This document shows positions 1 through 64,000 of a stretch of DNA of 64,000 nucleotides, one piece after another. The notes beneath the pieces are model-generated. The model did no database searches. It was not told the DNA's origin and saw only the letters and a list, made by a program, of their open reading frames with translations. Source of the DNA: Octopus sinensis (lineage: Eukaryota). Location: NCBI RefSeq assembly GCF_006345805.1, contig NC_043003.1:11656001-11720000 (forward strand), read 5' to 3'. The translations under genes were made by a program, and so were the position numbers. The stretch's first letter is position 1; the number at the start of each line of letters is the position of its first letter.

Positions 1-865
1 ACTAGAGCCATGTGTGCTAGTGCAGAGTCTTACTGAAACACCTATGGCCTTTTATAGCATACACTGTCTATCCAGGGCTTAACACTTATTTCCAGGACCT
101 CAATGTAGGCGGCAGAGTTAACTCTAAAGCCTTGTGGAAAGAAGTAAGGAGGCATCACATGTCCTTCATTGCTGACAACCCCTAAAACCATGACAGTTGC
201 AGGAAATTTTGTATGCATAACACTTGGAACTTCAGAAGGGTCTGCGCATAACCATCTGTCATTTCTTCTGTTGACTTTTTGATCTTGGTTGAAGTTTTTC
301 TTGCTTAAGAGAAAAACCAAATCAAATCTTCTACTGGATTTTTCAGTTTGTTTAAGAGCCTTTTAGATCTGATGTAGTGATTTTCTTTTGCTTTTTCTGA
401 CAAATTGACCGTTCCTCATCATATAAGACTTATATCAGATGTCTTCGTGGACAACATTTCTGACTGTTCCTTCTCACACATGGAGATCTTTTGCACTTGA
501 CCTCATGGACTTTCTGGGATTGTAATCAATGGTCTGTTGAACTTGCTGGATAAATTCAGGTGTTCTAATGATTTCAGAGTGTTTAGAATGCTTTTTATGC
601 TTTGATACTAGTGATACGTTTCCATTTTCAGTCTGTAGCTCCTTGCAAACTTTGTAGACAAAAGATCTGGCAACTTTTAAAAATCGAGATATTTCTAAAT
701 CGTTATGCTCTGCCTTTATAACCAAAATAACAGCATGCCTCTTCATTTCTTGAGTAAGATGAGGGTCTGCCATTATTATTTCCTAAAACAAAGATTACAC
801 AGAGTTAGCCAAAAATGCAGCAATGACCCCAAAAAGGTATGTCCTCAAATACCTTATCCACCCTG
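1..865 (-). mobile_element. Decayed Tc1/mariner-superfamily (maT-like) transposon, 5' part, truncated by window edge
   Basis: ORFs 474..773 (HTH region MKRHAVIL...KSMRSSAKDLHV) and 42..320 (KNFNQDQKVNRRNDRWL...KFPATVMVLGVVSNEGHVMPPYFF) are transposase-like. The second catalytic motif reads RP*VFQ*DSA with stops. The terminus reads TA-CAGGGTG on the - strand at 867-859. Confidence 0.85.
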
Positions 866-899
866 TATATATACAGACATATGTATATCTCAGCCTTTT

Positions 900-926
900 C
901 AATTCATTTGTGTGTGTCTATATATT

Positions 927-965
<39 letters not shown>

Positions 966-969
966 ACAC

Positions 970-1002
<33 letters not shown>

Positions 1003-1015
1003 TATATATATATAT

Positions 1016-1056
<41 letters not shown>

Positions 1057-1170
1057 TTATATATACACACACACATATATATACACACACACACACATAT
1101 ATACATATACACACACACGCACAAACACACACACACACACATACATACATACATACATACATACATAATA
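900..1170. repeat. Compound (CA)n/(TA)n microsatellite
   Basis: Direct reading; explains the HT/YI/VC-rich ORFs at 705-1232. Confidence 0.95.
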
Positions 1171-1849
1171 ATTATATTTGTGTTTCTATCCGTTTGTATA
1201 TAGTTTAGAAAAAGTATCACAAACACAAACATAATGACTACGAAATAATTACATAGAATAAATTAGGAAGAAATGTTTTATTTCACGAAGGAAGAAAACA
1301 AAGCAATCATTGATAAGTTTCTTGAAGGTTTAAATGTCTTATTTTTTATTTGCTTATTTGTTTATTTTGGTTTTTGCTTTTAAGATTTACCAAATTAGGT
1401 TTTAATGGAATTAGTGTTTCTTTTTTTCTTTGAACCACAAATTCTTTTACTACCAGGAAAATTAATATATTTGAATTCCGTCCATTATTAGCTCCAATAT
1501 TTACTTTGCTTCTGTATTTTGTATGACACAGATTCCGTATAATCCTTAAAAGCATCATTTTCTTTGACTAATCTTGGATGGAATTATATCTGGAACCACA
1601 GAAAACGGTTGCTTGATAAATCTTTTGCCAACATACTGGGTCTGTGTCTTCAGATCTCCAAACACTGTTTTCTTCTTTTCACTCTGCTCATGACTATCAA
1701 AACACAATTAGTGAATTCGCTGAAATATGAAGGAAAATGGTGGGGGGGGGAGTATGAGACATTTTTGGCACAGTTATTTTGGTGCCATCTTTGATATTGT
1801 TGATTCGAAGGTGCATGGCTTCAGTTGTTCGGGTATTTCACTCATGATC

Positions 1850-2375
1850 TTAACCCTTTCGTTACCAACTCTCTGAAACCAGCTCTGGTTCTGTGTACAA
1901 ATGTCTTGTTTCCATAAGATTTTAATTAAAATCTTCCATGAAACCTTAGTTACAATTTACGTTCCTAACACTAGCTGAATAATAACTAAGTTATTTTATT
2001 AAATTCTTTGTTATATTTAAAGTAAATGAAAGAAACACAGAGCATCTTAAAATAAATACAGTAACGAAAGGGTTAAAATATATAATAGAGAAACAATTCT
2101 TAACTCTTTTGATACCAACCCAGCTGAAACCGCCTGTTGGTCTGTAGCACAAATGTTTTGTTTTCAAAAGTTCTGAATAAAAATCTTCCACCAAACCTCA
2201 GTCACAATTTACGTTCATAACACTAGCTTGATGATAACTAAGTTATTTTACTAAATTCTTTGTTATATTTAAAGTAATTGAAAGAAACACAGAGCATCTC
2301 AAAATAAATAGAGTAACGAAAGGGTTAAAATATATAATAGAGAAACAATTCTTAACTCTTTTGATACCAACCAGG
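1850..2375. mobile_element. Two tandem piggyBac-type MITE copies plus the start of a third (252-bp period)
   Basis: TTAA-CCCTTTCGTTAC at 1850 and GTAACGAAAGGG-TTAA ending 2076 and 2328. The same junction (GGGTTAAAATATATAATAGAGAAACAATTCTTAACTC) occurs at about 2070 and 2322. Confidence 0.8.
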
Positions 2376-2599
2376 CTGTAACTAATAATGTACATAATTC
2401 CTCATCTCTTAAATAGAGAATTGTTGTTGTCATTGCATTGTTTCTTACAAGCTGTTCCAAGTTTTGCCTATAAACCTTAAATAACAAGTTGGATATTTTA
2501 CTATGGTTGTTATTTATGATTTTCAATGATACATTGCAAAGAAAGGACACCAAATATCAAGAATAAAGATTCTGTTAAATTTGTAACATTTTACAGTTT

Positions 2600-2950
2600 C
2601 GAAAGAGCTAAAAGAGAATCGGATGTTCACAGGTTGAAGTGTGTTTTTCCTTCGGATGTAGGCCATAACCATTTGCATAGTGTTTTGTATTTTTGGTACT
2701 TCTTAGGTTCCCTAGTAGTTGACCACAGCATTTAAGACGGCCATTTGGTATTATCCCCAAAGCACCGACAATCATACAGTTGTTCTTAGTCGTCAGAATT
2801 TCAAGACCTCTTGTTCAGGGCCCTTGTATTTACTTAACCTTTCGAATGTTTTCACAGAAGTGTTGCAGCCTACTGGGATTGACATATATATGAGTCAAGC
2901 TCATTTTGTCATTGCGATTTTTTTTACCACAATACCTGGTCTGTTTGCTT
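2600..2950 (-). mobile_element. 3' relic of an RLE-type (R4/Dong/NeSL-like) non-LTR retrotransposon
   Basis: Minus-strand translation across frameshifts gives NRPGIVVK...MSIPVGCNTSVKTFERLSKYK...IVGALGIIP...KIQ...AYIRRKTL. This matches the PD-(D/E)xK endonuclease C-terminus (RPDIVV...IDVSIP...EKLSKYKDL...VGALG...HILRKTL). Confidence 0.75.
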
Positions 2951-3241
2951 GTTGTTATTATTATTATTATCATCATTATTATTGTTATCAATGAAGGTGA
3001 CAATAGTAATAGCAGCATTAGCAAGAATAAAAGTAATTAGTGAAAAACACCTGCAATATATACATATGCACACACACACATGTACGTGTATATATATATC
3101 ATCATCATCATTTAACGTCCGCTTAAACGATGATGATGATGATATATATATATATCAATAATAATAAAAGGTAAAATTAATTAATTAATAATTTTACCAA
3201 GTAGCTTGGCATGTTAAAAGAACCATTATCGGTAAACTTAA

Positions 3242-3424
3242 ACAAAAATTTTAATAATTATTAGTATAATTATAATTAGGGTTCAGCAAAAAATTTGCTT
3301 CACCACATACCGAAATTTAGAAATAGCAGTCAAAATTAGCTATTTCTAAATTTCGGTATGTGGTGAAGCAAATTTTTTGCTGAACCCTAATTATAATTAT
3401 ACTAATAATTATTAAAATTTTTGT
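3242..3424. repeat. Perfect inverted repeat, 86-bp arms, 11-nt spacer
   Basis: 3242-3327 is the exact reverse complement of 3339-3424; spacer AGTCAAAATTA. Confidence 0.95.
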
Positions 3425-3835
3425 ATATATATTCTAATATTGACCAGTCAGAATGAATGTTCAACACTGCATTAGTGAATTTGCAGGTTGACGAGGTTAC
3501 CAGTGGTTTCATCTACAGGGGTTACCTCTCAATAGTTATCAAACCTGCCACATGGAGACAAGTGCCAACATTCCCTTTTGGCAGGCTTGATAATTGATAA
3601 TTTCTCTCCACATGAAACCATTGGTTGCTTTGTTAACTCATAAATATAGTATATATTTAGATAGATATATAGATTACTCCGATCTTTTACATTTCCACCA
3701 AACTTAGCTAATATGGCAACTTGCTTTAGTTTCCTTACAGAGGGCGGAAACAGACGAGGTGTAGTCGGTAACAGCCTCAGGCAAGTTTTTCAGTTGAATT
3801 TCACTTGATGATTCCACAAAACCAGTTGCCACTGC

Positions 3836-3853
3836 ATGGAGTCCCAGCTTCAG
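3836..3853 (+). CDS. Probable first coding segment (MESQLQ) of the CXXC gene, within exon 3741-3853
   Basis: Acceptor tttagtttccttacag ends at 3740 and donor CAG|GTAATG starts at 3854. ATG at 3836 has an in-frame TGA upstream (3809). The 18 coding nt end in phase 0, matching the phase-0 acceptor at 8932. Confidence 0.6.
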
Positions 3854-4020
3854 GTAATGTGAAGTTGAGTTGGAAAAAAAATTAAATAAATAAAATTAAA
3901 ATAAAACTAAAAAAAATGTAAACAAAGCAAAAAAAAAACAGGCATTTTATAGAATTTTTTTTCCTCTTTACATACCAAAAGCAACAGTAGACTGAAGCCA
4001 AGATCACCTCATGTATTATA

Positions 4021-4270
4021 CGAGGTGTTCAAAAAGTCTCTCCGCAGTGAGTATTTAGTGGTTTTCAGGTGCTTCTTGTACACTGATCCTTTACTTGCTC
4101 CCCAGGAAAGAAAAAAAAAAAAAGAAGTCAGGCAGGCAGGATTAAATCAGGTGATATTCGTGGCCAAAGTCCCTTCAAAATAATCCATTCACTGGAAAAT
4201 TCTTGAAGTAGTGCTATGGTGATGCGCAGCATGAAAAATTTCACTGCTGAGAGACTTTTTGAACACCCTG
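4021..4270 (-). mobile_element. Internally deleted Tc1/mariner element (250 bp) with TIRs and TA TSD
   Basis: 30-bp TIRs CGAGGTGTTCAAAAAGTCTCTCCGCAGTGA / CAGGGTGTTCAAAAAGTCTCTCAGCAGTGA, TA on both sides. The interior translates on the - strand as WPRISPDL...WG...SVYK, resembling the WPPRSPDL...FLWG.VK..VY motif. Confidence 0.85.
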
Positions 4271-4704
4271 TATAACATACATACATGTGTGTGTATCGCT
4301 TACTTGCTTGCTTGATCCCTTAATTCTGGATGGAGCTGATAGGGAGTGCCATCTTGATGCTATCTTGGTATATGGTATGTCTTGGATGTTAAAATTTGGC
4401 GGCACCCATCTTGTCCCTCTGTCTTCCAGGTTTGACCAAAACTGATTCCTTCTTGAGAGGAGAAGAGTCACCTCCAGTCCTGGACTGCTACCTTAGGTAT
4501 TGGCTCTGAAAAGATAGGAGGTGAAGTTGAACCCCCTCCTGCTAATAGGGTTTGAACTCAGTGCATCAGGAACCAGAACAACAACTGCAAGGCAGGCTAT
4601 CTGGTGCTCTAATAATTCTGCCTGTCCTCCACTTTTTAATATGTAGATCATAATCATCATCATCACAATCATTATCAACATCACCACCACCATCATCATC
4701 ACCT

Positions 4705-5335
4705 TCATCATCATCATTGTTATTTACCGATCCTTCTTCCATGTGACATAGGTTGGATAGTGCAATAGGAACCGACAAGCCATAGGATTACCCAGAGCTC
4801 CAGTGTCTGCTTCAGCATAGTTTCCACAGCCAGATGCCCTTCTTAATGCCAACCACTTTACAGAGTGTACTGGGTGCTTTTTCTTTTTGGCACCAGTACT
4901 GGTGGGGGTCATCAAGTACTTGCATGATAAAATCCACTTGGCTGACTGGGATCTAGCATCAAGGGAGTTGAAGGTATGAAAGAGGGATGGGAACAGGGGT
5001 CTATATGGCAACAACATCATCATCATCGTTTAACGTCCGCTTCAGCTTTCCATGCTAGCATGGGTTGGACGGTTCAACTGGTGTCTGGGAAGCCAGAAGG
5101 CTGTACCAGGCTCCAGTCTGATCTGGCAGTGTTTCTACAGCTGGATGCCCTTCCTAATGCCAACCACTCCGTGAGTGTAGTGGGTGCTTTTTATGTGCCA
5201 GGCGAGGCTGGCAACGGCCACGAACGGATGGTGCTTTTTACGTGCCACTGGCACGGAAGCCAGTTAAGGTGGTGCTGGCATCGGCCACGTTCGGATGGTG
5301 CTTTTTACGTGCCACCGGCACAGGGATCGCAACTA
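4705..5335 (-). mobile_element. Two adjacent RTE-tail SINE-like elements (family C)
   Basis: (CAT)n followed by cgtttaacgtccg...ggatgcccttcctaatgccaaccac, the reverse complement of an RTE-like 3' end with (GAT)n tail. Copies at about 4705-4925 and 5013-5335. Confidence 0.75.
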
Positions 5336-5802
5336 CAATTTCCATTGATTTTTTATGTTGATGTACTTGAACGAATTGGTAAAATCATGAGAGCCTCTGA
5401 CAAAATGCCTTTGCAGTGTGTGTTCAGGCTCTTTACATTGTAATTTCGAATCCCACCAAAGTCCGTTCTGCTGTTCAGTCTTCAATGATGATAAAATATA
5501 TTTTATAATGAAAATGAAAATGCTGGGTTGTAGCCTTCTCTCCCTCCAATTTGCCATGGTCAGGTATTTCCCTGGGTCAAGGGTGTCCAACTCATCTCAC
5601 AAAGCTTTAACAAAAGTGTAGGGCATGCTGACAGCAAGCCACATGATTACAAATGACTGCTGTGTTTTATGTAATGTGTATTCATGTGTATGAATATGTA
5701 TATATCTATATGTATGTATATGTATCCATGTCTATCTATTTGTGTATATATATGTGTATGCATATATATATGTGTGTGTATGTATAAATATCTATGTATA
5801 TA

Positions 5803-5985
5803 CCAGGGGTATAGCTAGGGTGGAGCAAGCAGAGCACATGCCCAGGGCGCCACTTTGAGGGGGACACAATTTTGGCCAAGTTCGTTTTCTAATTAAGCCA
5901 TTTAAAAAATGGTTGTGTTTGGGGGGGGGGGGGGCACAGTTTTTGTGCTTGCAGTGGGCACCATTTACCCCAGCTACACTCCTGG
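5803..5985. mobile_element. MITE with about 18-bp TIRs in a TA context
   Basis: CCAGGGGTATAGCTAGGG ... CCCCAGCTACACTCCTGG flanked by TATA on both sides. Confidence 0.7.
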
Positions 5986-6117
5986 TATATACATAAGTGT
6001 GTGTGTATGTAAATGTGTATGTGTAAATATGTATGTGTATATATATACATATTTGTCTTTTTGTTTATACAGATATGTGTGGGCATAAGTGTTATTTAGT
6101 TATGTGTATGTATATAT

Positions 6118-6181
<64 letters not shown>

Positions 6182-6634
6182 TAATATACATATATACACA
6201 TAGACATATATATATAATATACATATATCTTTACATACATTGACTGCTTGTATGTTTTTAGTCTCTGCCAGACAAATTTTTTTCTTTTTTTTATAAATAA
6301 TTGTGCTCTTTTCTATGGTGAAAGAATCGTTCAGTCATCATTTTCTTTTCTTTCTTCTTTGCCACAATATGGCATTAAAATGGCTCAATGGATAAAGTAT
6401 TGATTTACAAACTCATAGATCATAAGTTCAAATCTCTGTAAGGTAGCATTGTGTTTCAAGACTTGAACAGGTTATGTTATACAACAATTTTTATTATGTA
6501 CTGTAACATGTCTTTTAAGTCAGGTTTCTGAAGAAAAGAATATGACAAAGATAAAAGGGACTCATGTATCTAATGCTGGGGATATTTTGTTTTGTTTTAT
6601 TTATTTATATATTTATTGTTGTTGTTGTTGTTAA

Positions 6635-6870
6635 GGCAGCAAAATGTCAGAATCCTTAGCATGCTGGGTGAAATGCTGAGTAGTATTTCATCCATGTTCA
6701 TGTTCTGAGTTCAAATTCTGTGAAGGTTGACTTTGCCTTTCATTGTTTCAGGGTGGATGAAATAAGTACCAGTGAAATACTGGGGTTGATTTCATCAACC
6801 ACTTCCCTCCCCCAAAATTTCAGGCCTTTCACCTTTAGCAGAAAGGATTATTATTATTATTATTATTATT
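6635..6870 (+). mobile_element. tRNA-derived SINE family A
   Basis: Head ...gaatccttagcatgctgggtgaaatgct..., B-box-like gagttcaaattc, core actttgcctttcat...taagtaccag, (ATT)n tail. Confidence 0.75.
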
Positions 6871-6879
6871 GAGTGAGAA

Positions 6880-7385
6880 AGAAGTGCATGCCATCAAATC
6901 GACACTGGGGAACAAATATACGAGGCCCAGTATACCCGTCTGATAAGGGTGCACAAGTCACATGCATCACAGCCATATGTGCATGACATGGTGATCTCAT
7001 ATCAAGATAAACAGCACATGACCTTGCTAGTGGGGCCCAGTTAGAATTTTCTTCAGGTCAAGTAGCCTATCCCGCTCAAAAGTTCCCTGAATAAGGGTTA
7101 GCTAAAAATGTTGAACGAACCACCCATGTTTCCAAAGGTGAACTATTCAAACCCCAAAGAATCCCTCTCAACACATGGCTATGATGCTCCCCCACTACTT
7201 CTGCTCTTGATCAAAGAGGCACATATCGTCAGCCACTAAGGGACATGCTCAACTGGTTACGGTCAAACAACTGATAAGCAAATCTGTGGTATTGATCAGA
7301 ATATTTGCTGTAGCCCATCTTTTATAACAAGACAGAACAATGTACATGACAACACTTCCAATCAGTTAAGATCAGAAGCCACTAT
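6880..7385. mobile_element. Unclassified interspersed repeat between two family A SINEs
   Basis: More GC-rich block bounded by (ATT)n tracts with no credible ORF. Recognised only as repeat-like. Confidence 0.4.
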
Positions 7386-7421
7386 TATAATTATTATAAT
7401 TATTATTGTCATTATTATTTA

Positions 7422-7655
7422 AGGTGGTAAGCTGACAGAATTATTAGCATGCTAGAACAAAATGTTTTGTGGCATTTCATCTGCCTTTATGTTCCAGATT
7501 CAAACTCTGCTGCGGTCAACTTTGTCTTTCGTCATTTCAGGGTCAATTAAATAAGTACCGGTCATCTACTGGGGTCGATGTAATCAACTAGCCCTGTACC
7601 TCACCTCCCTGCAATTTCAGGCCTTGTGCCTACAGCAGAATGGATTATTATTGTT
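7422..7655 (+). mobile_element. tRNA-derived SINE family A
   Basis: ggtggtaagctgacagaattattagcatg head, same core as 6635, ATT tail. Confidence 0.75.
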
Positions 7656-8201
7656 ATTTTTTTTTGTTTCATTTCGTACTTGAAAATTTGGCAGTATAAA
7701 ACTAAGACTGTTTAGGAGAATGAGGAAATGGTCCTCATTTGTTGTTCTTCATTTCATGATTTGATTTAAGTCAATTAGAAGAGATTTTTGTTGGTAGTTT
7801 TGATGTTCATCTTTCATGTTCTTAAAACTGACCAGATTAGCAACTTTACTCTTTTAAATCCTGAAGTGGTTTATTAGGCCAATATTTGCACAAAATCCAT
7901 GGTTACAGTGGGGGGGGGGCATAATAGCAGAATCTGGATCTGGAGGGACCCTTGCTTTCCAAACAGACCTCTTCTTAATTTTTCTGATCATTTCTGATTC
8001 TGAGTGCAGTATTCTAAGTCTACACAACACTATGTCACAATAACTGGACATGAACTCTAAGTTACACTTTTGCAGGGTTGTTTTAAGAGGGCTTTATGTC
8101 TCTGCCAAAACCCAACTGCTGTTTCGCCAATGTTATACTTACTTAAATCTAGTCTAAGAGAGTTGACCTTAAAAAGAAAATCTGGTTGTTTTAGAACTAT
8201 T

Positions 8202-8406
8202 TTACTCTTTTACTTGTTTCATTCATTTGACTGCAGCCATGCTGGAGCACCACCTTTAGTCGAGCAAATCGACCCCCAAGACTTATTCTTTGTAAACCTA
8301 GTACTTATTCTATCAGTCTCTTTTGCTAAACTGCTAAGTTACGGTGACATAAACACACCAGCATTGGTTGTCAAGCAATGTTGGTGGAACAAACACAGAC
8401 ACACAA

Positions 8407-8467
<61 letters not shown>

Positions 8468-8635
8468 CATACATATATACGACAGGCTTCTTTCAGTTTC
8501 TGTCTACCAAATCCGCTCAAAACTTTGGTCGGCCCAAGGCTATAGTAGAAGACACTTTTCCAAGGTGCCACGTAGTAGGACTGAACCCGGAACCATGTGG
8601 TTCGTAAGCAAGCTACTTACCACACAACCACTCAT
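8202..8635 (-). mobile_element. SINE family B with internal (CA)n/(TA)n tract
   Basis: Reverse complement of gagtggctgtgtggtaagtagcttg...ggttccgggttcagtccc...tgactgaaacaagtaaaagag; at least 13 related copies in the window. Confidence 0.85.
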
Positions 8636-8931
8636 ACGCTTTACATTTGACACTAATCTGAATGCTAAAGGGTTAAGTACTCTGATTATGTCTATTTTAT
8701 TTTCTGTATTAATGTCCTAAACCTTTTGTATTCATGTCTATAAACTCAAATAGGATTTCTATTTTTTTCTTCTTTTGTGATTTCATGAATGGATAAACGA
8801 TTCATTTTGGTTTCTTTATTTTAGGAAAATACATTACAATATGTTTTTGATTTTTTTATCATTTGTTTTTGACATTTTGTTTATTGATTATAAACATCAT
8901 TAACGTTGAGTTTTTTCTTTGTGTTTTTCAG

Positions 8932-10434
8932 ATTGGAGTGGCCAGTCTTAGTATGTCACATGGTGGTCATCGACCTGAGGAAATGAAGTCTGACTCTGTA
9001 CACCCTCACATTGCCGGTCACCATCATCATCCTGGTCATCACCATACAGCAGAGGAAGAAGAGTATGTTATTGAAGTGGACAGTGATCTAAGCCCCACAG
9101 GGCCAGATATTATCAGGGAGGTGGATCATGACCACCACAATGTAAAAGTGAAATTGAAACGGAGGCGGCGTTGTGGAATTTGTGGTCCTTGTCAAATCAA
9201 GCAGAACTGCGGCCGTTGTCACTACTGTCTGCGTCGGGATGTCTTAAAGCAGACATGTGTCTACCGCAAGTGTGTCTACTTGAGGAGCAAACCACGGAGC
9301 ATGAGCCCAAAGGAAAATGTTTCTATGTCTGCTCTCAACTTGCAGTCAGGACTTGGCGTTGCCACACCAACGGACCTTAGTATCCGAACCAGCCTAACGC
9401 AAACTACTTCAGGGACGTCTTCGAATGACTTTCAAGGACTCTCGTCTATGTACCACCATCCAGATCTTGATTCGAGAGCCTTCACTGGTAGTTCGCCCTC
9501 AATTCCATTGCATCATGATCCGGTCATCCCATCAAGGATGAACCCGTATATGGGAGGTGCTCACACTGGACCTTACCCAATCAATATGTTTCCTAGCAGC
9601 AGTTTAGCTGCCAACTCAAGTTTACCAAGTCCATTTCAGATGGGTAGCTGTAGTAATAGCCCGTTCCGGTATCCTTGGATGCCCGGTTCATTTGCAAGAC
9701 CATCTGTTGTGTCCAGTCCCACTGATCTTCTCCGGCCATCGCCATCTTGGCCTCCCCCTCCGCCACCAACTCATGGACTTTCCTCCACGCACCAAAGAAT
9801 GGCTTCAGACTTTGGCGCAAACTCATTTCAAAAGGATATGCCATTTATGAAACGGCGCTCGCAACAGGATCTTTTGCAAAATAGACAGAGACTTCCATCT
9901 TGTAGCAGATCGCTGGCTCCAATGTGTGGAAGTTCCCCTAGTGGGTGTGAGACCCCAGCTTGTTTCAACTCGGATGCATTGGTAATGCGTGAAAAATACA
10001 GCTGTTTCCCTGGGCAGGGCTCTCGATCTATAGGCTGCGACAATAGTGGTCACATGACATCAGGGACTTTGAATAGTAGCTACAACCGAGGATGTGCATC
10101 GTCACAGCATGAGTGTGACGTCATCGGCATTGACGATTTGCAGGTGAATGCCTTTATCAGAGCTAGTGGCTATAACGGTTTAGACATAGAGGTAGATATA
10201 TCAAAATTGCCTATTGTACCCAGCAGTGGGAAGAGTAAAGGCAAATCCACTCTTAATGGAATGGTAAGCATTACGCAGGACTTAGGAGACAAGGGTACTG
10301 TGGAATTACAGGTACCAGGGTACAAAGTAACCTTAGAAGATCACATTAATGTCGATGAAATGCTTGCCAAGTACACTCGTAGTTTAAAACCTAGTTACGC
10401 TTTGAAACAACCAAAGATTGAATTAATAGATTAG
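8932..10434 (+). CDS. CXXC-type zinc-finger protein (TET/CXXC4/CXXC5-like finger), major and terminal coding exon
   Basis: 500-codon stop-free, repeat-free, GC-enriched frame after the acceptor ttttttctttgtgtttttcag (AG 8930-8931). Contains KRRRRCGICGPCQIKQNCGRCHYCLRRDVLKQTCVYRKC (CxxCxxC-x5-CxxCxxC-x9-C-x4-C, 9157-9273). TAG at 10432-10434. The TTG start at 8863 in the track is intronic. Confidence 0.92.
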   Translation: MGVASLSMSHGGHRPEEMKSDSVHPHIAGHHHHPGHHHTAEEEEYVIEVDSDLSPTGPDIIREVDHDHHNVKVKLKRRRRCGICGPCQIKQNCGRCHYCLRRDVLKQTCVYRKCVYLRSKPRSMSPKENVSMSALNLQSGLGVATPTDLSIRTSLTQTTSGTSSNDFQGLSSMYHHPDLDSRAFTGSSPSIPLHHDPVIPSRMNPYMGGAHTGPYPINMFPSSSLAANSSLPSPFQMGSCSNSPFRYPWMPGSFARPSVVSSPTDLLRPSPSWPPPPPPTHGLSSTHQRMASDFGANSFQKDMPFMKRRSQQDLLQNRQRLPSCSRSLAPMCGSSPSGCETPACFNSDALVMREKYSCFPGQGSRSIGCDNSGHMTSGTLNSSYNRGCASSQHECDVIGIDDLQVNAFIRASGYNGLDIEVDISKLPIVPSSGKSKGKSTLNGMVSITQDLGDKGTVELQVPGYKVTLEDHINVDEMLAKYTRSLKPSYALKQPKIELID

Positions 10435-10831
10435 GGAACTAATTGTTTTATTTCTCTCATCTTTTCTTCTTTAATAATTTGGGGACTGTCGAAGTATTAT
10501 GTGTGATTGTTTGCGTAGGATATACATATATTATACTCACTCATGCATGTATCTGTGATTGTTTGTGTACATGTATGTATATGATACATACAGACATGCA
10601 TACATATATACATACAGACAGACAGATTTTAAAGTTTTGCAAAAAATACTTGATGCAATCACAATACTTAAAAAAAAGGTTTTCTTAAAAATTATCAACT
10701 TTTTAAAAAATTCTTTTAGTTAGACAGAATGACATGGATCTTATACAAAGAAGTTTTGGGTCTTTCCAAGAGGTTTATGTCATTCGGTTTTTCAAATAAA
10801 TTTTCTAAACATAACTTTTAAGAAAACCTTA

Positions 10832-10862
<31 letters not shown>

Positions 10863-12019
10863 TTACTTGGGTGTTTGTGTATATATATGTGAGTATTAGC
10901 TTAAAGTAGATTTTTTTTTAAAAACCGTTAACTGCTATGACTAATTAAGCAATGCAATTAATCCTAATAGAAATTCTTGGTTAAGAATTTTAAGGGTCAA
11001 AGATATGTTTGAAGCCAAAATTGTATATATAGATATTTACATGTATATCATAGATGTATGTGTATCATTTTATACAGACAAATACATACACACACAAACC
11101 ATGGTCTGGTTAAATGCGACCACATGGCCTGTGGTTGCAGTATTCAAACCAGGTGTTTGTCTCGTCTGATGACGACCCATCTGTTGTGGGTCCTTCCTCT
11201 CATTCCTTTCGTTTACTAGTCTCTAAGGCCATGCAAAAGATCAATGAGGGCTGTTCCTCCCTTGCTTTAACTTGCAGTTCCCAAAGGTTTTGACTTTGTG
11301 GGCACATTGGAGATGAAGTGAAAAAAAATTTACCGGTGCATTTCACAAAGAAAGCTTTTGAAAAAATTTAAAAAACCCTTAGAATATTTTAACATTTTAA
11401 AAGCTAGATGAAAATATCGAAAGCTATCGCCAAAAAATGTTTTATTAATTTACTTGTATATAACAAAATTATGAATTTACACATTTACACATTTTTTAAA
11501 ATGCTTAAATATTAGTATCAATTTTCTAAAGCCTTAATTATATTTTTTAAAGTTCGTGGCACAACTTAGTACCCTTTGTGACGCACAGTTTAAGAATCTT
11601 TGGAATAACCAATTAAACTTAGCCCATGCAGGCTACTGTATAAATTTATTATTCACAATAATATGTATATAGTAATCTGCATGTGTGTGTATATATATAT
11701 AGCATTACTGTATACAGTTTAGTTTCTGAAAATGTGCCAGAAAGCAATAAATGCTAAATTTAATATGAAAATGATATTAAAATGTGTGTGGGTATGGACA
11801 AGGGAAAGAGGGGTTTGTACACACACACACATGTACCCAAATATTGTAGGTGTCTTTGATTGTTTTTGGGAATGGTTAGGCTGAGTTTTAGTCTAAAAGA
11901 TGGTTGGACAAGCGTCTCTCTTTAATAAAAAGAATATTTTTTTACAAAGGAAAGGAGTTAGATATAGTTGCAGTGATATTTCTAGCAGCAGTAATTAATT
12001 TCTTTGATTTAAAACATTA

Positions 12020-12050
<31 letters not shown>

Positions 12051-12950
12051 ATGTTGTATATATATAGTATAATATTATAATATGTTATATATAATATAAT
12101 ATAAATGTTTTTGTCTGTCAGCAAATTGTGGGTTGGGCTAGAAAGTTACCTGGTAATGCTTAATGTTTTGAGGAGGGGAAGGAAAAGAATTCCCTTTTAT
12201 TATTGTTTAATGTCTTGGTCCTCCCCCACCTTTACCTAAATGCTTTGTTTTTTTATCCTTTCATAAATGTGATTTTAAAATTCTACTAAGGTAACCTCCT
12301 TCTTATAATATGACTAACATACCATGTTTGAAAAGACAATTTTTTTTTTTTGATAATCCCCATTTTGCTAAATATTTTTTTTCATTTTTTATTTTCTTTT
12401 TCATTTTTGTTGTTGTTGTTGTCCCAATTTTATTTTCTTTGAAATTTATCTTCATTACAGTTATGATACGTTTTTTTTTTTTTTATATACATATATACTT
12501 TCCAATTGATACGTCTATAAAATCTGTGTGCGTGCACCTGTGCATGTATGCGTGCGTGTATGTTGAAAATTCTCAAGATATACCTTATTTTACATTTTAC
12601 TAAAGAGAAACTAATTGAGTTTCCTTGCTTTAAAAGTTCAAAAAAAAAAAGAAGAAAAAAGAAAGCAATCAACGCAACAAAAGGTCACATTTGTGGTTAG
12701 CTTTTATATCTAAGTAGATGCATGTATACATATTATATACGTCTGTGTATGTAAAGCAGTGAAGTTAACGCACGTATAGAAGGTGCAACTTGGCACTCAA
12801 TATTTTGCAGTATTTAGCTGGATTCTAATTTTTGCAGAGCCGACTTCATTCGCCACCCCTTACACAATATACAGGAAATGTGATTATCGTTCTTCCCACC
12901 ATTTATAAGCCAAATATATCCCAGTGTTCAAGAAAAACATACAATTCTCT
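10435..12950 (+). other. Putative long 3' UTR of the CXXC gene
   Basis: U/A-rich, with no SINE or MITE insertion from about 8640 to about 13000. AATAAA at 10795, 11746 and 11924. The true end is unknown. Confidence 0.5.
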
Positions 12951-13049
12951 ATATGCACTCCGAGTTACAGTTATTTAGATTTTTTTTCTTTTTATGTCCA
13001 CTTATATATATTATTATATATTAGTATTATTATTGTTTCAACAAGTCTG

Positions 13050-13990
13050 AATTTCTGTGAGTTTATCTGTGTGTGTGTGAGAGAGTCTGTTTATCTGCGA
13101 GTTTGTATTTCTGTGAGTCTGTCTGTCTTTCTGTGAGTCTGCCTGTATCTTCGTGAGTCTGTATTTCTGCGAGTCTATCTGTATATGTGTGTGTGTCTGT
13201 CTGTTTTTCTGCGAGTTTGTATTTCTGTGAGTCTGCCTGTATCTCCGTGAGTGTATATTTCTGTGAGTCTATCTGTATATGTGTGTGTGTCTGTCTGTCT
13301 TTCTGTGAGTCTGCCTGTATCTCTGTGAGTGTATATTTCTGCGAGTCTATCTGTACATGTGTGTGTGTGTCTGTTTTTCTGCGAGTTTGTATTTCTGTGA
13401 GTCTGTCTGACTTTCTGTGAGTCTGCCTGTATCTCCGTGAGCCTGTATTTCTGCGAGTCTATCTGTATATGTGTGTGTCTGTCTGTTTTTCTGTGAGTTT
13501 GTATTTCTGTGAGTCTGCCTGTATCTCCGTGGGTCTGTATTTCTGCGAGTCTATCTGTATGTGTGTGTGTCTATCTGTATGTGTGTGTGTCTGTCTGTTT
13601 TTCTGTGAGTCTGTGTGTTTCTCTGTGAGTCTGTATTTCTGCGAGTCTATCTGTATATGTGTGTGTGTGTCTGTCTGTTTTTCTGCGAGTTTGTATTTCT
13701 GTGAGTCTGTCTGTCATTCTGTGAGTCTATCTGTATCTCCGTGAGTCTGTATTTCTGCGAACTCTGTATCTGTATATGTGTGCGTGTGTGTCTGTTTTTC
13801 TGCGAGTTTGTATTTCTGTGAGTCTGTATTTCTGCGAGTCTATCTGTATATGTGTGTGTGTGTCTGTCTGTCTGTCTTTCTGTGAGTCTGTCTGTATCTC
13901 CATGAGTCTGTATTTCTGCGAGTCTGTTTGTATGTGTGTGTGTCTGTATTTCTGTGAATCTGTCGGTATTTTTCTGAGTCTCTCTCAATG
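13050..13990. repeat. Complex TCTG(T/C)GAG/(GT)n satellite with higher-order units
   Basis: gagtctgcctgtatct recurs at about 13136, 13230, 13308, 13419 and 13511; units are built from 16-20-nt sub-repeats. Confidence 0.9.
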
Positions 13991-14657
13991 TTTGTAGAAG
14001 TATGTGTGTTTCCATATTGTTGTTGCTGTTGAGCTCACTTTATTTATTTTGCATCGCATTCTGTGAACAATTCATTGATTGCATGATTCTGTCAGGAAAA
14101 TCACTGATCCACTGCATTCACTACGACAGACACGACAAAGGAGCATCTGTGCAACTCGGGTGGAACAAATACTAACGAGATATTTCTCTTCGAAGGCACT
14201 GAATTATCAATTTTCATACCGGTGTTTACATCTTTCACTGATATTCATTGCCGCCGAAAAAAAAAGGGGGTAGGTCTATGTAGTTTCCACTCTCTAAATT
14301 CTACTTCCAAAGCGTTGGTCAATCCAAGGCACTTACTCAAGGTGCCATACAAATGAACTCAGTCTGTGAAGTGGACTTGTTAATTACAAAACTAAGCTTG
14401 TTTGCACACTGGCTGAGTATACCTTATGGGTCAGTGGTTCAGTAGTTGTAGTGTCACCACCCTGGTGGCAATACTATTGTGTTTGTGATCATGTTATAGT
14501 TTGCACTGTTGTTGTTGTTGTTGTTACTCTTCCCCCTTCATGCTTCAGTGGATACTTGACATTCAGGTACATCTTTGATTTAACTGGCTCATTTCCTTGA
14601 CATTTCTGTGTATTTTTTGTTGTCCTGTATTACAGGACAAACTGAAGATTTAGAATT

Positions 14658-14875
14658 TTAACCCTTTCGTTACCAAACCAGCTCTGGCTCTGAGTACAAA
14701 TGTCTTGTTTTCATAAGTTTTGAATTGAAATCTTCCACCAAACCATAATCACAATTTATGTTCCTAACACTAGCTTAATGATAACTAAGTTATTTTACTA
14801 AATTCTTTGTTATGTTTAAAGTAATTAAAAGAAACACAGAGCATCTGAACAGAAATACAGTAACAAAAGAGTTAA
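14658..14875. mobile_element. piggyBac-type MITE (same family as 1850-2375)
   Basis: TTAA-CCCTTTCGTTAC ... GTAACAAAAGAG-TTAA, interior similar to 1854-2072. Confidence 0.8.
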
Positions 14876-15308
14876 AAATGGGAGAAAAAATTGTAAAGAA
14901 AGAAACAAGGAGAGCTATTTTGAAGGTGACACTGAAGGTCTGCTGGGTTAGATTTAAATGCGAAATTAGACAGGCCAAGTCTTTATCACTTAATAAATAC
15001 ACTCTCATTAATTCATATGTTGGTTGTAGAGTCTTCAGATGGTTCTTCGTTAACCATTTCCTTCTGACAATATCCTGTGAAATGGCTTTAACCAGTGTAA
15101 ATATATTTGCGGATTGTAAAGTGTGTGTGTGTGTGTGTGTTTTATACTCTTACAGTGCTGATAGTGGCTTTGAAGTTTTGGCCTGCTAGCTTTTGTAAGA
15201 CTCTGGCAAAGAGTAACAGGCTGAAACTTCGAAGTCACTGTTATCCGTCTTATTATAAAAGTTTTTAAAAATATGTACTCTTTGAAAGGTATTGAGTACT
15301 TCTTCTGT

Positions 15309-15542
15309 TTAAGCCTTTAGCATTCAGATTATTTTGTTGAATGCAAAGCTTTTTTATGCTTATTCATTTGATTCGAATTAATCTTTCATTATTTCGTGGC
15401 TTTGAGATTTCAATGATGTGACTGCTTATTTCCAGAATAATATTGTAGGGTAGGTGTGAAAGGCTGGATACAGCCAGCTTGAACCTGAAACACGTAGAAT
15501 GTTAGGGCCGTATATGGCCGGTTTAAATGCTGAAGGGGTAAA
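15309..15542. mobile_element. piggyBac-type MITE, second family, copy 1
   Basis: TTAA-GCCTTTAGCATTCAGATT ... TTTAAATGCTGAAGGGGTAA. Confidence 0.7.
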
Positions 15543-15552
15543 TGTTAAATTG

Positions 15553-15690
15553 ATTTACTCTTTTACTTGTTTCAGTCATTTGACTGCGGCCATGCTGGAG
15601 CACCGCCTTTAGTCAAGCAAATCGACCCCGGGACTTATTCTTTGTAAGCCCAGTACTTATTCTATCGGTCTGTTTTGCCGAACCGCTAAG
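15553..15690 (-). mobile_element. SINE family B, 3' fragment
   Basis: ttactcttttacttgtttcagtcatttgactgcggccatgctggagcaccgcc, as in 8202-8635. Confidence 0.8.
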
Positions 15691-15852
15691 TGATTTAATG
15701 ATAATTCAACCGGAAAACAAACATATGTGTACGTGTTTGTTTGGATGCATTTATATGTGTGTGTGTATTACATATATAGTGTGGTGTGATGGTTTTAGAC
15801 AAAAGTGACAAGGCTTGTGTCTCATTGGACTGCATACGTATGAAATGCAAGT

Positions 15853-16077
15853 TTAACTCTTTGGCATTCAGATTTCTTTGTCAAATGTAATGCTTATTTA
15901 TTCATTGTTTTGAATTAATCATGCATTGTCTTGTAGAATTAAGACTCCAATGGTGCGTTTGTATATTTTAGAATGACATTGTAGGGTAGGTGCGAGAGAT
16001 TGGATCTGGTCATTTTTGACTTAAAATAGATAAAATATTTGGGCCAGATATGACCGGATTAAATGTGAAAGGCTTAA
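15853..16077. mobile_element. piggyBac-type MITE, second family, copy 2
   Basis: TTAA-CTCTTTGGCATTCAGATT ... AAATGTGAAAGGC-TTAA. Confidence 0.7.
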
Positions 16078-16334
16078 AATTGCTTATCAGTTATTTCATT
16101 GTGTTCCCAGTCAGGCATCTCTTCAATAAACATCAGATTATTTACAAGAATCTTTCCTTCTAACCTATTCTTAACCTTTTGCTTATCGAGACCATTTTCA
16201 TAAGTCTATCTTAAAGGTCTATGCTCGTTTCCAGAGTTTTAATTAGCCCTTGTTTCATAAGTTCTGAGAAATGTAATACTTTCCTGTCATAAATCCCAGG
16301 TTAATCTGGTAGTTGAAAAAAAACCCAGAGAATC

Positions 16335-16730
16335 ATCATCACCATATTCATCCTCATTATCGTTTAACGCCCGTTTTCCAAGCTGGCATGGGTTGGATGG
16401 TTTGACTGGGGATTGGCAAAGCTGGAGGTTGCACCAGGCTCCAATCTGATCTGGCAATGTTTCTACAGCTGGATGCTATTCCTAACGCCAACTACTCCAA
16501 GGGTGTAGTGGGTGCTTTTTACATGCCAGCAGTCAGGTGGCACTGACATCAGCTACGTTTGGATGGTACCGGCACAGGAGCCAGTCACGGCAGGGGAGGA
16601 TGGCATCAACCACATTCGGATGGTGCTTTTTACATGCCACCAGCACGGGGAGCCAGTCAGGTGGCACTGGCAACGACCCACGTATGAATGGTGCTTATTG
16701 CATGCCACCGGCACGGGAGCCAGTCAGTGA
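16335..16730 (-). mobile_element. RTE-tail SINE-like family C
   Basis: cgtttaacgcccg tail, ggatgctattcctaacgccaac, internal tgccaccggcac repeats. Confidence 0.75.
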
Positions 16731-16941
16731 ATTATTGTATACAATCAGTCAATGTATTGTATATAATGCATGGACGCTACAGAAATATATTTCCTGTGTA
16801 TCACATGTTATACAGGACAGGCAAAGGCTTATATAAATAGAGTATTTCATACAGAAGAAAGAACCTCATATTTGATATAATTTAGCATGGCCAGTGTGTA
16901 TAAACCTTGCGTCTTAAATTCTACTAAAGTGAACTTCACTT

Positions 16942-17160
16942 TTAACCCTTTTGGTATTCAGATTACTCAGTCAAATTTATTTACATTGTTTTGAATTAAT
17001 CATACATTATCTTGTAGCTTTGAGATTTCAATGATGTGATTGTTTATTTTTCACTATGACATTGTAGAGTAGGTGTGAAATGTTGGATCTGGTCAGTTTG
17101 AACATAAAAGGAGGCAGAATATTTTAGCCAAACATGATTGGTTTGAATGCTAAGGGATCA
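16942..17160. mobile_element. piggyBac-type MITE, second family, copy 3
   Basis: TTAA-CCCTTTTGGTATTCAGATT ... TTTGAATGCTAAGGG. Confidence 0.7.
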
Positions 17161-17504
17161 GTAAAATCCCACTTCCATGGGAGAATTGATTCTAAAGGCT
17201 GTTGCCTCGATATATCACGTAGCTGTTGGATATATCACATAGCTTGTGGATTCTAAAGAAGTTTGCAGGAAATTAAACTGTAACAAAGTGGAAACTTCTC
17301 TCCATGTTCTGCCAACTTGGTCTGACCTCCGTATTAAAGTGAGAATATAATCCATTTCTTACGTGAACCTGTAGAAAAAAAATATAGATCTTCTGTTTGT
17401 GTACTGATGTGCATAAGCATGCACACGCACATATGCAATATTGTATTTTTGTGAAGTTTGATTAGATTTCATATTAGGTGAAGGAATAGAATTGCAGAAT
17501 AATC

Positions 17505-18245
17505 TCTTATCTTTTACTTGTTTCAGTCATTTTGATTGTGGCCATGCTGGGGCACCATCTCGAAGGGAGATTTTAGTTGAAGAAGTCAACCCTAGGACTT
17601 GTGTTTTTTTTGAAACCTGGTACATTTTCTGTCGGTCTCCTTTGCTAAGTTACAGGGATGTAAACACATGGTGGGAGACACACACACATCAGGCTTCTAT
17701 AACTTTCCATCTACCAAACCCAGTCACAAGGCTTTGGTCAGCCCAAGGCTATAGTAGAAGACACTTGCCCAAGGTGCCACGCAGTGGGACTGAACCTGGA
17801 ACCACATGGTTGGGAAGCAAGCTTAAGGAAGCATTAAGTAGGACCAGTTGTTGACTACTTTCTTTTCCTCTAATTCACCAGTCCAACATCTTTGTCTTTT
17901 AAATGGACTGTGACCATGCTGGAGCACCACCTTGAAGGGTTTTGATCCAACAGATCAACCCCAGTACTAATTTTTGTGTCCTATAACCATTTTTTGCTGA
18001 ACCACTTAGTTATAGGGATGTAAACAAACCAACACTAGTAGTCAAGCAGCAACGGTGGTAGTGGTGAGTTACATACATGCATCATATATATATAATGAGC
18101 TTCCATACAGTTTCCATCTTCACTCACATGTTATTGGTGAGTCTGGGGCTATAATAGAAGACACTTGCTCAAGGTGCTGTGCCGTGGGACTGAACCCAAA
18201 GCCATGTGGATGCAAAGTAAGCTTTTTAGCCTCACAGCCATGCTG
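17505..18245 (-). mobile_element. Two consecutive SINE family B copies
   Basis: Copies at about 17505-17822 and 17895-18245, each with ggctatagtagaagacacttgcccaagg...gggactgaacc. Confidence 0.75.
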
Positions 18246-19019
18246 GCACCAATATAAAAAGTATAAAGTGTGCAGTTAATTAATTATCAATTAGTTATTA
18301 CAATTATCTTTTTTTTGAAAAAAAAACCTAGACAAAAAAAAAATATCCTCATTATTTATTTATTTTGTTTGTTTATTTTTCTTAGCTCAAGGCCAATTAA
18401 CTTAATAAATCAATTCACCTCAGAATAATTATAATGGTACCATGTTGAGTTACTGAAGCACGCCTCTTTGTGGTCACTTATTCTGCTAGACATAGCAGCC
18501 AAATTTCTTTCAAATCACTTCTTACATTGAACAATTTGATAAATCATGAGGACACTTTGCCTGGAGAAAAAAAAAAAAACTGGATGGTCATACTTGGAAT
18601 CATTTTGGTGATTATAGGTTTGTTTAATCAGCACTTACAGTAATTGGTATGTTGTTTTTTTTTGTTTGTTTTTTTAATTAATTAATACTAGAGAAATGAG
18701 AAGCTTAGCTCCCATTACTAGAGCTTGATTCCAGAAATATGGTTACTGTACTAGGTACTATAAAACTATGTTTTCTTCAGATAGGCAAAGGTTTAGGCTT
18801 AAACTTCCCTACTTCTTTTAAGAATTTCAATTGGCCCTTGTTTCATATATTATGTGTAACAGACAACTTTCCTTTCATAGGTCCTAAATTACTTTGGTGG
18901 TTGAAAAGAAATTGAGAGGTTTATCACATATGATGCATGGATGTCAGAGAAATGTGTTCTGTGTATCACATATGAGTTGCTGGGTGGGTTAAGGGTGCTG
19001 AGAATGATCCCAGCTCAGT

Positions 19020-19230
19020 GACACAAACCCTTGAGGGCGGTCAGAAAATTTCTTCCCAGTATCTGGTTACTGCATCTCTTCTTTTACATTTGGATCTCAA
19101 ATCCAGCTTGGAATATCTTCCCGCATCAGTTGAATAAGTACTTGTTGTTGTTGATTATCCCTAGATACGTCCTGGTCCTGCTAAGAGTACCTAAGATCAA
19201 AGGTGTCCCATCTAAAGCCACACTATCTCC
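19020..19230 (-). mobile_element. Highly decayed CR1-group LINE ORF2 C-terminus
   Basis: Minus-strand YLFN...EDI...YWEEI..D.P resembles the LFNxLP...LDxxLxxIPDxP end of CR1-group ORF2. Confidence 0.35.
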
Positions 19231-19664
19231 CCAACCCCCACCAATATCAGAAGCCAACAACATTTTGTTTTTCCTTTTGTAAAGTTTAAAAAAAGGAACA
19301 TTTTTTGCTTTTTTTTTGTTTTAAACATAATAGGGTGAATGTCATGAAATTTGGCTGCTATTTCTAGCTGGTTGTGCGACCATGCAAAGGCTCCTTTCAT
19401 TGCTTCATGTAAGTACCTGTAATGTACTGGTGCTAATTTGATCAATTATATTCTCTCCTCCAACCACATGTTCATGGACTTGCGCTAAACTAAAAAGAAA
19501 AGCTGTTAATATTGGTGGGGGGTGGGGGTAGTTTGACATGGAAAATGCCAGATTAAGATGCCTTACCATATTTAGTCCCACCCCTTTACTATCGGAAATG
19601 AAATTTTTCCTGCATCAGGTTTTTTCTTTTTTTCTTATATTTTAAACATATATACACACATCTA

Positions 19665-19702
19665 CATAATACCATACATACATACATATGTATATATGTA
19701 TG

Positions 19703-19761
<59 letters not shown>

Positions 19762-20611
19762 GTATGTATATATATGTATGTATGTGTATATGTATGTGTA
19801 TATGTATGTATATGTATGTATAATATATATGTATATGTATATAATATATATATATATATGTATATATTATATGTATATATGTATGTATATATATGTAATA
19901 TATATGTATATGTATGTGATATATATGTATATATATATTATGTATGTATATATATGTATATTATGTATATGTATGTATATATATATGTATAGTATGTGTA
20001 TATATGTATATGTATGTGTTATATATGTATATGTATGTTATATATATGTATGTATATTATATATGTATATATATATATGTATGTATATATATATGTATAT
20101 ATATGTATGTATATATATATGTATGTGTATATATATATGTATGTATATATTTATGTATGTATATATATTATGTATGTATATATTGTATGTATATATATGT
20201 ATGTATATATGTATGTATATATATGTATATATATATGTATGTTATATATATGTATGTATATGTATGTGTATATGTATGTATGTATATGTATGTATATGTA
20301 TATGTATATATATATATATGTATATATATATGTATATGTATATATGTATATGTATGTATATGTATATATATGTATATATATATGTATATGTATGTGTATA
20401 TATATGTATATATATATGTATATGTATGTGTATATATATGTATATATATATATGTATATGTATGTATATATATATGTATATGTATGTATATATATATGTA
20501 TATGTATGTGTATATATATGTATATGTATGTATATATATATGTATATGTATGTGTATATATATGTATATGTATGTGTATATATATGTATATGTATGTATA
20601 TATATATGTGT

Positions 20612-20652
<41 letters not shown>

Positions 20653-20677
20653 TATGTATGTATATATTTATGTATGT

Positions 20678-20731
<54 letters not shown>

Positions 20732-20765
20732 GTATATATATGTATGTATATATATATATGTATGT

Positions 20766-20855
<90 letters not shown>

Positions 20856-21000
20856 GTATATATATGTATGTATGTATATATATATATGTATATATATGTA
20901 TGTATGTATATATATATATGTATATATATGTATGTATATATATATATGTATATATATGTATGTATGTATATATATATGTATATATGCATGTGTATATGTA
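19665..21000. repeat. About 1.3-kb degenerate (TA)n/(TATG)n microsatellite
   Basis: Direct reading; source of the 270-450 aa Y/I/M/V/C ORFs. Confidence 0.97.
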
Positions 21001-21886
21001 CTTCTTAAAGACATGCTTTGCTTTTATTGAGCTTCCTGGTGTAGAGTAAGCTCCCTTGTTAGAGATAGGCCAGTTTTGTTCCAAGCGATTTCACTTCAAT
21101 TACTTCTTCGCTATTGCCCGTGGATAGAATCAGACGGGTGGGGGGTTGTGGTGATGTGTATCACGTAATCTCATTACCGTCTCCTTTACTCCCCCCTATT
21201 GACTTATGTCAGCATAACTAATCACCCATTGATGGATATAGAGCATTATTAATAGACAAGCATTTGATGTTTAACTACTTGTTCATATATATTTGTGCAT
21301 ATGTGTCTGTGTGTATATATATGTATGTATATAAATATATAGATATATATGTATGTATGTATGTACATGTGTGTGTCTGTGTGATGATGTTTTCCACTAA
21401 AAAGTAACGCTACCACAGCTGACGTTTGCATGTGTGTGTTTATGACTATTTGTGTATATGTATGTGTATACATACGTATATATACACACATGTAAGCAAT
21501 ATACGCACCAAAGAATATTGGTGAAGAATGTGTGTATATGTGTTGCCCCTTTCATGTCTGATTTGTGTCGGGTACGTTAGCGAGCGCCAAATGAAAATCT
21601 GATTTGGAAATCTTCTTCTTCAAATCTATTCTTGGAAGCATGTATTTTCTTTTCATATATTTTTCTTTGATTCTTTCTTCTTCTGAACAGTAAAGAGAAT
21701 GGTAATATGGAATCTCTCTCTCTCTCTCCTGTCTTTTCTCTTTCTCTGTCCCTATTTACAAGTGTGTGCACACATACACGCATATATATACATATAAACA
21801 TGCAAATGTATATGTGTTTATATATTTATGCATGTATGCATATATATATTTATGTGTTAATGTGTATAAAGAAATGAGTATGTGTC

Positions 21887-21930
<44 letters not shown>

Positions 21931-22276
21931 TATGTATATTCATGTGTGTATATAATCGATTTTTCTCTTTACATACATATACTTTATATATACAAGTTGC
22001 TATTACATGAGAATGTGGGAATTAAATATGATGGTATATACTTGTTTATTGACCTTTTTCAATGGTATTATCTTTTTGCTTCTTTTCTGTTGATGCACAC
22101 ACACACACACATGTGTGTGTATATATGTACGTATGTATGTATGTGTGTGTATAATCAACTCTTCAACTTGTCTAATGATTGAGTTTGATGCTTTTGAACT
22201 CAAATCTTGGTTGATATAATTTTCTAAAAGCAAGCTAGCATTTTAGTGAAGTTCTCATGTAATGGCTTGTGATGGA

Positions 22277-22318
<42 letters not shown>

Positions 22319-22794
22319 GATCATCATCATCACCATCATTAAACGGATTTGCAGAAATGGTAGAGCACTGAATGAAATGCCGCCTGCAGTATTTAGTTTC
22401 TTGTCTGTGATCTATGTTAAAATATTGCCAGATCCCCTTTCGATGGATCCTGTCTTTTCAATTGTGGCCATTTCAATTTACTCAATTGCTCCAGTCGGTC
22501 TCTGTTATATATATCTTGTTTATAAAACTACCCTTCCTCGTTTTCTAATTTCAAATCCAGGGTAAGGCAGTGGCTGACAGTTGGCTTTGCTTCTTGTTCT
22601 GACATCCATTCTATCTATCCCCACCAGTAAGAACCAGTCCTGTAGTTAATAAGGGATTGTATCAATTAATTACAGTTCTCACCAAAAATGTGTGTCCCTG
22701 TACCAATGTTAGTCATTACATTAGAAATCATACCCTCCCCCTCATTATGTGTATGTCTTGTATTATCTTCATTACTGATCATGTATTTATTTAT

Positions 22795-22990
22795 CTTTTT
22801 TTTTTACTTGTTTCAGTCATTAGACTGCGGCCATGCTGGGGCACTGCCTTCGAGAATTTTTCATCAAATGAATCGAACCCTTGTATTTTTTTTATTTGTT
22901 TTTGTAGTAAGCTTGCTGCTTATTCTATTGGTCTTTGTTGCTGAACCACTTAGTTATGGGAACATAACCACACCAACACCGGTTTGCAAT
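22795..22990 (-). mobile_element. SINE family B, 3' fragment
   Basis: ttttacttgtttcagtcattagactgcggccatgctgg...gaaccacttagttatggg. Confidence 0.7.
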
Positions 22991-24711
22991 CATTTGCTTA
23001 AGATCCATATTCTAGTGTGTGTGTGTGTGTGTCCCAGTCCCTAAGTATTGTAATATCAATTATTTAACTTTTATTGTGTCTTTTTATATTTATTCATTTA
23101 TTTTTCATTGCAACAATATCAGATCTCCTACATTTTGTCTCTTGCTAAGCTTTGTTTGGATGGCAAAAAATCCTCAAAGGATTTTCATATCTTTGGACTT
23201 TACCATTCTGGGAGGTTGGTGTTCTTAGCATTTTTTCTGTCCTTTTTAATTTGACTTATTATTAGTGTTGTTATTGTTGTTGACAATGTTAAAGCATATT
23301 CACATCAGCGATGTCGTCAGATTTGTAACCTGTGAATTTGTAAAAAAAACACGTTTTCATAGCAAAACCATTTTTGTCTCTTGTAGACATTGAGAAGGAT
23401 TCCTTACAGAACAAAAGACAGCATTTTCTCTTCTCTTTTATTCTCCGGCTCTCACTTCATGTGTTTCTCAGTGTTAATTGAACAGCTGTTGTTGTGGTGT
23501 TATTCCTAATGCTTCTCTGATACAAAATAACTTTATAACTTTCAGTCCCATCTTACAAACAGATTTCTCAGTTTTCTGAAGAATCCCCCAAATTTTTCAT
23601 TTCTCATTTGTTTCTTTTGCTTCACCTTCATCCTATGCTATAACCGAATATAGTCTCTCACATCTTTTTTACTTTTTATTTCCTCTATGTTGACCATATT
23701 TGCTCTCAAAACACCTTTATTACATGGTCAGTTTGGATAAGCAATCACAGACTCTTTCAGCATTCATTTTATTCCATTTCTTTTTTTTTTTTTTTTAATC
23801 TCAATTTCAGCTTCTGGTTGGCCATGGTACTAATTCACATGGATTTTTTTTTTGTTTCAGTATTTGAGTTCGATATATTGAGGGGTGAGCCTGCTTAAAA
23901 TGCTTCATCTAGGACAATGTCTTGTCAAAACTTTTTCCATGATGACACTACGACTCATATTTTGTGACACCTCTGACTAATATTTTTAACACTTTTAAAA
24001 GATTATATTAATGTTCTCACGATTCCAAGTCTATACTATAGACTCTAAAAGGAGGGAAGTCAAAAAATGCGCAACGGTTTCAGTCTACCAATTAAAAAAC
24101 AGGCTCACTAAAAGAGTCTGTATTTTCAGATCTATCGAATCCATGCTAAAATGTGAAGTTTGGCTGCAAACCAATTTTAAAATATCAGGATAATTTTGGT
24201 CTTAACCAAAATGTTGATTATTCCATTTTATATTTAGTCACAAGAATTTTGATGATGTAATGCATGCCAAACCATGTATATGCTCAGATTATGTAACACT
24301 TAAGTTCGTATATGCTTTTTATAAATAACCATTTCAAAAAAAAATATATACCCAATTAATAAAGTGAATATTCATATATAGCTACTATTGCATAAATCAA
24401 CATACATTAACATAATCATTCATTCATATATATATATATGTGTGTGTGTGTGTGTTTGTATATTCATTCATATGTATACATGTGTGTATGTATATATATA
24501 TATGTGTATATTCACATTATCAGTAAACAAGTCACTCTACTATACACACACACACACAATACACAGTGGTGTCACTTGGTTTAAAAATGTATATGCTTAT
24601 GACTTACTGTTATTTCTTTCTATTTAATTAATTACAACTCAAATTAAATATGAATTATTTTTTTTTCCTTTTTACTTTATTTTCAATGATGTAAGTTAAA
24701 AGTTGAAGTCA

Positions 24712-25290
24712 AGGTGACAAGCTGGCACAATCATATCAGCACAGCAGACAAAATGTTTAGCAACATATGTTCTGGTTCTGTAAGTTCTGAGTTCAAATCT
24801 TTGTCAAGGTCAACTTCATTTTATCAACCCCAGAGCAATCAAGGACAAATGTACCAGTCAAGTCCTGGGGTCGATGTATACTCAAAACATTTGCACCTCC
24901 CTCAAAACATTGCTGGCCTTTGACCCTGCAATGGACTGGTGTCCTGTTCAAGAGGAATAATTTTGAATGTTGTGATCTTGGTCACTTATATGTCATGGAA
25001 AGTGAGAAACCAGCCCTGTGAGTCCTAGGGCTAAAAAAAAAAATATTTGAAAAAATCATGAAGGAAGCAAATTGGCCGAATTGTTAGTGTTTGGATGAAA
25101 TACCTTGTGGTAGTTTGTTCCCATTCTTTGCTGTCTGAGTTCAGTTCCCACCAAGGTCAATTTAGCCATTCAACATTTAAGGATTGGTAAGAACAGTATC
25201 AATCCAGGGCAGCAGATTGGCAGAACTGCTAGAGGATTGAGATCTTTGGCATTATGTGTTACAGTTCCTTGTCCTCTAACAGCAACACCT
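24712..25290 (+). mobile_element. SINE family A copies inside the Tc1 left TIR region
   Basis: ggtgacaagctggcacaatc... (24712-24925) and ...ttggccgaattgttagtg.../...ttggcagaactgctagagg (25070-25290). Confidence 0.6.
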
Positions 25291-25394
25291 CTGATGACAT
25301 CGACCCCCAGACAAATCCATGTACGGGGTTAGTGCACAATATTCTGCAAGGAGCATCAGGCTGATTTCCAAGTTTCTCTGGCATATATATATTC

Positions 25395-25945
25395 CTCCTT
25401 GGATGAGGCATTGGTCTGTGACAGGGTTACTTATTTGTACCAGCTGAATGAATTTGAGTGATGTGAAATGAAGTGTTTTGCTCAAGAATGTAATGCATCA
25501 CCTGGTCCAAGAATGGAAGCCACAATCTTACAGTCATGAGTCCAACACCCTAACCCTGTGTTTCTCAACCAGGGTTCTGCAAAAGGTTCCTAGGGGTTCC
25601 ACGAGAAAGAGTGAGATAAGCTGATGCTAGTTTCATGATCGTAATATTATTATACATGCACAACACATTATTGGTTATTGTAATATAGACATCATCCTGT
25701 CTAACCTATTATGTTATTAAAAAAAATTAACAACCATATATGTATGTATGTATATATATATATATACATACATACATATGATATTTACCATGTGAACTCT
25801 GATGAAAAAAATATGAGAAAGATATGGTATATAATTTTTTTTTGTGCAGGGGGTTCCTTGAGACATGTAATTCCTTTTAAGGGTTACACAAGGGTAAAAA
25901 GGTTGGGAAACGCTGCCCTAACCATTAAGCCATGCACCACCACAA
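25395..25945 (-). mobile_element. tRNA-derived SINE family D interrupted by a hAT MITE
   Basis: gtgaaatgaagtgttttgctcaag ... gagtccaacaccctaacc[MITE]attaagccatgcacc is the reverse complement of a ggtgcatggcttaatggttagggtgttggac head. Confidence 0.7.
25556..25915. mobile_element. hAT (Charlie-like) MITE with 8-bp TSD
   Basis: TIRs CTGTGTTTCTCAACC / GGTTGGGAAACGCTG; identical TSD CCCTAACC at 25548-25555 and 25916-25923. Confidence 0.9.
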
Positions 25946-26267
25946 TGCCATTGGTGCCAAGCTGTAATGGTCCAAGTTGGCTGTATTCCTTTTGAATGAA
26001 TATTAGTGGCATAGAATGTGGGGAACTTGTATGTATGGTCAACTACCAATTTCCCTCGGAAAATTCTTGCTCAGGCCTATACATATTGGTGCAGAAGATG
26101 CATTGACAGCCTTGACCAATGGAAGTCTTCTGAATTTTCAGCATCATTTCCTAATGCAATTGTTGACAGTTTTATTAAACCACAAATGCAAAAATAATGA
26201 ATGCCAGTAACATTTGACAAGAATATATTTTGATTTCAATAATATATTTTATATTCTATTTAAAGTG

Positions 26268-26480
26268 TCAAGTTGGTAGAATCATTAGCATTAGAATCAA
26301 AGAAATTGCTTTGTAGCATTTCTTCCAACTCTTTACAGTCTATGTTCAAATTCCACTGAGGTTGACTTTGTCTTTCATCCTTTCGGAGTTGATGAAATAA
26401 GTACCAGTTATGCACTGAGGTTGATGTAATCAATTAGACCCCTACAAACTTCAAGCATTTTGCCTATAGCAGAAAAGATT
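26268..26480 (+). mobile_element. SINE family A
   Basis: agttggtagaatcattagc head and gttgactttgtctttcatcctttcggagttgatgaaataagtaccag core. Confidence 0.7.
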
Positions 26481-28810
26481 ATATGTATTTTATTTGAGTA
26501 AGACAAACTATTAATGAATATAATATTTAATTATATCATCCTAATCTATTGTAATGAAGACAAGATTATCAGACATGAGTGAGAATTGTCCGTTTGTGTT
26601 GTTATTATATTTGTCCAACCCATGCTAGCATCGAAAACGAGTGTTAAATGATGATGATGATGAAGTTATTAGTTGTAATGGATATTTTTTTAGTCACAAC
26701 TTCTGAAGATGCATGATTAATAACTGATTTTTCGACATTGTGGATATCTGCAACAAAATGTGGAGGTTATTCAAACCGTTATTGATCAAGGCAGCCACAA
26801 AAAAAGAAGAAAAAAAAGAAATAGAAAAATAAAAGAAAAAGAGAGAAAAAAATACTTGAAAGGTGGACCACTGTATTGACCTTTTGTCAGTGAAGAATAA
26901 GAAAATAACTACCTTTGAAAATTTGAATGGCATTCAACAGAGACACTACATGCAGAGTGGTGTCACACTGCCATCAAAAACCAATCTAAGCAGTTTGGGT
27001 TTAGGAAACACATTGCATGTAATAAAACTATACGGTTCTCTGAAGAGAATTGAATGCCATTAGACTGTCAAAAATCTTGTGGTTAGAGGAGTTGGAATAT
27101 AATTTATTCAGTTCTGATGTCATACAGGAAAAGAATTTCACCTAGTGTACATGAATCCATGGTGGTGGTCATGCCATGGTTTGGACTGCATGTCTGGATA
27201 AAAAGGGTCAGATCAAGGGCTTCATGAACAGTACAAACTTTCTGGAGATCTTGGAGAAGACTATTTCTTCCATATACCAGTCAGAATTTTCAACATGTTG
27301 GTGTCTGAAACATCCCAGAAGAATAATCGAGGAATTCATTAAAAGAAAGAAGATCCATGGACAGCATTTGGTCGGTGCAAGCCCCAGGTTGAAATGTAAC
27401 AGAAAAACCTATGGAAAAAAAAAAAAAGTAGATGTGAGTATTCATCAAAAGAAAGCTAGGAAACTGAGTGAATGATATGATTATATAGCAAAAAAAAAGG
27501 GGGGGGGATCCTGATAATGTTATCATAAAACTTATAAATTCAGGGCCTCATAGATGTTATTCTATTAAGGCATCCAACTAGAATTAATAGCTTACAATCT
27601 TTTAAGTCAAACATCTTACAGGGTCAAAAACAGTTATGTGTTTTTTTTGTTCTTAAATTAAGTGACGTTCATTTTTTTATGGCATTATTAATACTACCAA
27701 TAATCGCATTAGGATAATTAATATTTTCATGTTTAAACTTTCATCATTTAAAAGAGTAAGAAGTTCTCTTTTCGTTCATGAATAATTTGAATTGTAAAAG
27801 TGTTTAAATAGTCCGAAATAATTAACATTTTAATCATGGGTTTTTCTTTGTCTTTAAATTAAGTGACACCACTCTAAGTAACCTATATTAACACAATAAT
27901 ACTTTCATCGTATTTTTTTCCTTTCACTCTGTTGGTTTGCTATTCATGATATATGGTTTTCAAATGTAACAAATGTAGTATTTAACATTCTGTAGCCATG
28001 TAGAATGCTGGAGAACATTGGGCTGGGTGTTTTTGAGCTCAAATTCCACTGATTTTTACTTTACCTCCAAAGTCAATAAAACACTGGAATTAGTTCAACC
28101 GACTTTATTCCCCTTCTTTACCAAATATTCACCATATGCTCCAGTCAAAAGAAATCTATATGCTGTATTCATATATTATTATTATCATCATTATTATTAT
28201 TACTTTCTTTTAATTAATTGCTACAGTCCACTGGGATGCTTTTATCTCTAGTTTTCATAGCATTACAAGAATGCCAGTCTAGTAGTGTTGCTATCCACAC
28301 ACAATACACATTGTACCTATACCATTTGCTAAGAACATTATATGTAATATTAGATAAGAAATGGTTTAAGTTAAAAAGAAGGAAGGTAATAATAATTTTC
28401 CGTTCTGAAACTTTTATTTGAAATTGATATTTACTTTATGATAATGTATCGATTTAATTTGATCATATTTAAGTTGGTGTATTAGGAGTGTTAGATAGAT
28501 TGTGTTGACATATTTGTTCCCAGTCTCTATGCTTTGGTTTCAATTCCAGCCGAGGCCAATTTTGCTGCAGGCTGTTTGTCAGTGTCGATAAAGTACCTGC
28601 CCAGTACTGAGCTCATCTCTTCTGAAATCAGCTGTGGTTAGAACTAGAGAGAGATGGGCTCACCATGGTCTGTTACATCACAGATCATGGTGTCACCCCA
28701 CATCTCAGTCTGGAGTTTAGAGTTCAAAGCCAAAGCAATATTAACTGAGAACTAGTACAAGAAAAATAAAAGTGAAATAATTATTTCTGATTACAGATAA
28801 GTTAATTACA

Positions 28811-28966
28811 GGTGAGTTCACTACCATCAATTCACCATGAAAAATGTTCAAAAATAGGGTTTTTTAAATTCTTTTATTGTGCACTTACCTCTCCATAAAC
28901 TTTCCTTGCTGTGAACATACCTTATGGAGAACTTCCCTGCTGTGAATTGATGGCGGTGAGCTTACC
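28811..28966. mobile_element. Small MITE-like element with about 25-bp imperfect TIRs
   Basis: GGTGAGTTCACTACCATCAATTCAC vs GTGAATTGATGGCGGTGAGCTTACC (21/25 complementary). Confidence 0.55.
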
Positions 28967-29324
28967 GGACATGATTATTTCTGCTCACATTCACAATAGA
29001 GCTATTTTGGTAATTAACTTGTGCTGACAATGGTTAATTGAAGTCAGCCCTGATTGAGCAGACCTTATGATCAAAGGCGTTCCAGCCATGACCATCCCAT
29101 CTGTTTATACATTGTTGTTCATTGTGTTCTTTATTAAGGCTGTAAATTATTATATGAGGCGAGAGGGAGATTTGGCTGTTATTTTAGCAGGTCAAGTGTC
29201 TGCGTAGATGCTTTCTTGAGATAGTGACTTTGTATTGGGTGATGCTTATGCAGCAGCTCTTTGTAAATATTGATTTCAAACTATGGCACAACTCTGCTGA
29301 TTTTAGAGAGGGAGTAAGTCAATT

Positions 29325-29460
29325 GCTGGTACTTATTTCATCGACCTTGAAATGATGAAAGGTGAGGTCCACCTTGGCAGAATTTGAACTTAGAACATAA
29401 ACAGACAAAATACCGCTAAGCATTTTGCCTGCTATACTAACGATTCTGCCAGCTCATCAT
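29325..29460 (-). mobile_element. SINE family A fragment
   Basis: ctggtacttatttcatcgacc...gaatttgaact...accgctaagcatttt...aacgattctgccagctc. Confidence 0.7.
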
Positions 29461-29547
29461 CTTCTCTTTTTGCAAAAATCACCGAGGGTTGTTATGTTGG
29501 AAAGTTGTCATAATTTCTCCACTGTATCTCTTGGTAAATATATTAGA

Positions 29548-29934
29548 CTAGCAGTATCGCTCGGTGTTGCTTGGGTTTGTTTCAACCCTTTAGAATTGGA
29601 ATTTTTGAAAAGTAAAAATTTTGCATTATGTAGCTTGTTATTCTCTTTAAGTGAACATTTTTCTGGTTGAAATACACTGAAAAATGGCGACACAGCAGTA
29701 AAAAAATCGTAAAAAATATGGATTTTCATATAAAAATAGCACCTTTTTGATGTAAATAATTTTTGGTGTTAACATGGTCCGATTTGAATTTTATCTTATA
29801 CGGAATGAAGAGCAAGCCTTCTATCATACTCTCAATTTTGGTCAACTTACCCCGCAGGGTCTTGGAGGAGATAGTGTTAGTTGAGGGCTACCAAACCTGC
29901 CATACACAGACAACTTCAGCTTTATATATATAGA
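29548..29934 (-). mobile_element. Non-autonomous Helitron (387 bp)
   Basis: Minus strand starts A|TCTATATATATAAAGCTGAAGTTG and ends ...cccaagcaacaccgagcgatactgCTAG|T: 5' TC, 3' CTAG, degenerate subterminal hairpin, A/T target and no TSD. Confidence 0.8.
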
Positions 29935-30839
29935 TTCATGGAGCTCTGAATAGGTTATGTGGGGAAACATACTTCGCTGCCTTAAGCATCGTTAATGGTT
30001 GGTTGACCTTTTTCATTGTTGGTCAACAGAATTGCAGAGGCAGTAACTTGACCATCTCTGCAATACCTGAGCTGTTTCCAGCAATAAGCGCCTAGCCCTA
30101 AGTATATTTACCACTTCTCCTCTCATGGATATGCCACAAAGGAAAGACAAGTCAGTACATTCACAACATCCATATAGCTGCAGGGAATGCCAGGTATTGG
30201 CTAAATATAATTATATGTATCTGCCTTACAGTTCCTCTTCAGGATGTTTTTGAAGGGGTTACTCCCTCAGCCTTTTTTGTTTTGACTGCTTAGTAATTTA
30301 CCTCGCAAAGTATCAGAAGTTTATTATTATTATTATTATAGTGGACATGGGCGCAGAACCAGTCCCATTCTCTTGCCTTTTAAACTTGTATTTATTCGGT
30401 GCAACTAGTGCCATAAGCCAAGTTGTTATCAGGATGCTGGAATTGCGTGGAGTTACCTCCTCTTAGATGAGTAACTAAAAAACTGGAAAAGCCTCACCTG
30501 GGGTGTCTGAGTGACCTTTTTCAGAAAATTTTAATGATAGCATAGCATAATCAGCTAATGATTTGTATTCAATTTATAGGTCTAAACTTTAGTCTCTATA
30601 TGACTTAGATTGGGAGGAATGAGCTTTGGTAGGGTGGCCAGTTCCGGAAAGGCTATATACAGATGGTATCCAAAATTAATTGATAGATTACAGAAAATGA
30701 AAAAGAAATCCATCTGAACCTCATCACTCTAAAATGAAAACATTTTAATCAGTAGATAAAAATTAATCATTAACTTATGTTAATTTCTGTCTGAAAGAAG
30801 AGGGCCAGAAAAGAAAAAGAAAATTGCAATTATAGGTTC

Positions 30840-31160
30840 AGGCATGATTATGTGGTTAAGAAACTAAATATGCAACCATGTAGTTTTGAGTTCAATCTCA
30901 CTGTGTGGAATCTTGGTCAAGTATCTTCTACCGTAGCCCCAGGTGACCAATGCCATGTGAGTGAAATTGATAGAAGCTGTGTGGAAGCTCATCATATATG
31001 TGTGTGTGTGTGTCCTTGCATTTCTTTTTGTTCCATCACCACTACCACTTGACAACTGGTGTTGGTTTGTTTGTAACCTTGTAATCTTGTAATGGTTTGA
31101 CTAAACCTTTCAAGGCAGTGTCCCAGCTTGGCCACAATCCACTGACAGAAACAAGTTAAA
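30840..31160 (+). mobile_element. SINE family B (diverged)
   Basis: ggcatgattatgtggttaagaaac...cttggtcaagtatcttctaccgtagcc...tgacagaaacaagttaaag. Confidence 0.6.
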
Positions 31161-33189
31161 GATAAGAGAATTTAATGGTATGCGTGTTAGTGGTCTTTAT
31201 TGTATGGTGGGTTAAACCAAGGCAACAGAGAATTTACATCAGACTATCTGTATCGGACCAACACAGATAAGAAAAATAGTGAGATGAGTTATGCTGTTGA
31301 GTATTGCTTGAAAAGAAGGGAAGAAATGTGGAATGTAAATACTGAAGTCAGTGGCAATGGACAGCAAAATTGTTGCTTTATTTGTAGGGTTTTGGAAATA
31401 GTTGATAAATTTCAGAGAAAGTGATCAAGAACAAAAGCATAGCAATGAGGAATTTTTCTCGGAGAAATAAATAAAAAAAAATGAGGGTATTGATTGTGGG
31501 TGGGGTCTTTGCCAATCATTAGCTGAACATCTTCATTAGATATATCTTGTACCACATTTGTAATTAGTTATTCAACTCATCTTTTACATTGCATTTATTT
31601 TTCTTATTCCACCCTAACACCCTCCTTCCTCTCCCATTATTATTATTTACATATATTTGCATGCAATCATTCTTTAAATCTCTATTATATTTTCATTTAC
31701 TTCATTTTTTTTTTCCTTCAAATTTTCAATTTATTTTTGCATATAAAATGTCCTCAAGGCACATTCCTTTATAATTACATTGTCTCTTCCCCTAAGTACA
31801 TGCTTCCTTTCTCTCTGCTAGAAAACTCTGGTCTAAGCATATAGACATGTCAATATTTTCCAATACATTCCATGTGTATTCAAGGAATTCCATTGCATTT
31901 CATTACATTATAGATAAACTCTCTTAAGTACAATTATGACATGATCTTAGATGGCAATGGAAAAGAAATACATTTAGTTTATTATTTTTTTCTTCCTCAT
32001 TTCATTCTTGTTTATTTTCCTTTCATTTAAAATCTTCAAATTCATTTAGTTTTGTTTTTGTTTTAAAAATCAATTAAAATTCTGCTTTTTTTTTTGTACT
32101 TAAATTTTTAGTTATTTTCATTTTAGTTTGCAATCTTAAAATTTTCACAAGACTGATAATTTTTTTTTTCTTTTCCTTTGACAATTATTTTGATGACCAT
32201 CACAACGATGATGATGGTGATGATAACAATAGTACGCTGATGACTCTGTGATATAATTTACTATAGCTAATAATTTACAGAATTTTATTGCATTTCCAGT
32301 GGACTGGTAGTTGTAGAAATATATGGTTGCCAAACATAACTTGAAAGAGGTGAGGAAACCGTACATGTACAATGTGAAAAGAAAAAAGCATGGACTATTG
32401 TAAATGTTCAAATGAAATTGTGACTAAGCTTCAGTGTTCAGTCAGTGTAATATGTATGAGCAGAGAGTTGTTATAAAGCTCCTGAGAAGTACAAATAGTG
32501 AAGAGACATCATCAAATTGCAATGCAGATAAAGTCTTCCTACACAGGAAAGTCAAACGCCAATTGGCATTATTTTGAATTTTTTTTTGTTTTATTTTGTT
32601 GCAATTAACTTTTTATTTCCTTAGTTTTTGCTTTTTCTAGTGACATTATGGCTTTATTAAATGATTTTAAACTACATTAAGGAAACACTAGTTGTATTGG
32701 TTAGAATTTTGCCCTTCTTAATAGCTGCAATGTTATCATTCTCTTCTTTCTCCCCCCCCTCTCTTTCTTTCAGTATTTGCCATTTCCATTAAAGTGATTT
32801 TATGATGAAGTGTTAGTGCTCTAACTTAAAAATGTACTACTTACTACACAAGACACGAAGGAAATATAGTTTTATATGTGTGTATATATGTATGTATGTA
32901 TGTGATGTGCTTGGTGGTTTTCACCAGTGTAACAAGAACTTGACTGAAGAGTTTAAGTAAGTGTGCTAATTGCAAACTCTTTGGCATGTGAATTGTTAAA
33001 AGTATGTTTAACATTTTGCCCGTCCAAAGCATTTTCAGAAGTTTGCCCGAAATGTCCTTGCTTGTTTTCAGACATTTGTTAGCCCATGTTTTCGTATGAA
33101 AAGAAATCTCTATATTACTCAGAACATAAGTCCCAAGTTACTCTCGTGGTTGAAAAAATTCAGCATATATATATATATATATCATATAT

Positions 33190-33535
33190 GATGCCTTACT
33201 GGCACTTGTGCCTGTGCTAGTAGGGTGCCAAGAGCACCATCCACGCATGATCATTGCCAGAGAGCACCATCCAAGCATGATCGTTGCCAGAGTGGCCAAC
33301 TGGCTTCTGGGCCGATGGCACGTAAAAGGGCACTATTCGAGTATGATCGTTACCACGTGTAAAAAGATTTGAGCGAGGTCATTGACAGTGCCGCCTGACT
33401 GGCCCCCGTGCTGGTGGCACATTAAAAGTACCCACTACACTCTCTGAGTGGTTGGCATTAGGAAGGTTATCCAGTTGCAGCCATCTGGTTCACCAGCCCT
33501 CAGTCAAAATTGTCCAACCCATGCTAGCATGGATG
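33190..33535 (+). mobile_element. RTE-tail SINE-like family C
   Basis: gagtggttggcattaggaaggttatccag...ccaacccatgctagcatgg. Confidence 0.75.
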
Positions 33536-35804
33536 TAAGAGAAATATGTCCTTTGTATCAAATGTGATACAGGCAAAGGGTTAATTATTGGAAACTTTTG
33601 CATACTTTTTTACAAGAGGATTTAAGCCAAATTATGATGTTGTTTGGTCACTGTTAATAGATAACTTGAGCTTCTGGTGAAGTCTTAAGTGCTGATAGGA
33701 GTTAATAGAATAACTTCAAGCAAGAAAGTTAAATTTGTAGAATTTTTTTTTTTCATTTTGTTAAATGGACTAACATGACAGAAGTTTTTCTGAGACTTGT
33801 ACAACTTAATGCTATTTGCAGAAACAAGCAGTTGTCTTTTACTGATGATGTTTATACCAAGAGAAGATTAGGGTTAGGTATATATAATAGATGAAAAGAC
33901 CAAAAAATTATAGATTTCATTTTACTATAAAAGAAGTGAAAATTTGTTTAGTTGCCACAGAGATTGTAAAACTCAGTTCTTAACGGGTATATCAATCTAA
34001 TTAGCAACATCATTTTCTTCTTCAGTTTTAACGACTTTTATTCATCTTTCGTTTCATATTACTCAAGTCTTGATGGTTTTACTGGAGGTTCTTAAACCCG
34101 TTACAAACTGAGTAAGTAGGGATCAGAAAAGGGCTATAAACAGAGCTACTCTTCTTTAGGTTAATTGATTCTACATAAAACCAGGGTTTGCTTTAGCATT
34201 AGTTCCTTCCCTGCTTTATTCAGTTCAAATGGTTTGTGTGGTGTACATGTTACCCTGAGTATTCAGTCTTGCTGGTGTACTGTTACTAATTAAAAAATAG
34301 CAATGTCATTTTATACTTGTCATTTCTTTCAAACTTGAAATTATACATAAAAGAAATCTAGTTTTTATCAAGTATTTTGTTTTCTTAGAAACCTACTTCA
34401 TTTTAGTTTAAAATTTACATTGTGTCTATCTAGGATTTTCTCTCTCTTTTTTTTTTCCCTCCCTTTTTTTTTCCTTGAATTTTGTGAAATTGGAAGGAGA
34501 AGTAGAACAGTAGCTGTGACTAAGTTCAGATATACTGGTATTTGATGTGGTAGGTGTGAGCCACATGTTTCACTTAACAGTTGCAACTTGCTGGGGGCCC
34601 GAGCTCATCTGCCCACATTACTCGCTTGGGTGTGGTTAGCTAGCTACTTGCTCTTTTCATTTATGTAGTAACATCTTTGCTGCATTTTCTTCAGGAATTC
34701 AGTAAAAGCAGAAAAAACCTACCACGTGTCTTTTGTAGCTGGAAGTTTTTATTCTTTTTCTTTTTAATTTTTCAACAATTTTTTTTCCACCACTGTCAAC
34801 AGATTTTGTTTTTTACCTTTTGCTACCCTCAGAGAGTAAATTATTCTACTATTAGTATGGGTCTTTCAGACTTGAACAATTCTTCCACAGATTCCATTGA
34901 ATATTATTGGTGGGATGTGAAATGTTTAGTGTGTGTGCATTAAACCAACATCCTATCAACCAAACTCGTTGTAACTAACAGTAATTTGCTGGTTGTAATG
35001 TTTGCTAATCAACTAAGGAAATTAATTAATAATTCAACAACTGATAGGGATTTGGGGAGGAAAGCTTATCACTGATCAAATCTTTATTATTTTTTTTAAT
35101 CAATGGAAAGGAACTGGTTCCTTTTCACTCTTCTGTGATATTATTACAATTTTTAGTTTGAAGTTGTGGTCATACAACAAATTTGGTAAAGTAATTAGGG
35201 CAAGAAATTTCCATTAATTACAACGAAAATAGTGTATTCTAAAACTGATATTAATGAACATTCAGCCTGAACTCCCCCAACTTATTAACACAGGACATAT
35301 TACCACTCCAACCACTGATGTGTTGTGTCATCACTACAATGACCTACGACCAATCTTGTACAAACTTCACCCAGATCCCTCTAGCTTATTTATACACTCT
35401 CCTCTTCTCAGCTTTCATATTGTGTCTATTGTCTGCAATCTACTGTATTCCCTCTCAGCCTTATTAACCATTCTTCTCAGTCCTTCCTTAAAATAATATC
35501 ACTCCCTTGAAACCATCACCTTGCAAATTACTTAAGAACACCAACTACATCAATATCAGTGGTTCTGCAAAGGCAATGAACACAACCTTTTCCTTTCCTT
35601 CTGATCAGACCATTATTTTTTAAAAAATCCCCCAAAACAAAATCCTTAAAGATGTTCTCAAGTCATTCTTTTATCATCACAAAATACAAAGTTCTTTTTT
35701 CTGAGACCATGCATTCATGGTCTTGGAAAATGAAATTAAATGACCACTGTCTGAAAGAAAATGCAATGACTGCTTACGGTTTGGATGCATGGAGTTGATT
35801 TCAT

Positions 35805-36738
<934 letters not shown>

Positions 36739-36931
36739 GCATTTATTATTAAGCAAAAAAAAGAAAAATGACAGAAGGGAACATTAGCTAATGTAATAAT
36801 ATGTACTGCCTGAGAAAATATCAATGGTCACCAACCACAGAAATCATAGCTTTACTTTAGCAGGTTTACCTGAGGTTAAACAAGAACTATCATCTACCAT
36901 AACTACCTACTAAATGTCATAATACATTATG

Positions 36932-36997
<66 letters not shown>

Positions 36998-38129
36998 TAT
37001 GTGTGTGTGTTATAGTTTATGCACAAACACATACATACATACATATATATATATTCACACATGTACATACATACACACAGTTCAAATCCCATTAAGTTGA
37101 TTTTTAAAAAATAAAAAAATTCTTCTGCTTCCATATCTCCCTCCCACGCACACCCACACACATACTTGCATACACAGAAGTGGATAAGAGTGAGAACACT
37201 GCTGAAGTGAATAGCTCTTCAGCTTTAGGGATAAGTTTGGTGCTGTGTTAGTTTATCGTTCATTGATCATAGCTAAAATCTAAGTCACAACGCTGCTGCT
37301 GCTACTACTACTACTACTATTACCACTACTACTACTACCACCATTGTTACTGTTGCAGCTGCTCGGAAAATATTAATTACTCCCGTCATATGACTGTGAT
37401 GGCTTAGAAATTAATGATGCAAATGAGAAACTGATTGTTGGATAAGATCTGGAAAATTGATCTGTTGTTTTTCAAATTCTGAAAGATATCAGAATGATTA
37501 GGTTGTTGTTTAGAAATGTGGAGTTGCTATGGCGTTTTATTTCAGTATGTGAATTAGTCATCATCATCTAGGAACTAACTACAAAAGGACATGATCATCA
37601 GTTATGTTATTGGCTTAAAGCTGGGTCATTATTTCTCTAAAACATTAATGCTATGTGGCTGTTTACTGGTGTAAGCGGTATTAAACAGCTGGGCATGTGT
37701 TTTAATGTATTCGAACCAATTTTGTTTGACTTTTAGGCGAAAAGTGTCACATAATCACATTTTTCCCAGACTTTCCATAGATGTAAGGCTTTATGCCCAT
37801 GGAGGAAATTGCCATTATTATCCTAGTTATTAGTATTATTAATGTGTAATAATGTATAAGCTTTGTAAAGTGATTGACAAATATATAGAAACAACAAGAG
37901 GACTGTTTAGTCCTGCTGAGGGCCAGGCTACCTCTCTGGTGCTGATGCTATAGTTTAATGTACTTATCAGACTGTTGAGTAACTGATAAGAATTATCATT
38001 ATTATTAATGTGTAATGATGTGAATGCTTTATAAAGTATAAAGAGGTTGACAAATAAATAGAAACACACCCTGTAATGTAGCTGGATGAACTTATCATCA
38101 TTATAAGTATTAGAAAGGGGCCTGGATAG

Positions 38130-39750
38130 GTTTCTTGTTGTTGAAAAGCTACATGGCTACTTGGATTATTCTAGATTAGTTGAGAATAATCATAATAGAA
38201 CTGGAAAGACAGAGGTAAATGGTGGTGGTGTAGTGGTCAGTGTGGACCCTCAAGAAGGTGACTAGAAGTTAGTGGGGATTGAATAATAAGAAAAAAGAAT
38301 TAACTGGCACTCTGTTTATGATAAGGGTTCCAGTTGATCCAATTAATGGCACAGCCTGCTGATAAAATTAATGTACAGGTGGCTGAATACTCCACGGATG
38401 CATAACATCAACAATCTCTGGGAGATTCGGTGTGACACAAAATGTGACAGGGCCGGCCCTTTGAAATACAGGTACTAATCAATTTTGCCTGCTGAGTGGA
38501 CTGGAGTTATGTGAAATGAAGTGTCTTGCTCAAGGACACAATATGCTGTTGGTTATTGTACTTATGAGCTGAATACTCCTAACCACTGAGCCACAAGCCT
38601 TCACGTGAGGAATGAATAGCAGTAATAGTTCATGGGTAGTGTAAGAGATGATTAGGGATGGTGTGGTGGGTTGTGAATATACTGAACCAAGGGTTGAGGG
38701 CTGGTCGATGATAAATATGGGTTTATGGGAAAGTTTATTGGCTGTAAATTGTCGACATGTTTGAGACCATTGGCAAGCTGGAAATGAATCTGAGTATCAT
38801 GTAATCGGAGTAAATGAAAGGCAGAAAGACAAGCAGACAGTCTGGCAGGTTTGTATTTGAAGCATGTCACTGCTATAATAACATCAGCAAAGAAACTTGT
38901 AATGGATAACTCGACCAATTAGAAACTATTTCTACATTCTAATCGTGTCTTTGGAAATGGTATTAGAAACTTAGATTTCCAACAGAAAAAGGTTAATTTG
39001 CTAATAACATATTCACTCTGAGTCTCTCTCTCTCTCTCACAAACACTCTCTTACTAATTTCCTAAAGCATTCTACTTTATAAATTAAAGGCTACGTTGAC
39101 TAAGTTTTATTGAAGCATTCATAAACAAGGTAATATTTGTCTACATTGAATTACAGTAACTTGTCTTCTTCATTGTGCTGCCCTATGTAGTATCTTCATA
39201 AAGGATTTTTAAAGCTGTGACCTTCACTACCTATTGGAATTCTTTCTATTTCTGAACAAGAAAGCCATATTTTCGCTCTTGTTAAGGTATCAATTTCTAG
39301 AAACGAAAACGGAGTTGATTCATGACAAATAAATCTTGGCCATCCCAAGGTTTAATTCAGTCCTTGGGGCCTTTGTTGGAATATCTGTGTGACATACTTG
39401 TTGAGGATTAATACTTGATCCACTTCACGGGAAGAACTGGTCTGTTATTTACTACCACGTGGTAGTAACCTAATCTTTTGACAATGCAGTTTCAAAGTAA
39501 ATATTAAATTGTTGTTATGTCTGCTTTAGACGGATACTTTCTGTATAATGGTAGTAAATTTCCTATGAATTGATAGTGACCTATCTCAGTTCTTTCTATT
39601 CGTAATCATTTCTATAACAAATACCTTTGATGTCCTTCACAAAATGTAGGAACTTCTGAGGTTCAAATATGTCCCGTTTTCTTGAAGCATTATTCTAATT
39701 CATTTCCACAGTTTACTTTCCATCGATGTTATTTTAGCCTGCGAGGAACA
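38130..39750 (+). mobile_element. Ancient CR1-group LINE ORF2 relic (APE + RT), interrupted by a SINE
   Basis: Fragments KDRG.NGGGV (about 38205-38235, APE), RPI...IL...LEMVL (about 38912-38970), DF-KAV (about 39205), IP-QG-SVLG (39343-39372) and MQF (about 39484) occur in the order expected for LINE ORF2. Confidence 0.6.
38285..38615 (-). mobile_element. tRNA-derived SINE family D
   Basis: gagtggactggagttatgtgaaatgaagtgtcttgctcaaggacacaa...taaccactgagccacaagcc. Confidence 0.7.
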
Positions 39751-40329
39751 ACAGGGAAAATACTATTTACTTTTTCATAAATCTAAGAAACTAAGTTATA
39801 GTTTTAACTAACGTTTAGAGACTGTGTGCACAGGCACCCTATGACCCTCGGGCTGCATGCAAGTCTCCCGTGTCTCTCATGACAGTATGGCATTCACACT
39901 GTCATAATAGTGTAAGCATAAGTTATTTTACTAAAATTTACGAGCGAAATGTTCAGCTTTGTTTCTGTGCATTCAAACACTTTCGTTTCTTTCTCTCATT
40001 CACCCACGCTTCCTCTCAATCAATATTTTTTATGATTCACTTAGCGCAGTGTATGGTGTACTCTGTAACTGCTTACGAGGTTTGTTATCTTATTCTTTAA
40101 GTGATGCAGCTTGATTTACGATGAGCAGTATCTCAAAAGGCTGACCAGGCCTGATACAATTTAGAGAATAGTGTCTGCCTATATGGATGGCTGAAGTACA
40201 CAGCAGTCTCCTTACTTCATTAATCCCCATCACTACTTTAGCATACAATTTCTCGTAATGGAATTCTCTCTTTCTCTTCCTCCCTCGTCATTTATTTACT
40301 ATTTTTGAATTTATTTGAAGCATCGAGTA

Positions 40330-41260
40330 CGAAAATAATTGTCATATATTTTTTGTGTCTGAACAAGCTACCGTAGTTGTCTCCCTTACATCCACGCACC
40401 TTAAAACTATTTTATTCCGTTAACTTTTCTGCGAGTTGCGAGAGAGAGGAAAGGGTTTCGTTCCAACGTTTCGAGCAAGTCCTTTCTTCAGAGAAACGAT
40501 GACACACATCAGTTCTAGTTTCTTGTAATTCCATTCTCTACGTTGTTTACTTAATGAGTTCACTTGCACTTTGGTTCTATAAAGATCTCATTCAATCGAT
40601 CATAAGTTATTGAGAAAAAGAAAAGATTTCTCTTCAACACCCAATCTTTAATGCGCATAAAGATTAGTAATGCTCTTGTCCTTGTTTCTCAGTCTGTGAT
40701 TTCATGTCTGGCTGCTGTTCGTTACTATATTGTACTCGAACCAGCGACCGGCTTGAAATGGCAGCCAAATTCACCCTGAACTCGCACATACCTTTCAAAA
40801 CAAGCGCATTTGATAATGTAGTTTTTAGATACACTAGGCCTGAAAAGAAAAAGATTAAAAAATATATAGATGATCGATGCTAGATCACCTTTTGCTCATA
40901 AGTTCGCCCGATCAATGATTAAACAAGAACTATATTGTAATACCTAGTATTCAGGCATTATTCATTATTAATGTTCGTCTATTTGGCCCCCCTACGCAGA
41001 CTTTGCTTTATTTTATTAAAAGACATTATTTCCCGTACATTTGGGCTCCCATACTCGGTCAGACCTTGTTTCATTAAGAGATTTGGTGCAGCAGCGTCAT
41101 TGAAGACGTTTGATCTGTGTTAATAGTGCTTTCCGTTGTTGTTTGATGATGAGGTAGGATTTATTCATCATCTTTATTGTAGTGAAAAGATTGTTTGAAC
41201 TCTTATGAAGTGATGGAACTTGTTCAGATATTGATTGGTGAAGTGCTGGCGTAGGGAATA
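40330..41260 (-). mobile_element. Decayed Penelope-like element 3' region (GIY-YIG relic + pLTR)
   Basis: Minus strand gives IPYA..., SNVF...ETR..DRVW (resembling SNVIY.F.C..C...YIGET.R.L..RV.EH), then IE..LY.RTK...LNKQ-like sequence, followed by a hammerhead-like motif. Confidence 0.5.
40459..40498 (-). ncRNA. Degenerate minimal type I hammerhead ribozyme motif
   Basis: Minus strand: cgtttct CTGAAGA aaggacttgctc GAAA CGT t ggaacg. Confidence 0.5.
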
Positions 41261-42105
41261 GAGATGTACGTGTGTATGTGTGTGAGAGAACAATGCAAAT
41301 ATTATGATTTATATGTGTGTACCTTTGAAAAGCTCATCCAATTAACCACTATAATTGTTTCTCATATTTTCCACTCTCTTGAACCAGCTATAATAGTGTC
41401 TGAATGGTCTTGGCAAAGGAAGTCCATTAAAATTATAGATTTAAACTTAGTACTATAATTGTGAAACTATATTTAAACTTCATCTATATAAGGCGCCGTT
41501 AAAAGCTTATAATTTTCGCAATGTTTCTCTGGCATCTTAACTTTTCTTGCTGCTAGTAATAATCTCAAAAGTCTAATGTAAATAGAAATTTTATTATCTT
41601 TATGACATTCTAACTGCTATTGTTTTGCGTTCGTAATTCCTGTCCATAAAACATTACACGATGTTTAATATCTTCTCTATACCAGATTCTAAGTAAGAAA
41701 ACATATTCTTGAAATTTTACTACTGCGATATTTAACCGAACATTTTTATCCCACTCATTTATATAAAGAGTCGTACTGTCTATATTATTTGAGAGAGATA
41801 CCAGAGTGTGTTTAGTCACTTCTCTATACCAGAGTGTAAATTGTTCATACTATGTTTAAGTGAGAAAACGCACATAATTCTTGTAATTTTAGCAGTGTGA
41901 TTTAAAACAGAACATTTTTAGCAACACTCATTATTTAAAGAGGCACACTGTCTATATTGTTTGAGAGAGAGATAGCGAAAGTGTATGAGTGTGTGATAGT
42001 GTAAAGTCAGAGAGCCCCAGCTATCAGCACAAAGCTGGTGGATAGGGGAATACGTTAATGCAACATATGTACGTGTGTGTGTCGTTATAGATAAAAGAAT
42101 TGCAT

Positions 42106-42162
<57 letters not shown>

Positions 42163-43407
42163 TATATGAATGAATGAGAAAGTTTAATATTAATGGATTT
42201 CAAGAATGTTGCTGAAACCCATTCATAAAAGTCGCCCAGTTTTTCTTTTACCGGTTTTAATTTGGACCGTTTTAATTTTCAACGTTTTTAATTTCTAAAA
42301 AGTTAAATTATTTAGAAAACAATTATAGATTAAAAAAAAATAAACAACCGTATTTATTTGTTTTTCCAAAAAAGCTCTTAACTCAATGGTCGGGAATTAG
42401 TTTTCTTCTTTCTCTCTCTCCGTCTTGAGAACGAGTTTAAATTCTAGTCTAAAATAGATTATCAGCATTTTGTTATTTCTTCTAACTTTTTAAACTTTTT
42501 TAATCTAGTTTTTTCTTCTAATCAATATTATGGATATTGAAAAAAATTATTTCTTCCTTTAGCTATTTTAGCTTTATTTTTACGTAAATATTCTTTTCCA
42601 ATGGAAACATTTCTCTCTGAGTTAGTCTCATTCTATTCTTCTCCGTCCCCCAACACATAAATACACACTTAAAACTTCTCTTAAAGTTTCGTGTTTATAT
42701 CCAATTCTTTTATTGTTTTTACATTCATATTCTATTCTATGCCGTTTTCCCCACTCCCGTTTTGACCTCTTAAGCCTTGGGTTTTAAGCACTGACCTGTT
42801 TAATAATAATAATCTGTGATTTATACAAAATACTTCAGTAACTTGTTTAAGAATTTAAACCCAAAATTAACCTTACTCGAATACACGCGCAATATCATAC
42901 AACAACATTTATTTAACTATTTAAATATTAAAAGCTTTGTGCGTAATAAACACATTCTTTTAGGAAGTTATTGCTTTCTTTTTCCGTATTGTCTTTTCGG
43001 AAACTATTAGCAAATTAGCAAGGCCACAACCACATTATTTTGTTGGGGAAACTTATTTTCTTACGTGAATCATAAAAGACTCCCTACCGTTTTATTATTA
43101 TTATTATTAAGACAAAAGAAATCTTATACAACTTATCGCAGCTTACTCTAACTTTGATTGAGATTTTGTTCGTTGTTTGTCAAGTACTCTGGTCGAGTTT
43201 ATGGTCCTTCCTAACTCTCATATTTCAATCTACTGTAAATTTGCTGATTTCGTTAACTTTACGTATTTGTTTGTAATCTTATATTTGCGATCTTTGGTTT
43301 CTTTTACGTTTGCTTTACAATGTTCTGCAAACTGCTAAATTATATTCATTGTATTTGGTTTTTGGATGTGGTTTGCAAGATTCTTTATATGAGTTCGTGT
43401 GTTGAAG

Positions 43408-43596
43408 TATATTCTGTTGTGTCTGGAGAGAGTCATTTTCTTTTTGTGCCTTAAAACTATTGAAAAGGTTGCAAGACGCAACGAAAATTTTTAGGAAAAT
43501 AAAACTAAGAAAAAAAAAGTGGAAATTTTACCGGTGAGTGTGTTACATTATAAGGCACAAAAAGAAAATGACTCTCCCCAGACGCAACAGAATATA
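43408..43596. repeat. Inverted repeat, 46-bp arms (2 mismatches), 97-nt spacer
   Basis: 43408-43453 vs 43551-43596. Confidence 0.9.
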
Positions 43597-43974
43597 TTTA
43601 TTATATTTTTCTCTTATGAAGTATATTTGTTTTTGTTTTTTTTTTCAAATTCCTTCGAAAATGTTAATGATGTTTCGTTTTGTTTTTAAGCAGCCGAAGA
43701 CGAGAACTTTTAATATTTATTTATTTATTTTGTGAAAATGCAGGTTTTAGCTCATTCTGTCAAGCATATCATTTGCAAATTATTCCGCAATCATCTTCAT
43801 CGTTCTTCTCATCACCATCATCACCTTCGGCGTTAGTATAATCGTTTATTGTTTTGCCTGTCTTTGCCGTGGGTTGTTAAGACGACACCTATTCAGGTAG
43901 ATTTTCGCCAGCTGGATACTTTTCCTGTCGCAACACTCACACGACCTTGTGTAAGTGCATATATATTTGAGCCT

Positions 43975-44140
43975 GCGTGTTTGAGAGAGAGTTACATCGA
44001 CCCCAGTGCGAAACTGGTACTTCATTTATCGACCCCGAAAAGATGAAAGGCAAAGTCGACCTCGGCGGAATTTGAACTCAGACGTAATACCGCTAAGCAT
44101 TTCGCCCGGTGCGCTAACGTTTCTGCCAGCTCGCCGCCTT
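43975..44140 (-). mobile_element. SINE family A (young-looking copy)
   Basis: atcgaccccagtgcgaaactggtacttc...gatgaaaggcaaagtcgacctcggcggaatttgaactc...aacgtttctgccagctcgccgcc. Confidence 0.85.
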
Positions 44141-45254
44141 GTGTGTGATTATTATAGCCTGTTTTTGATATCTTCCCCCTATTTACTATATTTTCCTTGA
44201 CATACTGGAGTGTTTTTTATGAAGTAAAACCTTTCTTCAACAACTGACTCTTTTGTAAAAGATGTTCCAACGTATTATAGTATTGCTTCTTTTAACCACT
44301 CTCAGAACAAACAGTAATTGTCGGTTCTTAAAAGTCTGTGAGTCTACAGCTGGTGGTAGCATTTATGACGGTTGCTGTAAACATCCTTGCTAACTTTAAG
44401 CCTCCGCTATTAATCCTTTTGACCTTAACAGCTGACGGTGGTTCTTATTAATATGTAAGCGATATCTAACCAAATATTATTTGGGGAAGCAATACGTTTT
44501 TAAGAGAAGAGTTTTGAGTGCTTCGTTTTGATGCTAGGGCTGTTGACTAACCGGTAGAACACCTACGAAAATCATGCTTGGAATTGTGGGAGTTCTCCGC
44601 AGGGTTCTTGAAGCATGACCAGTAAAAACGAGTGTTACCTTGGTCTGTTGACTGTGGACAGCTGACTCTTTCCATCATACCCAGCAAAATAAACAGTGAG
44701 TTTTCATCTAATAATATTAACAATCCTTTGCTGTCTTTTATTGCATGGTTTGACAGGAACTGGTGAACTGCAGCAGGCACATCAAACTGCAGTGTTTCTA
44801 TGGGTCACATTGCTCACTTACATGTTGCTATGGGGGGTCACGTATTTCTAAACATACGTTTACAAAGATTTCTGTCACATACAATTTTTTACTATTAAGT
44901 AAAAGTCTTTTAGAATCTTTTATTTGCTCATCAATAATCTTATTTTTATTAATTAATTTTATTATTAAGAATTTTTCTTTCGTTTCCCCATTTTTAAAGC
45001 TCTAGCCACGCCACTCGTAGGTTACCTTTGTGTTTGAAAAGAGCCACATGTGGCCTGAGCACCGCATGGGGCCTGAGTACCACATGTTTGACATACCTGA
45101 AATAGACAATGGTGCTAAGCTCCAATGTCTGTTTTGGTATAGTTTCCATGACTGGATGCCCTTCCTAATAGAGTAATGGTTATAATTTTGTCTCAAGCCC
45201 TCCAGTTTTCATGGGGGGGGGGATTATTACTCAATACCATTGTCCTCAATTCAT

Positions 45255-46625
45255 CACTGGTATTTGTTTCATAGACCTCGAAAAGATGAAAGGCCAAGTT
45301 GGCTTCAGCAGGATTTGAACTCAGAATATAAAGAGCCAGAAGAAATACCACGAAATATTTCTTCCGATGCTCTAACGCTTCTACCATCTTGCTGTCTTAG
45401 TAATGTTTATAATGATTATGATTTCTAACAGGTACAAGACACCAGATTTGGTAGGGAGGCCGTATAGCCAGTTATATCAACCCCAGTATTTCACTGGTAC
45501 TTGTTTTATCAACCCTGGAAAGATGAAAGTTGAAAGGCTGGTGGATGTTTATTTTTTTATATAAAGGTATAAACTATAAAGACATACCTTTCGTAAGAGA
45601 ATTAACATCGTTAATAGAATGATTTCAGGAGGCAATTAAAACTGTGTTGGAAGCTTGGTTTAACACAAATTACATGTTTATTCATCATCATCATCATTTA
45701 GCATCCGTTTGCATGCTATTATGGGTTGGACGGTTCGACTAGGGTCTGGGAAGCCAGGAAGCTGCACCAGGCGCCAGTCTGATCTGGCAGTGTTTCTACA
45801 GCTGGATGCTCATAATAATGCTTTCTACTATAGGCACAAGACCTGAAATGCTTGGGGCACAGTACTCGTCAGTTGTATCAATCCCAGTGCTCAGCTGGTA
45901 CTTATTTCATTGACCCTTAAAGGGTGAAAGGTAAAGTCAACCTCAGATGAATTTGAACTCAGAACATAAAAGGCAAATGAAATGCTGTTAAGCATTTTGT
46001 CCAGCATACTTGACTGGGACTTGATTGTATTACCCTCCAAGGAATAAAAAAACAAAATCAGTCTTAGCAGGATTTGAACTTGGAACTCCAAGAGCTAGCT
46101 GCGAAACATTTTGTATGATTTTCTAACAGGTCTGCCAATCCAGTCTTGATAATGATGTTAATTATAATTATAATCCTTTTAACTATAGGCACAAGGCCTG
46201 AAATTTTAGGGGAGAGGGCTGGTTGATTACATCAACCGCAGTGTACAACTGGTACTTATTTTATCAGCCCCCAAAAGGATGAAAGGCAAAGGTGACCAAG
46301 TAAAATTTGAACTTGGTACATATAGACGGTTGAAGTTCCATTAAGCATTTTATCTGACATTAACGATTCTACTAGCTCGTTACCATAATAATAATAATAA
46401 TAATAATGTTCAGTTTTTCTTCTATAGGCACATAGCCTGAAATTTGAAGGAATGGGCTAGTTAATTACATTGACCCAAATTGTTGACTGGTACTTATTTC
46501 ACTCACTCCAAAAAGATGAAAGGCAAAGTTGACCTCAGTAGAACTTGAACTCAGGACAAAGACAGACAAAATTCCCATTAAGCATTTTGTTTGGCATTAA
46601 CAATTCTACCAGCTTGCCGCTTTAA
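45255..46625 (-). mobile_element. Head-to-tail array of about six SINE family A copies, with one family C fragment
   Basis: The ctggtactt(a/g)ttt..../gatgaaaggcaaag/ttgaactc block recurs at about 45258, 45495, 45895, 46250 and 46488, plus a partial copy at about 46065. Copies are separated by (TAA)n tracts. Confidence 0.8.
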
Positions 46626-47279
46626 TAATAAGAATAACGATGATGATGATGATGATAGTAATAATAATAGTAATGATAATAATAAGAATATTTCAAAGTC
46701 TTTCATAAACTACACATTTCAGGTGATGGCACATTGAAGCATTTAAGCTCCTTTCAACCTCAGCTAGAATAGCAAAATGAAATGATCGTTAAAACAATGA
46801 AGAAAATGAGTTTGATGAGGAAGTTGATGGCGTCTTTGTTTCAAAGAAGATTTTGATGCATCTAATACAAAAGAACAATAGCCAACAAATCAATTACCGC
46901 ATTTCATCTCTTCGTTTTCATAATGTAATCTTCAAGCCCTTTAATTGATTTCCATGAATGGATTGGACGGGCATTTATGGTGTATGTGACTTGGTACAAA
47001 CTGCTATTATTAGAAGAAAAGGGTGGGGGGAAACAAAACCCCACTTTAATCTACTAGCTTCAAATGTGACCCCTTTATTGGGTAAAGCAATAAAAGTGAG
47101 ACATGTCTTTTGTTATTGCTTCCCTTCCCTACTGTCTCCTAATTTGCATATGCAAATTTGTTTTGCAATTTATAACTTAAATAGAATGTGTATTTTCAGC
47201 GTTTTTCTCTTCCTGTCTTTAGCCTTTCTTCGAAAAATGATTTATTTAACGGATGCATGTGTAGCTGCAACTACATACA

Positions 47280-48260
47280 CATAAATACACACACACACAC
47301 ACACACCCAAACACACATATACATACGTACTTTGCATACGCTTACATTTTCGCAATCATGTTCTCAAATAAATACACATTGTTCCACCCTTATCTTTGTA
47401 TATATTTTTTTTGTTTTAAGACCATACATATTTTCACATATGTAAGCATGCATATTCACTCATATGTACACACACACACACACATACATATTCACACATG
47501 TATGCACACACACTCATATCTGCACATGTACGATTATACATACTTATATATCCACACGGACACACATACATACTTGCATATCCACACACATACACATACT
47601 TCTAATAAATATACATTAATATTCGTGAAAACACAATCACACTCAGCGTTCACTTATTTGCATACTAAACTCTCATTTTCCTCTACTTTGCTTCCTCTCT
47701 TTCTCTCTCTCTCTCTCTCTCACACACACAAACTTACATCTTGTTCATATCAGCTCATAAACAGACATGAATTCTCTCCCATACTTACACTCTCCAATCA
47801 CACATTGAAACATGCACAGGAAAAGAAATGGCAGTTTCTCTCTCTCTCACACACACACAGAATCACACACTCATGCACAGCACACATGCATTATATTTTC
47901 ATCTGACAAGTTTGTTTTCTTGTGGAGCTTTGCTAAACATCACTGTCTTCTTCCATTCACCATTAGTCATACAGCTTGGCACTAATGCCTGCCTCGTTGC
48001 CTTACCTGTCAAATCTAGTTCAACCAATCACTTCACTTCACTCACGCATTCGTTATTGATTTTCTACCAGTTTTGTGTTCTCAATAATATTCCCACAATC
48101 TATGTTTGTCTTTCTATCTGATTGTACTCTCTCTCTTTCTCCCTTTCTCCCTCTCTCTCTTCCTCCCTCTCTCTCTCTCCTCTCCCTCTCTCTCTCTCAT
48201 ACACACACACACTTCAGTATAAAGCTGGATTCACTGTTACATTCTACCATAAGTATCTTG
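47280..48260. repeat. Degenerate (CA)n/(CT)n low-complexity block
   Basis: Direct reading; explains the H/T/S/L-rich ORFs. Confidence 0.8.
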
Positions 48261-48302
48261 TCATTTATATCATACAGCACTGTGAGTGTGTGTATGTGTA
48301 TA

Positions 48303-48800
48303 TATCATCATCATCATCACCGTTTAACGTCCGCTTTCCATGCTAGCATGGGTTGGATGGTTTGACTGAGGACTGGTGAACCAGATGGCTGCACCAGACT
48401 CCAATCTTGATCTGGCAGAGTTGCTACAGCTGGATGCCCTTCCCAGCGCCAACCACGCCGAGTGTGTAGTGGATGCTTTTTACGTGCCACCAGCACAAGG
48501 GCTAGTCAGGTGGTACTGGCAACGGCCACGCTCAAATGGTGCTTTTTACATGCCACCTGCACGGGAGCTAGTCCAGCGGCACTGGCAACAACCTCGCTTG
48601 AATGTTTTTTCACATGCCACCAGCACAAGTGCTAGTAAAGCGAAGCAGGTAACGATCACGCTCGAATGGTGTTTTTAACGTGCTATCGACACCGAGGCCA
48701 GCTTGTTGCTCTGGCAACGATCTCACTCGTCTGGTGCTCTTAGCGCTCCACTAGCACGGATGCCAGTCGTTGAATTTGATTTCGATTTCACTGCCACAAA
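48303..48800 (-). mobile_element. RTE-tail SINE-like family C, long copy
   Basis: catcatcatcaccgtttaacgtccgctttccatgctagcatggg... followed by several internal tgccacc...ccagt...actggcaac repeats. Confidence 0.85.
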
Positions 48801-48967
48801 CAGGTCTTGAGCACCTTGGCAGGAACTGACAAGGCCGGTGTGGGGGTCACACTAGGTTCCGTAGTCTGTTTGAGGGTTGGTTTCTATGGCTGGATGCCCT
48901 TTCTAACAACCATCCACTTTACAGGGTTTACTAGGTGCTTTTTACCTGGTTCCCTCTCCAGTGCATT

Positions 48968-49355
48968 TTACTTTTACTTGTTTGGGTCATTTGACTGTGG
49001 CCATGCTGGAGCACCACCTTTAGTCAAACAAATCAACCCCAGGACTTTTTCTTTGTAAGCCTAGTACTTATTCTATTGGTGTCTTGCCAAACCGCTAGGT
49101 TACGGAGACGTTAACACACCTGTATTGGTTGCCAAGTGTTGGTGGGAGGGGACAGACACAGGCACACAAACATATACATATATATATATAATGTATATAT
49201 ATATACACGACCGGCTTCTCTCGGTTTCCATCTACCAAATCCACTCACAAGGCTTTGGTTGGCCCAAGGCTTAGTTGGCCCAAGGTGCCATGTAGTGGGA
49301 CTGAACCTGGAACCATGTGGTTGGTTAGCAAGCTACTTACCACACAGCCACTCTT
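48968..49355 (-). mobile_element. SINE family B
   Basis: Same head and tail motifs as 8202-8635. Confidence 0.8.
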
Positions 49356-49754
49356 GTGCACATATATATATTATATATCATTCTTATTATTTTCTACCAC
49401 TAACCATATGTAACAGACTATGATTACTAACTCTATACACATTGTTTTGTACTATGTCTATTAATATATACAGTTTAATATTTTCAACCAAACTCTTCAC
49501 TGACATGTATCTACATTTCTACTACCAATTTATATATATATACACACACTCAAACGCACATATATAATATATATATAAATCACAGTATACGTGTGTATAT
49601 TGACTGATGTATACATTTCCATAATTCTCAACTGATTTTCAACAAACTTTACACTGTAGTAAAGATTGTTTGCCAACATAACATAGCACCCACTCAGCTC
49701 AAAACAATATATGTGTATTGTGATTTCTGTGTTCTATTAATATTATTGCCTTTT

Positions 49755-50105
49755 ACTAGATACGTTCTTTGTACTTCTACCAAAATTATTGCATTCTACC
49801 AGATATGTTCTTTGTACTTCTACCAATATTATTACCTTCTACCAGATGTGTTCTTTGTACTTCTACCAGATATGTTCTTTGTACTTCTACCAGTATTATT
49901 ACATTCTACCACATATGTTCTCTGTATTTCTACTTATATTTCATTCTACCAGATATGGTCTCTCTACTTCTACCAATATTTCATTCTACCGATATGCCAT
50001 TTTACCAGATATGTCTTCTACCAATGTTATATTATTCTAACACATATTCTGTGTTTCTACCGATATCATTTCATTCTACCAAACATATTCTCTCTGCTTC
50101 TCTCT
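49755..50105. repeat. TTCTACC-core minisatellite with alternating 24- and about 19-nt monomers
   Basis: TTCTACCAGATATGTTCTTTGTAC and TTCTACCAATATTATTAC(A/C) alternate. Confidence 0.9.
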
Positions 50106-50455
50106 TATTGTTTCTTTGCTGTCTTACATGTCATTTATGTTACAAATCATATTTACAGTTCCTATTCATATTCTCTGTATTGATTAATTTATTCAGTTCA
50201 TTGATTCTGTTTGTTTATTGATTTATCCAATTCATTCATTAACAACCACCTATTTCCTTTCTATTCATACCACAAACAATTCAAGACAGTACATGTCTTA
50301 CACCCATTGACCAATACACTATCTGTGTCATCTTGTCCACTTATATTGTGTGGCTGCCTGATCTAGCTTTTGGCCTTCACGTCTGTCTCTGTCCCAAGGC
50401 TACCCTTGACATAGTTTGAACCAGCAAATGTCAGTTAAGCAGCTGTGCAAGTAGA

Positions 50456-50823
50456 GGCGCAATGGCCCAGTGGTTAGGGCAGCGGACTCGCGGTCGGAGG
50501 ATCGCAGTTTCGATTCCCAGACTGGGTGTTGTGTGTATTTATTGAGCACAAACACCTAAAGCTCCATGAGGCTCCAGCAGGGGATGGTGGCGACCCCTGT
50601 TGTACTCTTTCGCTACAACTTTCTCTCACTCTTTCTTCCTGTTTCTTGTCCCCGACTTCCTATGCAACCGCTGAGCCTGGATCTGCATTCATCCATCTGT
50701 CGATGCTCTCGGTGTCGGGGGTTGACCTGCTTTCTCTTCTGTGGGTCTTACGAATAGCAAAGGACCACGTTTCGGACTTTTCGAAGACCGTTCGCTCAAC
50801 AAACAAACAAACAAGCAAGCAAC
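50456..50823 (+). mobile_element. tRNA(Arg)-like SINE
   Basis: A-box TGGCCCAGTGG (50463), ggacTCGcgg anticodon-like segment, B-box GTTTCGATTCC (50507), non-tRNA body, (AAAC)n tail. Confidence 0.75.
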
Positions 50824-51082
50824 AGTGCAATCACTTCAAGATATGTTATCAAATCATTTATGCCAAAACTGAGGCAATGGAGCAAGACATGGTCCTCTCA
50901 CATGTTAGATTCTGTTGAACTGTCTACCAATGCCAGTATGGAAAGAGTATGTGAAATAATTATGGTGATGTGTGTGTATTTATATGTTTATGTATGTGAG
51001 TGTATGTATTCATGTGCGAGTATATACACACATACATATGTTTATAAATATGTATATGTACACTTGATTATAATATGGATAT

Positions 51083-51412
51083 ATCATCTTCATTTAGCGC
51101 CCGCTTTCCATGCTGGCATGGGTTGGACGGTTTGACTGAGGACTGGTGAGCCAGAAGGCTACACCAGGCTCAATCTGATCTGGCAACGACCACACTCAAA
51201 AGGTGTGTTTTACGTGCTACCTGCACAGGAGCCAGTTCGGCAGCACTGGCAACAACCACGCTCAAATGTTGTTTTTCACATGCCACCGGCACATGTGCCA
51301 GTAGGGGGACATTGGCAACGATCATGCTTGAATAGTGCTTTTCACATGTCACCCGGCATGGGAGCCAATCTGTGGCCCTAGCAACATTCACACTCAGATG
51401 TGCTTTTAAAGT
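51083..51412 (-). mobile_element. RTE-tail SINE-like family C
   Basis: catttagcgcccgctttccatgctggcatgggttggacgg plus internal repeats. Confidence 0.75.
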
Positions 51413-51481
51413 TCCACTGATACATACATATATGTGTATGTGTGTGTGTGTGTGTGCACCTGTACATTATATGAATGTAAA

Positions 51482-51822
51482 ATTGCATGACTCAATGGTT
51501 AGAGTCTTGGGTTTACAGTTGTGGGGTTGCGAGTTCGATTCCTGGACTGGGCTGTGTGTTGTGTTCTTGAGCAAGATAACTTTATTTCACATTGCTCCAG
51601 TTCACTCAGCTGTAGAAATGAGTTGCGATGCCACTGGGGCCAAGCTGTATTGGCCCCTTTGCCTTTCCCTTGGATAACACCTGTGGCATGGAGCAGGGGG
51701 AAGGTTGGCATGCATGGGCAAATGCTGGTTTCCCACAAAACAACCTTGCTCAGACTTGTGTCTCAGAGGTGAACTTTCTAGGTGCAATCCCATGGTCACT
51801 TGTGATTGAAGGGAGTCTGCAT
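51482..51822 (+). mobile_element. tRNA-derived SINE family D
   Basis: gcatgactcaatggttagag (A-box), gagttcgattcc (B-box), gttgtgttcttgagcaagataactttatttcacattgctccagttcactcagctg core. Confidence 0.75.
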
Positions 51823-51833
51823 ATATGAATATC

Positions 51834-51867
<34 letters not shown>

Positions 51868-52150
51868 GCACAGGTGTGGCTGTGTAGTAAGTAACTTGCT
51901 TTTGAACCACATGGTTCTGGGTTCAGTCCCACTACGTGACACCTTGAGCAAGTGTCTTCTACTATAGCCTCAGGTCAACCAAAGCTTTGTGAGTAGATTT
52001 CACAGACAGAAATGTGGTTCAGCAAGACCGATGGAATAAGTACTAGGCATACAAAGAATAAGTCCTGGGGTTGATTTGTTTGGCTAAAGGCGGCGCTCCT
52101 GCATGGCCGCAGTCAAATGACTGAAACAAGTAAAAGAATAAAAGAATTAT
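51868..52150 (+). mobile_element. SINE family B
   Basis: caggtgtggctgtgtagtaagtaacttg...tgactgaaacaagtaaaagaataaaag. Confidence 0.8.
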
Positions 52151-52509
52151 GTATGTATAAGTATGTATGTCATCTTGTTTTTGATGCTCATGTTCCATAC
52201 TAGCAATGGCTGGTTGGTTTCACCAGATCCTACAAACCTGAAGACTGCATCCTGCTCAAATAACTGCTTTGGCATGGTTTCTGTGACTGGGTGCCATCCC
52301 TAATACCAATCCCTTTACAGCATGTATTAGATGGGTTGTAAGGACACTAATGAGGTCAGCCTGCTAAACCAAGATGCTCTTTTGACTGAGTGGGGGTACA
52401 GTAGAGAGAGAAGATGCTTAAGGCCAAAGGAGTTAAAGTGGGAGAGAAGGGGTCAGAAGAGATTTCTTGAGGAGCTGCACAGTTTTGATTAAGAGATAAT
52501 ACTATCCTT

Positions 52510-52727
52510 TATTTTACTCTTTTATTTGTTTCAATCATTTGACTGTGGCCATGCTGGAGCACCACCTTTAGTCGAGCAAATCGACCCCCAGGACTTATTC
52601 TTTGGAAGCCTGGTACTTATTCTATCAGTCTCTCTTGCCGAAACACTGACGGGGATGTAAACACCAACATCGGTTGTCAAGTGATGTTGGTGGGGACAAA
52701 CACATACACGCAAACACACACACACAC

Positions 52728-52777
<50 letters not shown>

Positions 52778-52938
52778 CAACGGGCTTCTTTCAGTTTCCA
52801 TCTACCATACCCACTCACATGGCTTTGGTCGGCCTGAAGCTATAGTAGAAGACACTTGCCCAAGGTGCCATGCAGTGGAACTGAACCCAGAACCATGTGG
52901 TTAGTAAGCAAGCTACTTACCACACACCCATTCCTGCA
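52510..52938 (-). mobile_element. SINE family B
   Basis: Reverse complement of the family B consensus with an internal (CA)n. Confidence 0.85.
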
Positions 52939-53436
52939 CCTTTATTTATAATTGTTTTGTTATCTATTCCTGGGATTTGTGTGAATGGTAAATTAAGAAG
53001 TTTGTGAGAAACTTGATCAAGAACTCACTGTCTACATAGGCTACGATGGACATTTCAAGCTATAGCTGCTAAACGTGTGCAGTCAGTAGCTACCCACACA
53101 TCATGTTGTGGGCACCTGCAAGTTTGGGCTTGTGAGATGTGCAAAAATACACACGTTTCTGTGAAAATCTAATACCGTTACATTCGGTTCTCTTGAGAGT
53201 GCAAGAACTGGATGTCTTCCGACTGGTCACAGTTGTCTGTTAATCGCAAGTCTAGACTTGTGGGAGTTGTTAAAATATGTAGGTTTCTGTTGAAAAAAAA
53301 TCAACATGCCCACATCCGGTTCTCTCAAGGGTGTAAGAATTGGATATAATCAAACTTGTTGAACTTCTTAATTTATTTCAGATGATATGTAAGCTTTCAT
53401 ACATACGTATGTAGGTACATACACATATACACATAT

Positions 53437-53670
53437 TGGCGGTGAGCTGGCAGAAACGTTAGCACGCCAGGTGAAATGCTTAGCAGTACTTCGTCTGTCA
53501 CCACGTTCTGAGTTCAAATTCCGCCGAGGTCGACTTTGCCTTTCATCCTTTCAGGGTTGATTAAATAAGTACCAGTTACGCACTGGGGTCGATGCAATTG
53601 ACTTAATCCATTTGTCTGTCTTTGTTTATCTCCTCTGTGTTTAGCCCCTTGTGGGTAGTAAAGAAATAGG
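53437..53670 (+). mobile_element. SINE family A (young-looking copy)
   Basis: ggcggtgagctggcagaaacgttagcacgccaggtgaaatgcttagc...gtcgactttgcctttcatcctttc. Confidence 0.85.
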
Positions 53671-55738
53671 TACATACACATATACATGCACATACATGCA
53701 TATGTACACACATACACGCACATTTGTGTACAGACACACAGACAAGGCAAGCTTCCATACAGTTTCTATCAACCAATTCCACGTACAGTTTCTATCAACC
53801 AATTCCATGTGGTAGGCACATGTGACAAAGCTATATCTCTTTTTAATTACAGGTATATTCCACCCGACTGGTTTCTATCCTATTTGAGTCTACCTAGTTT
53901 CACTCCAACAAAACATGGGTCAACCTAAAGCTTTAGGACATTACGTTATCAAACCCAGGGCCTTTTAATTACAAAAATAAATCTTCTTAACCATTTGCAC
54001 TATATACTGTATAACATTTGCAATAGGGTCTACTTATAATCTAATATCGGATTTAATTACTCTACGTCCTTAATACTGGTCTATATATGTTCAATGTCTT
54101 AAATTATTATTTCATCACATATGTGACTATATATAGCCTATTGCTATGGTAACTGATTGTATAGAGAATAAACACCAGTTGGCATCACATTTTATATGTG
54201 TGCATGTATATATATACATATATATACACATATATATATACATATATATACACATATATATATACATATATATACATCTATATATATATATATATGTATA
54301 TATATGTATATATATTTACATACAAACATTATATTTTTGTCCTTTTTTTTTTAGTTGGCACATATTAGAAAGTTGCTGGGAAGTTAGTGTTTTATCTTTT
54401 CTCATGAATGATATAAGAATATGACAAAATATTATTGTTCTTTTTTTCTGAAATGTATTGACTTTTAATCTACCCCACCACGACCACCACCACCTCCACC
54501 AGCACTACCATTTCGCAACAAAGAAATATTAATTTGTTTGTTGCAGAATTTTTTTTTTTTTTTTTTTTTTTGCCTTAGCTTAATATTTAAAGTATGCGTT
54601 TAGTTCTTGTTAGAAGCTGACATTCATGAAAAACTAAGTAAAAATGGAGAGGGTTGTATATATATATACGATATAATAATTCTACGTAGCACCCACCAAA
54701 ACCACAGAAATGTTGATTTCAAAGTTCTTCTAAAAGTTTCCTTTTTGAAATAACTCTGGTAATTCCAACTTCAGTTGGTTTCCTTTTTAGTCACACATGA
54801 ATTTTTATCTTATTTTATTATTATTATTATTTTTATTATTATTATTATCATCATTATTATTTTGAGATTTCTGGAATGCGGTTTCTGTTATTGACAAAAG
54901 TTTACTGATCTTCTTGAGACTTCAGACAGGAATCTTTTGATTTGAAAATAGCTGCCCTTATTGAGGATAATAATGTAATTGAACTCATTGCTCACTGATG
55001 TTTGAGAGAGAGAGAGAGAGAGAGAAAACACTCACATCTATAGAAACATAGATGTTTAATATTCCACCATGAAAATATGCTCTCACACATTTACAAACAC
55101 ACAAACATCTTATATAATAGACAGAGCAGTTCCTTTGTATATTTTCTTAAGACTGAGCTGTTAGTCCATTCTTTAATATGATTTCTTTTTGTGTCTACAT
55201 ACACCACTAGACTTTGTCTTTGATGCTATACTCTAAGATCTCTCATTATTAGACTCATCTAAAATCTAGCAGTTGTTTTCTCTTTTGACAGATATTACTC
55301 AAACAGTACAGTTGTCCCGTTGGTTTGATGACATGACACATTTTTCAATATTCAATTAATCATTCTCATTTTTAATGTTTGGTGTATTTGGCAGTGACAT
55401 TGATTGGTCTGCACATCAATACGTTTGCCATTTACATTACTTCACAATGCAGTAGTCGCCTCATTCTTCCCCCAGTCTTGAGTTTACACTGTAGACATTA
55501 ATAAAGTATAGTGAAAGATGCATTGGTTCACTGACACATTGATGGTTAACTACTTAAAGTTGTTGAAGTTTGTCCATCTTCTTGTCACTCACTGTAGTTT
55601 GCTCTTGCACTTTTGATTTTCTGTTATGAGAATTGTGTCTAGGGCTTTTATACTTAGCTGAAATCTAGCATGTGTATATATATATATATTATATATATAT
55701 ATATACACACACTAACACACTTTCATATATATATACTA

Positions 55739-55769
<31 letters not shown>

Positions 55770-55794
55770 CACACACACTAACACACTTTTATAT

Positions 55795-55826
<32 letters not shown>

Positions 55827-55853
55827 GTATATATGTATGTCTATATATATATA

Positions 55854-55900
<47 letters not shown>

Positions 55901-57004
55901 CTTAATTTCTGTTATTACTTTCCTTAGATACTCCCACAATGTTTAAATATTTTACTGCAATCTTGGTTCCGTAATGTTTAGCATTGATTGGTAAGGGAAT
56001 GAGGATTGTTGTCAACATTTGTATAATGGAGTCTGTGTTCTGAAGCCTGCTCTTTCAACACAGTAGCTCAATTCTGCCCTTTCAATTAGCGTTTTACTCG
56101 TCAGTTTCCAAGCAGAACTTTGGCAGTAAACTAGCAACTCATTGATCATAGAAATTTTCGAATCGTAACAATTCCAATAGTGAATTCTCTACCGAAGGAA
56201 TTCGGACTTCTAACAACAGGGAGCCAAATTAATTGTTAATCACGTATTTCCCAAGAACAAGTCTGCACAGTTTAGAATGAGACAAGGGTGTTATTACTGC
56301 GAAAGAAATTACTAAGATCTCCAGTAGCCTTATGCGTGCAAATGAATGATTTAAATATTTCTAATTTTAATTATAAATTAGGAATATGGGATGGAGAAAA
56401 TTTTGATTTGAAGTTTTAATTTTCCTCTTGGAAGTATGGGTTGTCAACTTCTTTTCACTGTCAAATTTGGCATAATTCCTCTTAATACTTCTAGATTTAT
56501 GGATTCGCAGAGGGAACTTCAATGAACCATATGTTGCTCTGACCTGCACTTAGGAGGCTATAAACTCGTTCTGTAGTTTCTCTCAGTGTAAATCGTAGCA
56601 TTAATATTATTTAAGCATAAAGCTGACCAAGATCATAAACCACCATATTAAATGTGTTCATCTCCATCAATTCTGAGTTCAAATTCCCCTGGGGTCAGTT
56701 TTCTGTTTCATCCTTCCCACTTTGATGGAAGTAAGTACTAATTATATATTACTGGTGATTTATTCATCTAAACCTTCTCCATTACAAGAATAGACTTCGT
56801 TTGTGTCTAGTCTAAAGAAATTAACATTTAAGTCTATAAAAATTCCAAATGATATTCCTTGTTCTTATATTTTAAAGCTTTGCTGAATGCATTTTATTTA
56901 TTTATTATCAAAAATGTTCAAAGCCATTGCTTATGTTTGTATGAATCAGATCAAAAGATACTGTGTTTCATATGAAAGGAAAACTCTGATAATGTATATG
57001 TGGA

Positions 57005-57044
<40 letters not shown>

Positions 57045-57512
57045 CACTATATATATATTTATATATATATATATATATAGTAAGTTTATCTTATATGTAT
57101 GTATGTATGTAGTGTTTCATTTCTGCTAGTTCCTACATTCTGTTTCCGATGACCGATGATAATTTATCGGCATTACTTACACATTCTTGGTTTTATTAGT
57201 TTTAGGATTGTGTTTCGATTCTTATTCTCTTTGGTGGCCGTCCAGACCGCCATTCTCTTTACCATAAACTTCAGTGCCACAGACTTCAGTTTCTGGTAAC
57301 CTCTTCATCAATCTTGGAAAATAGTCATCAGGGAAAAAGTAGCCATAAATGTCTTCACTGTGTGTATGTGTGTGTGTGTTTGTGTATGTGTGTGTGTAGT
57401 TCATTCATATTTACATCTAAACTTGCTGGTGTGTGTATATATATATATATGTATGTATATATGTGTGTGTGTTCTCATATGTACGTGTGCTGATGTATGT
57501 ATATCAATGCAT

Positions 57513-57860
57513 TCTTTTATCTTTTACTTGTTTCAGTCATTAGACTGTGGCCATGCTGGAGCATCACCTTGAAGAATTTTAGCCAAGCAGATCAACCCAG
57601 TTCTTATTCTGCCAGTCTCTTTTTGCCCAACCACTAAGTTATGGGGACATAAATACCCCATCACCAGTTGTCAGGCAGTGGTAGGGGACAAACACACACA
57701 CGATGGGCTTCTTTCAGTTTCCATCTACCAAATCCACTCACAAACTTTGATCAGCCTGAGGCTATAGGAGAAGACACTTGCCCAAGGTGCCATGCAGTGG
57801 GACTGAACCCAGAACCATGTGGTTGGAAGCAAACTTCTTACCACACAGCCATGCCTGTGC
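57513..57860 (-). mobile_element. SINE family B
   Basis: Same motifs as other copies. Confidence 0.75.
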
Positions 57861-57934
57861 ATATTAGTAGCTTTGAATACAAATGTGTGTGTGTGTGTGA
57901 AGCAATTGATATCATATAAGCATCATTTGACATA

Positions 57935-58185
57935 CAGTGCTGCCCGAACGGCTCCCATGCCAGTGCCGCCTGACTGGTACATGAGCTGGTGGCACGTAAA
58001 AAGCACCATTCTAGCGTGGCCAATGCCAGTGCTGCCTGACTGGGTCCCATGTTGGTGGCACATAAAAAGCACCCACTACACTCTCAGAGTGGTTGGTGTT
58101 AGGAAGGGCATCCAGCTGTAGAAACCTTGCCAGATCAGATTGGAGCCCAGTGCAGCCTCCTGGCTCGCCAGTTCTCAGTTAAACA
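57935..58185 (+). mobile_element. RTE-tail SINE-like family C
   Basis: gagtggttggtgttaggaagggcatccagctgtagaaacc; ends near gatgatgat. Confidence 0.75.
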
Positions 58186-58808
58186 ACAATGATGATGATA
58201 ATGGCCTTGATCTTTTGAACACTTACCCAAGAATAAATTCCATCATGTTAGAATATAGAATTCCCACATTATCTCCTAAATTTCGTTTTTTTTTTTTTGT
58301 ATTTTCTTTTCAAAAATGATTAAATCAAGTGTGTGATTCCCGTGGGGTTCCTCAGTTATAGACAAGACTCGAATCATAAGTTTTGAAACCTATTCTTCAA
58401 TATGATCAATTGAGATGTATGAGCCAACAAGGGTAAAACTGCATGGTTAATAGACCTGTTAGAAATAGCAGACAGATCTTTCTCAAATCACCCCACACTG
58501 TCTTACAAATGAATAAGCCAGTGAGAGAAAACCACATGATTGATAGCTTCGTTAGAAATAACAACCAAATTTCCTTTAAATTATGCTTGTTTTATATGTG
58601 TATAAACCAATGAAGGAAAACTACCTGGTAAATACACCTGTAGAAATAGCCTTATAACCTTTCTTAAAAGCTATCCTCAGGTTGTGTTGGTAGAAATGTT
58701 ACGAATAGAACTGAAATAATTCTTTGTAATGGTCAGTATCTATCAGAATTAGGTTAAGTAACAAATTGTTGTTGCCATTTTTGCTGAACTCATCTACCAT
58801 ACCCAAAG

Positions 58809-58853
<45 letters not shown>

Positions 58854-58854
58854 C

Positions 58855-59022
58855 GCAGGAGTGGCTGTGTGGTAAGTAGCTTGCTAAACAGCCACATGGT
58901 TCTGGGTTCAATCCCACTGCGTGGCATCTTGGGCAAGTGTCTTCTGCTATAGCCCCGGGCCGACCAAAGCCTTGTGAGTGGATTTGGTAGACGGAAACTG
59001 AAAGAAGTCTGTCATATATGTG

Positions 59023-59053
<31 letters not shown>

Positions 59054-59245
59054 ATATGTTTGTCTCTCTAGCATTGCTTGACAACCGATGCTGGTGTGTT
59101 TACGTCCCCGTCACTTAGTGGTTCGGCAAAAGATACCGATAGAATAAGTACTGGGCTTACAAAGAATAAGTCCCGGGGTCGATTTGATCGACTAAAGGCG
59201 ATGCTCCAGCATGGCCACAGTCAAATGACTGAAACAAGTAAAAAA
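58855..59245 (+). mobile_element. SINE family B (young-looking copy)
   Basis: gcaggagtggctgtgtggtaagtagcttg...aaatgactgaaacaagtaaaa. Confidence 0.85.
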
Positions 59246-59380
59246 AATATATATATCATCATCATCATATTCTAACATCCATTTTCCATGCTGGCATGGG
59301 TTGGACCATATATGCATGTGTGGACTGTTGGCGATTTTTTTATTCCTCCTTCCTTTTCTTTTGGACTTCCCTTTGTCTCC

Positions 59381-59414
59381 TGTTTCTGAAGATGTTTGCT
59401 CGAAACGTAAAACA
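59381..59414 (+). ncRNA. Minimal type I hammerhead ribozyme motif in a Penelope-like pLTR fragment
   Basis: TGTTT CTGAAGA tgtttgctc GAAA CGTA AAACA: 5-bp stem I (tgttt/aaaca), CUGANGA and GAAA core, palindromic ACGU stem III, GUA cleavage triplet, eroded stem II. Confidence 0.6.
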
Positions 59415-59574
59415 ACCACTCTTTCTTTTCTTTCCCTGAGCGTCTCAATACATTGCATGTACTACGTACTTGCGTTATTTTTTTCTTGTCTTTTTTCCCC
59501 CATTTTTTTTATTAATTATATATATGTATGTATGTATATATGTATGCTTGTATGTATGTATATATGTAAGTATA

Positions 59575-59945
59575 TACTCTTTTTACTTGTTTCAGTCATT
59601 TGACTGCAGCCATGCTGGAGCACCACCTTTAATCGAGCAACTCTTATTCTTTTGTAAGCCCAGTACTTATTCTATCGGTTTCTTTTGCCGAACCGCTAAG
59701 TAACGGGAACATAAACACACCAGCATCGGTTGTCAAGCAATGCTTGGGGGACAAACACAGACGCACAAGCACACACATATATACGACAGGCTTCTTTCAG
59801 TCTCCGTCTACCAAATCCACTCACAAGGCTTTGGTCAGCCCGAGGCTATAGTAAAAGACCCTTGCCCAAGATGCCACGTAGTGGGACTGAACCCGGAACC
59901 ATGTGGTTCGTAAGTAAGCTACTTACCACACAGCCACTCCTGCGC
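59575..59945 (-). mobile_element. SINE family B (young-looking copy)
   Basis: Reverse complement of 58855-59245-type sequence. Confidence 0.85.
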
Positions 59946-60589
59946 CTATATGTGTATGTATGTATGAATGAATGTATGTGAGTGTTAGGTGTGTATGAGC
60001 ATGTGTGTATTGTATGACATTTTAATACATTAATGTGTATGTTTGTGATCATGTCTGTGCTTTGATGTATAGATACATATTGACAGGTCTATATGTGAGT
60101 GTCTGTTTGTGTATATTTACTGTGTTTCTATGTATGTATGTATGTAGACATAGCTGTGTGGTTAAGAAGATTCACATCAGAATCCCATGGTTCTCGGTTC
60201 AATTCCACTGCACAATACTCACACAAGAGTCTTCTACTTTTATTCTTTGAGTTGACCCAAATCTTGTGCACGAAATTAAGGAAACTGAAACTGCGTGAAT
60301 CTGGAAACTGAGCGAATACGACATAAACCGACATAGTTTGTCACACAGTTTAACACAACCAAATGGCTTGTGAGTACGTTTGGTAAAGTCCACCATGTTT
60401 TGCAAATATTTGAGCCATGTTCTTTTAGTCGGAGGAGACCAACAGCTTCTGCCATTGTTCTTCCCAGTTTCAAGAAGCCTGGCAAAATAGTTCTTGGATG
60501 CTGTCCTTTCAGGCTTGGCCATAAAACAAAATTCTATATGTTGTTGATTCTATGTATGAACATGGCTATTATTAATATATATGAATGTG

Positions 60590-60625
<36 letters not shown>

Positions 60626-61182
60626 GTATGTATATATATATATAAAAGTATGTGTGAGAGAGAGAAAGAGGCAGAAAGAACTAAATAGCACGTGTGTGTG
60701 TGTTCTTTGTTAAATGTTTGTTTAGCACGTATTAAACATTATGCGATGTATGCGTGTGTTGATATTCTTTCAATTAATTTTCATCAATACAATTGCACTC
60801 TTGTAACCAAAGCCTTAGGGAAAAAGCCTCCGGGGCTAGTGGGAGGGGTTTCACAAAGAAAGAAAGAGAGAAAGAAGAGAAAGAATCTCCAGCTTCCAGG
60901 ACATTCTCTTTATTGTCTTACACACCTCTCCCCCCTTCTTCCTCTCTCTCGCCATCCACCCCCGCCACACATTCTCTCTCTCTCTCTCTCTCTCTCGCCT
61001 TCTCTCCCTCTCTTCTTTCTCTCCACTTCAAAACATTTGCTATTAAAATACCCATCCTTCCTGCATTGATTTATCTGCTAACACCAATAGCCGTGACCCA
61101 CTATGGCACACACTGATAAAGTGTTGTTTATCAGCAGCAGCTGTCATCATCATCATTGCTATCATCATCATCATCATCATCA

Positions 61183-61213
<31 letters not shown>

Positions 61214-61528
61214 CTATAGCAATTGCTGCTTACACAGTTCTTCTTACCATTCATTTCTCCTGATTTCCATTTCCTTTTCACTTTTGTTGTTGTTGTTGCT
61301 GGTGCTGGTCTGAATAGTAGAAGTGTTGGTGCTAGTGGTGGTGGTGGTGGTGGTGTCGGCAGTGTATGTACCAGTGGTGGTGTCAATTTTAGTTGTAATA
61401 TTGATGGTGGTGTGTCAGCTGTGATGGTGGTGGTGGTGGTCACAGTGATATTGATGATGGTATTGCAACTGACTGCGCGAAGCTGACCGTGTGTGTGTGT
61501 GTGCGCGCGCGTGTATGTGTGTGTGTGG

Positions 61529-62075
61529 TTCTGAAGATTTTCAGTTTGTATCAGTCATCATCATCATCATCATCGTCATCATCATCGGGAGCTGCTTTTG
61601 TTCAGGAAGGCGTGGTTTTATCGAACACTATGGCTTTATGTATGTATGGATGTATATATGTATAAGCAAGGCTTGGGTCTGGGATGATGGGTGATGGGAG
61701 TCTGAATAGTGGAAAGGAGATGGAGTAGGCGGGGGTGTTGCAAAAGTATGAATGACAATGAGAGCATCTGTGTGTGTGTGTGTGTTCTGAAGATTTTCAG
61801 TTTGTATCACTGTCATCATCATCATCATCATCATCATCATCGTCATCATCATCGTCATCATCATCGTCATCATCATCGGGAGCTGCTTTTGTTCAGGAAG
61901 GCGTGGTTTTATCGAACACTATGGCTTTATGTATGTATGGATGTATATATGTATAAGCAAGGCTTGGGTCTGGGATGATGGGTGATGGAAGTCTGAATAG
62001 TGGAAAGGAGATGGAGTAGGCGGGGGTGTTGCAAAAGTATGAATGACAATGAGAGCATCTGTGTGTGTGTGTGTG
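61529..62075. repeat. Near-identical tandem duplication (256 and 291 bp) bounded by (GT)n
   Basis: ttctgaagattttcag at 61529 and 61785; both units end gagagcatct(gt)n. They differ mainly in (CAT)n length. Confidence 0.95.
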
Positions 62076-63004
62076 TTGATGTGACTGCAAGATCTGTGTA
62101 TTGAGGAAGACACCAAAAGAAAGGAACCAGGGAGCTACTAATGATGGTGAACTGATATTAAAGGGAAAATATATATTATTTAGTTCCCCGATGTTTGTCG
62201 ACTGACTCTCAGAATTAGTCATGGTTGGTGTTGTTTTTTAGCCCCAGGACAGCGCTAATCTAGCAGACCTATGATCAAAGGCATTCCAACTGGTTGAACT
62301 ACCATTATCATCTGTGTCTTTTTGTTTAAAACCATACAGTGTTGTTTGTGTGGTATTTGGCTGCTGTTTTTAGCCTATAGACCCCTTTGATTCCTGTTTC
62401 ATTTATGTAGACCCTCATAACCATTTAATATTTAAAAATAGTATTATATTTTTTTATGGAGATGTACTTGCATAGCAAGTGACCTGATCTGAGATCGTGT
62501 GCTAGAACGAAAACAATTGCAGCGTGGAAGTTGTTTACAAGTGGAAGGTGTTTACAAAAACCGTTAGATTCACTTCAACATTTAAATTTAATTTGCCAAA
62601 ATATTTTCGTCGCTTTGAGACCGCAACCTCTTCACTGACAAAAATCCGTGCTGCATCATTATATTTTGAGAATTAAGTATTAATAGGAATTATATATAAA
62701 AAAAAAATATTGAAATATTTTGTATAATGTAAAAGTGTAACTGGTTTATTGTACATAAATTTTAACATCAAAATCTTACATGGACTCTCAAGGATGATGT
62801 GAACCCCCCCCCCCCAAGGGTGATATTGGACCCTGGTTTTGAACCACTGAAAGGCTCAGAATTGGTAATGGTGTTCTGTGTTGGGTGGAGAGGAAAGGAG
62901 AAATAAAATAAAATGTGGTGTTTATCTTAAGGTTGCTTGGTCTGGTATGAAGTGACCAAGACAAAAGAGTAGACAACTCCATTACTAGAAAACAGAACCA
63001 GCAC

Positions 63005-63365
63005 ATTTGAGCATGATCATTACCAGCGTCGCCTTACTGGCACTTGTGCCGGTGGCATGTGAACAAAACATTCGAGCGAGGTCGTTGCCAGTGCCGCTGG
63101 ACTGACTCCTGTGCAGGTGGCACATAAAAAACACCATTTCGAGCATGGATGTTGCCAGTACCACCAGACTGGCCCTCATGCCGGTGGCACGTAAAAGCCC
63201 CCACTACACTCTCGGAGTGGTTAGCGTTAGGAAGGGCATCCAGCTGTAAAAACTCTGCCAGATCAGATTGGAGCCTGGCGCAGCCATCTGGTTCGCCAGT
63301 GCTCAGTCAAATCATCCAACCCATGCTAGCATGGAAAGTGCATGTTAAATGATGATGATGGTGAT
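63005..63365 (+). mobile_element. RTE-tail SINE-like family C
   Basis: ...gcgttaggaagggcatccagctg...catgctagcatggaaagtgcatgttaaatgatgatgatg. Confidence 0.8.
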
Positions 63366-63658
63366 GTAGTACACATGTTCTATTTTTGCTGGCCAAATTA
63401 ATTTAATACCTGCACTTTAGTGCAGAAAAATTTAACCTGGGCAAATTGAAGGTGAAACACTTCTGTCTTTCTCTTTGCTTCTCTCTACATGCAAATATTC
63501 TTCTATTGAGTTTGTTGTTGGATAGACTTGTGATCAAAACCTTGATATTTTTCCCCCTTAAAATCAAAGTTGATGGGGATTTGACTGTTATTTCTAGAAG
63601 GTCAAGCAACCATGTAGAGGCTCCCATGTTGAAGTTGTGTATGTTGTTACTCATGAAG

Positions 63659-63690
<32 letters not shown>

Positions 63691-63819
63691 CCTTGCATAA
63701 AATAAGACACGCAACACAGTATATTCCAAGCATTTCTGTCCAAATACCTTTTTTCTTTTCTTATTAACATAATTCAACAAACAAAACTCTCCATTGCTAT
63801 TTCAAGCCACATGCATTGT

Positions 63820-63915
63820 CCATTCACATTACCCATAATCCATCATCCAATTTACATTACCCATAATCCAGCATCCATTCATATTACCCATAATCCATCA
63901 TCCATTCACATCACA
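63820..63915. repeat. 27-28-bp minisatellite, about 3 copies
   Basis: (c/t)attacccataatcc at 63827, 63855 and 63882. Confidence 0.85.
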
Positions 63916-64000
63916 CGTGTTTACTTGGATAGCTGTCTCTTAAGCACACATTAGCCGATGTTTTCTCACCTCATTGGCTTCAGCACTTTCTCTTCACTTA

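What the first reader, a model, noticed from the sequence alone, without database searches (positions are those of the whole stretch)
9157..9294. Stand-alone TET/IDAX-type CXXC finger with a KQ rather than HQ recognition motif
Seen: finger KRRRRCGICGPCQIKQNCGRCHYCLRRDVLKQTCVYRKCVYLRSKP in an ORF that stops at 10434 with no dioxygenase domain. Known: the short 9-residue linker without KFGG and the RKC..L.KKP ending are typical of TET1/TET3/CXXC4(IDAX)/CXXC5, which carry HQ. KQ at that position is typical of the KFGG-class CpG readers (KDM2, MLL). Inference: a catalytic-domain-free CpG reader with hybrid specificity features in a probable mollusc, possibly an IDAX/RINF-like regulator that arose independently of the vertebrate TET2 inversion.
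Basis: partly seen in the sequence, partly recalled or inferred. Interest (0 to 1): 0.75.

Follow-up and report, generated by a model that had tools for sequence, protein, structure and literature searches.

The report
Mollusc-wide stand-alone CXXC finger protein
This octopus gene encodes a TET/IDAX-type zinc-finger DNA reader with no enzyme attached; it belongs to an uncharacterised protein family found across molluscs, animals whose TET demethylase is reported to lack this finger.

Summary
Window 9157-9294 (+) encodes an eight-cysteine CXXC finger that passes Pfam's cut-off. It aligns without gaps to the solved TET1, TET3, CXXC5 and CXXC4 fingers, with a 9-residue linker, no KFGG, and KQ where those have HQ.

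It lies in the large last coding exon (8932-10434) of an annotated Octopus bimaculoides gene, LOC106871426, 'uncharacterized'. A 15-codon first exon lies 93 kb upstream. The stop codon is the family's conserved C-terminus. The only Tet_JBP exons in the genome are on another chromosome, which carries no CXXC finger.

The protein belongs to an orphan family. Every named member is a mollusc: cephalopod, bivalves, gastropods, chiton. All members share an acidic N-terminal motif, a near-invariant finger with LKQ, a long disordered linker and a C-terminal beta-strand module with no detectable relatives.

It is not a CXXC4/5 orthologue: the architecture differs, the Dvl motif is missing, and it sits outside the TET+CXXC4/5 finger clade.

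KQ on a short linker is not unique. Hydra TET, a sponge protein and about 15 other clusters have it.

Most likely it reads unmethylated CpG and recruits an unknown partner. A link to TET, which published work reports as CXXC-less in spiralians, is plausible but unproven. No RNA reads could be examined.

The parts
8932..10434 (+). Last coding exon (exon 2) of the gene, including the stop codon. It follows a polypyrimidine tract and AG acceptor at 8911-8931. It encodes all but the first 15 residues of the 515-aa annotated protein.
   Evidence: ORF. The acceptor sequence ttttttctttgtgtttttcag|ATT is seen. P0001 joins ...GLPLQ|IGVASLS at this point and ends at the same stop. Exon 1 (ATG...CAG|gtaagt) is outside the window at G000:C7:11571561-11571605, 93.3 kb upstream.
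9052..9087 (+). Acidic N-terminal motif EEEEYVIEVDSD. It corresponds to the family consensus EEFVIExxxD.
   Evidence: Family alignments A1 and A2.
9157..9294 (+). CXXC zinc finger with its basic flanks (KRRRR...RSKP). The first cysteine is at 9172-9174 and the eighth at 9271-9273.
   Evidence: Translation; Pfam PF02008 at 29.6 bits; PDB matches to TET1, TET3 and CXXC4/5. 33 of 33 family fingers have the same cysteine pattern and linker length.
9244..9252 (+). The tripeptide LKQ, at the position of the DNA-reading tripeptide. TET1 and TET3 have SHQ here and CXXC4/5 have GHQ.
   Evidence: Gapless alignments. The role of the tripeptide is taken from PMC3685328. D96, V97, L98, K99 and Q100 are invariant in A2.
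9301..10101 (+). Long Ser/Pro-rich linker, poorly conserved and predicted to be disordered. It contains short conserved islands; the bivalve 'CMY' and 'GCPKNG' motifs are degenerate in octopus.
   Evidence: AlphaFold2 pLDDT below 50 across this stretch; alignment A1.
10102..10197 (+). C-terminal module, part 1 (SQHECDVIGIDDLQVNAFIRASGYNGLDIEVD). Three beta strands are predicted.
   Evidence: Invariant columns S384, I391, D394, D395, A400, I402, R403, G406, N408, I412 and E413; AF2 model with pLDDT 74-76.
10252..10431 (+). C-terminal module, part 2 (GMVSITQDLGDKGTVELQVPGYKVTLED...), followed by the conserved tail up to the natural C-terminus.
   Evidence: Invariant columns V438, Q442, D443, G445, G448, G456, K458 and E462; AF2 pLDDT up to 88. 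The module occurs only once in the genome. No Pfam, PDB fold or Atlas match was found.

Best explanation
The finger belongs to a real protein-coding gene with two coding exons in Octopus bimaculoides or a very close relative. The gene encodes a nuclear DNA-reader and adaptor protein of a mollusc-wide orphan family.

Shown:
- The protein has one type-3 (short-linker) CXXC zinc finger near its N-terminus. All eight zinc ligands are present, the flanks are basic, and the LKQ tripeptide is invariant across the family.
- A long disordered linker follows the finger.
- A conserved C-terminal beta-strand module, about 110 residues long, has no detectable relatives.
- No catalytic domain is present.

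Inferred:
- The finger wedges into the major groove and reads unmethylated CpG through LKQ, as the KQ/RQ and HQ tripeptides do in solved CXXC-DNA complexes.
- The N-terminal acidic motif and the C-terminal module recruit a partner that is still unknown.
- The protein therefore links unmethylated CpG-rich DNA to some chromatin or signalling activity.

It works like the vertebrate CXXC-only proteins CXXC4 and CXXC5 but is not their orthologue.
For: - Finger identity.
- Gene model: P0001 is 99% identical and ends at the same stop. The acceptor and the exon-1 donor are canonical.
- Family size: a full-length profile search of 1.84 billion representative proteins gave only 106 hits at E<=1e-3. The 29 hits at E<1e-30 appear to be family members or fragments of them.
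- Taxa: every named member is a mollusc. Genera named are Octopus; Crassostrea, Saccostrea, Pinctada, Mizuhopecten, Tegillarca, Mya, Mactra, Potamilus and Sinanodonta; Haliotis, Patella, Lottia, Biomphalaria, Lymnaea, Nucella, Babylonia, Bradybaena, Plakobranchus and Elysia; and the chiton Liolophura.
- Selection: the finger is near-identical across four mollusc classes, and the invariant columns include DVLKQ.
- No Tet_JBP or other Pfam domain was found in the members scanned here or in their precomputed listings, including the 1023-1281 aa chiton and limpet proteins.
- The role of the KQ/HQ tripeptide in CpG reading comes from PMC3685328.
Against: - DNA binding and CpG or methylation preference are inferred from homology only.
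Expression and splicing rest on the database model and on short public assembly (Logan/ENA) contigs that carry whole orthologue ORFs.
- The C-terminal module has only a moderate-confidence model (mean pLDDT 66.7, pTM 0.31) and no fold match, so its adaptor role is a guess.
- No partner is known.
Confidence: 0.6

Rival explanations
1. TET-derived partner. The family is the detached N-terminal CXXC module of the ancestral animal TET. It was split off in the mollusc (or spiralian) stem and still acts in trans on the now CXXC-less TET, targeting or regulating it as IDAX does for TET2.
For: - The octopus has one TET locus, on contig C1, and no CXXC match at all on C1. All five short-linker fingers lie elsewhere.
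- Published work states that TETs of annelids and other spiralians lack the CXXC domain, unlike those of deuterostomes (PMC11292947).
- The finger's best solved relatives are TET fingers.
- A genuine TET finger with KQ exists in Hydra.
- The vertebrate precedent of a TET-CXXC split is described in PMC3653909.
Against: - The finger tree puts the family (support 93/94) outside the clade holding cnidarian and vertebrate TET fingers plus CXXC4/5 (87/88). The base of the tree is unresolved on 46 columns.
- There is no synteny with TET in octopus (C7 versus C1).
- No named member comes from annelids, which also lack the TET finger.
- The octopus has two further paralogous finger genes, so which one, if any, descends from TET is open.
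- No interaction evidence exists.
Confidence: 0.2
2. Orthologue of vertebrate CXXC4/CXXC5. On this reading it is an already known family, merely unnamed in molluscs.
For: - It is a CXXC-only protein with a type-3 finger.
- CXXC5 and CXXC4 fingers match at E 2.5e-8 and 6.7e-8.
- The protein language-model search lists a CXXC5 cluster among the nearest, at a score of 0.81, which is a lead only.
Against: - The finger is N-terminal rather than C-terminal.
- The proteins are 424-1281 aa and carry a private C-terminal module.
- The KTXXXI Dvl motif is absent (RDVLKQT against KTGHQI).
- CXXC4/5-like fingers nest among vertebrate TET fingers (95/80*).
- Forcing the family and CXXC4/5 together costs 37.9 log-likelihood units, p-AU 0.08. 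That is disfavoured but not formally rejected.
- The profile-profile comparison run here on an unnamed CXXC-only protein (P0057) aligns nothing outside the finger.
Confidence: 0.05
3. This is an exon of a larger gene: transcripts skip the stop and join TET or other catalytic exons.
For: No reads could be examined here. Octopus introns are very long; the intron of this gene is 93 kb.
Against: - The stop follows a C-terminal tail conserved in position and sequence in bivalve, gastropod and chiton orthologues.
- The annotated isoform ends there.
- Tet_JBP occurs only on another chromosome.
- Short public contigs (2-4 kb) carry complete orthologue ORFs with stops.
Confidence: 0.03
4. The finger is a degenerate or structural zinc knuckle that no longer reads DNA, and the protein acts through protein contacts only.
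For: Reports on DNA binding by the TET1 finger conflict (PMC3685328). The tripeptide begins with Leu, unlike the solved examples.
Against: The eight cysteines, the basic flanks and KQ are invariant over several hundred million years of mollusc divergence, by my own estimate. That pattern is expected of a working DNA-reading surface.
Confidence: 0.08

Closest known systems
CXXC4 (IDAX) and CXXC5 (RINF), the vertebrate CXXC-only proteins
   Same: - One type-3 finger (9-residue linker, no KFGG) and no catalytic domain.
- The gene is separate from a CXXC-less TET.
- The fingers align without gaps.
   Different: - The finger is near the N-terminus, not the C-terminus.
- It has KQ rather than HQ.
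- It has no KTXXXI Dvl motif.
- It has a long disordered linker and a private C-terminal beta-strand module.
- It is not in the CXXC4/5 clade.
- It is not linked to TET in octopus.
CXXC fingers of TET1 and TET3 (solved: 6asd, 4hp1/4hp3, 5exh)
   Same: These are the best sequence matches. Linker length, cysteine spacing, the KRKRCG-type basic lead-in and the RKC..L..K tail are the same.
   Different: No Tet_JBP domain is attached here. The tripeptide is LKQ instead of SHQ. The family forms a separate clade in the finger tree.
Hydra vulgaris TET (P0092, XP_065651678)
   Same: It is a short-linker finger with KQ (KRKTGKQIC), which shows that KQ is compatible with the TET-type finger.
   Different: The Hydra finger is fused to a working-type Tet_JBP domain (162 bits). 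It lies in the TET clade, on a long branch.
Type-1 CXXC readers (CFP1, KDM2A/B, MLL1/2, DNMT1)
   Same: They carry a KQ (or RQ) dipeptide at the CpG-reading position. The octopus's own KFGG-type finger on C20 has ...KFGGPGRMKQS....
   Different: They have a 15-residue linker with KFGG, which is absent here. Their matches are weaker and gapped.
Octopus paralogues: the double-CXXC gene on C8695 (equivalent to O. sinensis LOC115228573) and the duplicated gene on C8698, plus Dicyema japonicum BAH29723
   Same: Same finger signature: (R/K)(K/D)(V/I)LKQ(T/S)C.(Y/H/L)R(K/R)C..L.
   Different: They have different tails. The C-terminal module of this gene occurs only once in the genome. They fall outside the family clade.

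Membership tests
zf-CXXC superfamily (Pfam PF02008) | Eight cysteines in two CXXCXXC clusters plus two distal Cys; profile score above the curated cut-off | tested here: met
   29.6 bits against a cut-off of 26.5, E 7.4e-7. The cysteine pattern is visible.
Type-3 CXXC (TET1, TET3, CXXC4, CXXC5) | Truncated linker between the cysteine clusters, no KFGG | tested here: met
   The linker is the 9 residues LRRDVLKQT. The alignment to 6asd, 4hp1, 5w9s and 5vc9 is gapless. The definition is from PMC3685328.
Type-3 CXXC (TET1, TET3, CXXC4, CXXC5) | HQ dipeptide in the DNA-reading loop | tested here: not met
   KQ, invariant in 33 of 33 family fingers. Among other short-linker fingers in the search set there are 34 with HQ and 17 with KQ.
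Type-3 CXXC (TET1, TET3, CXXC4, CXXC5) | Groups with TET/CXXC4/5 fingers in a phylogeny | tested here: inconclusive
   The family clade (93/94) lies beside, not inside, the TET+CXXC4/5 clade (87/88). The base is unresolved on 46 columns.
CXXC4/CXXC5 (IDAX/RINF) | Short protein with the finger at the C-terminal end | tested here: not met
   The finger is at residues 69-114 of 493, and 380 residues follow it.
CXXC4/CXXC5 (IDAX/RINF) | KTXXXI Dishevelled-binding motif inside the finger | tested here: not met
   RDVLKQT stands where CXXC4/5 have KTGHQI. The motif is described in PMC3653909.
CXXC4/CXXC5 (IDAX/RINF) | Exclusive common ancestry with CXXC4/5 fingers | tested here: inconclusive
   The constrained tree is 37.9 lnL units worse, p-AU 0.081.
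CXXC4/CXXC5 (IDAX/RINF) | Genomic neighbourhood of a TET gene (CXXC4-TET2) | tested here: not met
   The window is on C7 at 11.66 Mb and TET is on C1 at 187.63 Mb.
TET dioxygenases | Tet_JBP (2OG-Fe dioxygenase) domain in the same protein | tested here: not met
   No Tet_JBP at E<=1 in the ORF, in the family members scanned here or in the precomputed Pfam listings of the other hits. The genome's Tet_JBP exons are only on C1.
Type-1 CXXC (CFP1, KDM2, MLL, DNMT1) | Extended linker with a KFGG motif | tested here: not met
   Absent here. For contrast, the octopus C20 finger has KFGG.
Mollusc CXXC-only orphan family (defined here) | Acidic N-terminal motif, finger with DVLKQ, and the two-part C-terminal module ending at the natural C-terminus | tested here: met
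   All blocks align with the bivalve, gastropod and chiton members.

The most novel reading that the evidence does not exclude
The 'lost' CXXC finger of spiralian TET was not lost in molluscs. It lives on as this separate gene, an independent, invertebrate counterpart of the IDAX-TET2 split. On this reading the family guides or restrains the CXXC-less TET at unmethylated CpG-rich DNA through its private C-terminal module.
Probability: 0.17. Interest if true: 0.75.

Novelty: new variant of a known kind. Interest (0 to 1): 0.52.

Why it matters
CXXC-only proteins are known from vertebrates (CXXC4 and CXXC5), where they modulate TET2 and signalling. Recent methylome work notes that spiralian TETs lack the CXXC finger and asks how they find their targets (PMC11292947). 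This family is conserved from chitons to octopus, and public records give it unrelated automatic names ('mucin-2-like', 'extensin-like', 'TET3-like', 'CBP-like'). It is a concrete, testable candidate for a trans-acting reader of unmethylated CpG in molluscs. It also shows that KQ on a TET-type short linker is a widespread natural state (Hydra TET, a sponge, molluscs). That gives a natural series for testing what the H/K switch does to CpG versus non-CpG reading.

Tried and rejected
No transcript reads were seen.
- Exon 1 was not in the window or in the 60 kb upstream. It was found 93 kb upstream with a degenerate 35-base pattern.
- The joined exon 1 + exon 2 protein was not built. Searches used exon 2 by reference, and the database protein P0001 stands for the joined form.
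- C-terminal module:
  - No Pfam hit at E<=1.
  - No Atlas look-alike.
  - The full-length AF2 model is mostly disordered (mean pLDDT 42.8).
  - The module-only model has mean pLDDT 66.7.
  - Foldseek against PDB gave nothing at E<=0.001, best 0.92.
  - VIA-align wide gave a best Z of 2.5.
  - No fold was assigned.
- Homodimer test of the module (complex prediction): no verdict (score 0.00). This is not evidence either way.
- A search meant to list mollusc TET architectures used P0096 as query. P0096 turned out to be a fish TET, and only fish TETs were returned, so it was uninformative.
- The idea that the Dicyema protein is octopus contamination was rejected: it is only 52% identical.
- The idea that the paralogous fingers carry the same tail was rejected.

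Full report
**Observation**

It sits in an open frame from 8863 to 10434. Pfam finds one family only, zf-CXXC, at 29.6 bits against a curated cut-off of 26.5.

Against all solved structures, the best matches are the fingers of TET1 (6asd, E 3.3e-10), Xenopus TET3 (4hp1), CXXC5 (5w9s), CXXC4 (5vc9) and human TET3. The first four align without a gap; human TET3 needs a one-residue gap. MLL, MBD1, DNMT1 and CFP1 score lower and need gaps in the linker.

The linker between the sixth and seventh cysteine is 9 residues with no KFGG. The solved TET/CXXC4/5 fingers have S/G-H-Q at the DNA-reading position, and this one has L-K-Q.

The published classification says the same thing: type-1 has KFGG plus KQ/RQ, and type-3 has a truncated linker plus HQ (PMC3685328). 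The octopus's own KFGG-type finger on contig C20 carries KQ, as expected.

**Gene model**

The ORF product is 99% identical over its whole length to 'uncharacterized protein LOC106871426 isoform X2' of Octopus bimaculoides (515 aa), which ends at the same residue. The genome is 2.72 Gb and the window is contig C7:11656001-11720000.

The database protein begins with 15 residues that are not in the window. These join the ORF exactly at a polypyrimidine/AG acceptor, so exon 2 starts at 8932.

I found those 15 codons once in the genome, at C7:11571561-11571605. They are followed by a canonical gtaagt donor, which gives a phase-0 intron of about 93.3 kb.

I did not build the joined protein. Exon 2 was searched by reference, from its internal ATG at 8953.

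**Is it stand-alone?**

A six-frame search of the whole genome with the Tet_JBP profile finds four consecutive exons at C1:187.629-187.635 Mb and nothing else. The zf-CXXC profile and the finger itself find no match on C1 at all. So TET is on a different chromosome and has no detectable finger of its own.

This agrees with a published statement that TETs of annelids and other spiralians, unlike those of deuterostomes, lack the CXXC domain (PMC11292947).

The stop at 10432-10434 follows a C-terminal tail that is conserved in position and sequence in the orthologues. It is therefore the natural end of the protein.

RNA reads could not be examined.

**The family**

- The word-based search gave 22 relatives, all carrying only PF02008 where a domain was recorded.
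- A full-length profile (A2) run against 1.84 billion representative proteins gave only 106 hits at E<=1e-3. The 29 hits at E<1e-30 appear to be family members or fragments of them.
- Every member that carries a source name is a mollusc:
  - Octopus.
  - Nine bivalve genera.
  - Ten gastropod genera, including the limpets Patella and Lottia and the abalone Haliotis.
  - The chiton Liolophura.
- The names given by automatic annotation are inconsistent: uncharacterized, mucin-2-like, extensin-like, CREB-binding protein-like, TET3-like, ras GEF K. The family has no accepted identity.
- I found no paper describing it in four literature searches. The library searched is limited.

Members share four features:

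1. An acidic N-terminal motif (consensus EEFVIE).
2. A finger that is almost invariant across four mollusc classes (RLKRRRRCGQCGPCQVKENC.KCHYC.RKDVLKQTCIYRKCVYLRSKP).
3. A long Ser/Pro-rich linker that AlphaFold2 leaves disordered.
4. A two-part C-terminal module (consensus SSDFECDVIxIDDxQMNAxIRSDGCNSIEIEIDD and GxVxLKQDLGEEGxxQLEIPGNKVTLEE) that is predicted as beta hairpins with moderate confidence.

The C-terminal module occurs once in the octopus genome. It has no Pfam, Atlas, Foldseek or VIA-align match. A homodimer test gave no verdict.

**Relation to known fingers**

I extracted 108 fingers from the hits, the window and the octopus paralogues, and built a maximum-likelihood tree on 46 columns.

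- The mollusc family is one clade (93/94).
- A second clade (87/88) holds cnidarian and vertebrate TET fingers and the fingers that match CXXC4 and CXXC5. Tet_JBP was confirmed by Pfam in the Hydra, Sanderia and Xenia TETs, one further unnamed TET (P0082) and six vertebrate TET or TET-like proteins.
- The CXXC4/5-like fingers nest among the vertebrate TET fingers (95/80*).
- The base of the tree is unresolved.
- Forcing the family together with CXXC4/5 costs 37.9 log-likelihood units (p-AU 0.08). That is disfavoured but not formally rejected on so few columns.

Three other points argue against CXXC4/5 orthology. The finger is N-terminal. The Dvl-binding KTXXXI motif is absent (PMC3653909). No similarity was detected outside the finger: in the profile search, matches to the rest of the profile come only from family members and fragments, and a profile-profile comparison with an unnamed CXXC-only protein (P0057) aligns the finger alone. 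The protein may work like IDAX/RINF, but it is not a member of that family.

**Is KQ on a short linker special?**

Within this data set it is not. All 33 family fingers and the 6 paralogue and Dicyema fingers have KQ. Among the other short-linker fingers, 34 have HQ, 17 have KQ and 1 has RQ.

The KQ set includes the genuine TET of Hydra vulgaris (Tet_JBP 162 bits, KRKTGKQIC). It also includes a CXXC-only protein of the sponge Sycon. Other cnidarian TETs have HQ.

The 'hybrid' is therefore a recurring natural state outside vertebrates. Which state is ancestral is open.

**Mechanism**

Shown: a conserved zinc finger with all ligands, basic flanks and an invariant LKQ; no enzyme domain; a private conserved C-terminal module; strong conservation across molluscs.

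Inferred: the finger reads unmethylated CpG in the major groove as other CXXC fingers do, and the protein bridges such DNA to a partner bound by its C-terminal module and/or acidic motif.

The attractive specific version is that the partner is the CXXC-less mollusc TET and that the family is a detached TET finger. It rests on circumstantial evidence only. I put it at about one in five or six.

**Verdict**

'IDAX-like' is right as an analogy and wrong as a family assignment. The KQ feature is a family constant rather than an oddity.

The result is a new, mollusc-wide variant of the CXXC-only reader theme. It is of moderate interest and is directly testable.

Noticed in passing
L007:1393-2472 (G000:C8695:267.5-268.6 kb): A second octopus gene encodes two short-linker 'VLKQTC' CXXC fingers in one exon. 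It matches O. sinensis LOC115228573 (P0038, 508 aa; only CXXC x2 by Pfam). It has no C-terminal module like the one in this finding.
   Followed up: partly
L016:1357-2025 (-) and L017:1357-1959 (-) (G000:C8698, about 211.1 kb and 194.3 kb): Two near-identical copies, about 17 kb apart, of a third finger exon (…CLKRKVLKQSCIYRKCIYLRDKP). Each lies beside an identical 129-aa ORF that looks to me like part of a protein-tyrosine-phosphatase domain (not tested). This is either a tandem duplication or an assembly duplicate on an unplaced scaffold.
   Followed up: partly
P0045 versus L016:1360-2025:-: A Dicyema japonicum protein (BAH29723, 215 aa) is 52% identical over 174 residues to the C8698 octopus ORF, finger included. 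Dicyemids are parasites of cephalopod kidneys. The identity is too low for simple host contamination, so this looks like a true dicyemid orthologue.
   Followed up: partly
L028:1501-1545 (G000:C7:11571561-11571605): The gene's first coding exon (15 codons, donor gtaagt) lies 93.3 kb upstream of exon 2, outside the window.
   Followed up: yes
window 8070-8720, 17492-17854, 22688-23044 (+): Three ORFs share a motif (DC[SG]HAGA…SY[GR]D[IV]NT…LWSAQGYSRRH..KVPRS.TEPGT). This is probably a dispersed repeat element. One copy ends about 200 bp before the acceptor of exon 2.
   Followed up: no
window 19688-21084, 35955-36434, 705-1208: Long (TA/CA)-type microsatellite and low-complexity tracts produce spurious long ORFs rich in Y, I, C, M and H. 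No other convincing coding exon was seen among ORFs of 110 aa or more in the 64-kb window.
   Followed up: no
P0039 (424 aa); P0055, P0057, P0059, P0060, P0077: P0039 has no source name and is the most divergent full family member. A separate group of unnamed CXXC-only proteins (P0057 and its cluster 370-400 aa; the other representatives 101-172 aa) with 'NRAKGKQIC' also pairs a short linker with KQ. The language-model search points to arthropod CXXC-only clusters, at a score of 0.82, which is a lead only.
   Followed up: partly
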